Shown: positions 1 to 53,746, counted from the stretch's first letter. The stretch: DNA of 53,746 bases from Streptosporangiaceae bacterium (GCA_030040155.1 JASHUG010000379.1:1-53746); one strand, 5' to 3'. The notes: generated by a model from the sequence alone, not told the origin. Translations and numbers: made by a program.

Positions 1-1210
1 AGTTGATCAAGGAGCGGTTGAGGTCGGGGATGGCCTGGGTGCCGAGCAGGTTCATCGTCCTGATGATGTCGGCGCGGAACCAGTCGAGCACCTGATCCAC
101 GCCCGCTTCACCGGCCGCGCCGAGACCGTACAGGTACGCGCGCCCGGCCATCGCGGCGGTGGCACCGGCGGCGAGCGCCTTGACTATGTCGCTGCCGCGC
201 CGGACGCCGCCGTCGCAGATGATCTCGATGCGGCCGCCAACCGCGTCGGCCACGGGGGCGACGAGACTGAGCGGGGCCGGAGCACCGTCGAGTTGCCGGC
301 CGCCGTGATTGGAGAGCGCGATCGCGTCTACCCCGGCGTCGACGGCCAGCAGAGCGTCATCGGTGGTCTGTACTCCCTTGATGATGATCGGCCCGTTCCA
401 GTTGGAGCGCAGCCAGTCGACATCGGCCCAGGACAGGCCGGGATCGAACTGCGTGTTGATGTAGTCAGACAGCGTGACCGGCGATGCCCCGTCGCCGACC
501 TCGCGGCCCGCCACGTTCGCGAACCGGATCGGCTCGCTGCGCGCGAACGCGAGGGTCCACCCCGGATGGAGGGCTCCATCGACGATCGTGCCGAGGCCGA
601 TGGCCGGCGGAAGGGAGAACCCGCGGCGTACGTCTCGTTCCCGGCGGCCCAGCACGGCCGTGTCAACCGTCAGGACCAGCGCCTCATAGTCGGCGGAAGC
701 CGCCCGGTCGATCATCTCCTTGATGAGGCCGCGGTCGCGCCACGCGTAGACCTGGAACCACAGTCGCCCGTTGCTGCTGACCGCCCGGACTTCCTCGATT
801 GACCGGGTGCTGAGCGTTGACAGCGTGTACGGCAGGCCGGCTCGCTCTGCTGCCCGGGCGACGGCGAGTTCCCCCTGCGGATCGGCGATGCGAGTAAACC
901 CGGTCGGGGCGAGCACCAGCGGGTAATCGAGCGGACGACCGAACAGGGTCGAGGCCGTGCTGACGTTACTGACGCCCCGGAGAACCCGCGGCCGGAACGT
1001 TACCGCGGCGAATGCCGCCTGGTTAGCGGCCAGCGTCCGCTCATCTTCGGCTGCGCCGTCAATGTAATCGAAGACCCCGCCAGGAAGGCGTCGCCTGGCA
1101 ATTCTCCGCAGGTCCTCCACCGACGCTGTCCGGGCCAGGCGACGGCGGACCCGGTCTTTCTCAATCGGCTGGAAGCGCAGGACGGACCTGAGCGTCTGGT
1201 ACGGGTTCAT
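1..1210 (-). CDS. FMN-dependent alpha-hydroxy-acid dehydrogenase/oxidase (LldD / glycolate oxidase / mandelate dehydrogenase family); C-terminus cut by window edge
   Basis: Absent from the ORF track because it runs off the 5' edge. Manual minus-strand translation from ATG (1210..1208) gives MNPYQTLRSVLRFQPIEKDRVRRRLARTASVEDLRRIARRRLPGGVFDYIDGAAEDERTLAANQAAF... Further on it gives ALSNHGGRQLDGAP and IICDGGVRRGSDIVKALA, which are signature motifs of the FMN_dh family. Confidence 0.85.
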   Translation of the reverse strand, partial: MNPYQTLRSVLRFQPIEKDRVRRRLARTASVEDLRRIARRRLPGGVFDYIDGAAEDERTLAANQAAFAAVTFRPRVLRGVSNVSTASTLFGRPLDYPLVLAPTGFTRIADPQGELAVARAAERAGLPYTLSTLSTRSIEEVRAVSSNGRLWFQVYAWRDRGLIKEMIDRAASADYEALVLTVDTAVLGRRERDVRRGFSLPPAIGLGTIVDGALHPGWTLAFARSEPIRFANVAGREVGDGASPVTLSDYINTQFDPGLSWADVDWLRSNWNGPIIIKGVQTTDDALLAVDAGVDAIALSNHGGRQLDGAPAPLSLVAPVADAVGGRIEIICDGGVRRGSDIVKALAAGATAAMAGRAYLYGLGAAGEAGVDQVLDWFRADIIRTMNLLGTQAIPDLNRSLIN

Positions 1211-1590
1211 GCGGACTCAGACCTCCGGCGGCGCGATTGAGGCAAGAAGCAGCAATACGTCGTACATTTCGTTCACGGTAGCCGCGGGGTGACTCGCGGC
1301 CGACGGCGAGGTCGAGGACAGCCCGGCTGAGCGGGCGCCCTGGGCCCGACCGTGCCGAGGGGGGCAGGCAGTGCCAAACGGGGTGGTGCGCTGGCCGGAG
1401 GACGGGGTTCAGGACCGGACAGGCGTCGCGGCGGTCACGGTCAGCTACAACACCGCCTGGCTAAGCTCACTACTGCTGTGGTCGCTGTATCAGGTCCTGG
1501 AGCCGGGCACCGCGGTGTCCAGGATTGATGCGGCGTTGCTGATCGCGGCGTGCACCGCCCAGCGACCGGATTGACTGACGCGCGGGAGCG

Positions 1591-1983
1591 CTAGGCCGAG
1601 GCGGCCTGCTCGACGAAGTACAGGGGAACGCCATCGGGGTCATCCACCCCGAAGTAGGTGCCCCAGTGCTCGGTGACCGGCGGGGTCGTCACCCTGGCAC
1701 CCCGACCAAGGAGGGCATCGTGCGCGCTGTGAGCGTCGGAAACGATCACCACGATCGAGAATGATCCGGCGGCCGGCGGCACCAATGGCGCCTGGTCGCC
1801 GCCGGAAGCCAAGATCTCTGCGACCGGTATCGCGCCGAGCTGGTAGTAGACGCCCTGCCCGTCCGCCCTATCCCACTCACGCACCGCAGTGCAGCCGAGC
1901 TTCACCTCATAGAACTCACGACTCACCGCGAAGTTGCTTACCGAATAAGACGTGTAGGCGGCGCTCGGTCCGAAGTCCTCCAT
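1591..1983 (-). CDS. VOC / glyoxalase-bleomycin resistance family protein (130 aa)
   Basis: Track ORF 1591..2268 trimmed to the internal ATG at 1983 (MEDFGPSAAYTSYSVSNFAVSREFYEVKLGCTAVREWD...). The discarded 95 upstream codons are Pro/Arg/Ser-rich and overlap the divergent mmuM start. Confidence 0.7.
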   Translation of the reverse strand: MEDFGPSAAYTSYSVSNFAVSREFYEVKLGCTAVREWDRADGQGVYYQLGAIPVAEILASGGDQAPLVPPAAGSFSIVVIVSDAHSAHDALLGRGARVTTPPVTEHWGTYFGVDDPDGVPLYFVEQAASA

Positions 1984-2063
1984 GCATCGAGCCTCCCACG
2001 TGCACAACGCCCGCCGGCGAGGCCGTGGGGACGCCGATGGGCGGGAAAGCCTAGAGTGACGCG

Positions 2064-2966
2064 GTGAGCTTCCTGGAACCGGACGGTGGCGTGCTGGTGA
2101 CCGACGGCGGCCTGGCGACAGAGCTTGAGGCACGCGGGCATGACCTGTCGGACTCCCTGTGGTCGGCGCGCCTGCTGGCGGATGCGCCCGGGGAGATCGT
2201 TGCCGCACACCTGGCGTTCTTCCGGGCGGGTGCGGTGATCGCGACCACCGCCAGCTATCAGGCATCATTCGACGGGTTCGCGGCGCGCGGCTCGGGCCGC
2301 TCCGAGGCCGCGAGCCTCATGCGACGCAGCATCGAACTCGCGCAAGCCGCTCGCGCCCAGCTGGCCGCTGACCAGAAGAACCGGTGGATAGCGGCCTCGA
2401 TCGGCCCCTACGGCGCAACGCTCGCCGACGGTTCGGAGTACCGCGGCCGTTACGGGCTGAGCATCGCAGCGCTGGTCCGATGGCACCGGCCGCGGCTGGA
2501 GGCGCTGGCCGCGGCAGGCCCGGACGTCCTGGCGCTGGAGACGGTGCCCGACGTCGATGAGGCAGAGGCGCTAGCGGCGGCAATCGCCGGGCTTGGCGTT
2601 CCTGCCTGGCTGACGTACAGCGTTGACGGCGAATACACCCGCGCGGGCCAGCCGATTGCCGATGCGTTCGCGGTCGCCAGGGACGTGCCAGAAATCGTCG
2701 CGGTGGGTGTCAACTGCTGCGCCCCGGCCGATGTTCCGCTGGCCATCGCCACCGCGGGCGAGATCACCGGCAAGCCCGTGATCGCCTATCCGAACAGCGG
2801 CGAGGAGTGGGACGCGCGGCGCCGGACCTGGATCGGCCGCTCGCAGTTCGCCGCTGATCAGCCGCAGGAGTGGATAGCCCGGGGAGCCAGGATCGTGGGC
2901 GGGTGCTGCCGGGTTCGCCCAGCCGATATTGCCGGGATCGCCCTGGCGGTCGCCGGCACAGGCTAG
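2064..2966 (+). CDS. mmuM: homocysteine S-methyltransferase
   Basis: 300 aa with a GTG start. N-terminus VLVTDGGLATELEARGHDL. The GVNCC and GGCCRVRPADI cysteine motifs are the zinc/homocysteine-binding signature of the MmuM/BHMT family. Confidence 0.85.
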   Translation: MSFLEPDGGVLVTDGGLATELEARGHDLSDSLWSARLLADAPGEIVAAHLAFFRAGAVIATTASYQASFDGFAARGSGRSEAASLMRRSIELAQAARAQLAADQKNRWIAASIGPYGATLADGSEYRGRYGLSIAALVRWHRPRLEALAAAGPDVLALETVPDVDEAEALAAAIAGLGVPAWLTYSVDGEYTRAGQPIADAFAVARDVPEIVAVGVNCCAPADVPLAIATAGEITGKPVIAYPNSGEEWDARRRTWIGRSQFAADQPQEWIARGARIVGGCCRVRPADIAGIALAVAGTG

Positions 2967-3122
2967 CCAGGCGCTCGCGATCCCAGCCGAACGCGCGGCC
3001 AGCCGCGACCCTACGTTCCGGTAATTGACTGGAGTCTGCAGTCGATTCAGGTATTTCCTGTAGCCGTGGAACGGGGTGGCGGGCTGCCCGAGCGCGCCGA
3101 TGGCGGCGCTGGCCCGGCCGGC

Positions 3123-4298
3123 ATGACCAGCATTCTGGTGAATCACGTCTACTATTCGCCCGTCGGTCACGTGGTCGAGGCGATCCGCTACGCCTGGCGC
3201 TTCCACGACGCCAATCCTGGAAGCCGGGTCAGCGTGGCCCTGTCCGACGGTGCGCCGTGGGAGCTGTGTGCAGGCGCGCCCTGGATCGCCGGGATCTACC
3301 GGATCCCGGTCGCTGACCCGCGGTCGTGTGACCTGTCGATACCTGAAATGCCCCGGGTATGGGACTACGTCGTCGACAACAACCTCATGCGGCTCGAGGA
3401 CGAGCGGCCCGGCGACCTCGTCAGGGCCGACGGTTACGAGCCACCGGGGCGGGGCTGGGAGGAGGAAGCGACGATCGCTTATTACGCGCGTACGGACGCC
3501 GAGCTCCTCGTGCGCCGCGGCCGCGGTTTTCTCTTCCCTGAGATGTCGCTTCCTGAGGGACTGCACTACGACCCGCACGCGCACGTGACGCTGGCTGTGC
3601 CTGCGCGCAGCCGTGCCTTCGCCGAGCGGTACGCGGCCCGCGACGGGCTGAAGATTTGCTTGCTGCCGGCCGGTTCCGGGCCAGCCGCGCAGTACCCGGG
3701 GCCGCAGAGCTGGGTCGCGATCCTCGACGCGCTGCGCGACCGGTTTCCGGGCGCCCGCTTCTACCTGACCGGAAGGCGGGCGATCGGACGGCATGCGGAC
3801 CTGACCACCACGAGATACGACGCCGGCGCCGTGGCTCGCATCCTGTCCTCCGGCGACATCGTGGACTGCTATGACATCGGGTTGTGGAACCAGGTCGCGC
3901 TGCTGGAAGTCTGCGACCTGCTGGTCTCGCCGCACAGCGGGTTCTCGTTCCTCGCGAGTTGCGTCGGAACCCCGTGGCTGACGATCTCGGGAGGCAACTG
4001 GCCCGAGTACTTCTTCAACGGTGTGCCTTTCTACTCGGTACTCCCCGACAACCCCGACTATCCCTATGCCGGTGCCTACGAGTACGACTACGCCGGACCT
4101 ACGATCCCTGACATGGAGCACGAGCACCTGCTGGCCCGTATCCCCGATTTGCTGGAAGGCGCCTCGTTCCTCCTCGATCCGGCTACGTCCTACGAAGATG
4201 CCATGCGTCGGCACCGGGCCAACGTCGCCCGCGCCCGCATCCGCCATGACCGCATGCCGCACGCCAGCCGGCCTGGCCCCGTTGTCGGAGCCGCGTGA
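3123..4298 (+). CDS. hypothetical protein, possibly GT-B fold (GT9 heptosyltransferase-like)
   Basis: Start moved to ATG 3123 (MTSILVNHVYYSPVGH...). This frame has strong G/C third-position bias. The C-terminal half (LLPAGSGPAAQYPGPQSW ... LVSPHSGFSFLASCVGTPWLTISGG) weakly resembles GT9-type glycosyltransferases, so the product call is tentative. Confidence 0.5.
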   Translation: MTSILVNHVYYSPVGHVVEAIRYAWRFHDANPGSRVSVALSDGAPWELCAGAPWIAGIYRIPVADPRSCDLSIPEMPRVWDYVVDNNLMRLEDERPGDLVRADGYEPPGRGWEEEATIAYYARTDAELLVRRGRGFLFPEMSLPEGLHYDPHAHVTLAVPARSRAFAERYAARDGLKICLLPAGSGPAAQYPGPQSWVAILDALRDRFPGARFYLTGRRAIGRHADLTTTRYDAGAVARILSSGDIVDCYDIGLWNQVALLEVCDLLVSPHSGFSFLASCVGTPWLTISGGNWPEYFFNGVPFYSVLPDNPDYPYAGAYEYDYAGPTIPDMEHEHLLARIPDLLEGASFLLDPATSYEDAMRRHRANVARARIRHDRMPHASRPGPVVGAA

Positions 4299-4311
4299 TA
4301 CGAAACGTGGC

Positions 4312-5229
4312 ATGAAGATCGCTGTCGCCACTCCCGCGGGTCGTGTCGGGTCACGAGTCGCGGCGTTGCTCATCCAGGCAGGGGTACGGCCCACGCTACT
4401 TGCGCGTCGCCCCGGCCGGCTTGACCCGGCCATCAGCCAGCACGCGGACGTGATCGAAACGGATCTGGCGGATGCTGCCGCGGTCGCGGCGGCGACCAGG
4501 GATGCGGACGCGCTGTTCTGGGTCGAGCCGCCTGCGGAAGACCCGGACGCCGATCCGGTCGCCTGGTACAGCATGCTCGGCGCCAATGCGGCCCGCGCAG
4601 TGACGGAGAACGGCATCGGCCGCACGGTCTTGCTCAGCAGCGTCGGTGCGGAGAAACGCTCCGGCGCGGGCGAGATCGACGGGCTGGCCAGGACCGAGGA
4701 ACAACTGGACGCCACTGGGGCTACGGTGCTGCACCTGCGGTGCGGGTACTTTTTCACCAACTTGCTCGGGGAACTCGATTCGCTGCGCGCAGGCGTGCTG
4801 CGACTACCCATGCCGCTCGACTACGCCCAGCCGTGGGTAGACCCGCGCGACATCGGGGAGATTGCTGCCGTACGGCTGCTGTCGCAGGGCTGGTCGGGTC
4901 GGCAGGTCCAGGCCGTCCACGGCCCGCAAGACCTGACGTTCTCGGAGGTCGCCGGGGTCATCAGCGAGGCGACCGGCCGCCAGATCCGGGCCGAGACGAT
5001 CTCGCAAGAGGCTCTGCGCGCCTCACTGCGGGCGGCGGGACTCGGCGACAAGCAGGTTGAGGGCATGGCCGGAATGTCGTCGGTCACATGCGAGGACTTC
5101 GTGGCGGAGGATAAGCGCAGCACCTTCACCACGACGCCCACCACGCTCGCGGCCTGGGCCCATGCTTACCTGCGCCCCGCGCTGCTAACCGCCGCGGCAG
5201 GTCCCGACCGCGAAGGAGCGGTGCTGTGA
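4312..5229 (+). CDS. NmrA-like / NAD(P)H-binding atypical SDR family protein
   Basis: Track ORF 4021..5229 trimmed to ATG 4312 (MKIAVATPAGRVGSRVAALLIQAGVRPTLLARR), a Rossmann-type N-terminus. The stop overlaps the GTG start of the next gene. Confidence 0.75.
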   Translation: MKIAVATPAGRVGSRVAALLIQAGVRPTLLARRPGRLDPAISQHADVIETDLADAAAVAAATRDADALFWVEPPAEDPDADPVAWYSMLGANAARAVTENGIGRTVLLSSVGAEKRSGAGEIDGLARTEEQLDATGATVLHLRCGYFFTNLLGELDSLRAGVLRLPMPLDYAQPWVDPRDIGEIAAVRLLSQGWSGRQVQAVHGPQDLTFSEVAGVISEATGRQIRAETISQEALRASLRAAGLGDKQVEGMAGMSSVTCEDFVAEDKRSTFTTTPTTLAAWAHAYLRPALLTAAAGPDREGAVL

Positions 5230-5894
5230 GCAGCGACTTCACCTCCCGGCTGTGGCAAGGCGTGGCCGACATCTACGAGGCGATCCTGGCTCACCCGTTC
5301 CTGGCCGGGCTCACCGATGGACGGCTGCCGGCCGAGTCCTTCGCCTTCTACGTAGTGCAGGATGTGCTGTTCCTGCGCCGGTACTCGCAGGCGCTGTCAC
5401 TAGTGGCCAGCCGCGCACCCGACACGGCCGGCACGGAGATGTTTGCCCGGCACGCGGCGGGCATCGTCACCGCCGAAATGAGCCTGCACCGGTCGCTGAT
5501 GGCCGACCTCGACCTTGACCCGGCTTCAGTCGGTGCGTCCGAGCTGGCGCCGACCACTCTGGCCTATACCAGCTACCTGCTGGCGACGGCAGGCAACGGA
5601 ACTTACGCCGAAGGCGTCGGCGCCTTGCTGCCGTGTTACTGGATCTACTGGGAGGTGGGCAAGCACCTACTCGGGCGTGGCTCGCCCAACCCCCGCTACC
5701 AGCGCTGGATCGACACTTACGGCGGCGACGAGTACGCCAGCGACGCGCGTGAGGTCATCGCCGTTACCGACAAGCTCAGCACCGGCCTGAGCCAGCAAGA
5801 GAGCCAGCAGGTGCGTCGCCACTTCCGCGTGACCAGCCGCTACGAGTGGATGTTCTGGGACATGGCGTATCACCAGGAGACCTGGCCGGTCTGA
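5226..5894 (+). CDS. tenA: TenA family (thiaminase II / aminopyrimidine aminohydrolase-like)
   Basis: 222 aa. LWQGVADIYEAILAHPFLAGLTDGRLPAESFAFYVVQDVLFLRRY and the C-terminal YEWMFWDMAY are typical TenA/PqqC-like helical-bundle motifs. The GTG start overlaps the upstream stop (GTGCTGTGA). Confidence 0.8.
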   Translation: MSSDFTSRLWQGVADIYEAILAHPFLAGLTDGRLPAESFAFYVVQDVLFLRRYSQALSLVASRAPDTAGTEMFARHAAGIVTAEMSLHRSLMADLDLDPASVGASELAPTTLAYTSYLLATAGNGTYAEGVGALLPCYWIYWEVGKHLLGRGSPNPRYQRWIDTYGGDEYASDAREVIAVTDKLSTGLSQQESQQVRRHFRVTSRYEWMFWDMAYHQETWPV

Positions 5895-6985
5895 TCGTCA
5901 GATGCGGAGGCGGCCGGAGCGGGGACGCAACCGGGTCGCCGGTCCCGCGGAGGCCACGACCGGCGGACCGCGGGTACCGGGCCCTGCACCTGGGCCGCGC
6001 GCGCTTCCTGACTGGTCGACGTCCGGACCTGAATCAGGTACATGGCCCCGACCACTAGTACTCCGCCGGCGATCGCGGACAGCCCAAGCGTCTCTCCGCC
6101 CAGCGCGACCGCGAAGGCGGCGGCGAACAGCGGTTCGGTCGTGAGGATCACCGCCGCCTGGGTGGCCGAGAGCCACGTCTGGGCCCAGGCCTGGATGGTG
6201 TAGGCGAAGGCGGATGCCAGCACGGCGGTGATCGTGATGGCGAGCCAGTCGGCGCCGCTGTCCGGGATAGTGAACCGGCCGGTTGCGATGGCGGCGGTAG
6301 TCGAGAGCGCTGCCACCGTCGCCATCTGCACGGTGGTCAGCGCGAAGGAGTCGTGCCGTGCAGACCACTCCCCGGTGCCGACGATCTGCAGTCCGAACAG
6401 CACCGCGCAGCCCAGGGTGAGGATCTCGCCCGAACCAACAGCGAAGCCGCCGAGCGTGATGAGGGCCAGGCCGCCGCCGGCCAGCAGCACGGCGAGCCAG
6501 GCCGACGGAGCGAGCCGGCGGCGCAGCAGCAGCCAGGACAGCACCGGGGTGAAGACGACGAAAAGGCCGGTCAGAAACCCGGATACGGCCGCTGGCGTGT
6601 GCTGCAGGCCAATCGCCTGAGTGGCGTAGGCCAGGCCAAGCACAAGGCCGAGCAGCATTCCGTGCCGCAGGCCGCGCGCGCCGAGACCACGGATCGCGCG
6701 GGGACGGACGGCGACGAGCACGCCGGCGGCCAGTGCGAACCGCCAGGCCAGGAAGTCGAACACCGGCATCCGGGTCACCGCATCCTTGACCACAAGGAAC
6801 GTTGCCCCCCACACGGCCGCCGCTGTCATGAGGGAGATTGCCGCCAAGAGCGGGCGGCCCGGCCGCGGTGGGCGGGAGGGCCAGATCGGCCTGCGTCGCG
6901 CCGGCGGCGACTGGTGGAGGGCGCCGGCGTAAGCCACGTTGTCTTCGAGCGGTCCCGCCGTCGGGCGGCAGCCGAGCGAGGCCAT
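5870..6985 (-). CDS. EamA/DMT family transporter
   Basis: Start set at ATG 6985 (MASLG...), preceded by GGAGG. About 10 hydrophobic segments; LMTAAAVWGATFLVVKDAV... matches EamA repeats. The 3' end overlaps the tenA 3' end by 25 nt (convergent). Confidence 0.75.
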   Translation of the reverse strand: MASLGCRPTAGPLEDNVAYAGALHQSPPARRRPIWPSRPPRPGRPLLAAISLMTAAAVWGATFLVVKDAVTRMPVFDFLAWRFALAAGVLVAVRPRAIRGLGARGLRHGMLLGLVLGLAYATQAIGLQHTPAAVSGFLTGLFVVFTPVLSWLLLRRRLAPSAWLAVLLAGGGLALITLGGFAVGSGEILTLGCAVLFGLQIVGTGEWSARHDSFALTTVQMATVAALSTTAAIATGRFTIPDSGADWLAITITAVLASAFAYTIQAWAQTWLSATQAAVILTTEPLFAAAFAVALGGETLGLSAIAGGVLVVGAMYLIQVRTSTSQEARAAQVQGPVPAVRRSWPPRDRRPGCVPAPAASASDDQTGQVSW

Positions 6986-7097
6986 CGAGAAAACCTCCAA
7001 AGAGGGAACGATGGTTACCCTAACCACTCATCACCGTATGCTAGTGTCGATCTAAGACGCAACTTCCTATCGTCTTTTGTTGGTTACGGGAGGCGTG

Positions 7098-7658
7098 ATG
7101 GTAGCTGGTGCCCCGGCCCGGCCCAGCGAGCTCGTACGAGACTTCGTGAACACGCTGGAGGCGGACACCGGACAGGACGAGCTGACCTCGGCCGCCGCGT
7201 TGGCGTCGTGGCTGCGCGAGCACGGCCTGACGACGGCTCACTCGGCCACCGAGGCTGACCTGCGGGCCGCGGTGGCGCTCCGGGAGGGCCTGCGGGCAGC
7301 GCTGCGTGCTCACCACGCCGGTGCCGAAGCACCGGCGTCGGCCGGGCTTGACCAGCTCATGGCGGACTATCCGCTGTTGCTCTCGCTGCGATCCGGGACC
7401 CCTGAGCTGCAACCAGCAGGCAGCGGCGTTCAAGCCGGCCTGGGCCGCATCGTCGCCGCCGTTGCCGCCAGCCACGCCGACGGAAGCTGGCCCCGGCTCA
7501 AGGTCTGCGCCGAAAGCACATGCGAGTGGGCGTTCGTCGACACCTCCCGTAATCAGTCCCGCTCCTGGTGCTCCATGAGCGTTTGCGGCAACCGGGCCAA
7601 GATCAAGGCGTACCGCACCCGCCAAAGGCGATCGGCGGCCGCCGGCCCGGAGGCATGA
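7098..7658 (+). CDS. CGNR zinc-finger domain protein (ABATE + CGNR)
   Basis: C-terminal CEWAFVDTSRNQSRSWCSMSVCGNRAKIKAYRTRQR is the CGNR zinc-finger signature. ATG 7098 is preceded by GGGAGG; the track ORF starts at TTG 7077. Confidence 0.8.
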   Translation: MVAGAPARPSELVRDFVNTLEADTGQDELTSAAALASWLREHGLTTAHSATEADLRAAVALREGLRAALRAHHAGAEAPASAGLDQLMADYPLLLSLRSGTPELQPAGSGVQAGLGRIVAAVAASHADGSWPRLKVCAESTCEWAFVDTSRNQSRSWCSMSVCGNRAKIKAYRTRQRRSAAAGPEA

Positions 7659-7704
7659 CCCGAAGGAGCGGCCCCGGGGTAGCGCTCGTTGACGCCCCAG
7701 CCGC

Positions 7705-8724
7705 ATGGCACTAGCGTGGCCGCATCTTGATCACTACTGGCGTCATCGCTGGCGCGACCATCGGCGGCTGACCTTGCCTGCTGTGGTCACGTTTGGCGAG
7801 TCAATGGCGCTATTCCGCGCCGAGCCCGGCGAGCCGCTGCGAACGGCCAGGCGGTTCATCCGGTCGATCGCCGGCGCCGAGTCCAACGTCGCAATCGGCC
7901 TGTCGCGACTGGGCTGCGACGCCGGATGGTTCGGGCGGGTAGGGGACGACCCGCTTGGCCTTGGCATCCTGGATGCCTTGCGCAGCGAGCGCGTGGATAT
8001 CAGCCGCGCCGTCGTGGACGATTCGGCCCCCACGGGCGTCCTGGTCCGCGACACGCACGCGGAGCGCCGGATCGAGGTTGCCTACGCCAGGAGCGGGTCG
8101 GCTGGCAGCCGGCTGAGCCCGGCTGACCTCGATCCCGGCTACCTGACCTCGGCGGCCGTGCTGCATGTGACCGGCATAACGCCCGCGCTGAGCCGGAGCG
8201 CTCTGGAGGCGACGACGGAGGCGGTCAGGATGGCCGCCGAGGCCGGCGTGTGCGTCTCGTTCGACCCCAACATCCGGCGCAGGCTGTGGCCCGATCCCGG
8301 CCAGGCGCGACGGGTGCTGCTTCCGCTGCTGGACCGCTGCGGGATCGTGCTGGTCGGCCAGGCCGAGGCGACCCTGCTGACCGGCCGGGAAACGCCGAGC
8401 GAGGCGGCGAAGTGGCTCGCCGACCGTGGCGTCGAGACGGTGGCGGTGAAGCTGGGCGCCGGTGGTGCCCTGGGCTTCAGCAACGGCGCGAGCTATCACG
8501 GAGCGGCGCTGCCGGTGCATACCGTGGACCCCATTGGCGCAGGCGACGCGTTCGACGCCGGTTTCCTCTGGGCCCGGCTGCAGGGCGCGGAGATGCCCGA
8601 CTGCGTGTCAGAAGGAAACCTCGCGGCCGGCCTGAGCATTCAGGCCTGCGGGGACATCGAGGGCCTGCCGTACCGGCAGGAGATGGAGGAACGGCGGGCG
8701 GACAACCTTGAAGCCAACCGCTGA
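7705..8724 (+). CDS. kdgK: PfkB-family sugar kinase, 2-dehydro-3-deoxygluconokinase-like
   Basis: VVTFGESMALFRAEPGEPL...IAGAESNVAIGLSRLG and the C-terminal DPIGAGDAFDAGF motif are PfkB signatures. The true start may be an internal TTG near 7774. Confidence 0.8.
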   Translation: MALAWPHLDHYWRHRWRDHRRLTLPAVVTFGESMALFRAEPGEPLRTARRFIRSIAGAESNVAIGLSRLGCDAGWFGRVGDDPLGLGILDALRSERVDISRAVVDDSAPTGVLVRDTHAERRIEVAYARSGSAGSRLSPADLDPGYLTSAAVLHVTGITPALSRSALEATTEAVRMAAEAGVCVSFDPNIRRRLWPDPGQARRVLLPLLDRCGIVLVGQAEATLLTGRETPSEAAKWLADRGVETVAVKLGAGGALGFSNGASYHGAALPVHTVDPIGAGDAFDAGFLWARLQGAEMPDCVSEGNLAAGLSIQACGDIEGLPYRQEMEERRADNLEANR

Positions 8725-8763
8725 TCCCGAGCGGGCGTTGTCAATCGGTGCAAGGAGCCAGGC

Positions 8764-10128
8764 ATGAAATCAGTCCTTCCCGGCAAGCTCCAGGCCGCGG
8801 TCGGCGCCCTGTCCGAGCGGCCGGTGGCCGTGACCGACAAGGGCTTCGGCCGGCTCACCCGGCCCGGGCCGGTAAGCGCCGGAAGGCTGGCCCTGACCCG
8901 GCCGTCGCTGTTCGGAGGCGACTTCGTCCTGCCGGTCATGGTCCTGCGTGAATCGGCGGTGCGCGGCAATATCCAGTCGATGGCTGACTATTGCGCAGCC
9001 GCCGGAGTTCAGCTGGCCCCACATGGCAAGACGACGATGGCGCCCCAGCTACTGGCTCTCCAGCTTGAGGCCGGCGCCTGGGGCGTGACCGCCGCGACCG
9101 TGGCCCAGGTACAAGTCTTCAGGTCCTTCGGCATGCCGCGAATCCTGGTCGCGAACGAGGTGACCGACCGGGCCGCGATCGAATGGCTGGCAGACGAACT
9201 GGCCGCCGATCCGGACTTTGACTGTTATTGCTTCGTCGACAGCCTGGCCGGTGTCGCCTTGTTCGACGACGCGATGCAAGCCGCATCGAGTCGGCGCCGC
9301 AGTGCCGGCCGTGCCGACCCCATCCGGCCGGTGCGGGCCCTGGTCGAGCTCGGCAGGCCCGGCGGGAGAGCCGGATGCCGCAGCGTCGATGAGGCTGTCA
9401 CGGTCGCCAAGGCGGTGAGCGCAACCTCCGGCCTTCGCCTGGCCGGTGCCGCGGGCTACGAGGGCAGCATCGGCCACGATGACTCGGAGGCGACGCTCAC
9501 CGCCATTGCCGAGTTCTGCCGGGATCTGCGCCGCCTGGGCACGCTCGTGTCGGCCCTTCCAGGCTGCGAGGGTGATTACATCCTGAGCGCGGGCGGAAGC
9601 GCGTACTTCGACATTGTCGTCCGCGAGCTAACGGCACCGGCCGGCGCGGCGCCGACGGTGATCTTGCGCAGCGGCGCCTACATCAGCCACGATCACGGTT
9701 TCTACCAGCGGCTGTCGCCGGGCGGACGGACCGGGCGTGACGGCCCGGCCCTCATGCCGGCGTTCACCCCGGCGTTCGAGCTGTGGGCATCAGTACTGTC
9801 CAGGCCCGAGCCCGGCCTCGCGATAATCGGCGCGGGCCGTCATGACGTCGCCTTCGACCAGGACATGCCGGTGCCGCTGCGGATCTGCCCGCCCGGAGGG
9901 CCGCCCGCAGTGCCGTCGGCCGGCGCCTCGAGTCCGCACGGGATGCGGATCAGCGCACTCGATGACCAGCATGGGTACCTGCGTGTCCCGGCCGACGCGA
10001 CGCTCGCCCCCGGTGACCTCGTCTGCCTCGGCATCTCGCATCCGTGCACGAACTTCGACAAGTGGCGAGTGATCCCGGTTGTCGATGATGGCTACCGGGT
10101 CATCGATGCCGTCCACACGTTCTTCTGA
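8764..10128 (+). CDS. PLP-dependent alanine-racemase-fold amino acid deaminase/aldolase (DSD1 / D-serine dehydratase-like family)
   Basis: 454 aa. LAPHGKTTMAPQL carries the candidate PLP lysine. A C-terminal beta domain (GDLVCLGISHPCTNFDKW) is typical of the D-serine dehydratase-like / D-threonine aldolase family. Confidence 0.7.
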   Translation: MKSVLPGKLQAAVGALSERPVAVTDKGFGRLTRPGPVSAGRLALTRPSLFGGDFVLPVMVLRESAVRGNIQSMADYCAAAGVQLAPHGKTTMAPQLLALQLEAGAWGVTAATVAQVQVFRSFGMPRILVANEVTDRAAIEWLADELAADPDFDCYCFVDSLAGVALFDDAMQAASSRRRSAGRADPIRPVRALVELGRPGGRAGCRSVDEAVTVAKAVSATSGLRLAGAAGYEGSIGHDDSEATLTAIAEFCRDLRRLGTLVSALPGCEGDYILSAGGSAYFDIVVRELTAPAGAAPTVILRSGAYISHDHGFYQRLSPGGRTGRDGPALMPAFTPAFELWASVLSRPEPGLAIIGAGRHDVAFDQDMPVPLRICPPGGPPAVPSAGASSPHGMRISALDDQHGYLRVPADATLAPGDLVCLGISHPCTNFDKWRVIPVVDDGYRVIDAVHTFF

Positions 10129-10192
10129 TGGGCCGGAGCGCGAGCCGCAGCCCTTTCGATCCGGCTTCGGGCAGGCGTGGAGAATTGGCCGG

Positions 10193-10807
10193 ATGAACCG
10201 CTGGACGACATGCGCCTCGGTTGCCGAGCAGCGCTGCATCGGCATCATCCGAGGCGCAACCGCCGACGAGGCGATCGGTGCGGGCCGCGCGCTGGTTCGC
10301 GGCGGAGTCACGATTGTCGAAGTCGCCTTCACCACCCCGGACGCACCGGCCGCGATCTCGGCGCTGCGCGCGGCCTGCCCGGCCGCTACGGTGGGCGCGG
10401 GTACCGTGCTGGACGCGGCGGCGGCATTCGCCGCCATCCAGGCCGGCGCCCAGTTCCTGGTATCCCCGCTGGTCGCCGCGGACGTGATGCGGACGGGTCA
10501 TCGCTACGGCGTCGCCGTATTTCCGGGAGCTTGCACGCCGACCGAGATCAGTTCGGCGATGGAACTCGGCGCCGATGCGGTCAAGCTCTTCCCGGCGGCA
10601 TCCCTCGGGATCGGCTTCCTGCGGGCGGTCTCGGCCGCCATGCCCCAGGTCCCGTTCATCCCGACCGGAGGCATCACCGCCGATGACGCGCCCCGCTGGC
10701 TGGAAGCGGGCGCCCTAGCGGTGGGCGTAGGCGGGCACCTCACCAGCGGCGACCCAGCCGGCATAGAAGAGCGCGCCCGCGAACTAGTCCGCCGCGTGAG
10801 TCGCTGA
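10193..10807 (+). CDS. eda: 2-dehydro-3-deoxyphosphogluconate (KDPG) / KHG aldolase
   Basis: Track ORF trimmed to ATG 10193. IGIIRGATADEAIGAGRALVRGGVTIVEVAFTTPDA...GAGTVLD...FLVSP...FPGACTPTEI...VKLFPA...IPTGGI matches the Eda family along its full length. Confidence 0.85.
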   Translation: MNRWTTCASVAEQRCIGIIRGATADEAIGAGRALVRGGVTIVEVAFTTPDAPAAISALRAACPAATVGAGTVLDAAAAFAAIQAGAQFLVSPLVAADVMRTGHRYGVAVFPGACTPTEISSAMELGADAVKLFPAASLGIGFLRAVSAAMPQVPFIPTGGITADDAPRWLEAGALAVGVGGHLTSGDPAGIEERARELVRRVSR

Positions 10808-10812
10808 GCGCG

Positions 10813-11517
10813 ATGACCGAACTCCGGCTGATTCGCGACGAGGCAGAGGTGGCCGAGCACCGGCTCGAGCTGGTCGTCGGAGCTGAGCACGTGCCGGGGC
10901 TGCTGTGGATGCCATCGGGCCCGCAGCACGGCCCAAGGCCGACCGTGCTCATCGCGCACGGCCGGGGTGGTCACAAACGCTGGCGCGGCACCGTGAGCCG
11001 GGCCAGGCAGTTCGTGGTCAGCCACCGCTGGGCCGCGGTCGCCCTGGACGCGCCCGGGCACGGCGAGCGCCGCAAGCCAGGCTCCGGCCTGGATGAGCTT
11101 CCTCCGCGCCCGGATCCCGACCAGGTCGTCGCGGAGATGACAGCCTGCGTGGACTTCCTGGCCGGCGAGGGCGTTCTGGACGCCACGGCCCTGGGCTACC
11201 TCGGCCTATCGATGGGCACCGCGATGGGCATACCGTTCATCGCCGCTCACCCGCGCGTGCGGTGCGCGGTTCTCGGGCTGATGCACTCCCGTTCGGAACG
11301 CGTCTGCGCCGACGCGGGGAGCGTCAGCTGCCCGGTCCTGTTCGTGATGAACCTGGAAGACGAAAGGGTGCCAAGAGCCGAGGCCCTCGAGTTGTTCGAC
11401 GCCATCGCCAGCACAGACAAGCGGCTGCACGCTTATCCCGGACGGCACGGGCAGCTACCGGAGGAGGAGACGGCGGCCGCCGAACAGTTCCTGGCCAGGT
11501 ACCTGACCGGCGCCTAG
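10813..11517 (+). CDS. alpha/beta hydrolase (dienelactone-hydrolase-like)
   Basis: 234 aa. GLSMG nucleophile elbow (LGYLGLSMGTAMG) and an HG oxyanion-type motif (VLIAHGRGGH). Confidence 0.7.
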   Translation: MTELRLIRDEAEVAEHRLELVVGAEHVPGLLWMPSGPQHGPRPTVLIAHGRGGHKRWRGTVSRARQFVVSHRWAAVALDAPGHGERRKPGSGLDELPPRPDPDQVVAEMTACVDFLAGEGVLDATALGYLGLSMGTAMGIPFIAAHPRVRCAVLGLMHSRSERVCADAGSVSCPVLFVMNLEDERVPRAEALELFDAIASTDKRLHAYPGRHGQLPEEETAAAEQFLARYLTGA

Positions 11518-11723
11518 CACGACGGCCGCATCTTGAGATCTTGCGCGGCGTGGCACCGTGACGTGAAGGCGGCCACCGCGTCGGGGTGTGATGGGCGGTG
11601 TCCGCGACGCGCTGGCCGGACGCGGCGCAGAGGTTCACTTTTATGCCGGTTGCGCGCAGTCTCCCGCGGGCCGGCGCGGCTTATATCAGTGAGGGTTCAA
11701 GGGCAAGGCCGTGGGAGGCGCGG

Positions 11724-12293
11724 ATGGATGGGGTCAGCGACAAGGCCGCGAAGCGCAAGTTCGAGAGCTTCGCGGCCGGGTCGTGGGACTCGCTATTGCG
11801 CACCGGCTATCTGATGACCGGCGACGCTGCGGACGCAGAGGACCTGGTCCAGGAAACGCTGCTGAGGGTGGCGCGGCGGTGGAACCGGGTGCAAGCGATG
11901 GATCACCCGGCCGCTTATGCCCGCCGGATCCTGATCAACTTGGTGCTGCACGACGCCGACCGCCGATCCCGGCAGCGAGCCGAACTGTGGCCGCAGGACG
12001 ACCGGGCCGAAACTGCCGACGAAAGCGCGGCACGCGCCCTACGGCAGGTCGATGACCAGTCCGAGTTCCGCTGGGCACTGGGGCAGCTGCCCGCGCGGCA
12101 GCGGGCCGTGCTGGTGCTGCGTTACTGGGCTGACCTGCCCCTAGCCGAGGTCGCTGCGATCCTCGGCTGCCCGGAAGGGACAGTGACCAGCAGCGCATCC
12201 CGGGCCGCGGCCCGCCTGGCCCAGGCCCTCGCCCACGGCGCGCCGCCAGCGGCCAGAACCCGCCGCACCGCAACCATGAAGGAGAACACCTGA
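11724..12293 (+). CDS. ECF-type RNA polymerase sigma-70 factor (locus 1)
   Basis: Trimmed to ATG 11724, preceded by GGGAGG. Region 2 (DAEDLVQETLLRVARRWNRV...AYARRILINL) and region 4 (LPARQRAVLVLRYWADLPLAEVAAILGCPEGTVTSSASRA). Confidence 0.85.
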   Translation: MDGVSDKAAKRKFESFAAGSWDSLLRTGYLMTGDAADAEDLVQETLLRVARRWNRVQAMDHPAAYARRILINLVLHDADRRSRQRAELWPQDDRAETADESAARALRQVDDQSEFRWALGQLPARQRAVLVLRYWADLPLAEVAAILGCPEGTVTSSASRAAARLAQALAHGAPPAARTRRTATMKENT

Positions 12294-12961
12294 TGCCTAC
12301 CGAGGAACTTGAAAACGAACTGCGCCGCATGTTGGCCCGCGAGGCCGCCGACATCCAGTACCCGGAGCAGGCCGGCCAGCGGCTGCTAGCACGCAACTAC
12401 CGGCCCGGCGGCCGTCACCGCCGCTTGGCCGCAGGCATTACCGCGGCCACGGCCGCCACGGCAGTGGCGCTCGCCCTGGGCCTGTCCGGGGTCTTCAGTT
12501 CGGCTGTGGCCAGCGGCACCGGCACAGTCCGGACCGCCGCCTTCACCCTTGTCAAGTACGCCAACGGCACGGCCACGCTGACCCTCAACCTGAACGTGCT
12601 CGTGGAACCCAGCATCCTGCAAAGCGACCTGCAGCAAGATGGCATCCCGGCGATCGTCACGACCGGCCAGTTCTGCTCCTCCGATCCCGCCCCGCCCGGC
12701 TTCAACCAGGTCACGACGGGGGCGAAGACGAAGCCGCCGACTTTCACGATCATCCCGGCGGCAATGCCCGCTGGCACCGAGCTGAGCTTTGGCAACTTCC
12801 AGGTTCCGGGCGGCGCGCAGACCGAGGTCGCGCTCATCGACACGAACTCCTACACCTGCTCCAGCTCGGCGCCCACGCTCAGCCAGTCACCGGCAGCCGA
12901 CTTCGTCTTGTCGCTCCACGCCCCAGGCGAGGCATCCGGATCAAAGTCTGCCAGGCCATAG
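12293..12961 (+). CDS. single-pass membrane protein, putative anti-sigma/sensor partner of ECF locus 1
   Basis: The start overlaps the sigma stop (TGATG). An acidic N-terminal helix (MPTEELENELRRMLAREAA) is followed by one TM segment (AAGITAATAATAVALALGLSGVF) and an extracytoplasmic domain. Confidence 0.6.
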   Translation: MPTEELENELRRMLAREAADIQYPEQAGQRLLARNYRPGGRHRRLAAGITAATAATAVALALGLSGVFSSAVASGTGTVRTAAFTLVKYANGTATLTLNLNVLVEPSILQSDLQQDGIPAIVTTGQFCSSDPAPPGFNQVTTGAKTKPPTFTIIPAAMPAGTELSFGNFQVPGGAQTEVALIDTNSYTCSSSAPTLSQSPAADFVLSLHAPGEASGSKSARP

Positions 12962-13074
12962 CCAGGGAACGGCTGGGGAGCGCCACGGTGGGCTCCCCAG
13001 CCTTCTTGCGCCCCGCTGGCGCCCGCAATCGGCTTTCTGCACGTTCTCTCGCGCAGCACAACAGCCCAACGCGG

Positions 13075-14085
13075 TCATGCCCGCAGCGCTCTGCCCAGCC
13101 GCGGGTACACCCGCCTGGCGTTGCCGGAATAGACCTTCGCCCGGTCCGCCTCGGTCAGCCCGAGGGCGTCGACGTACCGCTTCGTGTCATCGAAGTAGTG
13201 GCCGGTCTGCGGGTCGATGCCGCGTACGGCCCCGACCATCTCGGACCCGAACATGATGTTCTCGACGTCGATGACCTGGAACAGCAGGTCGATGCCGGGC
13301 TGGTGGTAGACGCACGTGTCGAAGAACACGTTCTTCATCACGTGCTCGGCCAGCGGCGGCTTGCCGAGCATGTCGGCGAGCCCGCGGTAGCGCCCCCAGT
13401 GATACGGCACGGCGCCGCCGCCGTGCGGGATCACCAGCCGCAGCTCAGGAAAGTCGCCGAACAGCTCGCCCTGGATGAGCTGCATGAAGGCGGTGGTATC
13501 GGCGTTGATGTAGTGCGCGCCGGTGAAGTGGAAGTTCGGATTGCGGCTGCTTGACACGTGCACCATCGCGGGCACGTCGAGCTCGACCATCTTCTCGAAG
13601 AGCGGATACCAGTACCGGTCGGTCAGAGGCGGCCCGGTCCACATCCCGCCACTCGGGTCCGGATTCAGGTTGCAGCCGATGAAGCCCAGCTCGAGCACGC
13701 AGCGCTCAAGCTCGGCTGCCGACGCCTTCACCGACGCCCCAGGAGACTGCGGGAGCTGGCAGACGCCTGCGAACGAGTCGGGGAACAGGCCGACAACCCG
13801 GCCGATGAGGTCGTTGCACGCCCGGGACCATTCGGCGCTGACCTGCTCGTCGCCCTCGTGGTGGCCCATCGCGGACGCCCGCGGCGAGAAGATCGTCATG
13901 TCGGCGCCGCGCTCACGCAGCAGCCGGAGCTGGTTCTGCTCGATCGACTCGCGGATCTCGTCGTCGGAGATGTGCGGGTAATCCGGTGCCTGGCCGCCTG
14001 CAGCGAAGGCCGCGAGCTGGTCCTTGCGCCAGTCGTTGTGCTGCGGGGGAGCGGTCGTATAGTGCCCGTGGCAGTCGATGATCAC
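13075..14085 (-). CDS. ligJ: amidohydrolase-2 family, 4-oxalomesaconate hydratase-like (LigJ/GalB function)
   Basis: [14 protein letters not shown] at the N-terminus, then HGGGAVPYHWGRY and FDTCVYH motifs of the metal-dependent amidohydrolase-2 family. GTG 14085 overlaps the upstream stop (GTGA); the track start is GTG 14106. Confidence 0.7.
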   Translation of the reverse strand: MIIDCHGHYTTAPPQHNDWRKDQLAAFAAGGQAPDYPHISDDEIRESIEQNQLRLLRERGADMTIFSPRASAMGHHEGDEQVSAEWSRACNDLIGRVVGLFPDSFAGVCQLPQSPGASVKASAAELERCVLELGFIGCNLNPDPSGGMWTGPPLTDRYWYPLFEKMVELDVPAMVHVSSSRNPNFHFTGAHYINADTTAFMQLIQGELFGDFPELRLVIPHGGGAVPYHWGRYRGLADMLGKPPLAEHVMKNVFFDTCVYHQPGIDLLFQVIDVENIMFGSEMVGAVRGIDPQTGHYFDDTKRYVDALGLTEADRAKVYSGNARRVYPRLGRALRA

Positions 14086-15206
14086 AGCGATGCTCCCTGA
14101 CTCCACACCGAGGACGGCACCATGACCTCGCCGCGCATCAGCAGCCGGGCGGTGCGCAGCAGCGCCGACTTACGCACGCTGATGGCACCGTCGTGCCCCT
14201 GCACCTCCAGCGTGACGGTGAAGAAGCCGGTGGGATGCTCGACCTCAACGTCGAGATCGACGGAGCCGCCAGCCGAGCCCGCGGACACGTCGGGCAGGTT
14301 CGCGATGGCGTAGGCGACGGAGCCGGGAAGCACGCATGCCGTCGCGACCGATACGGCGCCGAACACCCCGATCGCCTCGTGCACGCGGTGCGGGATGAAC
14401 GTTCGCGTGGACACGGCGCCGCCATGCGCGGGCGGCGAGAGCAGGCTCATCTTCGGCACCGTGCTGTTCGTTACGTTGCCCAGGTTCATCATCGGCCCGG
14501 CGGCCAGCCGGATCGCCTCCACCTGCTGTGTCAGTGACGCACTGCCCTCTAGCTCGCCGGGTGACTCCTGGCCGGAGAGCCCGAAGTCCGACGCCGCCAG
14601 GCAGACGACGGGCATGCCGTTGTCGATGCACGTCGCCTGCACGCCTTCGATCACGTCCACGACCTGCCCGGTCGGCAGCAGCGCGCCGCACGACGACCCG
14701 GCGGTATCGGCGAACTCGATGGGAATCGGCGCGTGGGTGCCTGGCACTCCGTCGATCTTGGCCGCGCCGTCATAACGCACCACCCCGCCCGGCGTCTGCA
14801 CCGACGCGATCGCGAGGGTGCGGGTGTTCTGCATCCAGATCCGCACCTGGGTCACGCCGTCGCGAGCGGCGACCAGGCCACGCTCTATCGCGAACGGGCC
14901 GACCGCGGCCAGCATGTTGCCGCAGTTCTGGCTGTCAGAGACCTCGGCCCGGTCGGGCCAGACCTGCAGGAACAGGTACTCGACGTCCGCGTTGTCACGC
15001 CGAGACTGGCTCACGACCGCGACCTTCGACGTCAGCGGATGACTGCCGCCCATTCCGTCGATCTCCCGCGGGTCAGGAGACCCCATGGCGGCGAGCAGCA
15101 CCGCATCGCGTTCGGCCCGGTCGCCGGGCAGGTCATCGGCGGCGAACACGAGGCCCTTTGACGTCCCGCCCCGCATGGCGGAACAGGAAATCGCGGTCTG
15201 GGTCAC
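14082..15206 (-). CDS. galD: PrpF-family isomerase, 4-oxalomesaconate tautomerase-like (GalD/LigU)
   Basis: 374 aa. [11 protein letters not shown]...[15 protein letters not shown] is the PrpF/methylaconitate isomerase signature. The GTG start overlaps the upstream stop (GTGA). Confidence 0.75.
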
Positions 15207-15892
15207 GGCGTGTCCGCGTAGTCGACGTACTGCAGTCCCTTGTCGGCGAGCCTGCTGCGCATGTCGTAGATGTCGAGGCCAAGTTCGCCGTCGGCCAGTC
15301 GCTTGCGCTTGTCCGCCTCATTGGCCTCCCTGGCCGCCGCGGCCTGCAGGACGGTCGCGGCCTGCTCGCGCCGCACCACGACGACCCCGTCGTCATCGGC
15401 CACGATCACGTCGCCAGGCCGGACGGGCGCTCCGGCGCAGGTGACGGGCGTCTGCACGTTGCCCGGCGTCTCCTTCACCGTGCCCTGGGCGAAGATTGCC
15501 CTCGACCACACCGGAAAGCCCATCTCGGTCAGGGACGCGACATCCCGCACGCCGCCATCGATGACGACGCCCCTGACCCCGTGCGCGCGCAGGCTCTCGG
15601 CCAGCAGGTCCCCCAGGTAGCCGTCGTCGCACGGGCTCGTGGTCGCGACCACGAGCAGGTCGCCTGGCCTCGCCTGCTCAACCGCAACGTGGATCGACCA
15701 GTTGTCGCCGGGCGCGACTTCGCAGGTCAGCGCGTTGCCGGCAACCCGGACGGGCCGGAAGATCGGCCGGATGTCGCTGCGGAGCAGCCCCGTGCGCCCC
15801 TGCGCCTCGTGCACCGTGGCTACCCCGGCGCGCCCGAGGCCGTCAACGATCTCCAGATCGGTCCGAGGCGTATTCCGTACAACCGTCGGCAC
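15203..15892 (-). CDS. ligK: 4-carboxy-4-hydroxy-2-oxoadipate aldolase / oxaloacetate decarboxylase (RraA-like, LigK/GalC)
   Basis: Track ORF 15203..16204 trimmed to GTG 15892, preceded by [22 protein letters not shown]...[11 protein letters not shown]...PGDLLVV...[24 protein letters not shown] is the RraA-like class II aldolase pattern. Confidence 0.8.
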
Positions 15893-16127
15893 GTGGTGCT
15901 CCTTTCGCTGGCGGCCTGCTGACCTAAATGTGAGCCTAGTGACATTGGCCGACCCCGCGACCGCCGGTTCCGGGTGACGGCAACCCCCTGGTTGCCGCCT
16001 GGCTGCAAAGCATCCCGTGCGCGCCGCCAGCCTTCCGCCGGGGGGAACGAAGGCTGGCCCGAGCGAGCGCCTGCCCCGAGCTCGCGCCGAGTTCCTGGCT
16101 TCGCCCGGTCGATGAGACGCGCGGGGG

Positions 16128-16748
16128 TCAGGTGCCCGGGCTTTCAGAACACGTGCTGACGGCCGCGGCAGTGATCGTCCGCGCGCAGCGGACGGCGCTC
16201 GCAATTGCCTCGTCGGGCGAGAGCTTGCACAGGTCGGTGAGGGTGAACAGCGCTTCCGCGCTGACCACTAGGGCAAGGTCCTGCTTCAAGCGACGGAACG
16301 CGTCAGGACGCTGCCGGCCGAGGCTGCCCTCCAGCGGGGCGAGTGCATGGTCAATTATCCCGAAGCGGTAGCCAGGCCGGATCTCGGCAGCCCGGGGCGC
16401 AACCACCGAGGCGGCGATCATGGCCCGGACGGCGCCCTGGTAGGCCTGAACGTGGCGGAGCAGCCGATCGGTTCCCACCCCGATCCGCTCCACTGCGTCC
16501 GCGCTGTCCTCGGCCGAGGCCAGCGCCTGCTCGGGGCTGGGCCAGGTGCCGTCGACTGCCTCCCGCAGCAACGAAACAAGGTCAGGGAAGTACCGGTACG
16601 CCGTCGCCTCGGAGACCAGCGCCGCCTGCGCGACGGCCGGCATCGTGACTTCGGCGCTGCCGGTGATGAGGTCACGGGCTGCGGCCACGATGGCGGCCCT
16701 GGTGCGCCGCTTCTGATTAACCCGTCCCGTCGCGGCATCCGCTGTCAT
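16128..16748 (-). CDS. TetR/AcrR family transcriptional regulator
   Basis: N-terminal [18 protein letters not shown]...[25 protein letters not shown] 16748; the track start is TTG 16775. Confidence 0.85.
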
Positions 16749-16781
16749 CCCCCCACTCTTCCGGGCAGCCGACAAACAGTC

Positions 16782-16810
16782 AAGTCAACTCTCGTTATTA
16801 GAGTCAACTT
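16782..16810. promoter_or_regulatory. putative TetR operator in the divergent promoter region
   Basis: AAGTCAACT (16782..16790) and GAGTCAACT (16801..16809) are direct repeats. They enclose the inverted pair ACTCT-N7-AGAGT and lie between the tetR start and the hydrolase-cupin gene. Confidence 0.3.
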
Positions 16811-16881
16811 GCATAAGCGTCGAACGAGGGCTAGCCTCATTCGTGAGAGTCCACTCTTACGTTCGGCGGGAGGAACACGCC

Positions 16882-18174
16882 ATGACCACCGCGACAGCGC
16901 AGCTCCAGGTCCACGGCATCGGGCCGGTGCCAGTTACCTATACCGAGAGCGGCAGCGGGCAGCCCGTGCTGCTGCTGCACGGCGGCGCGGGGCCGTTCTC
17001 AGTTGCAGGGTTCGCCGCAATGATGAGCGATGCAGGCTATCGCGTCGTAGTGCCGGTCCATCCCGGCTTCGACGGCACGCCGCGGCCACCGGAACTGGCC
17101 AGCATCGCCGGGATCGCGGCCGCCTACGCAGCTCTGCTCCGCGAGCTCAACCTGACCAGCGTCTGTGTCATCGGCAACTCGATTGGCGGCTGGATCGCGG
17201 CCGAGCTCGCGCTGGCCGAGAGCGCGGCCGTCGACTGCCGGCTCAGCTCTGTCGTCCTCGTCGATGCGGCCGGGCTGCAGCTCGACAGCGCGCCCGTCCC
17301 CGACTTCTTCTCGCTGACCCTCGATCAGGTCGCCGAGCTGAGCTACTTCAACCCGGATGCGTTCCGCATCGACCCGGCTGCGCTGCCGCCGGAGCGAGCT
17401 GCCGCCATGGCAGGCAATCGCGCGACGTTGCTGGAATATGCGGGAACCGGGATGGCCGATCCCGGCCTGCGCGACCGGCTGCCTGCGATCGCGATGCCAG
17501 TCGCGGTGGTCTGGGGCGCAGCCGACCGCATGATCCCCGTTGAGCACGGTCATGCTTACGCCGACGGCATCCCTGGCGCCCAGTTCCGGCTCATCACCAA
17601 GGCCGGTCACCTGCCGCAGCTCGAAACCCCAGATGAGCTGCTCGAAGTCGTGACGGACTTCACCGCTGCGGCCCGGCGGCGCGCAGACCAGGATGGCCAC
17701 GTCATCACGCGGATCTCGATAGTCCCGCCGGATGGCGGCGAGGTTGCCCTGGAGGGCCCGACCCGATTGCGGATCCTGGAGGACGGCACCACAACCGCAC
17801 ATCGGCTGGGCGTTGCCGAGATCACGATCGCACCGCACACAGCGGGACCGCCGCAGCACAGGCACGGTCGCCACGACGAAGGCTTTTACGTCGCGGCCGG
17901 CACCGCCAGCTTCACCGTCGGCGAGCATTCCTACGAGGCACCGGCCGGCACGCTCGTGATGATCCCGCCCGGAGCACCGCACACGTTCGCCAACACCAGC
18001 GATGAGCCCGTGATACTGCTGAACACCTTCACGCCCGACCTGTACGTGCAGTATTTCCGGGACATCCGTAACATGATCGTTTCCGGGTCGCCGCCGCGGG
18101 CCGACCAGATTACGGACGTGATGGCGCGCTACGCCACCGAGCCCGCCACCACGTACGCCAACGAGCCGGACTAA
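16882..18174 (+). CDS. alpha/beta hydrolase (meta-cleavage-product hydrolase-like) fused to a C-terminal cupin domain
   Basis: ATG 16882 is preceded by GGGAGGAAC. N-terminal half: LLLHGGAG...GNSIGGW nucleophile elbow...AGHLPQLE. C-terminal ~130 aa: PPQHRHGRHDEGFYVAAGTASF...LVMIPPGAPHTF, a cupin metal-binding pattern. Confidence 0.75.
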   Translation: MTTATAQLQVHGIGPVPVTYTESGSGQPVLLLHGGAGPFSVAGFAAMMSDAGYRVVVPVHPGFDGTPRPPELASIAGIAAAYAALLRELNLTSVCVIGNSIGGWIAAELALAESAAVDCRLSSVVLVDAAGLQLDSAPVPDFFSLTLDQVAELSYFNPDAFRIDPAALPPERAAAMAGNRATLLEYAGTGMADPGLRDRLPAIAMPVAVVWGAADRMIPVEHGHAYADGIPGAQFRLITKAGHLPQLETPDELLEVVTDFTAAARRRADQDGHVITRISIVPPDGGEVALEGPTRLRILEDGTTTAHRLGVAEITIAPHTAGPPQHRHGRHDEGFYVAAGTASFTVGEHSYEAPAGTLVMIPPGAPHTFANTSDEPVILLNTFTPDLYVQYFRDIRNMIVSGSPPRADQITDVMARYATEPATTYANEPD

Positions 18175-18214
18175 TTGGCGCGGGACAGATTCGGCCGGCG
18201 ACGCGCCGCAGATA

Positions 18215-18243
18215 TTGACACAGTATGGAGGGCTTTCTAGCTT
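18215..18243 (+). promoter_or_regulatory. sigma-70-like promoter candidate for the dioxygenase operon
   Basis: TTGACA (18215..18220), a 17-nt spacer, then TAGCTT (18238..18243), about 30 nt upstream of the TTG start at 18271. AAGGGAG is a likely RBS. Confidence 0.3.
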
Positions 18244-18270
18244 GAAGCTGCCAAGACCAAGGGAGCGCGC

Positions 18271-19281
18271 TTGGCGGACATCGTGATCGGCATCGCCAGC
18301 TCGCACACGCCACAGCTCAGCTCCGGCGTGAACATGTGGCCCGATCACGCCGAGCGTGACCGGCGGAACCCGCGCCTGCTCGGCACCGACGCGCAGTACC
18401 ACGGCTATAACGAGCTGCTGGCGCTGGCCGGACCGGACATCGCGGCCGAGCTTGATCCCGCGGTCTGGGACGCCAAGTACGCCCGTTGCCAGCAGGCCAT
18501 CGCGGCGCTGGCCGAGCGGCTCGGCCGGGCGCACGCCGACGTGGCCCTCATCATCGGCGACGATCAGCGCGAGTTGTTCCTCGACGACGGCATTCCGGCG
18601 TTCGCCGTCTACGCGGGCGATGAACTGGTGGACATGCCGCCCGGTGGCCAGGCGCTGGACGCGATGCCAGCCGGGATCCGCGCGGCCGCATGGGCGGTCC
18701 ACGCCAACGACTCGCAGCGGCATCCGGTGGCCACGGATCTCAGCCTGCACATCGCGTCCGAACTTACCGCCGCCGAGTTCGACCTCACGCTCGTGCGGCA
18801 GCAGCCCGCTGACCGCAGTCTCGGGCACGCGTTTACCTTTCCCAGGTACCGGCTCGGGCTGCCGGCTACCACCCCGGTCGTGCCGGTGTTCGTCAACACC
18901 TACTACCCGCCGAACGTGCCCTCGGCCGCGCGCTGCCACGCGCTCGGCCAGGCGCTGCGGCATGCAGTGGAGAGCTGGCCGCACGACGCGCGCGTCGCGG
19001 TCATCGCCTCGGGTGGCCTGAGCCACTTCGTCGTCGACGAGAGCCTGGATCGCGGGGTACTGTCCGCGATCACCGGCGCCGACGCAGGCCACCTCCGCTC
19101 GCTCTCGCGCGCGCGACTGCGCTCGGGCAACTCCGAGATCCTGAACTGGATAGCGGCCGCGGGCACGCTGGAGGCCTTGACCGCGACCGTCGTCGACTAC
19201 GTGCCCGGATACCGCAGTCCGGCGGGCACCGGGGCGGGGATGGCCTTTGCGTCCTGGGAACTTCAGCCGCGGGAGGGATAG
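18271..19281 (+). CDS. class III (LigB-type) extradiol ring-cleavage dioxygenase
   Basis: 336 aa. IVIGIASSHTPQL...ALIIGDDQRELF...AVIASGGLSHFVVDE matches the LigB / protocatechuate 4,5- or gallate dioxygenase catalytic-subunit family. No separate LigA-like small subunit was seen. Confidence 0.75.
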   Translation: MADIVIGIASSHTPQLSSGVNMWPDHAERDRRNPRLLGTDAQYHGYNELLALAGPDIAAELDPAVWDAKYARCQQAIAALAERLGRAHADVALIIGDDQRELFLDDGIPAFAVYAGDELVDMPPGGQALDAMPAGIRAAAWAVHANDSQRHPVATDLSLHIASELTAAEFDLTLVRQQPADRSLGHAFTFPRYRLGLPATTPVVPVFVNTYYPPNVPSAARCHALGQALRHAVESWPHDARVAVIASGGLSHFVVDESLDRGVLSAITGADAGHLRSLSRARLRSGNSEILNWIAAAGTLEALTATVVDYVPGYRSPAGTGAGMAFASWELQPREG

Positions 19282-19283
19282 CT

Positions 19284-20303
19284 GTGTACCACGACATCCC
19301 GGTGTTCGATGTCCACGGCCACGTGTCGGTGCCGTTCGCCGCGAACTCGCTCGCCGTGCTCATGATGGGCTCGAACACCCCGATGCCCAGCCCGATCGGC
19401 CAGCCGGCCGCCGGGCCGGCCCAGGTCACCGTAGCGGACTTCAGGGCCGCGGCGGAGGACCACGTTCGGTACCTGGACGAGCGGCAGATTGACGTCCAGC
19501 TCATCGGCCCGCGGCCATTCCTGACCCTGGGCTGGATGGAGCCGCATCTGCTGCCCGCCTGGACCACGTACGTGAACGACATGATCTACCAGCAGTGCTC
19601 GTTCTTTCCGGACCGGTTCCTTGGTGCCTGCCAGCTCCCGCAGCTCAGCGACGCGGCTGACCTGTCAGGCTGCATCGGCGAGCTCAACCGGTGCGTGAGC
19701 GAGTACGGGTTCGCGGCGGCCTACGTATCCCCGGACCCGTCCGGGCGGCGCACGACTCCTGGTATGCACGAGCCGTACTGGTACCCGCTGTACGAGCGGT
19801 GCCAGGAACTGGACATCCCGATCATCGTGCACGGCACGAACTCACTGGACCCGAGGTACCGGGTCGTCCCGCACAACTACCAGCTGGGGTTCGTGACCGA
19901 GCAGTACCTGGCCGGGCAGTTCCTTAGCCACGGCGACGTGTTCGATCGCTTCGCTGGCCTGCGGGTGATCATCTGCCACTGCGGCGGCGCGCTGGACCGG
20001 TTCATCCCGTCCGACCACCACCTGGCCCAGAAGGATCTGAGCGCCAACCTGTTCTACGACACGTGCGCGTACGACCTGATCTTCCTGGAGGCCGCGATCA
20101 GGCAGCGCGGCGCCGATCGGATGCTGTTCGGCACCGAGGCCCCGGGTTCTGGCCGCGCGGTCCGGCCAGAAACGGGTCGTACCAGCGATGACCTGGTCCC
20201 GGTGATCGGCGGTCTCGGCTTCCTGTCCGAGCAGGATAAGAAGAAGATCTTCCATGAGAACCCGGTCCGTGTCGTTCCCGGGTTTGCCGGCCTCGGCCGC
20301 TGA
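19284..20303 (+). CDS. amidohydrolase-2 family (ACMSD/LigW-type decarboxylase or hydratase)
   Basis: The GTG start lies 2 nt after the upstream stop. PVFDVHGHVSVP...IPIIVHG...ICHCGGAL...FYDTCAY...LFGTEAPG are amidohydrolase_2 motifs. Confidence 0.75.
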   Translation: MYHDIPVFDVHGHVSVPFAANSLAVLMMGSNTPMPSPIGQPAAGPAQVTVADFRAAAEDHVRYLDERQIDVQLIGPRPFLTLGWMEPHLLPAWTTYVNDMIYQQCSFFPDRFLGACQLPQLSDAADLSGCIGELNRCVSEYGFAAAYVSPDPSGRRTTPGMHEPYWYPLYERCQELDIPIIVHGTNSLDPRYRVVPHNYQLGFVTEQYLAGQFLSHGDVFDRFAGLRVIICHCGGALDRFIPSDHHLAQKDLSANLFYDTCAYDLIFLEAAIRQRGADRMLFGTEAPGSGRAVRPETGRTSDDLVPVIGGLGFLSEQDKKKIFHENPVRVVPGFAGLGR

Positions 20304-20318
20304 GATGCGGGAGCGAGA

Positions 20319-21419
20319 ATGCGCGAGGATCCACGGGCGGAGGCGGTGGGCAGCCTGCTTCGGTCGGCGGAGGTTGTGCAGGCTGCAAGCGCGCCGGCCG
20401 GCGACGCGGACGCGGCCAGGGCACTGGATGCGGCCGCCCTCGACGCCATGCGACTGCAAGAGAACGCAGGCCTCGACGTCATCACCGACGGGGAGGTCCG
20501 GCGGACGTCGTGGGCCCAGACGCCGCGTTTCGTCGGCTGCTTCGAGGCCACGCCGGGCCGGGGGCAGCTGAACTGGCGAGGCGGCTCGGGCCAGCGCGGG
20601 CCCGCACCGGCGGGCGGCTACCCGGCCATCGTCCGCCGGGTCCCTGACGCGCCCAGAACTGGCAGCATGACCGACGAGTACGCCTTCCTCGCCCGGCACG
20701 CGCGCGGCCGGACCAAGTTCACGATGCCGGCGCCTAGCTACCACCGCAGGTACTGGTCTGCGGAGCACTCGACCGGCGCTTACCGCGACTGCGCCGAGTT
20801 CCTCAGCGACATCCGCGACTACCAGCGCGGTGTCGTCGCCGACCTCGTGGCGCTGGGCTGCGACTACATCCAGCTCGACGCACCCAACTACGGCTCGATC
20901 TGTGACCCGGACACGCGGGCCCAGATGCTGGCCCAGGGCCGCGACCCCGACGCCGAAACGATCTTCGACGCCGAGCTCGACAGCTCGCTGTTCGACGGCG
21001 TCGACGGCGTCACCAGGGCGCTGCACATCTGCCGCGGGAACGGCCCGGGCGGGATGTGGCACTCAGCCGGCGGCTACGGCGCCATCGCGGGCCTGCTGTT
21101 TCCGCGGCTCGAATTCGACCGGCTCCTGCTGGAGTACGACTCCGACCGGGCCGGATCGTTCGAGCCGCTGGCCGATGTCCGGCCGGGCACGGTCGTCGTT
21201 CTTGGCCTGCTCACCACCAAGTCCGATCAGCTCGACGACAGCGCGGCGATCGAGGCCAGAATCAGCGAGGCCGCCCGGCTCAAGCCGCTGGCCGAACTCG
21301 CGCTGAGCACCCAGTGCGGGTTCGCGTCGGTTCCGGTCGCCAATCCGGTGTCGGCCGCAGGGCAGCAGGCCAAGCTCGAGCTCGTGGCCAGGACCGCCGA
21401 CCGCATCTGGCCACCCTGA
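20319..21419 (+). CDS. cobalamin-independent methionine synthase C-terminal-like (MetE-C / UROD superfamily) Zn-dependent alkyltransferase
   Basis: 366 aa. ITDGEVRRTSW, IQLDAPNY, the LHICRGN (His-x-Cys) motif and LSTQCGFAS (Cys) match the MetE catalytic-domain zinc ligand pattern. Confidence 0.7.
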   Translation: MREDPRAEAVGSLLRSAEVVQAASAPAGDADAARALDAAALDAMRLQENAGLDVITDGEVRRTSWAQTPRFVGCFEATPGRGQLNWRGGSGQRGPAPAGGYPAIVRRVPDAPRTGSMTDEYAFLARHARGRTKFTMPAPSYHRRYWSAEHSTGAYRDCAEFLSDIRDYQRGVVADLVALGCDYIQLDAPNYGSICDPDTRAQMLAQGRDPDAETIFDAELDSSLFDGVDGVTRALHICRGNGPGGMWHSAGGYGAIAGLLFPRLEFDRLLLEYDSDRAGSFEPLADVRPGTVVVLGLLTTKSDQLDDSAAIEARISEAARLKPLAELALSTQCGFASVPVANPVSAAGQQAKLELVARTADRIWPP

Positions 21420-21471
21420 TCTGACCTCCAGCGCGGACCGCGGCCGCCATCCGGGGATGGTGCTGGGGCAG

Positions 21472-22251
21472 TCACGCGGCCGGGTCCTGCCCGTCATAAC
21501 GGTGATAGAGGTAGGGAAGCGAACTCATCTCGTTGGCCCGCATGTTGGCGATGACGAAGCTCCGGAATGATGGGCGGAACACCTGGAGAGCCGCGAACCT
21601 CACCATGCTCATGTTCCAGCTCGCGTGGTTGATGAAGGCAAACGGAGTGCTGTCCGGTTCGAGGGGGGCCATGACCTCGGAGTTGGTCAGCCCGGTCTCC
21701 TCCTGATACCAGCCGGCCAGATAGTCCCAGACGGTGAGCGCAGCGTCGTTCGCGGTCAGGAAGTGGTTGAACAGGTGCAGCCGGCCGACGGCGGGGACGT
21801 CCCCTATGCGGCGGACGTTGCGCGCTTGAGTGACCGTCAGCCGGCCCGCTTGCTCCTGCAGTACCTCAAGCAAGCGCTGAAAGGAGGGATCAGCCGTGAC
21901 GGGCGCCAGGTCAGCGATCGTTGCCGTCTTGATCAGCACGATGACGTCGTAGCGGCCGACCGCGTCCCGGTAGCGCTCGGGCGTCGGCTGCGGCGTAAAG
22001 CCTGCGACAGTGAACAAGTCGGCCGAGAGAGTCTCGGCGCGACCAGCGAGGTCGCGGGTGAGCGGGCTGAGCGCGTCCAGCGCCCGGCTCCGCGCCGGCC
22101 TTGCCCCGGCCGGGCCTGGCCTGCGAGGCGGATCGATCTCGGCCGCGATGTGGACGTAGCCGCTGGGGCTCGGCTCGACGAGCGCGGCCGGCTGGTAGCG
22201 ATCACGTGGGTTGACGATCCGTGGCTGCTGCATGACGTAGACTTTAGTCAA
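21472..22251 (-). CDS. hypothetical protein (no family recognised)
   Basis: 259 aa with consistent G/C third-position bias, divergent from marR. Starts at TTG 22251 or ATG 22233. No TM segment or signal peptide. Confidence 0.55.
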   Translation of the reverse strand: MTKVYVMQQPRIVNPRDRYQPAALVEPSPSGYVHIAAEIDPPRRPGPAGARPARSRALDALSPLTRDLAGRAETLSADLFTVAGFTPQPTPERYRDAVGRYDVIVLIKTATIADLAPVTADPSFQRLLEVLQEQAGRLTVTQARNVRRIGDVPAVGRLHLFNHFLTANDAALTVWDYLAGWYQEETGLTNSEVMAPLEPDSTPFAFINHASWNMSMVRFAALQVFRPSFRSFVIANMRANEMSSLPYLYHRYDGQDPAA

Positions 22252-22265
22252 GCCGATTAGAAAGT

Positions 22266-22277
22266 CAAGTTAACTTG
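22266..22277. promoter_or_regulatory. perfect 12-bp palindrome, candidate MarR operator
   Basis: CAAGTTAACTTG at 22266..22277 overlaps the marR TTG start. AGTCAAG is repeated directly at 22246..22252 and 22263..22269. The local DNA is AT-rich. Confidence 0.35.
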
Positions 22278-22733
22278 AATAAAGTAGAGCCGTACGTCGC
22301 TCGCCTCGCGCCGCTCCTGCCGCAGCTCGTGCTCGCCTATCAGCGCCGCGGTGAGGTCCCCGACGTGCTGCGCCGAGCGGGAGCTCTTGGCCAGCGGCAC
22401 GTAGGCGCTCTGATCACGCTGGCGATCGGAGGGCCGCAGAGCGTTTCCGAGCTTGCGCAGCGGACCGAGATGACGATTGCGCACGCGAGCCTGGTGGTGG
22501 GTGAGCTGGCAAGGGCAGGCCTGGTTGAGCGCGAACACGATCAGCAGGACCGGCGCCGGATTATCGTCTCGCTGTCCGCTACGGCCAAGCCGGTAGTTGC
22601 CCAGATGCGCCGCCGGTTCGCCGAGCCTGTCGTCCGCTTCCTGAGCGACCTGGGGGAGGGCGAAGCAGACGCGTTCATCGCTAACTTCGCCCGGCTGCTC
22701 GGCTATCTGCGCGACGAGCTACCTGCAAGCTAG
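22275..22733 (+). CDS. MarR family transcriptional regulator
   Basis: 152 aa. Winged-HTH LITLAIGGPQSVSELAQRTEMTIAHASLVVGELARAGLVEREHDQQDRRRIIVSLS. Confidence 0.85.
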   Translation: MNKVEPYVARLAPLLPQLVLAYQRRGEVPDVLRRAGALGQRHVGALITLAIGGPQSVSELAQRTEMTIAHASLVVGELARAGLVEREHDQQDRRRIIVSLSATAKPVVAQMRRRFAEPVVRFLSDLGEGEADAFIANFARLLGYLRDELPAS

Positions 22734-22737
22734 CGTT

Positions 22738-23274
22738 TCAGCCTTCGAACAAGTCGGTGAGCTCGTCCGCGTGGTCTTCTTCCTCCTTGAGGATCTCTTC
22801 GATAAGCCGGCGGGAGGTGATGTCGGAGTCCCCGAGCCAGCGGATGATCTCGGTGTATGCCTCGATGACGATGCGTTCAGCAACGAGGTTCTCGCGGATC
22901 ATCCCCTGCAGGTCGTTATCGTCGTTGGGGGCAAAGTACTCGGTGTGGGCGCGTTCCATCATCGTGGCGGGGTTCATATCGGGCGAGCCGCCGAGCTGGT
23001 TGATGCGATCAGATACGCGCTGGAAATGCCCGAGTTCTTCGGCTGCGTGATTCTGGAACAGGCTGGCGACCTGTTCGCGGTCGATGCCCTGAGCGATGAT
23101 CGCGTTCTGGGTGTAGCGCAGGTAACACACCATCTCACTGGCGAGTACCTGGTTGAGCACCGTGATGACGCGGTCGACATCGGTGGTGTTGGACGGAGTC
23201 ACCGGCCCCTGCATGAGGTGCTGGCGGGCCTCTTGCCGAATGTGGCTGATGTCGATAGCGAAGGTGTTGCGCAC
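22738..23274 (-). CDS. ferritin-like / bacterioferritin-like di-iron protein
   Basis: Trimmed to GTG 23274, preceded by GGGGGGA. The paired Glu/His motifs AAEELGHFQRVSDRI and EEEDHADEL fit a four-helix-bundle ferritin-like pattern. Confidence 0.75.
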   Translation of the reverse strand: MRNTFAIDISHIRQEARQHLMQGPVTPSNTTDVDRVITVLNQVLASEMVCYLRYTQNAIIAQGIDREQVASLFQNHAAEELGHFQRVSDRINQLGGSPDMNPATMMERAHTEYFAPNDDNDLQGMIRENLVAERIVIEAYTEIIRWLGDSDITSRRLIEEILKEEEDHADELTDLFEG

Positions 23275-23501
23275 TAGTCCCCCCGAGAGTAGCCGCTTGG
23301 TCCGGCTCGGACTCGCGGGCGGCAGGCTGATGCCCTCCTGCGGCCCAAGCCGCGGCCGTGGCGGAACGATTCCCCCCGAGCCGGGGGGCAAACGTCCACG
23401 GCTGGGCCGCGGCAAGGCTCCTGGTCTCCCTGACGGGCTCAGGACGGCGACCAGCCGTCCTGGCGCCCCTGCGGCCAGGACGGCTGGTCAGCGGGTCGGT
23501 G

Positions 23502-24725
23502 TCACCAGGCCGAGGCGTCCTGGCCCGAGATACCGGACGTGGACGGGCTGGGGAACCCTGGCAGGGGCGCGAATCCGTAGTCGGATACCCGGCCGAAGCT
23601 GAAGCATGAGGCGAGCAGGTTCGTCCCGGCGGGCGCAAGCGAGAGGACTCTGCACTCCTCGTCGAGCAATTCGGCACTACCCTGCATGCCTGGCGTGGCT
23701 CCGTGCACGATCTGGGTGCTGAGGATGCGGACCAGCTTGCCGGTCCGCGCCGACACCTCCACGATCCGGGCGATCACGGTGATGCGATTGCCGTCCGGGA
23801 TGTTCGTAACGGTGCTGCCAATGACCATGCTGCCGTTGGCCGTCACTAGCGCTTCGGGGAGGACTCCCCGCGGCGCCGGAGGCGAGGCGATTGCGCGTGC
23901 CGCGAGCAGGTTGCCGCCCTGGCCCGTCACGTTCAGAAGCCGGTATTGCCGGCCCGACAAGAAGGCGACGGTCGAGTCGCCCGCCCAGGACACGAAGCTC
24001 AGCCAGGTGGCTGGCCGCATTGTCCAGGTGCGCACCGCACGATTGGCGAGCGTCACAATGATCAGGCCGGTGTGACAGCGGTCCTGCTGACATGGGATCT
24101 CTGCGATGGCGAGCCTGGTGCCATCGGGCGACAGGGCCACGTCCCCGGTTTCGGTGGTGCCCGGCAAGCTGATCGGCAGCTTGGTCAGCCGGGCCGAACG
24201 GCCGTCGGGGGCCAGCCTCAGCAGGTAGAACCAGGCCACATTGTGGTCCGTGCCGAGTCCGCCGGTCTCGGTGATGACGAACGTGCGGTCGTCGTTGGCT
24301 CCGCTGATGGTAGGTCCGACCACCTCGCCGCCGATCGCCAGCGTCGGCACATCAATCCTGGTTAGGGCGCGGCCGGTGGCGGAGCTGTGCACCACCGCCA
24401 CGGTGATGATGCCGCGGTGATCGGTATAGCTCTGATACAGCGTGACGTAGTAGGGCGGCATCCCGGCTGGCAGCGAGGCGGGCGCTGATGGCGTCGGCGG
24501 TGCGAATGCCAGCTTTGGCTCGCGGCCGGGATTGTGTGCACCCACCAGCGATACGCCGGCGACGACGGCCATGACCGCGACGACCGAGGCAGCTGGCGCC
24601 AGCCAGCGCGCGGTCTGCGATCTCCTGCGTACCGGCACCAGCCGGGGTCCGCGGATGGTGTCGGGCCGCGCGCGGTCGGCGAACTTGCCGAGGTCGCGGC
24701 GCAGCCTGTCTTCGAGCTGGGTCAT
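23502..24725 (-). CDS. membrane-anchored beta-propeller-like protein, putative anti-sigma/sensor partner of ECF locus 2
   Basis: Starts 4 nt after the sigma stop. N-terminal helix MTQLEDRLRRDLGKF, one TM segment (WLAPAASVVAVMAVVAGVSLVGA), then about 330 aa of beta-rich repeats (TolB/WD40-like by eye). Confidence 0.65.
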   Translation of the reverse strand: MTQLEDRLRRDLGKFADRARPDTIRGPRLVPVRRRSQTARWLAPAASVVAVMAVVAGVSLVGAHNPGREPKLAFAPPTPSAPASLPAGMPPYYVTLYQSYTDHRGIITVAVVHSSATGRALTRIDVPTLAIGGEVVGPTISGANDDRTFVITETGGLGTDHNVAWFYLLRLAPDGRSARLTKLPISLPGTTETGDVALSPDGTRLAIAEIPCQQDRCHTGLIIVTLANRAVRTWTMRPATWLSFVSWAGDSTVAFLSGRQYRLLNVTGQGGNLLAARAIASPPAPRGVLPEALVTANGSMVIGSTVTNIPDGNRITVIARIVEVSARTGKLVRILSTQIVHGATPGMQGSAELLDEECRVLSLAPAGTNLLASCFSFGRVSDYGFAPLPGFPSPSTSGISGQDASAW

Positions 24726-24729
24726 CGGT

Positions 24730-25296
24730 TCAGTCCTCCCCGAGTGTGCGGGCCAGCGTCGCTAGGGCCCGGCTGAGCGTCGTTCGTACCGCGCCTGGCG
24801 TGATGCCCATCGTCCCGGCTATCTCGGCCGCGTCCAGGTCGGCGTAGTAACGGAGCACGACGGCCTCGCGCTGGCGGCGGCTCAGCGACTGCAGCGCCGC
24901 AATCACCGCGCCGCTGTCGTCGACCGCCGCGATGGCATCCGGCGAGCCAGCCCCTGGAGCCTCGGCCAGCCTCGGACTGTACTTGCGCGCGGCCGCGGCC
25001 CGGCGACGGACCGACCGGCAGCCGTTGAGCACGCAGGATCGCACGTAGGCTAGGCCGCTGGCTTGCTTGCGCAGCCCGTGCCGACCGCGGTGGAGTTGCT
25101 CGAACGCATCCTGAACCACATCCTCGGCGGTAGCCAGGTCGCCGACCATCACCAGCGCCAGCCGCACAAGCTCGAGCCAATGATCGCGGAACAGGTCCTG
25201 CACTGGCACGGCAGCCTCGCCGAGCCTTGCGCAGGCGGCATCCGCCCGCTCCCGGGCGCCGGCCGGGCCGTCGATCCGCGTTTCTTCTGCCGCCAT
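24730..25296 (-). CDS. ECF-type RNA polymerase sigma-70 factor (locus 2)
   Basis: Trimmed to ATG 25296. Region 2 DLATAEDVVQDAFEQL...LAYVRSCVLN and region 4 LSRRQREAVVLRYYADLDAAEIAGTMGITPGAVRTTLSRA. Confidence 0.85.
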   Translation of the reverse strand: MAAEETRIDGPAGARERADAACARLGEAAVPVQDLFRDHWLELVRLALVMVGDLATAEDVVQDAFEQLHRGRHGLRKQASGLAYVRSCVLNGCRSVRRRAAAARKYSPRLAEAPGAGSPDAIAAVDDSGAVIAALQSLSRRQREAVVLRYYADLDAAEIAGTMGITPGAVRTTLSRALATLARTLGED

Positions 25297-25475
25297 CGCG
25301 TCGTTCACACTAAAGAGACGCCTGGCGCCGGGCGAGCGCACCGGTCATCGAGGACAAGCTTCTGGCCGGCAAGCTGCCTCGGACGGCCATCTGGCGCGCC
25401 GAAGTCCTTGGCACCGCACCGCGCCCGGCGCGACCCTGACTGTCTCAGGTGGACCGCTCTGGCGACTGTGCCGAT

Positions 25476-26117
25476 CTACTCGCGGCCAACCCAGGTGGCG
25501 ACGCATGCCTCATTACCCTCCGGGTCGGCCAGGATCCACCACATCGGCGCGTGCCGGTCGGAGACCAGGTGGCCGCCGGCCGCCAGGGCGTCGGAGATCC
25601 GGGCCTCGGCCTGGTCATGAGGAACGGCGATGTCGATATGCATGCGGTTACGCTGCGGGCGCTCGACATCCATTCGCTGGAACTCAAAGCACAGGCCTCG
25701 CCCCAGCGGGTCGAACAGGTAATCATCGCCGATCTGGCCGTAACCGAGCAGGGCACGCCAGAATGGCAGCACGTCTGCGGGGACGATCGCGTCGATCGTG
25801 ACGTGGATGTGCTGGACGGCGGTCGGATCCGCCACGGTGCCCAGCGCCCGCGCGGCAGCCGAGATCTGGCGGGCTAGCGCGATATCGCGGGTCTTCAGGC
25901 TGACTGTGACGCTGGTGTTTCGAAGATCGACGCTGAGATCCTGCCCGGCATCGGCGAGCCGGCCGATCTCGTCAACGAGGGCGACGCCTTTCGCAAGTGA
26001 GCCGGTCCGGAAGTGAGCCGAGACCAGGTGATAGAGGGCGCGCCACTCGTCCACGCCCGCTGCTGCGTGGAACTGCCCGGCTGTGATCGGCTCAGTCACG
26101 TCCGGACAAGCTAACAC
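25476..26117 (-). CDS. pterin-4a-carbinolamine-dehydratase-like domain fused to a VOC/glyoxalase-like domain
   Basis: The N-terminal ~95 aa (WRALYHLVSAHFRTGSLAKGVALVDEIGRLAD...VTVSLKT) are PCD-like. The C-terminal ~110 aa (FWRALLGY...NRMHIDIAVPHDQAE...ADPEGNEACV) are glyoxalase-like. The start is uncertain (GTG 26117 or GTG 26099). Confidence 0.6.
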   Translation of the reverse strand: MLACPDVTEPITAGQFHAAAGVDEWRALYHLVSAHFRTGSLAKGVALVDEIGRLADAGQDLSVDLRNTSVTVSLKTRDIALARQISAAARALGTVADPTAVQHIHVTIDAIVPADVLPFWRALLGYGQIGDDYLFDPLGRGLCFEFQRMDVERPQRNRMHIDIAVPHDQAEARISDALAAGGHLVSDRHAPMWWILADPEGNEACVATWVGRE

Positions 26118-26210
26118 ACGGCTCTTCGAATGTGAGAGGGCCGGTCACCCTCGCACCCAATCGCCAATAATGTCGATAGCTGCAGGAGCCATTTCGTCCG
26201 GAGGGACCTG

Positions 26211-27278
26211 ATGAGGCGATTGATAGCGGGGGCCGCTGCAGCGCTGGCTGCAGTGGGCGGATTGGCCGCGTCAGGATCGGCGCAGGCGAGCAGCGATGGC
26301 TGGTATCCCGTGTACCAGGTGAACACGTCCGGAGCCTTCACGGAGATCGCCACCGTTAGCAAGACCGACATGTGGATGGTGGGCGACGCCTGGAACAAGA
26401 AGGGCGCCTTCGTCTACCGGCCGCTCATCCGGCACTATGCGGGCAGTAACTGGAAGACCGTCACGATACCTGGCTCCCCGCGGTTCGAGTCTCTCGGCGT
26501 GTCGGCATCCGCGGCAAACAACGTCTGGATCTTCGGCGAAACCTCGAGCCCGCTGTTCGACACTGTGATGTACCGCTATGACGGCTCGCACTGGCACAAG
26601 ATTCCGTTGCTCGCCGACTCGTCGCTGTCGGGTCCCGCCGTCGCGCTCAGCCCTCGCAATGCCTGGGCAATCGGGTCATGCTCCGACAGCTTCGTGCGAG
26701 GCTGCGGCCTCTCCGATACGGTCTTCCGCTGGAATGGCTCGAGGTGGCAGGGTTATGGCCTCGACCATGGCGATGTGGTGGCGTGGTCGATATCCGCGTC
26801 AACGGCGACCAATGTCTGGATCGCGGGCACCGAGCAGGCGGGTAAGGTCCAGCGTGCGGTTGCTTACCGCTGGAACGGCAGCAGATGGCGGAATGCCGGC
26901 ATGCCTGCCGTGCGCCTGCCCAGCGCGGACGCGCCGACGGTCACGGTCTTTTCCCCGGCCAACGTCTGGGTTGGCTGGCAGACTGATTCCGGGTTCTACG
27001 CAGCGCACTGGAACGGTCAGCGTTGGCGCACGCTGACTCCGCCCGCCGAACTCGGCGCCGACACGAGCAACATCGTTCCGGACGGGGAGGGCGGCTACTG
27101 GTTCGGCCCATTCGCGATCCTGACCGGCAACGCCTGGACCAGCGAGCCGGCTGGCGAGATCGCCGAGGGCAGTTTCGGCGGAGTGGTCCGCATCCCCGGC
27201 ACCGAGTCCTTCCTGATGACCGGCTGCGCATTGATCTCGTCAATCTGCAAGCCGAGGCTCTACCGCTTCGACCTCTAG
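26211..27278 (+). CDS. secreted repeat protein (beta-propeller-like)
   Basis: RBS GGAGGG and signal peptide MRRLIAGAAAALAAVGGLAASGSAQA. There are five spaced repeats of the type Y(R/H)(W/Y)(N/D)GS(R/H/N)W: HYAGSNWKTV, YRYDGSHWHKI, FRWNGSRWQGY, YRWNGSRWRNA, AHWNGQRWRTL. Confidence 0.65.
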   Translation: MRRLIAGAAAALAAVGGLAASGSAQASSDGWYPVYQVNTSGAFTEIATVSKTDMWMVGDAWNKKGAFVYRPLIRHYAGSNWKTVTIPGSPRFESLGVSASAANNVWIFGETSSPLFDTVMYRYDGSHWHKIPLLADSSLSGPAVALSPRNAWAIGSCSDSFVRGCGLSDTVFRWNGSRWQGYGLDHGDVVAWSISASTATNVWIAGTEQAGKVQRAVAYRWNGSRWRNAGMPAVRLPSADAPTVTVFSPANVWVGWQTDSGFYAAHWNGQRWRTLTPPAELGADTSNIVPDGEGGYWFGPFAILTGNAWTSEPAGEIAEGSFGGVVRIPGTESFLMTGCALISSICKPRLYRFDL

Positions 27279-28568
27279 TTAGCCATGGGGCAGGAGTACC
27301 GGGCCGACGCCGGGGATGGCGTTGGCGCGGGCTTCGGCCAGGAGCGCTGCGGCGGCTTGCCTGGCGTTCTCGCCGGTGCGTGATATGCGGGCGGCGATCA
27401 GGCCGGACACGATTGGGGTAGCGAACGACGTGCCGCTCCACTTGGCCATTCCGTAGAAGTTACGGACCTGCCCGTCATAAGGGCTGACGTGGCAGGTGTA
27501 AGTACCGGTCGCGTAGGCATTAATGAGGTCGCGCCCCGGCGCGTAGACGTCCACCCAGGGACCGTAGTTGCTGAACGACGCGCGGCCGCGCCAGTCACTG
27601 CCGAGCGCGCCGACCGAGATCACCTCGGGGAACGCAGCAGGCCATGTCGGTCGACGTCGACTGCTGTTCCCGGCGGCGGCTACGCACACTGCCCCTTTGG
27701 AGTTGCTCAGGCGGCGAAGCCAGTCGCCGAAGGCGATGAGTGGAAGATCGTTCCTCGATGGGCAGGCGATTGTCAGGTGGAAGATATCGACGCCATGCCG
27801 GAACGCTGACTCCAGCCCCGGCACGAGGTCTGCTTCCAGGGTGCTGCCGGCTATGGAGAAGGCATTGGTCACGATGATGTCCGCGGCCGGAGCCATGCAC
27901 CGGAGCACGCCGGCGACGAACGTACCGTGGCCGGTGTAGGGAGGAATGACCGGCGGGTTTCCCTGCAGAGGCGCTGGCGGGTCGAAATCCTTGGCCGGAT
28001 CACGCACCTGCACACCCTCCAGCCACGGATGGCCATCGGCGGCGTCCCTGAGAAGCCCTGTGTCGGCAAGGTAGACCAGGACACCGCTTCCAAGACCGTC
28101 AGCGGAAACCGACGGAAATGGCTCGATGTCGTGGTAGGCCTCTTCAGGCTCGGTCGCTGGGCAGTACGTCAGATCCCCGTCGCCGCTCACGGTCATCACG
28201 TGATTCGGCGTGGCGATTCCCCTGCCGAGGCGCTGATCGACGAGATCAAGCGCTTCGGCGACGCTGGGGTGGGGCTCACTCAGAGTCAGCAGGACATGCC
28301 CGGCGATCACCCGCCGGATCCGCTCGGGCTGGCTTCGCTCGATGTCCTGCCGGTTCGGGTGTCCAATGACCTCAAGGACCCGATCGAGGTACTCCTCACG
28401 CACCAGGATCTCGCCCTCGGCGTACATGTGGTCGACGCCGCCATTCGCGGGGACGACCGTGATCGCCTTGCCGCCGTCAGGATGGTGCAGGAAAGCGTCA
28501 ACGATGTGCTCGATCTCGTCGGCGATCTTGGGGCGCAGACCGTTCCGCAAATCGCCAGGCTCGGTCAC
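27279..28568 (-). CDS. S8 family (subtilisin-like) serine peptidase, cytoplasmic, with a non-catalytic N-terminal domain
   Basis: The catalytic motifs appear in subtilase order: VLVYLADTGL (Asp codon 28064..28062), TGHGTFVAG (His 27929..27927), AAAGN (oxyanion Asn) and SGTSFATP (Ser 27428..27426). No signal peptide or TM segment. Start placed at GTG 28568, 5 nt after GGAGGG; the track ORF extends to GTG 28625. Confidence 0.85.
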   Translation of the reverse strand: MTEPGDLRNGLRPKIADEIEHIVDAFLHHPDGGKAITVVPANGGVDHMYAEGEILVREEYLDRVLEVIGHPNRQDIERSQPERIRRVIAGHVLLTLSEPHPSVAEALDLVDQRLGRGIATPNHVMTVSGDGDLTYCPATEPEEAYHDIEPFPSVSADGLGSGVLVYLADTGLLRDAADGHPWLEGVQVRDPAKDFDPPAPLQGNPPVIPPYTGHGTFVAGVLRCMAPAADIIVTNAFSIAGSTLEADLVPGLESAFRHGVDIFHLTIACPSRNDLPLIAFGDWLRRLSNSKGAVCVAAAGNSSRRRPTWPAAFPEVISVGALGSDWRGRASFSNYGPWVDVYAPGRDLINAYATGTYTCHVSPYDGQVRNFYGMAKWSGTSFATPIVSGLIAARISRTGENARQAAAALLAEARANAIPGVGPVLLPHG

Positions 28569-28708
28569 GTTGTCCCTCCGTTGCTGAACGACATGGAATG
28601 CGCGTCCGCCGGGCCTGAGCGGCACCGGCCGGGCCGGCGGCGGGGGCCCACGCGCCCGCCGCCGGTACTCCTATGGAGCAAACGCCTGACGGCTTGATAC
28701 CGCACGCC

Positions 28709-28733
28709 GGAACCTTTTTGCAAAATTTGTGTT
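28709..28733 (+). promoter_or_regulatory. ECF-type promoter motif GGAAC-N17-GTT facing the CHAT gene
   Basis: GGAAC at 28709..28713, a 17-nt AT-rich spacer (CTTTTTGCAAAATTTGT), and GTT at 28731..28733. The motif sits about 120 nt upstream of the CHAT start, inside the most AT-rich stretch of the window. Confidence 0.4.
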
Positions 28734-28854
28734 CTCCGACCTGCCTGTCACTTTCTGCGGCAATTATGTTACTTTAAGTTACAGGAACTAAAGACCCGTT
28801 TAAGGCACAAAAGTAGAACGTACATTCGCTAGCTATAGGACAGCTAGTTGTAAT

Positions 28855-31509
28855 TTGCGGGTCTACGCTAACAGTGTGGAGCGAACGGCTACGCCTGCCG
28901 AGGCGAAGCCTTACAGCGAAGAGGATTTGCTGCTGCTGGCAGTCGCGCGCCCGCGGGAGGCCATCGCGAGGGCGCGCAGCCTGCTTGCTACCAGGCCCGA
29001 CCCCTATGTGGCGTCGATTGCGCACCAGGCCGTGGGCATCGTGCTGCGCGACACCGGCGACATCAGCGACGGAGTTAGCGAGCTGCACGCCGCGCTGCGC
29101 CTCGCCACGCGCTCGGGCTCAGCTGAACGTGCCGCCGACGTCCTGGCCTCGCTCGGTGTGGCATTTGTGCACGCCGGCCGGACAGCCCACGGGCTGAAGG
29201 TTCTTGACCGTGCTATTCAGCTCGTCGACGGTGGGCCGCTAGGGCGGGCGCTGTACAGGCGAGCGGCCGTGCTATGGATGCTGGGCCGTTACGAGGCGGC
29301 ACTCGAGGATCTGCGCCGCGCCGAAAACCCGCTGAAACAGGCGGGTGATCTCGTGTGGACGGCCCGAGTGCTGAACGTTCGCGGACTGGTCTACATGGGC
29401 GCCGGATTGCCCGGCCGAGCGGACGCCGACTTCGCGGCAGCCGGGCGGCTACTTGCGGAGACCAACGATGAGCGTGGGTCTATCCATGCGCTCCTGAACC
29501 GTGGTATCGCCGCGTTCCGGTCCGGGGACCTGCCCGCCGCGTTGTCGTTCTTCGACGAAGCGGATATCCGGTATCGCCCGCTGAATATCCCGCGGCCGGA
29601 ACTGAGCCGTGCCCGCTGCGCTGTCCTGCTGGCCGCAGGCCTCACCGGCGAGGCGCTGTCGGAAGCCGATGCAGCTCTTCAGGATTTCGAGCAGGCCAAC
29701 GGCTGGTCCACGAAGAAGGCCGAGCTCCTCCTGACCGCGGCTGAGTGCGCGCTTGCCGGCGGCGAGCCCACGCTCGCGGTTGAGAGAGTTCAGGCTGCGT
29801 GCCGGCTGTTCCGCTCCCAGCGGCGCGACAAGGATCTCGCCCAGGCGCGGCTGGTGCTGGTCGAGGCGCGCTACGCCGTCGGTGGCGTGTCAGGTCGGTT
29901 GCTTTCAGCGGCGAATGATGCGGTGGTTCGTGATCAGCTTCGGCCCGACGAGGCTGCGCGGGCGCACTTGCTGGCAGGGCGCATCGCCCTTGAACTGGGG
30001 CGCCGAGCTGACGCTGAGCGGCATCTGCTCGCGGTCGCCAGGACTCGGCGACGCGGTCCGGCTATCTCCAGGACCAGCGGCTGGCTTGGGGTGGCATTGC
30101 TGGCCGAGGCGTCCGAGGAGCCCAGGCGAATGCTGGCCGCCTGCCGCCGCGGGCTCGAGGTACTGGACGAGCACCGGTGGACGCTGGGCGCGTCGGAGCT
30201 GCGGGCACAAGCGACCGCGCACGGGACTGAGCTGGCCACCATCGCCCTGCGCTACGCGGCCAAGGCCGGAAGCCCGAGGCTGTTTCTTGGCTGGGCCGAA
30301 CGCTGGCGCGCTACTTCGGCAAGCGTGCCAGCCGTGCGCCCGTCGGCCGACCCGGAGCTGAATGCTGATCTCGCCATGCTGCGCACCGTCGCGGTGCGAC
30401 TAGACGAAGCGCGCGAGCGGGGCGCGCCAACCGCCGCGCTCCAGCGGGAGCAGGTACGACTGGAAGGCGTGGTGCGCGCCCGGTCGTTGCTAGCTCGGGG
30501 CACAGGGTCGGCTGTCAACGGCGGACTTCACACCGCGGAGCTGCTCGACCAGCTCGATGGCGCCCGGCTGATCGAGCTGGTCGACCTCGACGGCGTGCTG
30601 CACGTACTGGTCTGCAGTGCTGGCCGGGTCCGGCAGTTCCGCGCGGGAGCCACGGCAGATGCCGTTCGCGCGGCCGAGTACGCCGGCTTTGCGTTGCGGC
30701 GCCTCGCCCGTGATCGGCCGCATAGCGATCCAGATAGCACGCTGGCGATCCTGGCCGCGGCTGGACCTCGGCTTGAGACAGCGCTGCTAGGCTCGGCTGC
30801 CGCGTACCTGGGTGACGGACCGGTTGTCGTGGTACCGCCGGGCAAGCTGCACGGGATCCCGTGGGCGCTGCTGCCAGCGCTCCGGCGTCGCGTATTCAGC
30901 GTGGTGCCCTCGGCGGCCGCATGGCTGCGGGCGCGGACGGCACTACCGCCTGCCAGGCGCCACGTCGCGCTCGCATGCGGGCCCGGCCTCACAACCGACG
31001 GGGCCGAGGTACCGCTGGTAGCCAAGCTCTACGACGACGTGACGGTACTGTCGGGCGTGCAGGCAAGCGCGCGGAACGTGCTGTCCGCGCTGGACGGAGC
31101 CTGGCTTGGTCATATTGCCGCGCACGGCAGCTTCCGCTCCGACAGCCCGCTGTTCTCCTCGCTGCGCATGCACGACGGTCCGCTGACCGTCTACGACTTC
31201 GAGCAGCTTGGGCGCGCGCCATACCGGCTCGTCTTGTCGAGCTGCGACTCGGGCGTCCTGGCTCCAGTCGGAGCTGACGAACTCCTCGGCCTGGTCGCCA
31301 GCCTGCTGCCGCTCGGCACCGCCGGGATCGTGGCGGGCGTCGTTCAGCTCAATGACCGTGCGGTCGTGCCGCTCATGGTGCAACTGCACGAGCATCTGCG
31401 GGCTGGCCGTGGCCTGGCTGAAGCGATGTACAGCGTCCGGCGTGACGCCACCGGAGAACCAGCCGAACGGGCTGCCGCGGTGTCGCTGCTGGCGCTTGGC
31501 GCCGGCTGA
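28855..31509 (+). CDS. TPR-like helical repeat protein with a C-terminal CHAT (caspase-fold) protease domain
   Basis: 884 aa with no signal peptide or TM segment and no Walker A motif. The N-terminal ~500 aa are Leu/Ala-rich helical repeats (e.g. LGRYEAALEDLRRA, FRSGDLPAALSFFDEA). The C-terminal ~330 aa are CHAT, with an intact dyad: LGHIAAHG (His codon 31123..31125) and LVLSSCDSG (Cys codon 31243..31245). Confidence 0.9.
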   Translation: MRVYANSVERTATPAEAKPYSEEDLLLLAVARPREAIARARSLLATRPDPYVASIAHQAVGIVLRDTGDISDGVSELHAALRLATRSGSAERAADVLASLGVAFVHAGRTAHGLKVLDRAIQLVDGGPLGRALYRRAAVLWMLGRYEAALEDLRRAENPLKQAGDLVWTARVLNVRGLVYMGAGLPGRADADFAAAGRLLAETNDERGSIHALLNRGIAAFRSGDLPAALSFFDEADIRYRPLNIPRPELSRARCAVLLAAGLTGEALSEADAALQDFEQANGWSTKKAELLLTAAECALAGGEPTLAVERVQAACRLFRSQRRDKDLAQARLVLVEARYAVGGVSGRLLSAANDAVVRDQLRPDEAARAHLLAGRIALELGRRADAERHLLAVARTRRRGPAISRTSGWLGVALLAEASEEPRRMLAACRRGLEVLDEHRWTLGASELRAQATAHGTELATIALRYAAKAGSPRLFLGWAERWRATSASVPAVRPSADPELNADLAMLRTVAVRLDEARERGAPTAALQREQVRLEGVVRARSLLARGTGSAVNGGLHTAELLDQLDGARLIELVDLDGVLHVLVCSAGRVRQFRAGATADAVRAAEYAGFALRRLARDRPHSDPDSTLAILAAAGPRLETALLGSAAAYLGDGPVVVVPPGKLHGIPWALLPALRRRVFSVVPSAAAWLRARTALPPARRHVALACGPGLTTDGAEVPLVAKLYDDVTVLSGVQASARNVLSALDGAWLGHIAAHGSFRSDSPLFSSLRMHDGPLTVYDFEQLGRAPYRLVLSSCDSGVLAPVGADELLGLVASLLPLGTAGIVAGVVQLNDRAVVPLMVQLHEHLRAGRGLAEAMYSVRRDATGEPAERAAAVSLLALGAG

Positions 31510-31522
31510 CCAGCCTGAGCAG

Positions 31523-31966
31523 TCAGAGCGAGATCCATCCGGTCAGGGCCTCGACGCCGGTGTCGGTCCGGCAGTGCAGCCGGAACGAGCCGGACGGGAT
31601 CGGCTGAATCGCGAAGAGGCCGATGTTGTCGGCGGTCACAGCCGTCTCGGCGCCAGCCTTCGGCTGGACCTTGATCGTGGCCTCCTGGCCGGGGACGACT
31701 TGCCCGATCACGGAGTCGAGCGTGACTTCGAGCTCGATCGTGAGGTGCGCGGAGGTGAAAGTCAGGGCGCGGATGGACGCGGTCTCGGTCCTGGTGCCCG
31801 GCGCCGGGTCGAGATCGCGGGTGGAGTCGTAGGTCAGCTGCGCCAGCTCGGCATCGATGTTGTGCCAGGCAAACGTGTTCTTGGCGGTGACCACGAAATC
31901 GGCCGGCACGGCCTCCCTGGCGCGGACAGCCTGCCGCAGGGCGAGGACAAGCTCTTCGTCTTCCAT
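31523..31966 (-). CDS. 147-aa soluble protein immediately downstream of the ECF sigma (locus 3); candidate anti-sigma/adaptor
   Basis: Track ORF 31523..32332 trimmed to ATG 31966, 5 nt after the sigma stop. Sequence MEDEELVLALRQAVRAREAVPADF..., followed by a beta-rich C-terminal part. No TM segment and no HxxxCxxC motif. Confidence 0.7.
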   Translation of the reverse strand: MEDEELVLALRQAVRAREAVPADFVVTAKNTFAWHNIDAELAQLTYDSTRDLDPAPGTRTETASIRALTFTSAHLTIELEVTLDSVIGQVVPGQEATIKVQPKAGAETAVTADNIGLFAIQPIPSGSFRLHCRTDTGVEALTGWISL

Positions 31967-31971
31967 GGTGC

Positions 31972-32577
31972 TCACCTCCGCGTTTCCTTGAGTGTCACGC
32001 TTCCCGGCTGGTTGTCGAGGACCGCAGTGAGGTGCGGTGAGCGGCGCAGCCGTTCGAGGCACCGGGCGCGCGTCGGCCCGATCGACCCGACCGGCATGCC
32101 CAGCTTCAGACCGATCTCGGCATACGCAGGGGGCGGGTCGCTGATCAGCAGAGACAGCAGCTCGTGGCAGCTTGGGGACAGTTCCGCGAACGCCGCGCGC
32201 AGCGCGGCGTTCAGCTCGGCCTCGATGATGTCCTGCTCGATCGCGGTGGGTGAGAGATCTGGCGGCATCTGGTCTTCGGCCGGCCAGGCTTGACGGTCGC
32301 GCCGACGAACGTCGCGCACGACGCGCAGGCATTCGTGCTTGGTCGTGGTCGCTAGCCAGCCGGGGAGCGCGGCGCGCTCGCGGAGACCTGCGATGTTCTC
32401 GACGAGCAGCAGCCAGACGCTCTGGCCGACATCGTCGATGTCCTGGCGCTCAAGCTGATAGCGGATGCAGATTGACCACACGAGCGGGGCGTACCGCTCG
32501 ATGAGCTCGTTCCACGCCTCTTGATCTCCGCCGCATACCCTGTCCACCAGGGCAATGACCGACGGGTCGTCGCGCAT
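31972..32577 (-). CDS. ECF-type RNA polymerase sigma-70 factor (locus 3)
   Basis: Trimmed to ATG 32577, preceded by GGAAAGGA. Region 2 DQEAWNELIERYAPLVWSICIRY...DDVGQSVWLLLVENI...LPGWLATTTKHECLRVVR and region 4 YAEIGLKLGMPVGSIGPTRARCLERLR. Confidence 0.85.
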   Translation of the reverse strand: MRDDPSVIALVDRVCGGDQEAWNELIERYAPLVWSICIRYQLERQDIDDVGQSVWLLLVENIAGLRERAALPGWLATTTKHECLRVVRDVRRRDRQAWPAEDQMPPDLSPTAIEQDIIEAELNAALRAAFAELSPSCHELLSLLISDPPPAYAEIGLKLGMPVGSIGPTRARCLERLRRSPHLTAVLDNQPGSVTLKETRR

Positions 32578-32914
32578 GGCGTGTCCTTTCCAGGCCGGCC
32601 GACGTTTCAGCATCGTATTCCTGCTAAGTACGCAGTTCCCATAATGCCGGGATGCTTCGGCCGCTCGGGTGCAGGACCCTAACTTGTCAGGCAACGCGGG
32701 AGTACTCCCTCATGACCTGCAGAGCAGACGTTGGCTCCGCAGATACACCGGGGAGCGGGTTAATTCGCGGCTGTACCGCCGCAGAAGCCACACCTGCGGG
32801 CCAATTGGCAGCTGCGGAATTGCGCAAGAAGGCATGTATCAGAACAGTCTGCTTCTGCTCCGCAGTCCGGAGCGCCTTAGCGGCCAGCGCCGCCGGCCGA
32901 CGAATGGGGTCACG

Positions 32915-33505
32915 ATGGGTTTCTGGTCTTGGCTGGACATTCCGCTCGCCGTGCTGGTCTTGGCGGCTGCCCGTGGCGTCCCCCTCTGGATCGACTGGCG
33001 GACCGCCGTTGCCGCGTCGGGTTTCGGAACGGCGCCGGCCGCGGACCTGTGTCCGATCGGAGTCGAGTCGCTTGGCCTGGCCGAGTCCGACGAGCGACTC
33101 GCTGAGCCTGGCTGCCTGGCCGATGAGGTTGCGCCGCAGGACGGGCTCGTGCTGCAGCTGACACCGTGCCCGCAATGCGGGCTGCCTGCCGAGATCCGGG
33201 CGAGATTCCGCCTGGAAAGTACCGACGGGCCCATCGATCACGTCGCACTGAGCTGCATCAACGATCACCACTTCCGGATGGCTGTCGACCGTCTGCCCGT
33301 GGCGCCACTCGCGCCGGTCGTGCGGGCTCCATCCAGTCGAGACCAGCGGGACAGCAGCGCCGCCAATGACTTGGTAGTGGCGACCGTGCCTCTTACCGAG
33401 CGGCCCCCGGCGGCAGTGCGGGCGGGGAACCCTGCCGCCGGGGGCCCGATAGCGCCAGGGCGGGTGACCTCCGGCTGCGAGGACACGGAGGCTTCCCGCA
33501 ACTGA
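32915..33505 (+). CDS. hypothetical membrane protein with a Cys/His zinc-ribbon-like motif
   Basis: ATG 32915 (MGFWSWLDIPLAVLVLAAARGVPLWI, one TM segment), then TPCPQCGLPAEIRARFRLESTDGPIDHVALSCINDHHF. The frame has good G/C third-position bias. The antisense ORF 32687..33271 looks non-coding. Confidence 0.45.
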   Translation: MGFWSWLDIPLAVLVLAAARGVPLWIDWRTAVAASGFGTAPAADLCPIGVESLGLAESDERLAEPGCLADEVAPQDGLVLQLTPCPQCGLPAEIRARFRLESTDGPIDHVALSCINDHHFRMAVDRLPVAPLAPVVRAPSSRDQRDSSAANDLVVATVPLTERPPAAVRAGNPAAGGPIAPGRVTSGCEDTEASRN

Positions 33506-33616
33506 GCGATCCCGCTCTGGCTGGTCGCACCGGATTGGCCCGTTGCGAGCGAGCTTGCGCCATTCCGGCGACCCTGGGACGCTCGATGCGGCATTTGCTT
33601 CGACGGAGGGGCGATC

Positions 33617-35059
33617 ATGGACGAGCGGCGCGTCGGCGTAACTGGCGATGGCAGTCGGGCGGGGTGGTCAGCGCGCCATCCCGGGCCGCGCGGCCCGAGT
33701 CGGAGGGCGCTGCTTGGGGCATCGCTGGCGGCTGGCGCCGTGGCAAGCGCTGGTGCGTGGCGAGCTGCCGCTGCACCGGTCGACGGCCCGGCCGATCACA
33801 GCGCGCCAGTGCGTGCCCCGGGCTCGCTGCCGTATCCCGATCTTGCCGAGGGCACCGACACGATTCCTGAGATCCAGCACATCGTCGTGCTGATGATGGA
33901 GAACCACTCCTACGACAATCACCTCGGGATGCTGGGCCGGCCGGGCGCAGACGGCTTCACGCTGGGTGCCGACGGCAAGCCAACCGCGAGCAACCCCTAT
34001 GCCAACGGCAAGATCCAGCATGCGTTCCGCATGCCGACTACCTGCCAGCTTTCTGGCAAGCCGAGCCAGACCTGGGTCGATAGCCACACGCAACTTGCGG
34101 GTGGGCACATGAACGGTTTCGTCAAGTCAGATAGCGGGCCGGTGGCGATGGGCTACTGGGAGAAGGCCGACCTGCCCTTTTACTACTCGATGGCCTCGAC
34201 GTTCCCGATCGCCGACCGGTACTTCTGCTCGGTGCTCGGCCAGACGTTCCCGAACCGGCGCTACCTGCTGGCGGCGACTTCGCTTGGCATGATCAACGAC
34301 GGAGTGCCCGATCCGCTTGATTACCCGGCGAACGGAACCATCTTCGGCCGTCTGGACAAGGCGGGCGTGTCGTTCTCGGACTACTACTCGCTGCTTGACT
34401 CGTTCCTGCCGACGGCGACGATGGGCCTGTTCCCTGAAGATCTGGTCAGATACGGCGATCACCTGCACGTGATCGACGACTTCTTCGACGCCGCGAAGAG
34501 CGGGACGCTGCCTGGCTTCAGCCTGGTCGAGCCGAACTACGGCAAGACCTCGGAGGAGGACCCGCAGAACATCGTGTACGGCGAGCAGTTCGCGGCGCAG
34601 GTTATCGACGCGGTCATGAGCGGGCCCGGCTGGAAGAACACGCTGCTGATCTGGACCTTCGACGAGCATGGCGGCTACTTCGATCATGTCGTCCCCCCCG
34701 CGGCGGTCGCGCCGGACGACATCGGGCCGAATGGCAATCCCAAGTACAACGGATTCAAGCAGTACGGCTTCCGGGTGCCGTGCGGGATCATCTCGCCGTG
34801 GGCGCGGGAGAACTACGTCTCGCATCAAGTGTTCGATCACTCAAGCATCTGCGCTCTCGTCGAGGCCAAGTGGAACCTGCGCGCGATGACACACCGCGAC
34901 GCCAACGCTCACAACATGCTGGACATGCTGGACCTCACGCAGGCCGCGTTCGCGAAGCCGCCGAAACTGGCCAAGCCGCTGATCGAAACCGATCCGAGTG
35001 CGCTGGCCTGCAACACGAAGGGGCCAGGAACGATCCCGCCGCCTGGGTCGGTCACGTAA
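33617..35059 (+). CDS. phosphoesterase family protein (non-haemolytic phospholipase C / acid phosphatase AcpA-like), Tat-exported
   Basis: Twin-arginine signal SRRALLGASLAAGAVASAGAW. HIVVLMMENHSYDNHLG, TFPNRRYLLAATS and WTFDEHGGYFDHV are hallmark motifs of the phosphoesterase family (PlcN/AcpA). Confidence 0.85.
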   Translation: MDERRVGVTGDGSRAGWSARHPGPRGPSRRALLGASLAAGAVASAGAWRAAAAPVDGPADHSAPVRAPGSLPYPDLAEGTDTIPEIQHIVVLMMENHSYDNHLGMLGRPGADGFTLGADGKPTASNPYANGKIQHAFRMPTTCQLSGKPSQTWVDSHTQLAGGHMNGFVKSDSGPVAMGYWEKADLPFYYSMASTFPIADRYFCSVLGQTFPNRRYLLAATSLGMINDGVPDPLDYPANGTIFGRLDKAGVSFSDYYSLLDSFLPTATMGLFPEDLVRYGDHLHVIDDFFDAAKSGTLPGFSLVEPNYGKTSEEDPQNIVYGEQFAAQVIDAVMSGPGWKNTLLIWTFDEHGGYFDHVVPPAAVAPDDIGPNGNPKYNGFKQYGFRVPCGIISPWARENYVSHQVFDHSSICALVEAKWNLRAMTHRDANAHNMLDMLDLTQAAFAKPPKLAKPLIETDPSALACNTKGPGTIPPPGSVT

Positions 35060-36035
35060 GGCGATCTGGCCGGCGGTCCTGCTGCAGGGCGACCGCCACT
35101 ATGACCAATGCGATCCCGGCCAGGTCCCGCATCGTCGGGACCTGACGCAGAACTACCAGGCCGATCACGGTTGCCGCGGCCGGCAGCAAGGCCAGCATCA
35201 GCGCGAACGTGGCCCGGCTGAGGCGGGCCATCGCGAGATGATCGGTGACGTACGGGATGACCGAAGAGCAGACTCCGACGCCGATGCCCCAGACCAGCCA
35301 GGACGGATGGGCGAACGCCGGGGCGGCGGGAACGATGCCGACCGGCGTCGCGACCACGCATGCGATCAACATCGCCAGGCCAAGCTGGTCGATCCCGCTC
35401 ATCGTCGATGTCCCCTGGACCGGGCGGTTTGCGATCCGGTGGCCGAGTATCACGTAGAGCATGAACCCGGCGCAGTTGCCGAAGGCGAAGACGAACCCGA
35501 GCGGCTGGCTGACCAGCCGGACGCTCGTAAGCAGGAACACGCCGGTGATTGCCAGCGTAAGCGCGAATAGATTCCGGCGCGTGCGCGCACCGGCGGCGGC
35601 GAGGACGACGGTGCCCAGGAACTCAATCGCGCCCACAGTGGCCAGCGGCAGCCGGTCAATGGCTAGGTAAAACAGCGAGTTCATGGTGGCCAGCACGACG
35701 CCGAGCAGCAAGAACACCCGCAGCGCGGACGCATCTGCTTTGGCCAGCAGGCGCCAGGGCCGTCGCCAGATGGCGAACGTCAGCGCCGCGGCCGCGATCC
35801 TGAGCCAGGCGACGCCCAGGACCGCTACGTGCGCAAACAGCAGCACTGCCAGGGACGGCCCGAGGTAGTGGAACACCGCGCTGGTCAGGAAGAACGAGGC
35901 CGGGGGCAGGCGATTCAAGGTCCCCGCGATGCGGCCAGTCGTCCCGGGCTCCCGTGCGGGCGTGCGGGGTATCGAGTCCGTTCTGACCACGTTTTTATTC
36001 TCGAAGCCGAGTCCGGGCAGGTAAATGGTGCACAT
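35052..36035 (-). CDS. EamA/DMT transporter, RhtA-like
   Basis: Ten hydrophobic segments. NSLFYLAIDRLPLATVGAIEFLGTVVLAAAG resembles the threonine/homoserine exporter RhtA. The start is uncertain (possibly TTG near 35918). The 3' end overlaps the phospholipase 3' end by 8 nt. Confidence 0.75.
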   Translation of the reverse strand: MCTIYLPGLGFENKNVVRTDSIPRTPAREPGTTGRIAGTLNRLPPASFFLTSAVFHYLGPSLAVLLFAHVAVLGVAWLRIAAAALTFAIWRRPWRLLAKADASALRVFLLLGVVLATMNSLFYLAIDRLPLATVGAIEFLGTVVLAAAGARTRRNLFALTLAITGVFLLTSVRLVSQPLGFVFAFGNCAGFMLYVILGHRIANRPVQGTSTMSGIDQLGLAMLIACVVATPVGIVPAAPAFAHPSWLVWGIGVGVCSSVIPYVTDHLAMARLSRATFALMLALLPAAATVIGLVVLRQVPTMRDLAGIALVIVAVALQQDRRPDRLT

Positions 36036-36174
36036 AAGGCATAGATGGCTATCTGCCTTCGAAACGAACTCCGTTTGGCCTTATTGCCTGCGGCTGGCCG
36101 GGGCACCCCTCGTTCCCCGCTCGTTACTCACTAGCCTGGTCTCGCTCAGCATGACCAGATGAAGGAGAAACGCG

Positions 36175-36717
36175 GTGGAGAACTTCTCGGCGCCCGAGGT
36201 GACGGCCGACGATCACGTACTCGGCCCGGCTGATGCGCCGGTGACGCTGGTGGAGTACGGCGACTACGAGTGCCCGTTCTGCCGCGGAGCATTCCGTGAC
36301 GTGCACCGGCTGCTTGATCGCTATCCCGGCAAGATCCGGTTCGTGTTCCGCAACTTTCCCATCACCCAGGTCCACCCGCACGCCGAGCAGGCTGCCGAGG
36401 CGGCCGAAGCCGCGGCGGCGCAGGGGAAGTTCTGGGAGATGTACGAGCTGCTGCTGCAGGACTCCGCCGACCTCGACCTGGACTCGCTGCTTGGCTACGC
36501 CGACCGGCTCGGGCTTGACGTGGCCCGGTTCCGCAACGAGGTCGTGGGCAACGTCTACACCGAGCGGATTTCCCGCGACATCGACGAGGGCATCAGGAAC
36601 GGCGTGAACCAGACTCCGAAGTTCTACGTGAACGGCCGGCGCATCGACGGCAAGTTCCCGATGGAGGGCCTGGTCAACGCCGTCCGGGACGCGGTCGATG
36701 CCGCATCGCCCGGCTGA
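36175..36717 (+). CDS. DsbA-family thioredoxin-fold oxidoreductase
   Basis: AAGGAG RBS and GTG start. PVTLVEYGDYECPFCRGAF contains the CPFC active site. GKFWEMYELLL and TPKFYVNGRR are typical of the DsbA/Thioredoxin_4 family. Confidence 0.85.
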   Translation: MENFSAPEVTADDHVLGPADAPVTLVEYGDYECPFCRGAFRDVHRLLDRYPGKIRFVFRNFPITQVHPHAEQAAEAAEAAAAQGKFWEMYELLLQDSADLDLDSLLGYADRLGLDVARFRNEVVGNVYTERISRDIDEGIRNGVNQTPKFYVNGRRIDGKFPMEGLVNAVRDAVDAASPG

Positions 36718-36849
36718 ACCGCGGGACCGGGCGATGCGGCGCGCGATCGGCGCGTCAGGTGCCCAGGTCGGCCGCCGCGGTCGGATCTGCGGCGAGACTC
36801 TCGTCGCCTTCCAGGAGGGCGGGCGCCCGCCGCAGCGCGTCCTGCGGGT

Positions 36850-37368
36850 TTAGCGTCGGTCGCGGCCACGGCGACGCCACCAGCGGACCGCGGCCGGCCG
36901 GTCGGCCCGCTCGGCCGGCTCGGACCGATCGCGCGGCTCGGGCGCCTCGTCGGGCGGTGCTGCAGTTGCCTGTCCCTCGCGCCAGCGGGCGACCATCGCG
37001 TCTTCATCGACCAGCGGCACGAAGATGGGCGGCCCGATCGGGATCCGCCGCCACTTCATGATCCGCTCGTTGAGGTCGGCTACCGCGCTGCGGACCGCCG
37101 CCTCAGACCGCAGGTCCTGCACGGTGTCGGCGAGCTGCGCCGACTCCTTCCTGAGCTTCAGCGGAGTGGGCAGGAGGTGTTCCGCCGGAATGCCTTCCTT
37201 GCGCACCTTCTCCCTGATCCAGGCCATCGCGGCGTCCTCATCGCCGTGGTTCGGAATCGGCTTGCCTGACCCCGGCAGGTCGTCGAAGGCGCCGCGTTCG
37301 GCCGCCTCCTGAACTTGCTGGTCAATCCACGAGGTGAAGGTCATCCCCAGCGGCTTGCGCTCGGTCAT
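36850..37368 (-). CDS. DUF1992 (DnaJC28-like) domain protein
   Basis: WIDQQVQEAAERGAFDDLPGSGKPI is the characteristic DUF1992 N-terminal motif. 172 aa. Confidence 0.75.
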   Translation of the reverse strand: MTERKPLGMTFTSWIDQQVQEAAERGAFDDLPGSGKPIPNHGDEDAAMAWIREKVRKEGIPAEHLLPTPLKLRKESAQLADTVQDLRSEAAVRSAVADLNERIMKWRRIPIGPPIFVPLVDEDAMVARWREGQATAAPPDEAPEPRDRSEPAERADRPAAVRWWRRRGRDRR

Positions 37369-37427
37369 GGCTCTACGTTCTCATGGCCCCGTCCGGGCGA
37401 GCACGCGGGAGGTTAGGTGTTCACCGG

Positions 37428-39476
37428 TCAGCGGCTGCGATCGGTATCAACCCGGCCGCGCCCGAAGGCATCGACCTGCTTCCAGCGACCGGGCACGTCG
37501 AGCAGCTGGAGGTTGCCGAGCCACTTCGGCATGGCCGGGTCGACCACGAGGTTGTCGCCGTGCGGCTCCAGGCCAAGAGCCACCCGCAGCAGGAGCAGCG
37601 GCGCGCCCGTCGACCATGCCTGCGGGCTACAGGCCGTCGGGTAGCGGACCGGGTACATCGTCGATGCCCGCTGGTAGCCACCGAAGGCTTCGGGCAACCG
37701 GCCGTCGAAGACCTCCGCCGCCTGCAGGATGCCGGCGACGATGCGTGCGGCCTCCTCCTTGAACCCGTACCGGCGCAGGCCCCAGGCGATGAAGGAGTTG
37801 TCGAACGGCCACACCGTGCCCACGTGATAGCCGATGGGGTTGTAGCGAGCCTCGCCCTCGGCGAGCGTGCGCACTCCCCAGCCGGAAAACAGCCGCGGAC
37901 CGAGCAGGTGCCGGGCGAGCGCTCGGGCCTTGGTCTTGTCAACGATCCCGCTCCACAACAGGTGCCCATTGTTGGAGGTGAGTGAGTCCACTTGCCGGCC
38001 GTCTATGTCGAGGGCGACCGCGAAGTACTCGCCTTCCTCGACCCAGAAATCACGGTTGAACCTGCGCTTCAGGTCGGCGGCCTCCTTCTCCAGCCGGTCG
38101 GCGAGCGCCGGATCCTTCCATACCTGCCGCGCCAGCCGGGCACCCCTGACCTTGGCGTCGTAGGCGTAGCCCTGGAGCTCGCAGGTCGCCCGCGGGAAGC
38201 CGGGCAGGTCGCCGTCGCGGTAGGAGATCGAGTCCCAGGAGTCTTTCCAGCACTGGTTCTCCAGCCCGGTCTTCTCGTTCCGCCGCTGATACGACACGTA
38301 GCCGTTGCCCTGCAGATCGGCGTACTCGTCGATCCAGTTGAGCGCGGCCCTGGCGGCATGCTCCAGGTCCCTGACCAGCTTCGCGTCTCCGGTCCAACGC
38401 TCGTACTCGTCAAGCAGGACGACATAGAGCGGAGTCGCGTCAGCGGTGCCGTAGTAGGGCGAATGCGGTCGCTCCTCGAACGCAGTCAGCTCGCCGTAGC
38501 GCATCTCGTGCGGGATGCGGCCCGGATCCTCGTCCCGGAAGTCGTCAATGCGGGTGCCTTGGCGCTCGGCCAGTGCCAGCAGGGTTGTCGCCGCGAGTTC
38601 TGAGGTGAACGGCAGCGACTGCAGGCTGGTGAAGATGCTGTCGCGGCCAAAGATGGTCATGAACCATGGCAGCCCGGCGGCCGGCAGTGACCGGCCCGGC
38701 ATGGTCAGCGTGGAGAAGCGGAGCGCCGCCAGGTCGGTCAGGCAGCGGCGGTAGATCGACTCCAGCGGCTCCCAGTCGCATTCCAGCCGGGGCGCCCGTC
38801 GGAGCCATTTCTCGAGCCCGCGGGCCATGTCCCGGCGGACCTGGAGTCGCCCGGCTACCAGAGAGGGCGTCGATCCGTCGTAGGACCCAGACATGACGAC
38901 GACATCGAGGTCGGTCCGCCACTCGCCATGGGGCGGCACGGTAATGCCGAAGGCCAGCCCGTTCTCATCGATGACGGCCTCGGCGGTCGACGAGATGCGG
39001 GTTTCGCGCCCATAGGTCTCCCGCTGATAACCGAGGACGAGGGTGCCGTCTACTGCCTGTGCGCGGTAGCGGCCCTTCTTCTTGAGCGCGTCCTTCACCT
39101 CGAAGAGGTCGGCGAAGTCGCTGGCAGCATCGATCCGGATCTCGAGGGTCACCGGCTCGTTCTCGTGGTTGAGGACGCGAAGCTCCTCGTGGAATCCGTC
39201 GGCGACCTCCCGCTGGCGGATCACCGACAACTTGGAGTCGACGTAGACGGTGCCGGTGCCGGGCACGAGGAAAAACCTGGTCTCGAAGTACTGGAGGTCG
39301 TCGGTTGACAGCGCGGTCAGTCGCTTCCCGTTGACCGTCAGCACCCAGCGGGACAAGAACCGGGTGTCGAAGGAGAACAGGCCGGTGGGATCGGTCAGCG
39401 AAGCTTCGATGTCGCCGCAGTCGTCGCTGACGACGAAGGTATTTCCCTCGAGAATCTGGACCAGTGCGTCACTCAT
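37428..39476 (-). CDS. amylo-alpha-1,6-glucosidase / glycogen-debranching-enzyme-like (GDE_N_bis + GDE_C) protein
   Basis: Trimmed to ATG 39476 (MSDALVQILEGNTFVVSDDCGDI...LFSFDTRFLSRW). The C-terminal six-hairpin glycosidase motifs are LPWFMTIFGRDS and GYHVGTVWPFDNSFIAWGL. Confidence 0.85.
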   Translation of the reverse strand: MSDALVQILEGNTFVVSDDCGDIEASLTDPTGLFSFDTRFLSRWVLTVNGKRLTALSTDDLQYFETRFFLVPGTGTVYVDSKLSVIRQREVADGFHEELRVLNHENEPVTLEIRIDAASDFADLFEVKDALKKKGRYRAQAVDGTLVLGYQRETYGRETRISSTAEAVIDENGLAFGITVPPHGEWRTDLDVVVMSGSYDGSTPSLVAGRLQVRRDMARGLEKWLRRAPRLECDWEPLESIYRRCLTDLAALRFSTLTMPGRSLPAAGLPWFMTIFGRDSIFTSLQSLPFTSELAATTLLALAERQGTRIDDFRDEDPGRIPHEMRYGELTAFEERPHSPYYGTADATPLYVVLLDEYERWTGDAKLVRDLEHAARAALNWIDEYADLQGNGYVSYQRRNEKTGLENQCWKDSWDSISYRDGDLPGFPRATCELQGYAYDAKVRGARLARQVWKDPALADRLEKEAADLKRRFNRDFWVEEGEYFAVALDIDGRQVDSLTSNNGHLLWSGIVDKTKARALARHLLGPRLFSGWGVRTLAEGEARYNPIGYHVGTVWPFDNSFIAWGLRRYGFKEEAARIVAGILQAAEVFDGRLPEAFGGYQRASTMYPVRYPTACSPQAWSTGAPLLLLRVALGLEPHGDNLVVDPAMPKWLGNLQLLDVPGRWKQVDAFGRGRVDTDRSR

Positions 39477-39895
39477 TCCGGCCTCCGCTGACTCATCACG
39501 GTCGCGCCGGTAATCGGCGCGACCCGGCCAGTTGAACCGGGCGGGCCGGGCAGGCACCGCTGGAACATGATGCACGCGGCCATGCTGCCCTCGCAGACGA
39601 GCAGGCCGCGCAGCATGGCCGCCTGGGCGTTGAGCCTGCCCGTCACGATGGCCTCGAAGTGTGGCCGGTCAGCCCGCACGATCGCATCGGCTGCGCCATC
39701 TTCCCTCGTCACGGTGACGTCTCCGTTGGACACCGCCAGGTGCCAGCGCTCGACTTCGGCGCCGTCGGCCACGTCGAACCGCAGCGTCGCCGACTGGCCC
39801 TCGAACGTCGCCAGGTGACCCGACTCGGCGAGCACCGCGAAGAACTCGCTGATCGGGTCCGATGCCTTCGTCAGGCCGGCGCTTGCTGTCGGCAC
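39473..39895 (-). CDS. SCP2 sterol-binding-like domain protein
   Basis: 140 aa. TLRFDVADGAEVERWHLAVSNGDVTV...ADAIVRADRPHFEAIVTGRLNAQAAMLRGLLVCEG is the SCP2 pattern. The stop overlaps the GDE start (ATGA). Confidence 0.7.
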   Translation of the reverse strand: MPTASAGLTKASDPISEFFAVLAESGHLATFEGQSATLRFDVADGAEVERWHLAVSNGDVTVTREDGAADAIVRADRPHFEAIVTGRLNAQAAMLRGLLVCEGSMAACIMFQRCLPGPPGSTGRVAPITGATVMSQRRPE

Positions 39896-40109
39896 CGCGA
39901 TACCCCTTCCCGGCTTTCTAGGTCGGAGTTACCCCCGCCGGGTCTTTACCCCGCGCGCGCTCGGGCCTCACCTGGTGGCCTGGCCTGCGATGACGAAGTC
40001 ACGGTTGAAGGGGACGGGATTTTCCTGACTTTGACAGCCGAGAACCTGGCTGCTGTGTTCCCCCGCTAGCTCGCCCCCGACCTGCCGCGATGCGGCGGAG
40101 ACAGGCCGG

Positions 40110-40244
40110 CTATGCCAGGTGGTGGAAGAACGTGATGATACCGCCGATCCAGCCGTGGACAGTGTTACCAGCCGCAGCAGGGTTGGAGACTATCCACACG
40201 ACGATCAGGATCGCCACGATTATGCCGATCGTTTTCTGCAGCAA
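40110..40244 (-). CDS. unannotated 44-aa small membrane protein (candidate)
   Basis: Below the track's size cutoff. TTG start at 40244, 10 nt after GGGAGG. Sequence LLQKTIGIIVAILIVVWIVSNPAAAGNTVHGWIGGIITFFHHLA, i.e. two hydrophobic helices. Stop TAG at 40112..40110. Confidence 0.35.
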   Translation of the reverse strand: MLQKTIGIIVAILIVVWIVSNPAAAGNTVHGWIGGIITFFHHLA

Positions 40245-40489
40245 CGTGAGTTCGCCTCCCGACCCTCGTCTAAGTGCCCGGGGTCACGGTCGCATGCTGA
40301 CTGATGCAGGCAACCGGGGCCAATCCGATTGCCGTTGGTCCGACTCCAATATTACCTACCTTGGCGGGAAAGATCAGCAGGCGGTAACGGCGATTTGCGA
40401 ATGTCGGATTGCGGCAATTTGGCGGCACTCCTGACGATGTCGATGCCCTGGTCAGCCGGCCAGCGCGCGACGCCCGCGACAGGATGCCG

Positions 40490-41032
40490 TCAGGCCCGAT
40501 CTGCCGGGTCGGCCGTGGCGCGGGCCGATGTGCTGTCGGCAACCTGAGTGCGGGCCCGCTCGAGCCAGCCGTCGAGCACCGGGCCGTCGGCGAACTCCGT
40601 CTCGAGCAGGAACAGGCCGGCCGTCGGGCAGGTCGCGCCGAGTTCGACGAGGACCGGCTTGAGCAGCATGTCAGCCGCGAGCGCGTGCTTCCAGTGGCCG
40701 CCGAGCATCAGTGGCACGGCCGTCACGCCCGACAGCGATCCGCCGGCGAACCGGTCGAGGAACAGCTTGAGCAGGCCGGTGTAGCTGGCCTTGTAGGTCG
40801 GGCTCGCAACGACCACGAGATCGCTGGCCTGGACGGCTGCGATGAGCGAGGCCACGCCGGGATCGGACCAGTCCAGCAGGGCGGCGCCCAGATCGGTGAG
40901 GTCTATGTCGAGATCGGCGGGGCGCCCAGCCAGTCGCTCAGCCACAATGTGCGCGGCCTGATAGGTGCGGGATCGGGGCTTTGGGTTTCCGACCACGACT
41001 GCGACGCTGCGGAGGCTCACTGCCGTCTCCAT
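40490..41032 (-). CDS. NADPH-dependent FMN reductase family protein
   Basis: Trimmed to ATG 41032. VAVVVGNPKPRSRTYQAA...LVVVASPTYKASYTGLLKLFLD is the FMN_red signature. Confidence 0.8.
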   Translation of the reverse strand: METAVSLRSVAVVVGNPKPRSRTYQAAHIVAERLAGRPADLDIDLTDLGAALLDWSDPGVASLIAAVQASDLVVVASPTYKASYTGLLKLFLDRFAGGSLSGVTAVPLMLGGHWKHALAADMLLKPVLVELGATCPTAGLFLLETEFADGPVLDGWLERARTQVADSTSARATADPADRA

Positions 41033-41041
41033 TCCTCGGTC

Positions 41042-41112
41042 GATTTCCGTGGCCCGGCCGGCGGGCCCACGGACTAGATTTCCGTGGCCCGGCGGGCAGG
41101 CCCACAGACCTA
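41042..41112. repeat. two tandem ~35-bp imperfect palindromes in a divergent promoter region
   Basis: GATTTCCGTGGCCCGGCCGGCGGGCCCACGGACTA (41042..41076) is directly followed by GATTTCCGTGGCCCGGCGGGCAGGCCCACAGACCTA (41077..41112). Each copy contains the TCCGTGGCCC...GGGCCCAC(G/A)GA inverted arms. Confidence 0.7.
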
Positions 41113-41198
41113 ATCGTCGCGATGATCGGCTCACGCGCGCCACTCGGACGCGGCTTGCGGCTGCCGCACCCGGCCGGCCACGATAGACTATAGCTACT

Positions 41199-42191
41199 AT
41201 GTCGATCGGGAAAGACGATACTGCCCCCAGGGCACGTAGCCGGACAAACCAGGCGCCCGATTCGTCTATTGTTCAGCTTGTGACCAGCGAAGACCTCCCT
41301 GTCCTGCCAGGCGGGCTCGCCCCGGACCCGGCCCGTTCAGCTCCCGTGATCAATCCGCTGGGAGCCGGTCCTGGCAACTGGGCAGGCGGGCCGACGGCTG
41401 TGGCCGATGGTCACGGAGTAGTGCTCGCCTATCGGCTGAGGCGGCCGGTCGGCGAGGGCCGCGGCTGCTGCGTGGTGATCGCGCGGTCGGCCGACGGCGA
41501 GCACTTCGAGACTCTCCAAACGATCACCAGGGACGAGATGGACGCCGAGTCGCTTGAGCGGCCGGCACTCGTGCTGACCGAGGACGGCACGTGGCGGCTG
41601 TACCTGAGCTGCGCGACCACTGGGACCAAACACTGGCGGGTCGAGCTGATGGAGGCCCCGGCTCCCGACGCGTTCGACCCCGGGCGCCGCTCCGCCGTCC
41701 TTCCCGGCGACCAGACGCGCGCCGTCAAGGACCCGGTGTTCGCCTGGCGGGGCGGCAAGTGGCACCTGTGGGCGTGTGTGCACCCGCTGACCGAACCCGA
41801 GGACACCGACCGCATGTGGACCGAGTACGCCGTGAGCGCGGACGGGCTGGAGTGGATGTGGCACGGCCCCGCGCTCTCGCCGCGGCCGGGTGAGTGGGAT
41901 GCGCGCGGCGTCCGGGTCACGGCCGTGCGGTTCACGCCCGATGGCGTGATGGCCCTTTACGACGGCCGGGCCAGCGCGGCAGAGAACTTCGAGGAACGCA
42001 CCGGCGTCGCGTTCGGACCCTCTCCCGATGCGCTGACAGCGTTCGGCTCGCAGCCGGCCGCGCAGTCTCCGCACGCCGGGAACGGCTTGCGGTATGTCAG
42101 CGTCCTGGAGCTTCCCGACGGGCGGGAGCGGCTTTACTACGAGCTGACGCGCGCCGACGGCGCGCACGAGCTGCGCACCGAGCTCCGGTAG
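41199..42191 (+). CDS. hypothetical protein, beta-propeller glycosidase-like (GH32/43/68/130-type fold suspected)
   Basis: 330 aa with no signal peptide. Repeated beta-strand/Trp blocks (GVVLAYRLRRP, DGTWRLYLSC, KDPVFAWRGGKWHLW, GEWDARGVRVTAV, RERLYYE). The fold call is tentative. Confidence 0.55.
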   Translation: MSIGKDDTAPRARSRTNQAPDSSIVQLVTSEDLPVLPGGLAPDPARSAPVINPLGAGPGNWAGGPTAVADGHGVVLAYRLRRPVGEGRGCCVVIARSADGEHFETLQTITRDEMDAESLERPALVLTEDGTWRLYLSCATTGTKHWRVELMEAPAPDAFDPGRRSAVLPGDQTRAVKDPVFAWRGGKWHLWACVHPLTEPEDTDRMWTEYAVSADGLEWMWHGPALSPRPGEWDARGVRVTAVRFTPDGVMALYDGRASAAENFEERTGVAFGPSPDALTAFGSQPAAQSPHAGNGLRYVSVLELPDGRERLYYELTRADGAHELRTELR

Positions 42192-42246
42192 GCTCGGCGC
42201 GGTCGCCCTTACCGTGGCGCGGCGGGCGCCGCGTTCGCGGGCTGCC

Positions 42247-43239
42247 TCAATATTCGCGGGGGCGGCCGTTACGGGCCTGGCGCTGGCCGGTGGGCCGCAG
42301 GCCGACCAGGCCGCCAGAATCCCCGCGGGGGGCCAGCCAGTCGCTGAAGTCCTCGCCGGTGACCGACTCCAGGAGCCGGATGTCGGCCTCGAAATGGGGG
42401 ATCAGCGCCTGGCGCTGATCCCACGTCAGCGGCTGACGGGGCTGGGCGTCCGCCTGCAGCCGGCGCTCAAGCATGTCGACGACCGATGACCCGGCGTGCC
42501 CGGGCAGCCTGCTCGTGACGGCCGAGCCTGCCCGCAACAGGCGGCCCATCGAACGGTGCCGGCTGGTCGGGTTCGGGTGGGCCGTCACGTTCTCGCGCGG
42601 CAGGTCGGTCAGCACGTCCTCCTGGACATCCAGAAAGCGGCACACGACGTTCAGGGTCCCGGCCGGATCGGCAATCAGCGACCGATAGCGAAACACCAGC
42701 ACCTGCTCGCGCGGAAAGACCGAATACAGGTGTTCCAGCTGGCTGCCGTAGAGGCCGAGCCTGAGGTAGTGCCAGAAGTCGGCCCAGCCGTCCGCGATCC
42801 TGCGATCCTCGGCCGCGCACGCCCGCACGAAGTCGTCGATCGGGTCCAGGCCGGCCGACCACAGATGGGTCCAGTTGGAGTGCGCGCGCTCGATCGGGTC
42901 GCGGACCACGATGATCAGCTTGGCCTCGGGAATGAGAGCCCGGATTAGCTGCTGCGCTGCCTCGCTGTACAGGTAGAAGGGAGTCGACTCGCCGCGCAGC
43001 GTGCCGGCCGGAGCCGCGCTGAACAGCTCCTCGTAGTCCGATCTGCGCCAAATGTGCTCGCGGTAGGTCCGGGCGTCGCCAGGTCCGCCCTGGGTCGGCG
43101 GAGGTTGCCCGCCGGTCAGGAAGAACTTGGGTTCCTTCACCGGCGAGAGATACAGCGACGGATGCCGGGCGAGTGCGGCATGGAGAGCGGTGGTCCCTGC
43201 CTTCGGCACGCCTGCCACGAAGAAGTCCGGCAGTGCCAT
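42247..43239 (-). CDS. PAPS-dependent sulfotransferase family protein
   Basis: Trimmed to ATG 43239, preceded by GAGGAG. FFVAGVPKAGTTALHAAL is a 5'-PSB loop and IIVVRDPIERAHSNW a 3'-PB motif. Confidence 0.8.
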   Translation of the reverse strand: MALPDFFVAGVPKAGTTALHAALARHPSLYLSPVKEPKFFLTGGQPPPTQGGPGDARTYREHIWRRSDYEELFSAAPAGTLRGESTPFYLYSEAAQQLIRALIPEAKLIIVVRDPIERAHSNWTHLWSAGLDPIDDFVRACAAEDRRIADGWADFWHYLRLGLYGSQLEHLYSVFPREQVLVFRYRSLIADPAGTLNVVCRFLDVQEDVLTDLPRENVTAHPNPTSRHRSMGRLLRAGSAVTSRLPGHAGSSVVDMLERRLQADAQPRQPLTWDQRQALIPHFEADIRLLESVTGEDFSDWLAPRGDSGGLVGLRPTGQRQARNGRPREY

Positions 43240-43568
43240 GGCTGCTCCTCGATACCAACTTATACGATATGAAAAATAGAATATAGCCAACCGGCTCGGT
43301 GTGCCCGGCGAGCGCCGCCGTCGACCTGCGCGCGATCGGCTGGTGCGGATGTGATGGGCAATCTCGGCGTGGTTGGCGGGTGTGCCGGTCATCGGCAGTC
43401 TCGGCGGGCCGACAGGTGCCAGCGGTCGGCGGCTCCGATCCCGGCCGACGCGTGCAGACGGAACCGGCGGCTGCAGCAGCTGTCTATTCCCCCTTTCCGC
43501 AGTCGCCGGTTATATGCCTCCGCCAGTCATCTGCCTGCGCCGGCCCGGCCGGGCCGGCTGACCGCTAG

Positions 43569-45497
43569 CTACGGATGCGCGCACAGGGGGCCCGGGCCGC
43601 CAGGGCCGTGCAGGCCACTGCGATGGCCGCCGCAGATGCCCTTGATCCGCCAGCCCATCATCTGGCCACTGCGCACCGTCGGCGGGCCAAAGAACGTGAC
43701 GAGGTAGCGTCCGAGCAGCGACTGGCCGCTGGACGCGGCGAGGACCGCGGCGGGCCGCAGAGCGGTGATCGTCGCGGCCATGGCCGCCGCGGGTGGGTCG
43801 AAATGACCGTGTTTGTGCTGCGCGAGCAGGTCCATGCGTATCAGCGTGAGGTGCTCATCCGGGCTGAGCACCTTGTAGGTATCGCACTCCACGGCGTGGC
43901 CGCTGCTGTCCGGCACGATGCAGTAGCCCCCCACCAGGGAGATCGGTGCACCTGACGTCGCTTGCCACTCCATGGCCAGCCCTTTCTCCGGCGGCAGCAC
44001 GAGCACCGGGGCACCAGACCGAAGGCCAAGCGCGGCGACCGCGGTGCGAAAGCCGGTGGGCGACGAACTGGCGACCGCTCCGGGTACTGGCCTGGGGATC
44101 ACGGGCAGGAGGGCGAGTCCGGCGGCTGCTGCGATCACCGGCCTGCGCCAGCCAGGAGCGCCGGCCTTCGACGCCAGAGCCCGGTCCAGGCCGAACGCCA
44201 GGACGGCGGCAGCAGCGCCATCGGCCAGGATCGACAGCCGCTGGGGCAGTGCCTGGCTGACCAGCGGGACGTGGCGCATCCAGTGCCAGGGCAAGGCCGT
44301 GCCGGGAATGCGCCAGTCGCCCAGGCTGACCGCGTGGGCGCCCAGGCTGAACAGCTCAACCAGGATGAAGGTCAGGGCGGCGACCCTGACCCGCAGATCC
44401 CGCCAGAAGAAGATCGTTGCCGCGGCGATCAGGCCGAGCAGAGGCCAGCCTAGGTAGGCATAGGACTCAACGTTGAACTGCTTGTTCGATGCCAGGAACT
44501 GCTTGAAGTTGCCGTGAAAGAAGACAGCGTAGGGTGCGGTCACGAATTCGGCCGGCGGGTTGCCGTACCGGCCCAGGTGCCAGGGGCTGCCGGTTTCGGC
44601 GAGCGGCCCGCGGAACTGCACCAAGAGCGCGTGACCCGCCAGCAGAAGGACAACGGCGCCCGCGATGCCCACTCCGGCCGCCGCGCCGGCGATCTTGCCG
44701 AGGATCATGGTCGGTCGGCACGCGACGAGCACTGCCAGTGCGAGCGCGCCCGCCAGGACGGTATCGACCAGCAGTTCCTCGGCGATGAAGATCTGGGCGG
44801 CAACAAGCAGGCCAAGCCAGATGCCGGTTCGGACGGGTCGTCCACGGCCAGTCGCCAGCCTCAGCAATGCGGAAACGATCAGGGGCGGCAACACGGCGAA
44901 CTGCAGGTGGTAGTGATCCTCAGCGGCGACGGCCAGCGCAGGGGAGAAGCCGTACAGGGCGCCGCCCGTGCCGGCCCCGACCGGTCCGGTGCCCCACCGG
45001 CGCAGCACGACATACAGGCTGGTCGCCGATCCGGCAAAGCCCACCGTCAGGAGCACCGTCAAGCTCGCGATGGGGCCTGCAGCCAGCGTGACCGGCGCGA
45101 GCACCGCCGACGGCAGGAGCATCGAGGTGTTCCACATCGCGTTGACGCCCTGGGGGGCGTTGACCGCGGTCGTGACGAGGGCGGGCAGGTGCCCATGCGC
45201 CAGCGCGGTCGCGGTGTACCGCATGAACCAGGAATTGATGTAGATGTCCGCCGAGACATTGGACGTGCCGTTGGTGGGGACCGTCGCGGTTGGGTTGGCC
45301 CACATGCGCCAGGTCAGCCCGACCGAGACCACCAGGTACACGCACGGGATCAGCCAGTCGGGCCAGCGCAGTGCGGCGACCGATCTCCGCAGGCTGCTGG
45401 CCGATCTCCGCAGGGCGGTAAGCGACCGCCGGCGGGCACCCCTGGCATATCTCAGCGGCCCCGTGCGGGGCCTACCTGGAAGTCCTACCTTCGTCAC
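43569..45497 (-). CDS. large polytopic membrane protein, GT-C-like glycosyltransferase suspected
   Basis: 642 aa with a GTG start. An Arg-rich cytoplasmic N-terminus is followed by at least 12 hydrophobic segments and a C-terminal soluble region. The architecture resembles YfhO/arabinosyl- or mannosyltransferase-like GT-C enzymes. No motif-level proof. Confidence 0.55.
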   Translation of the reverse strand: MTKVGLPGRPRTGPLRYARGARRRSLTALRRSASSLRRSVAALRWPDWLIPCVYLVVSVGLTWRMWANPTATVPTNGTSNVSADIYINSWFMRYTATALAHGHLPALVTTAVNAPQGVNAMWNTSMLLPSAVLAPVTLAAGPIASLTVLLTVGFAGSATSLYVVLRRWGTGPVGAGTGGALYGFSPALAVAAEDHYHLQFAVLPPLIVSALLRLATGRGRPVRTGIWLGLLVAAQIFIAEELLVDTVLAGALALAVLVACRPTMILGKIAGAAAGVGIAGAVVLLLAGHALLVQFRGPLAETGSPWHLGRYGNPPAEFVTAPYAVFFHGNFKQFLASNKQFNVESYAYLGWPLLGLIAAATIFFWRDLRVRVAALTFILVELFSLGAHAVSLGDWRIPGTALPWHWMRHVPLVSQALPQRLSILADGAAAAVLAFGLDRALASKAGAPGWRRPVIAAAAGLALLPVIPRPVPGAVASSSPTGFRTAVAALGLRSGAPVLVLPPEKGLAMEWQATSGAPISLVGGYCIVPDSSGHAVECDTYKVLSPDEHLTLIRMDLLAQHKHGHFDPPAAAMAATITALRPAAVLAASSGQSLLGRYLVTFFGPPTVRSGQMMGWRIKGICGGHRSGLHGPGGPGPLCAHP

Positions 45498-45801
45498 TAG
45501 GTCCCCTCGCGCCCACGAAACTCCCCCTGTGCCGGCCTTCGGTCCGCTGGTCAGGGACCCGAGATCCTGCCGGCGCGCAGAAGGCCAGTCCGACTAATTC
45601 CCCCTGCCGGCCCGTCTTGTCATGATCACGGCCGAGAAGTTACGAGCCTCGCCCGCTCGGCGCCGCCGGACTTACCGGGCATGTGGCCCCCGCTCGCGCT
45701 TGCGATGCTGACCGAGCTGGAACCACGCCCGTTCCGGGTATAAACGGCTAATCCCGGCACGGCTAGCCATCGGACCCGCTGGCCTGGGCCAAGGCGCCGA
45801 G

Positions 45802-46725
45802 CTAAGGCTGCGCAGGGAGGGAGTGATCCCAGTCCGACAGCAACGTCCGGATTCCGGTCACGAGCGCGATGGGGTGATCAAGCATGACATGGTGGCCGGC
45901 GGCCGGGATTTCGATCACCGGTGCGCGGCGGCCGAGGCGGTCGTACATGAGCTCGGTCGTATGCGGCGGGACGATTCCGTGCTCTGCGTGAAAAATCGCG
46001 ACCCGGCAGTCGAGCTGATGCAGCAGGGCCGGGGTGGCCTCCGGTCGGCCAAAGATCGCCGGATCGAACTTCCAGCTCCAGCCGCCGTGAACCGGGCGGA
46101 TCGAGGTCGCCGCGATGTGGGCGCGAACGTATGGCAGGGTCGGCTGGTCGGGTATCGGGTGGAACCGGGCGATGGCAGCTTCGCGGCTGGGGTACACCAC
46201 GAGCGGGCCGAAAGCGCGCGCATCCCTCGCGGCGCGGTCCTCCGGCGTCATGTCGTGCACCGGCGAGTCGATCACGACGATGCCTGCCAACGCGGAGCCA
46301 TAGACCCCGGCGGCCCGCAGTGCAACGAAACCCCCCATACTGTGCCCGATCACCACCGGCGGCGTTGCGATACCAGCGTGTTCAGCCACCTCCAGTACCT
46401 CGCGCGCCCACTGGTCGAGGGTGTACTTCTCTCTCCGCCCGCTGTCACCATGTCCCGACAGGTCGAGCGCCACGACGCGCCGGTCGGCAGACAGCAACGG
46501 GCCGATGTGGTCCCACCAGCGCGCGTGCGCAGCCCCGCCGTGGACTAGGACCAGGCCGCTCGCCGCCTGCTCACCCCAGGCCCGGTAGTCGATTGGAATT
46601 CCGCCGACCTCCACGCTGGCCGTCTCGACCGTAGCTGCCAGCGAGGTGGTGAACCAGGACGGCGGGACTTGCGTCTCCTGCTGGTCCTCCAGGTCGACCG
46701 GGTCAGCTGGGCGCGGTGTGTTCAT
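45802..46725 (-). CDS. alpha/beta hydrolase
   Basis: LVLVHGGAAHARWW, DLSGHGDS and the GHSMGG nucleophile elbow. 307 aa. Confidence 0.8.
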   Translation of the reverse strand: MNTPRPADPVDLEDQQETQVPPSWFTTSLAATVETASVEVGGIPIDYRAWGEQAASGLVLVHGGAAHARWWDHIGPLLSADRRVVALDLSGHGDSGRREKYTLDQWAREVLEVAEHAGIATPPVVIGHSMGGFVALRAAGVYGSALAGIVVIDSPVHDMTPEDRAARDARAFGPLVVYPSREAAIARFHPIPDQPTLPYVRAHIAATSIRPVHGGWSWKFDPAIFGRPEATPALLHQLDCRVAIFHAEHGIVPPHTTELMYDRLGRRAPVIEIPAAGHHVMLDHPIALVTGIRTLLSDWDHSLPAQP

Positions 46726-46832
46726 GCGTAGAAGCGAACCAGATTCGGGACGCCGGCCCGACAGCGGCTCGCCCCATCGATGGGGTGCGGTGGCCCCGCC
46801 TGGCCTGGCAGGCCCAGCCTGACGGGCATTCC

Positions 46833-47354
46833 TCAGACCGGCCGGGTTCCGGTTGCGTGACGGCGAGCGAGCTGGCGGTAGATCTCAGGGTTAGTGGCGA
46901 CCCACTCCTGGGCAGCGTCGGTGAGCGGGCCGGTGATCCGCGCCGGGACGCCGACGGCCAGCATGCCGTCCCCGATCGTCATGCCAGGCGGAACCGTGCA
47001 GCCCGCCGCGACCATGGCCCGGATGCCGATAACCGCCCCGTCCAGGACCGTGGCGCCGTTGCCGATGAGGGCCTCGGTGCCGATGACTGCGCCGTGCACC
47101 ACGCACAGGTGACCGACGGTGGCGCCCTCGCCGATGACCGTCTCCGGATCACTGCCGGCGTGCAGGACCGATCCGTCCTGCACGTTGGCGCCGCGCCGGA
47201 CGATGATGCGGCCGAAGTCGCCGCGTAGCACGGCGCCATACCAGACCGAGGCGTTGTCCTCGACGTGGACATCGCCCACGAGCGTCGCGGTCGGCGCTAT
47301 CCAGGCAGACCAGCTGATGGTAGGCGCACGATCTTCAAATGCATAGAGCGGCAT
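46833..47354 (-). CDS. gamma-carbonic-anhydrase-like / hexapeptide-repeat (LbH) protein (PaaY/YrdA family)
   Basis: Trimmed to ATG 47354. WIAPTATLVGDVHVEDNASVWYGAVLRGD...VQDGSVLH...VGHLCVVHGAVIG are left-handed beta-helix repeats with the His ligands. Confidence 0.85.
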   Translation of the reverse strand: MPLYAFEDRAPTISWSAWIAPTATLVGDVHVEDNASVWYGAVLRGDFGRIIVRRGANVQDGSVLHAGSDPETVIGEGATVGHLCVVHGAVIGTEALIGNGATVLDGAVIGIRAMVAAGCTVPPGMTIGDGMLAVGVPARITGPLTDAAQEWVATNPEIYRQLARRHATGTRPV

Positions 47355-47437
47355 TTGGCAATGATCGCACTGGCGGCCGGGCGTGGCGGATGGCCGGGCG
47401 TAAGTCCATGGCTTCCGGCCAGTAGCGAGCCAAAACG

Positions 47438-49144
47438 GTGGATCACAAGGGCCCTTTAATTGCTGCCCGCGCGGCTTCGCCTTCGTTCTGGCGCGCACGC
47501 GTATCCTCTGCGGAGGCCGAAATCCGGAATGACGGCGGATGCCAAGTCAGCGAATGGACTGCCGAAGTGGCGAATGGTGCTCAGGTACTGGAGACAGGCC
47601 GACGCGGGGGACCGGCTCGCATACGGCTGCTGCGCCGCGTGAGCGTGGTGCTGGTGGCGAGCACCGCCATCGCCGTCGCCGGCGAATCCTATGTCGCCAT
47701 CGACGCCAGCGCGCCTCAGGCCGGCCCGGTCACGGGAGCTGCCCTGCACGTGCCGGGCGCGCCGGTCTCGGTTGTCGGCGGCTCGCCTGTAGCGATGGCC
47801 GCCAGCGTGGCACAGCGTTTGTTCACCTCCTCGGCGGTAGTAGTTGTAGCTGATGGCGACGGCAGTTCCTCGGCGCTGGCGGCGGCGTCGACGGACGCCC
47901 GGCGGGAGTCCGCACCGATGCTGCTCAGCTCGGACAGCCAGAATCGGGGAGTTCCGCTAAGCATCGCCACGGTGGCAGAGATCAAGGCGCTGCATCCTCA
48001 TGTCGTGCTCGCCGCTGGCGTCGACGGGGATGTCCTGAGGGCGGAGCTGAACGGGACCAGGGTCGTCACCAGCATGTCCGGCCTGCCAGCCGAGAGCCGG
48101 CCAGCGCCGCTGCGGCATGTCGCGCTGCTCGTGCCGGCTGGTCCTCGTAGCGCAGCCACCGTGGCCGCCATCGCGACGGCCGGGTCAGCCGGGGTGCAGG
48201 TCATTCCGGTCCGGGCCTTCGATCCGCGGGCCGACTCGGTGTCGATCAGGTCCCTCGCCAAGTCCAGGCCAGACCAGGTTCTGGCGATTGGTGCGGCCTT
48301 CGGTACGGCCAGGGCCCTGGCGGCCAAGGTCGCCGTCGCGGAAACCGGCATCCAACTGCCCGGTGGCGGCCAGATCCTCTTCCCCGGACACCGGCTCGTA
48401 TGTCTTTACGGGAGCCCCGGCACGCCCGCGCTCGGGGCACTCGGCGAACAGAGCTTGCCCGCCAGCATCGCCCGGATTCGCGCGCTCGCGGCGACGTACC
48501 GGCCGTTGAGCCGCGTCCCGGTCGTGCCTGCCTTCGAGATCCTCGCGACGATTGCGGAGGGATCGGCCGGCAGCAATGGCTTGTACTCCAGGGAGAACAG
48601 CGTGGCGAGCCTCCGTCCGTGGGTGCGGGACGCGAACAGGGCCGGCCTGTACGTGATCCTCGACCTGCAGGCAGGCCGCGCGAGCCTGCTCAGCCAGGCG
48701 AAGCTCTACCGATCGCTGCTCAAGCTGCCCGACGTGGGGCTGGCCCTCGATCCTGAGTGGAAGCTCCAGCCGGGGCAGGTTCCCCTGCACCAGATCGGAA
48801 GCGTGAACGTGACCCAGGTCAACAGCGTGATCAGCTGGCTGGCGGCGCTGACGGCGCGGTATCACCTGCCGCAAAAGGTGCTTGTCCTGCATCAGTTTCA
48901 GCTGTCGATGATCCAGGACGAGTCCCGGCTCGACACACGCAACAGCGACCTGGCGATCGTGATCCACATGGATGGCCAGGGGACTCCGTCGGCCAAGCAG
49001 CAGACCTGGGACGCCGTTGTCGGTGCTGCTCCGCGCGGTGTGTTCTTCGGATGGAAGAACTTCTTCGTGAAGGACCACCCGATGCTTGATCCGCGTCAGA
49101 CGATGCGGCACTGGCCGCAGCCGGTCATGATCTCTTACGAGTGA
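47438..49144 (+). CDS. exported protein: cell-wall-binding-repeat-like N-terminal region plus a conserved actinobacterial C-terminal domain
   Basis: TM/signal segment VSVVLVASTAIAVAG. Repeats of the type VVVVADGDGSSSALAAAS...APMLLS resemble CWB2 repeats. C-terminal part GLYVILDLQAGRASLL...GLALDPEWKL...VLVLHQF...IHMDGQG. The start is uncertain (ATG 47438 or GTG 47567). Confidence 0.6.
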   Translation: MDHKGPLIAARAASPSFWRARVSSAEAEIRNDGGCQVSEWTAEVANGAQVLETGRRGGPARIRLLRRVSVVLVASTAIAVAGESYVAIDASAPQAGPVTGAALHVPGAPVSVVGGSPVAMAASVAQRLFTSSAVVVVADGDGSSSALAAASTDARRESAPMLLSSDSQNRGVPLSIATVAEIKALHPHVVLAAGVDGDVLRAELNGTRVVTSMSGLPAESRPAPLRHVALLVPAGPRSAATVAAIATAGSAGVQVIPVRAFDPRADSVSIRSLAKSRPDQVLAIGAAFGTARALAAKVAVAETGIQLPGGGQILFPGHRLVCLYGSPGTPALGALGEQSLPASIARIRALAATYRPLSRVPVVPAFEILATIAEGSAGSNGLYSRENSVASLRPWVRDANRAGLYVILDLQAGRASLLSQAKLYRSLLKLPDVGLALDPEWKLQPGQVPLHQIGSVNVTQVNSVISWLAALTARYHLPQKVLVLHQFQLSMIQDESRLDTRNSDLAIVIHMDGQGTPSAKQQTWDAVVGAAPRGVFFGWKNFFVKDHPMLDPRQTMRHWPQPVMISYE

Positions 49145-49622
49145 CTGGCGGCGGGATCGCAGGCAGCAGCGGCAATCGTGATGGCGGTTTGACCTCATCG
49201 AGTCTGAGGTAGGTCACCAGCCGCTGACCGCCTCGGGCCGCAAGCGCGGCCAGCACGTCCCGCAGCTCGGTCACGTCACGGGCAACGACCGTCAGCAGGT
49301 AGTCCATCTCGCCGGTGACGTTGTCTGCCGCGATGATTTGCGGCAGTGCCCGGACGTGATCCTCGAACGTCTTCGTCGTCCGCGGATCGTGCCGGGCCAG
49401 GGTGGCGGTGACGTACATCTGCAGCGTGAAGCCCGCGGCGGCAGCGTCGAGCTGCGCGCTGATGACGCGGATGACACCAGACTCCTTGAGCCTGCGAACG
49501 CGGTGCAGGGTGGCGGCGGGGGAGAGGCCAACGAGGCGGGCCAGCTCGAGGTTGGTCCTGTCGGCGTCTGCCTGTAGCTCGCTTAGCAACCGTAGGTCAA
49601 CTTCATTTAGATCAACTGCCAT
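49125..49622 (-). CDS. Lrp/AsnC family transcriptional regulator
   Basis: DLRLLSELQADADRTNLELARLVGLSPAATLHRVRRLKESGVI is the HTH, followed by a RAM/AsnC_trans_reg domain. Divergent from an EamA exporter across an AT-rich 70-nt region. Confidence 0.9.
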   Translation of the reverse strand: MAVDLNEVDLRLLSELQADADRTNLELARLVGLSPAATLHRVRRLKESGVIRVISAQLDAAAAGFTLQMYVTATLARHDPRTTKTFEDHVRALPQIIAADNVTGEMDYLLTVVARDVTELRDVLAALAARGGQRLVTYLRLDEVKPPSRLPLLPAIPPPVTRKRS

Positions 49623-49692
49623 GGTACAAAATTATAGTTGGCAAAGTATCATGATCGCAAAACTAAGCGAAGCCATCAGGTGAAATGGAGGC

Positions 49693-50892
49693 ATGACTGA
49701 CAACCGCCGCCTGGTCTTCCCCGCCCTGATCACTGCAGGCATCCTCTGGGGCACCACAGTGCCCCTGTCGAAGCTTGCCCTCGGCTGGCTACCACCGGCG
49801 TGGCTAGCGTTCACCCGATTCGCGCTAGCGGCCGCGATCCTGATGATCATCTGTCGGGGCCGGCTCCGCGGCGCGGCTAGCCCAGCCATCTTGGTCAGCG
49901 GCGGGCTCGGCTTCGGCGCCTCGGTGGTCTTGCAGAACGTCGGGGTCGAACGCACAAGCGTCTCTCACGCGGCCCTGCTCATCGGCGCGACGCCCGTGCT
50001 GATCGCAATTCTCGCGGCCGCATCCCGCCAGGGCGTTGCCCGGCCGGTCGCCTGGGCCGGGTTCGGCCTGTCGCTGGCCGGGGTAGCCATAATTGCCTCC
50101 GGCCGGGGAGGCGGCGCGTCACTCGGTGGTGACGGCCTCGTGCTGCTGGCGCAGCTGGGATCGGCTGGGTTCACCGTCTCGCAGGCGCGGCTGCTGCGCG
50201 GTCGCGACCCGCTGGCGGTGACCGCGATGCAGTTGCTGGCCGCGGCCGTGCTGACTCTGCCGCTGGCGCTGACGTCAGAGGGGCTGCATGTCGGCCAGGC
50301 CAGCCCGGCTGCACTGGTGGCGACAATCGGGCTAATCGCCGCGGGGACAGTCGGACCGACGACGCTGTTTGCGTTCGGGCAGAGCCACGTCTCTGCCGAC
50401 GTGGCTGGTGCGTTCCTCAACCTGGAGCCACTCGTAGGTGCCGTCACGGGCATCGTCTTGTTTGGCGACCCGCTGGGCCCGGCTCAGCTCTCCGGCGGCG
50501 CGGCGATTTTGGCCGGCATCGCGCTCAGCAGCCTGCAAGCGGTTCGAGCCGAACGCCAGCATCGAGGCGTCGCGGCCGCCCGGCCGGCCCTCGCGCCAGC
50601 AGCGGTTGCAGCCGGCGCGCCGCACTTCAACACCGCTGGCCGCGCTGCCAGCACCGTTACGCGCTGGAGTGCCCGAGCCGAATTGCGGGGCAGAGCAGTG
50701 CCGCGCACTTCGGCCGGCCGCATCCGCGTCCGCCGACGGCACGTGGTGGGCCTGCGCGCTGCGCGAGGCAATCCCCGTGCCCTACGCCACGGTCTCCGGG
50801 CGCCGCGCCGGGGCGGCGCCCGGGTCGAGCGCCCTCCGTCGCGCGAAACACGGCCACGAGCGATTGCGCCGCGGGCGCGGCACCGAGCGTAG
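49693..50892 (+). CDS. EamA/DMT transporter with a ~110-aa Arg/Ala-rich C-terminal tail
   Basis: FPALITAGILWGTTVPLSKLAL... starts ten hydrophobic segments that end near aa 285. The ORF then continues to 50892 without a stop. Confidence 0.7.
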   Translation: MTDNRRLVFPALITAGILWGTTVPLSKLALGWLPPAWLAFTRFALAAAILMIICRGRLRGAASPAILVSGGLGFGASVVLQNVGVERTSVSHAALLIGATPVLIAILAAASRQGVARPVAWAGFGLSLAGVAIIASGRGGGASLGGDGLVLLAQLGSAGFTVSQARLLRGRDPLAVTAMQLLAAAVLTLPLALTSEGLHVGQASPAALVATIGLIAAGTVGPTTLFAFGQSHVSADVAGAFLNLEPLVGAVTGIVLFGDPLGPAQLSGGAAILAGIALSSLQAVRAERQHRGVAAARPALAPAAVAAGAPHFNTAGRAASTVTRWSARAELRGRAVPRTSAGRIRVRRRHVVGLRAARGNPRALRHGLRAPRRGGARVERPPSRETRPRAIAPRARHRA

Positions 50893-50910
50893 GATTGCGG
50901 GCAGACGGGG

Positions 50911-51537
50911 GTGTTTGGGATGCCCGCACATGATCAGCGTCGATCATCGTCGGCCAAGCCAAGCCCGCTGAGCTGGCGACAGGCTCGCCTGGCCCGCGCC
51001 AGGCTGGCGTCCGGCGAAGGGCTATCCAGGCAGGAGCGGCGAACGCTCCGCTCGCAAGTCCGGCTGCGGGACAAAATCGTCCGCCACCGCGGCCTACGAA
51101 CCCGGCATATAGGACTCGCCGTGGCCGGAGCCGCTCTGGTCATGGCCGTGGTAGCCATCGCGTTCGCGTTGGGCCCGGCGATCCAGGCGGCCCGCGGGCA
51201 AGGCGCGGTGGGCACGTTCACCGTCGATTCCCAGCAGTGTTACCGGGATGGCTGCACGTGGACGGGCACGTTCGTGGCTCGCGGCGGCCAGGTAACGTCA
51301 GGCGTCGCGTATGAAGGCACACTCCCGGCCGGCGCTGGGCCGGGCAGCAGCGTCCCCGCAATCTACCCGGGCGGGTATCACGCCGTCTTCGCACCGCACG
51401 GCTCGCTCGTATGGCTTGAAGACCTGCTCCTGGTACTTCTTATCGGCGGCGCCATGGCGGCCGCGCTCTGGATCAGCCCGATCGGCATGCCCGGCCGCCG
51501 GCGGCGGGAGATCCGGCGTAGCGCACGCGCCGCCTGA
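50911..51537 (+). CDS. hypothetical two-TM membrane protein
   Basis: 208 aa. An Arg-rich N-terminus, TM (IGLAVAGAALVMAVVAIAFAL), a ~90-aa loop with CYRDGCTW, and a second TM (LLLVLLIGGAMAAALWI). Confidence 0.5.
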   Translation: MFGMPAHDQRRSSSAKPSPLSWRQARLARARLASGEGLSRQERRTLRSQVRLRDKIVRHRGLRTRHIGLAVAGAALVMAVVAIAFALGPAIQAARGQGAVGTFTVDSQQCYRDGCTWTGTFVARGGQVTSGVAYEGTLPAGAGPGSSVPAIYPGGYHAVFAPHGSLVWLEDLLLVLLIGGAMAAALWISPIGMPGRRRREIRRSARAA

Positions 51538-51615
51538 GCTCTGGCGGTCGGCCTGCCCGGCTCCATAGGATCTCGCTGCACACCATCTGCTGACCAATGC
51601 CGAGGAGGCACGTAG

Positions 51616-52626
51616 TTGTTGCGCAATAGCTGGATGGCGCCTGTGATCGCGGCCGTCGCTGGCCTGGCAATCGTCACATCAGGGCAGACGGCGGCCGCCG
51701 CCAGCGGGTCGGGCCTGCGGGTCGTGCACACCATAAGGCTGACGCACGCGAACGCGCTGAGCGCATTTGCCGAGGCGCCGAATGGCGCGGTTTACTACTC
51801 GGCCGGTGGCACCGTTTACGTGGTCAACGGCAACGCCGCACCCGTTCCGGCAACTGCCCTGAGCACGGCCGTCAACGCGCTCGCAGCCAACAACACCGAC
51901 TTCTTCGTGCAGACCGGCCTGACCGTTTACGAGTTCAGCAGGAAAACCGACGCCTACGCCGGCCATACCTGGACGCTGTCGAGTCCGCGCAAGCCGATCA
52001 CATCGGCAGGCCTGCTCGCCTCGGGCGGCACGCTGTGGTCGTGGACCGACTGGGCCAACGACCAGAGCGGCTTCCAGTTCGCGACCGTGAGCGAGATCAG
52101 CACTTCATCGACCAAGGTCAAGGTCATCAGCAAGAGCAACGCCTATCCGGCCGACGTGGCAGCCGGCAGCACCGGGCTGTACTTCCAGATTGTCCGCGCC
52201 AACGGCGCCAACGGGTACATCGTCCGGGCCCCGTCCAGCGGCTCGATCCGCAAGCACGCCGACGTCAACATCGGCGTCCCGTCGGCCCTGGCGGCGGGCA
52301 GGCTGGACCTGCTGTCCGTGCATGGTAACGGCCGCACCTACATTGACAGCTTCAGCGCGTCGACCCTGGCCGCGCTTAACTCCCGGCAGATCTCCAGCGC
52401 GTTTCGCGACATCGCCGGAACTGGCGCCGGCCTCCTGGTCCTCAGGGAGCCATGCAAGGCGCTGACGGACTGCAAATACGCGACCGTGAGCGTGCTGAAC
52501 CCTCGAACGGGCTCGGTCTCCGGCACGGCGCGGGTTGCGCGTGCCTACACCCTGCTACCGGGTCCCGCGCCGGCTGCGCTCACCCTGGTCGGCACCAGCC
52601 TGTACCTGGCCCGCCTGGAGGGCTAG
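51616..52626 (+). CDS. secreted hypothetical protein (beta-rich)
   Basis: Signal peptide MAPVIAAVAGLAIVTSGQTAAAA. 336 aa with good coding bias. Starts at TTG 51616 or ATG 51634. Confidence 0.55.
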   Translation: MLRNSWMAPVIAAVAGLAIVTSGQTAAAASGSGLRVVHTIRLTHANALSAFAEAPNGAVYYSAGGTVYVVNGNAAPVPATALSTAVNALAANNTDFFVQTGLTVYEFSRKTDAYAGHTWTLSSPRKPITSAGLLASGGTLWSWTDWANDQSGFQFATVSEISTSSTKVKVISKSNAYPADVAAGSTGLYFQIVRANGANGYIVRAPSSGSIRKHADVNIGVPSALAAGRLDLLSVHGNGRTYIDSFSASTLAALNSRQISSAFRDIAGTGAGLLVLREPCKALTDCKYATVSVLNPRTGSVSGTARVARAYTLLPGPAPAALTLVGTSLYLARLEG

Positions 52627-52775
52627 CCGTCGGCTCTATCCTGGGCGCGCGGCCGGCTTTTAGAATCAGGTTCTAGGACAGGAACGAGGTGCGTCCGAGC
52701 CCGGTCGGTCCCGCCCGGCCGGCGCTGGTCCGGGCGACAGACCTTACCGTGGCTCGACTGCCGAGAGGACGTTGC

Positions 52776-53746
52776 ATGGCGTGGGACTTCTCGACTGAGC
52801 CCGAATTCCAGGAGCAGCTCGACTGGGTGGCCGAGTTCTGCCGGAACGAGGTTGAACCGCTTGACCTGGTCTTCCCTGGGGCCGCATACTCGCGTAACCC
52901 CAAGGCGAAGGCCCTGGCTGATCCCTTGAAGCAGCAGGTCAAGGACCGGGGCCTGTGGGCTCTTTTCCTGGACAAGGACCTCGGCGGGCCGGGCTTCGGC
53001 CAGCTGAAGCTGGCGCTGCTGAACGAGATCCTCGGCCGGTACCGCTCGGCGCCGGTCGTGTTCGGCACCGCCGCGCCCGACACGGGGAACATGGAGATGC
53101 TCGCGGCCTACGGCACAGCCGAGCAGAAACAGAAGTGGCTCTACCCCCTGATGAGCCAGGAGATCTTCTCCGCGTACTCCATGACCGAGCCGCAGGGCGG
53201 ATCCGACCCGACCATGTTCAAGACCAGGGCGGTCAGGGACGGCGACGAGTGGGTCATCAACGGCGAGAAATGGTTCACCAGCGCCGGGTCGCACGCCGAC
53301 ATCATCTTCGTCATGTGCGTGAACGGCATGTACGTCGTGCCGCGGGACTCGCCGGGTGTGGAGATCATGAGTTACCCCCAGTTGCACAACCACATCCGCT
53401 ACACCGATGTGCGGGTGCCAGTTGGCAACCTGCTCGGCCCCGAGGACGGGGCCAGGGTGCTGGCGCAGCGGCGGCTCGGCGGCGGCCGCATTCACCACGC
53501 CATGCGCACCGTGGCTCAGGTCAAGCTGGCCTTCGACATGATGTGCGAGCGCGCGCTCAGCCGTGAGTCGCACGGCAAGGCGGTCGCCGAGCATCAGATG
53601 GTCCAGGAGGCGATCGCCGACTCCTACGCCGAGCTCAACATGCTCCGCCTGCTGGTGCTGTGGACCGCGTGGACAATCGATAACTCGAGCACCCAGCAGT
53701 CCAGGACCCAGATCGCCGCCTGCAAGTACACGTGCGCCAAGGTGCT
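52776..53746 (+). CDS. acyl-CoA dehydrogenase; C-terminus cut by window edge
   Basis: Absent from the track because there is no stop inside the window. Manual translation from ATG 52776 (RBS GAGAGGA): MAWDFSTEPEFQEQLDWVAEFCRNEVEPLD...YSMTEPQGGSDPTMFKTRAVRDGDEWVINGEKWFTS. These are classic ACAD N-terminal and middle-domain motifs. Confidence 0.85.
   Translation, partial: MAWDFSTEPEFQEQLDWVAEFCRNEVEPLDLVFPGAAYSRNPKAKALADPLKQQVKDRGLWALFLDKDLGGPGFGQLKLALLNEILGRYRSAPVVFGTAAPDTGNMEMLAAYGTAEQKQKWLYPLMSQEIFSAYSMTEPQGGSDPTMFKTRAVRDGDEWVINGEKWFTSAGSHADIIFVMCVNGMYVVPRDSPGVEIMSYPQLHNHIRYTDVRVPVGNLLGPEDGARVLAQRRLGGGRIHHAMRTVAQVKLAFDMMCERALSRESHGKAVAEHQMVQEAIADSYAELNMLRLLVLWTAWTIDNSSTQQSRTQIAACKYTCAKV

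Follow-up and report, generated by a model that had tools for sequence, protein, structure and literature searches.

The ECF sigma factor, the small partner protein (p147), the TPR-CHAT caspase-like protease and the S8 subtilisin-like protease encoded side by side in the 53.7-kb stretch of DNA analysed here (the window) form a real four-gene cassette, which is very widespread among soil actinobacteria. Its best explanation, to which we give a probability of about 0.4, is a self-contained cytoplasmic protease-gated ECF sigma module of Actinomycetota, with CHAT cleaving p147 and the sigma factor inducing itself and S8. The four genes adjoin one another as described in the initial annotation, and the catalytic residues of both proteases are intact according to Pfam matches and alignments. 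The absence of signal peptides and transmembrane segments claimed there also holds: no N-terminal signal-like sequences are found among the four proteins, and the sole hydrophobic stretch (CHAT residues 812-830) lies inside the conserved CHAT core. The coordinates are collected in Table 1.

Table 1. Genes and promoter-like elements of the cassette, numbered from the first letter of the window.
Feature	Position	Strand	Basis or remark
Cytoplasmic S8 subtilisin-like serine protease	27279..28568	-	Pfam Peptidase_S8; alternative upstream start 28625
ECF-type promoter-like motif facing S8: GTATCA (28700..28695), 16 nt, CTCCATA (28678..28672)	28672..28700	-	
GGAAC-N17-GTT, motif of the initial annotation, facing CHAT	28709..28733	+	Sequence; not conserved
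TPR-CHAT caspase-fold cysteine protease, 884 aa	28855..31509	+	Pfam CHAT and TPR families
p147, 147-aa sigma-adjacent protein, candidate soluble anti-sigma factor and protease substrate	31523..31966	-	AF2, alignment
ECF (group IV) sigma factor, 201 aa	31972..32577	-	Pfam Sigma70_r2, TIGR02937
Promoter-like motif ahead of the sigma gene, candidate for an autoregulated promoter: GTATCT, 16 nt, CTCTGCA	32718..32746	-	
Third motif copy: GTATCA, 16 nt, CTCCGCA	32836..32864	+	Divergent from sigma promoter, faces 196-aa ORF

The S8 gene is divergent from the TPR-CHAT gene and adjoins it in all 75 of the 75 related loci with room for it (79 species-level genomes). The sigma/p147 pair lies at most ~5 kb away in ~67 of 79 loci (~85%), in four different positions and orientations relative to the protease pair, and CHAT adjoins the p147 gene in most loci. 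When 80 loci were compared, conservation was limited to these four families (in 80, 72, 66 and 61 loci); no fifth conserved family was found among them, the next real gene family being present in 13 of the 80, and the arrangement is thus more than a chance one. The proposal of a CRISPR-independent unit of four functionally linked genes is borne out by this synteny, which outlasts four rearrangements. The CHAT-S8 pair stands without sigma or p147 nearby in ~10% of loci, so the protease pair is able to exist, at least physically, apart from the sigma factor. The related loci belong to Streptosporangiaceae and Trebonia MAGs, Thermomonospora echinospora, Actinomadura, Micromonosporaceae and Nocardiopsis. 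Two module copies occur in some genomes, and the module is essentially missing from the plasmid collection (2 partial matches).

The TPR-CHAT protein is the product of the largest ORF of the window. The Pfam CHAT domain (PF12770) spans its residues 638-869 with E 4e-23 (82.6 bits against a cut-off of 24), and TPR_12, TPR_1 and TPR_2 are matched as well. The His/Cys dyad assigned in the initial annotation is invariant in 60 homologues and is formed by His757 (31123..31125, IAAHG) and Cys797 (31243..31245, SSCDSG). More than 2,382 homologues of the protein were found. Its start codon is uncertain, homology to relatives beginning near residue 23. The AF2 model predicts ~22 helical hairpins at residues 23-550, followed by a small beta/alpha insert and then by the C-terminal CHAT domain; the pLDDT is ~90 in the TPR region and below 50 in the catalytic core (residues 747-832).

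The S8 protease is matched by Pfam Peptidase_S8 (PF00082, E 3e-23). Its triad Asp/His/Ser and oxyanion Asn follow in canonical order, and the previously noted motifs show at least 95% conservation among 75 sequences: Asp188 (DTG), His233 (HGT), Asn320 (GN) and Ser400 (SGTS), with residue numbers counted from the 28625 start. The first 20 residues of this long ORF have no counterpart in 65% of relatives, therefore the 28568 start of the initial annotation is the likelier one. The non-catalytic N-terminal region of ~150 aa is conserved and contains an invariant C-P-A-T-E-P motif; no Pfam or PDB sequence match was obtained for it. In the PDB the catalytic domain is similar to thermitase, subtilisin and intracellular serine proteases (ISPs), with 7y6m, 7xr8, 6f9m, 1dbi and 1thm among the best matches. 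The module enzyme shares with the ISPs and thermitase-like proteases a cytoplasmic S8 domain without signal peptide and differs from the ISPs by the extra conserved N-terminal region and by its obligate pairing with CHAT.

The sigma factor consists of sigma2 and sigma4 regions only, with no extra domain. Its identification as an ECF sigma is confirmed by Pfam Sigma70_r2 and by TIGR02937 (sigma70-ECF, residues 20-179, E 3e-17, above the cut-off), and its MRDDPSV start is preceded by a conserved ribosome binding site in relatives. The sigma2-sigma4 linker and the C-terminal tail are variable and contain no invariant motif. As previously reported, p147 begins 5 nt past the sigma stop and ends 13 nt from the CHAT stop; in related loci its gene always comes straight after sigma, in the same orientation. 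According to the AF2 model, p147 begins with two helices (residues 3-16 and 22-50), continues with a disordered linker (51-65) and closes with an Ig-like beta-sandwich (66-144). The part of the second helix at 34-50 is conserved and modelled with low confidence. The linker has a pLDDT below 50 and yet is associated with two invariant arginines, Arg59 (31790..31792) and Arg66 (31769..31771), whereas the beta-sandwich after it is predicted confidently.

p147 is a family of its own, comprising 3,686 clusters at 50% identity, of which the best-scoring 150 are all stand-alone proteins of ~139-244 aa. No Pfam, NCBIfam or PADLOC family and no transmembrane segment were found in p147. Foldseek against the PDB returned only generic FN3/Ig-like folds, all with E of 0.05 or higher (no match reached E 0.001), and the family profile gave no match below E 0.4 among all PDB sequences. 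Thus the suggestion that p147 might be a Csx30/Csx31-like protein or a known anti-sigma domain found no match in the PDB profile search, Foldseek or Pfam. Sub-threshold CarboxypepD_reg matches to the beta-sandwich occur in 33 of 67 members (best E 5e-4).

Co-evolution of the four proteins was assessed from pairwise-identity matrices over 54 loci. The identities of sigma and p147 correlate with r = 0.93 (partial correlation given CHAT 0.85). This tight coupling of two genes that always adjoin, here with a 5-nt gap, is as expected for a sigma/anti-sigma pair. CHAT and sigma identities correlate with r = 0.74. The partial correlation of CHAT with p147 given S8 is 0.51, and that of S8 with p147 given CHAT is 0.06; p147 therefore co-varies with CHAT rather than with S8, although shared phylogeny confounds all these statistics, as does the proximity of the genes, CHAT and p147 being neighbours in most loci.

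The divergent S8/CHAT region was singled out in the initial annotation for its AT-richness and for a GGAAC-N17-GTT motif. Of all 500-nt bins in the window, the one with this region does have the highest AT content (GC 0.604), and the intergenic stretch alone has a GC content of 0.54. The motif is present there, and the window as a whole has 3 copies of it, compared with an expectation of 0.66. However, this motif is not conserved: GGAAC is rare upstream of sigma genes in related loci except for the closest relatives. As a whole, the earlier observation stood for its CHAT, S8 and sigma/p147 items and, as a description, for the AT-rich region and the motif, but as evidence the motif counts for nothing. 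It lies immediately next to the -35 element of a promoter-like motif of S8, on the upstream side of that element, and the two face opposite ways.

The latter motif is bipartite, with the consensus GTATCA-N16-CTCCGTA. Counted as GTATCA-N16/17-CTC with at most one mismatch, it precedes S8 in 62 of 71 loci and sigma in 48 of 66, against a background of 3.5% of random windows. Upstream of CHAT it is found in 2 of 77 loci at the same tolerance. The proposed sigma feedback on the CHAT promoter is therefore contradicted, the conserved sigma-type motif lying ahead of sigma and S8 and being matched exactly at CHAT in 0 of 71 loci. Most relatives have at CHAT a TGGACC-N17-TAnnnT element, followed ~7 nt on by GTG. 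Exact matches of the bipartite motif in the window number 3 against 0.36 expected, and all of them are in the module. The -10 parts CTCCATA and CTCTGCA of the window depart from the consensus. The third copy faces a Cys-rich, lineage-specific ORF of 196 aa (32915..33505) for which no Pfam match was found; the family of this ORF occurs in only 5 of 80 loci, so this copy marks a lineage-specific extra target. The bipartite motif could also be an operator for another regulator instead of the sigma factor's own promoter.

The composition of the module leads to the ECF54 group of sigma factors, reportedly described by Huang et al. in 2015 and by Casas-Pastor et al. in 2021. The four-gene module is the gene neighbourhood published for ECF54, a match based on genomic context. 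The ECF sigma has sigma2 and sigma4 only, CHAT and S8 stand in its context, the hosts are actinobacterial, and beside it there is no gene for a canonical anti-sigma factor, whether a transmembrane protein or one with a zinc-binding or other anti-sigma domain. PMC8999054, where ECF54 is summarised, gives for this actinobacterial group a neighbourhood with CHAT-domain, subtilase and 'carboxypeptidase'-domain proteins, and regulation by proteolysis has been proposed. The 'carboxypeptidase' may well be p147, judging by the CarboxypepD_reg matches. A nearby 4Fe-4S cluster protein is also reported as an ECF54 context element by Casas-Pastor et al. (PMC7826278). Because of this agreement the gene association itself is not new. 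The novelty claimed in the initial annotation thus stands in one respect, as no experimentally characterised example of the system and no experimental work on ECF54 were found in the literature searched, but the neighbourhood had already been published as ECF54 context (PMC8999054).

The claim that cas genes and CRISPR arrays are missing from the window is correct: Tandem Repeats Finder detected no CRISPR-like array, PADLOC gave 0 matches among the 43 other coding-like ORFs, and no ORF exceeds 884 aa, so that no Cas7-11 (gRAMP) effector lies within the 53.7 kb. The neighbours of the module are ordinary metabolic genes. The type III-E Craspase set consists of Cas7-11, Csx29 (TPR-CHAT), Csx30, Csx31 and CASP-sigma; Csx29 cleaves Csx30, relieving CASP-sigma, which autoregulates its locus (PMC10028731). 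In common with Craspase, the module has a cytoplasmic TPR-CHAT protein genetically linked to an ECF sigma; in Craspase, inhibition is relieved by cleavage of a sigma-binding inhibitor. The module differs by the additional S8 protease and by having no Cas7-11/crRNA activator, array, Csx30 or Csx31 homologue; the role of sensor must fall to the TPR array or to some ligand. p147 is far smaller than Csx30, which is cleaved at aa 427-429, and has a different fold. Kinship of the CHAT protein to Csx29 found no backing: neither the family profile nor the CHAT domain alone gave a PDB sequence match to it, and Csx29 is not in the top 50 Foldseek matches of the CHAT model, whose CHAT core is of low confidence, although the domain architecture is alike. 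The Craspase analogy holds in logic only, not in homology.

The best Foldseek matches of the CHAT model are separase (9hn5_A, E 9e-9) and TPR proteins, at low TM-scores (0.26-0.38) and with an unreliable core. In separase, too, a C-terminal caspase-fold His/Cys domain comes after a large solenoid of helical repeats, but this enzyme is eukaryotic, is controlled by securin and Cdk and has no sequence-level relation to the module CHAT. It cuts after Arg in unstructured motifs (PMC11506125), and by analogy the same after-Arg chemistry is proposed for Arg59/Arg66 of p147. Also significant, at rank 34, is the match to DdvA (8rot_A, E 8e-7), an anti-sigma factor with a TPR-CHAT domain, the DdvA/DdvS pair controlling a defence island. 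There, too, a TPR-CHAT module and an ECF sigma are coupled, and CHAT has been proposed to cut the linker of the anti-sigma factor. However, DdvA unites a zinc-binding anti-sigma domain, a transmembrane helix and TPR-CHAT in one polypeptide, and its CHAT is periplasmic with an incomplete active site, whereas in the module CHAT is separate and soluble and the candidate anti-sigma factor p147 is a separate protein without zinc-binding domain. A DdvA-type fusion was considered and rejected, as the CHAT protein, in its model, opens with TPR-like helices at residue 23 and has no zf-HC2 or other anti-sigma Pfam match and no N-terminal transmembrane segment. In the DegS/RseP-RseA-sigmaE and RsiW systems a signal-activated protease likewise removes an anti-sigma factor and an autoregulated ECF sigma is released. 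Both are membrane-bound systems relying on PDZ serine proteases and site-2 metalloproteases, in contrast to the wholly cytoplasmic module with its caspase-fold protease and an induced second protease.

The idea published for ECF54 does without an anti-sigma factor: sigma would be degraded by one protease or by both until a signal stops proteolysis, with p147 as an accessory adaptor or target. The correlation of CHAT with sigma and the lack of a known anti-sigma domain match in p147 are consistent with it. We consider it unlikely, as the invariant motif resides in the linker of p147 and not in the linker or tail of sigma, the sigma/p147 coupling fits a sigma/anti-sigma pair, and S8, induced from the promoter type of sigma, would provide negative feedback rather than the primary off-switch. 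It is similarly improbable that S8, and perhaps CHAT, are mere targets of the sigma factor in a proteolytic stress or developmental response, with p147 as an anti-sigma factor governed by a partner switch, a ligand or ClpXP. The motif common to S8 and sigma and the CHAT-S8 pairs without an adjoining sigma gene agree with this, and Casas-Pastor et al. note that context alone cannot separate regulators from targets (PMC7826278). But CHAT, which has no such motif, is of all the genes the one most firmly retained with the module and co-varies with p147 after control for S8; moreover, a sensor-like TPR array of ~530 residues with a promoter of its own is more typical of an input.

A role in defence or abortive infection, derived from or equivalent to Craspase, where TPR-CHAT would sense a phage cue and induced S8 would kill or arrest the cell, is the least probable of these alternatives and in our opinion very doubtful. 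It draws on the functional parallels with Csx29/Csx30/CASP-sigma (PMC10028731) and DdvA/DdvS, on protease cascades known in type III-B (bioRxiv 10.1101/2023.06.23.546230), on the two copies in some genomes and on a weak PADLOC 'subtilase' match of S8 (E 9e-9). Against this stand the blank PADLOC results for CHAT, sigma and p147 as well as for the 43 other ORFs, the missing array and large effector ORF, the metabolic neighbours, the dissimilarity of p147 to Csx30 and of CHAT to Csx29 in sequence, and the near absence from plasmids.

A proteolytic switch acting on sigma through the small sigma-adjacent protein, as put forward in the initial annotation, is the most economical reading. We infer from the evidence above that p147 binds sigma, that CHAT cleaves p147 and where it does so. 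In this mechanism sigma would be co-transcribed with p147, and the two N-terminal helices of p147 would keep sigma inactive, making p147 a soluble non-canonical anti-sigma factor. TPR-CHAT would be expressed constitutively from its own, non-sigma-type promoter, apparently housekeeping-like and leaderless in most relatives, and its ~530-residue TPR solenoid would be the signal sensor. Once activated, CHAT would cut the disordered linker of p147 at or near the invariant Arg59/Arg66 and sigma would be freed. The freed sigma would transcribe its own operon and the S8 gene from the GTATCA-N16-CTCCGTA promoters, and S8 would thereby be the induced output of the module, either as an executioner or remodelling protease or as a feedback element clearing the fragments.

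The TPR-CHAT caspase-fold protease (CHAT), the divergent subtilisin-like protease (S8), the ECF sigma factor and the 147-aa protein encoded directly downstream of it were proposed from sequence in the initial annotation, and all four genes are borne out by the ORF listing and by profile searches (see the table). The His/Cys dyad assigned to CHAT (His757/Cys797) is invariant across 60 homologues, and the catalytic residues of S8 (Asp188, His233, Asn320 and Ser400) are intact and conserved at the level of at least 95% among 75 sequences. As had been stated, a signal-like N-terminus is absent from all four proteins; the sole hydrophobic stretch lies within the CHAT core. The S8 start chosen at that stage, 28568, is favoured over the long ORF start because most relatives lack the first 20 residues of the long ORF. 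Third-position GC of the S8 and CHAT genes (27279..31509) is 0.78, with neighbours mostly at 0.80–0.89. Within the CHAT gene GC1 equals GC3 owing to the Ala/Arg/Leu-rich repeats, and its low GC3 means that it is missed by simple GC3 gene filters. The start and promoter of CHAT in the window are uncertain: the annotated start is TTG, an alternative GTG lies downstream, and a short hairpin just before the annotated TTG is present both here and in the related locus L003.

Features of the sigma/protease locus and its surroundings in the window
Feature	Position	Strand	Details
TPR-CHAT protein, 884 aa, CHAT C-terminal	28855..31509	+	PF12770, E 4e-23
Peptidase_S8 protein	27279..28625 (long ORF)	-	profile match E 3e-23
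ECF sigma factor	31972..32577	-	Sigma70_r2; TIGR02937, E 3e-17
147-aa protein	31523..31966	-	ORF listing; no Pfam, NCBIfam or PADLOC family
Bipartite motif copy	28700	-	facing S8
Bipartite motif copy	32746	-	facing sigma
Bipartite motif copy, GTATCA-N16-CTCC	32836..32864	+	facing 196-aa ORF
196-aa ORF	32915..33505	+	no Pfam match
Conserved intergenic elements	28750..28782	+	two elements
Near-palindrome	28768..28782		one of the two elements at 28750..28782
TAGAAC-N4-(T/A)TTCG	28812..28831	+	between S8 and CHAT promoters
Short hairpin	28828..28848		just before annotated CHAT TTG
Alternative CHAT start	28876		GTG
Second ECF sigma gene	24730..25341	-	Sigma70_r2, r4_2
Second sigma gene and 407-aa protein gene	23502..25341	-	

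A scan with the CHAT alignment, restricted to one genome per species, gave 79 loci with 49–75% identity in Streptosporangiaceae and Trebonia MAGs, Thermomonospora echinospora, Actinomadura, a Micromonosporaceae MAG and a Nocardiopsis MAG; the CHAT family as such has more than 2,382 homologues. S8 is located directly upstream of CHAT and divergent from it in all 75 loci with room for it, and the sigma/147-aa pair is no more than about 5 kb away in about 67 of the 79. The pair is downstream and convergent, as in the window, in 47 loci (plus 5 with the 147-aa gene alone detected), downstream and co-directional with CHAT in 7, beyond S8 on the minus strand in 9 and beyond S8 on the plus strand in 4. 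The linkage is kept through these four arrangements, which argues for a functional tie, and the four-gene synteny that the initial annotation asked for in other genomes is upheld in most of the set. Clustering of all coding-like ORFs of 80 loci gives these four as the only conserved families (80, 72, 66 and 61 loci), the next real family being found in 13. About 10% of the loci (L018, L044, L047, L051, L054, L056, L004 and L080) contain a divergent S8-CHAT pair without a sigma/147-aa pair within 6–10 kb. Two copies of the module are found in at least three MAGs (L040/L051, L033/L041 and L034/L074).

In agreement with the initial description, the window shows no sign of cas genes or CRISPR arrays: Tandem Repeats Finder detects no CRISPR-like array in its 53.7 kb, the CHAT gene is the longest ORF present, and none of the 43 other coding-like ORFs has a PADLOC match. 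The neighbours are ordinary metabolic genes. Neither Rfam families nor, by a strict scan, sigma-70 promoters were found at the locus, and the plasmid collection yielded only two partial matches to the module. The original observation is essentially correct: sigma factor and proteases make up a genuine module that is self-contained. At a distance of 2 kb from it lies another ECF sigma gene, unrelated to the first, and after this the gene of a 407-aa protein that has a single TM segment and matches no Pfam family; the two are a conventional sigma/membrane anti-sigma-like pair.

The association of sigma factor, CHAT and subtilase is already catalogued as ECF54 and hence is not new. Proteolytic regulation of this group was proposed from its context of conserved carboxypeptidase, subtilase and CHAT domain proteins (PMC8999054, with a Geodermatophilus model protein and with reference to Huang et al. 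2015 and Casas-Pastor et al. 2021), and ECF54 is placed by Casas-Pastor et al. with those groups that have no clear regulator (PMC7826278). The presumed ECF54 membership of our locus rests on genomic context, taxonomy and the absence of a canonical anti-sigma factor. The "carboxypeptidase" of the ECF54 context would most simply be the 147-aa protein; sub-threshold matches to the CarboxypepD_reg beta-sandwich occur in 33 of 67 members of the family (best E 5e-4). The original description of ECF54 is reportedly that of Huang et al. 2015. In the literature searched, no experimental study of such a module was found. Of the novelty implied at the outset, the gene association has to be given up as a published neighbourhood, and the lack of an experimentally characterised example stands within that literature.

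An orientation-specific bipartite motif with the consensus (G)GTGTATCA-N16-CTC(C/T)GTA, preceded by an A-rich tract about 15–19 nt upstream of GTATC, was found by K-mer enrichment. With at most one mismatch it precedes S8 in 62 of 71 loci and sigma in 48 of 66, as compared with 2 of 77 for CHAT and 3.5% for random windows. Exact matches number 140 in 3.1 Mb, 98 of them before S8 or the sigma/147-aa operon, whereas about 41 in total are expected by chance as estimated from base composition. Exactly three matches are present in the window (0.36 expected), all inside the module. The natural reading is that the sigma factor would autoregulate and drive S8, with CHAT expressed independently. Since the motif precedes sigma and S8 and not CHAT, the gene presumably under sigma control is corrected to S8, and the suggested feedback of sigma onto the CHAT promoter is wrong. 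In most of the sigma-less loci GTATCA...CTCC still precedes S8, suggestive of a paralogous sigma factor that acts in trans. The third copy is separated from the sigma promoter by about 90 bp and points in the opposite direction. The 196-aa ORF that it faces has an N-terminal hydrophobic segment and is cysteine-rich (CPQC...C...H); its family is found in 5 of 80 loci, and it may be a lineage-specific regulon member.

The GGAAC-N17-GTT motif facing CHAT was rejected as a sigma promoter: it is not conserved before the sigma genes of relatives, and its three occurrences in the window against 0.66 expected are not unusual. Its GGAAC lies immediately next to the S8-facing -35 element, on the upstream side. 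Most relatives have a different element before CHAT, T(G/A)GACC-N17-TAnnnT, at about 40 nt from the point where CHAT homology begins (e.g. in loci L005, L011 and L040), with a GTG start about 7 nt further on. This looks like a housekeeping-type promoter in a leaderless arrangement; it is recognisable neither in the window nor in L003. More than a spacer, the AT-rich stretch between the divergent genes is densely regulatory. Of 71 loci, 13 contain the conserved element TAGAAC-N4-(T/A)TTCG, in each case located between the promoters of S8 and CHAT. It resembles the actinobacterial LexA/SOS box (GAAC-N4-GTTC), with a conserved T/A replacing G, and might serve an unlinked regulator as its operator. 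Two more intergenic elements are conserved in many relatives, (T)TACTTTCTG and the near-palindrome GTTACTTTAAGTTAC.

In the AF2 model of CHAT, residues 23 to about 550 form an uninterrupted TPR-like solenoid (pLDDT about 90). The catalytic core (747–832, around H757/C797), the most conserved part of the protein, has pLDDT <50, probably because the alignment is shallow (65–80% identity). Foldseek ranks human separase (E 9e-9) and TPR proteins highest, with DdvA, the Myxococcus TPR-CHAT anti-sigma factor, at E 8e-7. Csx29, the TPR-CHAT protease of Craspase, is not among the top 50, a comparison which is not a fair test given the poor core; at the sequence level the CHAT domain matches nothing in the PDB, Csx29 included. 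On the sequence comparison, CHAT was not retained as a Csx29 relative. The likeness to Craspase is thus architectural and does not amount to close homology: the comparison holds as an analogy of logic, with no sequence match found to Csx29, Csx30 or Csx31.

The 147-aa protein belongs to a family with more than 5,000 matches in the 90%-clustered protein collection (3,686 clusters at 50% identity, the majority of them in soil Actinomycetota) and without a Pfam model; the 150 best-scoring clusters are stand-alone proteins of about 139–244 aa. Its AF2 model (67 sequences, mean pLDDT 76) consists of helices 3–16 and 22–50, a disordered linker (51–65) and a confident Ig-like beta-sandwich (66–144). 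Of two invariant arginines, Arg59 falls within the linker and Arg66 where the linker meets the beta-sandwich. Residues 34–50 are strongly conserved (W34, D38, A42, L44, D47, S48) yet modelled with low confidence, as would be expected of a segment folding on a partner. Csx30, Csx31 and known anti-sigma folds, the comparisons suggested initially, were ruled out by a profile search of PDB sequences and by Foldseek, which returned only generic FN3/Ig folds (E 0.05 or weaker).

Pairwise identities were compared across the 54 loci with all four genes. The correlation is r = 0.93 between sigma and the 147-aa protein (partial r = 0.85 given CHAT), 0.79 between CHAT and S8, 0.72 between CHAT and the 147-aa protein and 0.60 between S8 and the 147-aa protein. 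The last value falls to 0.06 given CHAT, and that of CHAT with the 147-aa protein is 0.51 given S8. These values fit a direct partnership between sigma and the 147-aa protein, with CHAT, not S8, as the coupled protease, and are only suggestive because shared ancestry and gene adjacency confound the statistics.

For the N-terminal region of S8, neither Pfam (E up to 10) nor the PDB sequences gave a match. By inspection of its sequence it would be a putative I9-like propeptide (beta-alpha-beta-beta-alpha-beta, with IATPNHVMTV at the end). After this segment and just before the catalytic domain, an invariant C-P-A-T-E-P (residues 155–160) and a second conserved Cys are found, and this may be a processing or inhibitory site. 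In the sigma factor, two cysteines of the sigma4 region, Cys137 and Cys173 (within PxxC(H/R)xLL and RARCL), are kept without exception in 23 diverse sigma sequences. Such cysteines are unusual for ECF sigma4 and suggest a redox- or metal-sensitive feature.

The order of events that we favour, with a probability of roughly 0.4, is that the 147-aa protein would act as a soluble, non-canonical anti-sigma factor, the TPR-CHAT sensor would cut it at the invariant-arginine linker, and the freed sigma factor would boost its own operon and induce S8 as output or feedback. That sigma is bound and its partner cleaved is inferred, as are the signal and the substrates of S8. Precedents are Csx29/Csx30/CASP-sigma (PMC10028731), the Arg-specific cleavage of disordered motifs by separase (PMC11506125) and DdvA/DdvS. 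The published view, in which the proteases degrade sigma itself, draws on the same conserved neighbourhood and seems unlikely to us; the co-variation of sigma with the 147-aa protein is very tight. It is also doubtful that the proteases are merely regulon members and thus only an output: the motif before S8 fits this reading, and its near absence before CHAT tells against it. Metabolic surroundings free of PADLOC matches tell against a Craspase-equivalent system of defence or abortive infection, with which the module would share the TPR-CHAT/sigma architecture; we consider it quite improbable.

An extended form of the favoured order, which we hold to be a rather long shot, is a stand-alone, CRISPR-independent "caspase-to-subtilase" cascade wired through transcription. 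TPR-CHAT would cut a new class of soluble anti-sigma factors at the linker arginine, sigma would amplify itself and the subtilase would execute. The class would combine a two-helix sigma clamp with an Ig-like domain, previously unrecognised, and the executioner would be a cytoplasmic subtilase, possibly an inactive precursor at first. In filamentous actinomycetes this might lead to a programmed arrest of growth, to cell death or to proteolysis during development. Such a cascade would be functionally convergent with Craspase and independent of CRISPR.

What remains of interest is an uncharacterised partner family of thousands, a concrete candidate circuit order with its promoter motif, and the point mutations that it invites: the catalytic C797 and S400, the invariant R59 and R66 and the defined motif all offer handles. 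ECF54 is one of the ECF groups without a demonstrated regulator, and the module is abundant. Should the proposed circuit be true, the module would represent the first ECF pathway outside CRISPR that is fully cytoplasmic and has a caspase-fold protease as its gate, would define a new anti-sigma family and would join two protease classes in one circuit.
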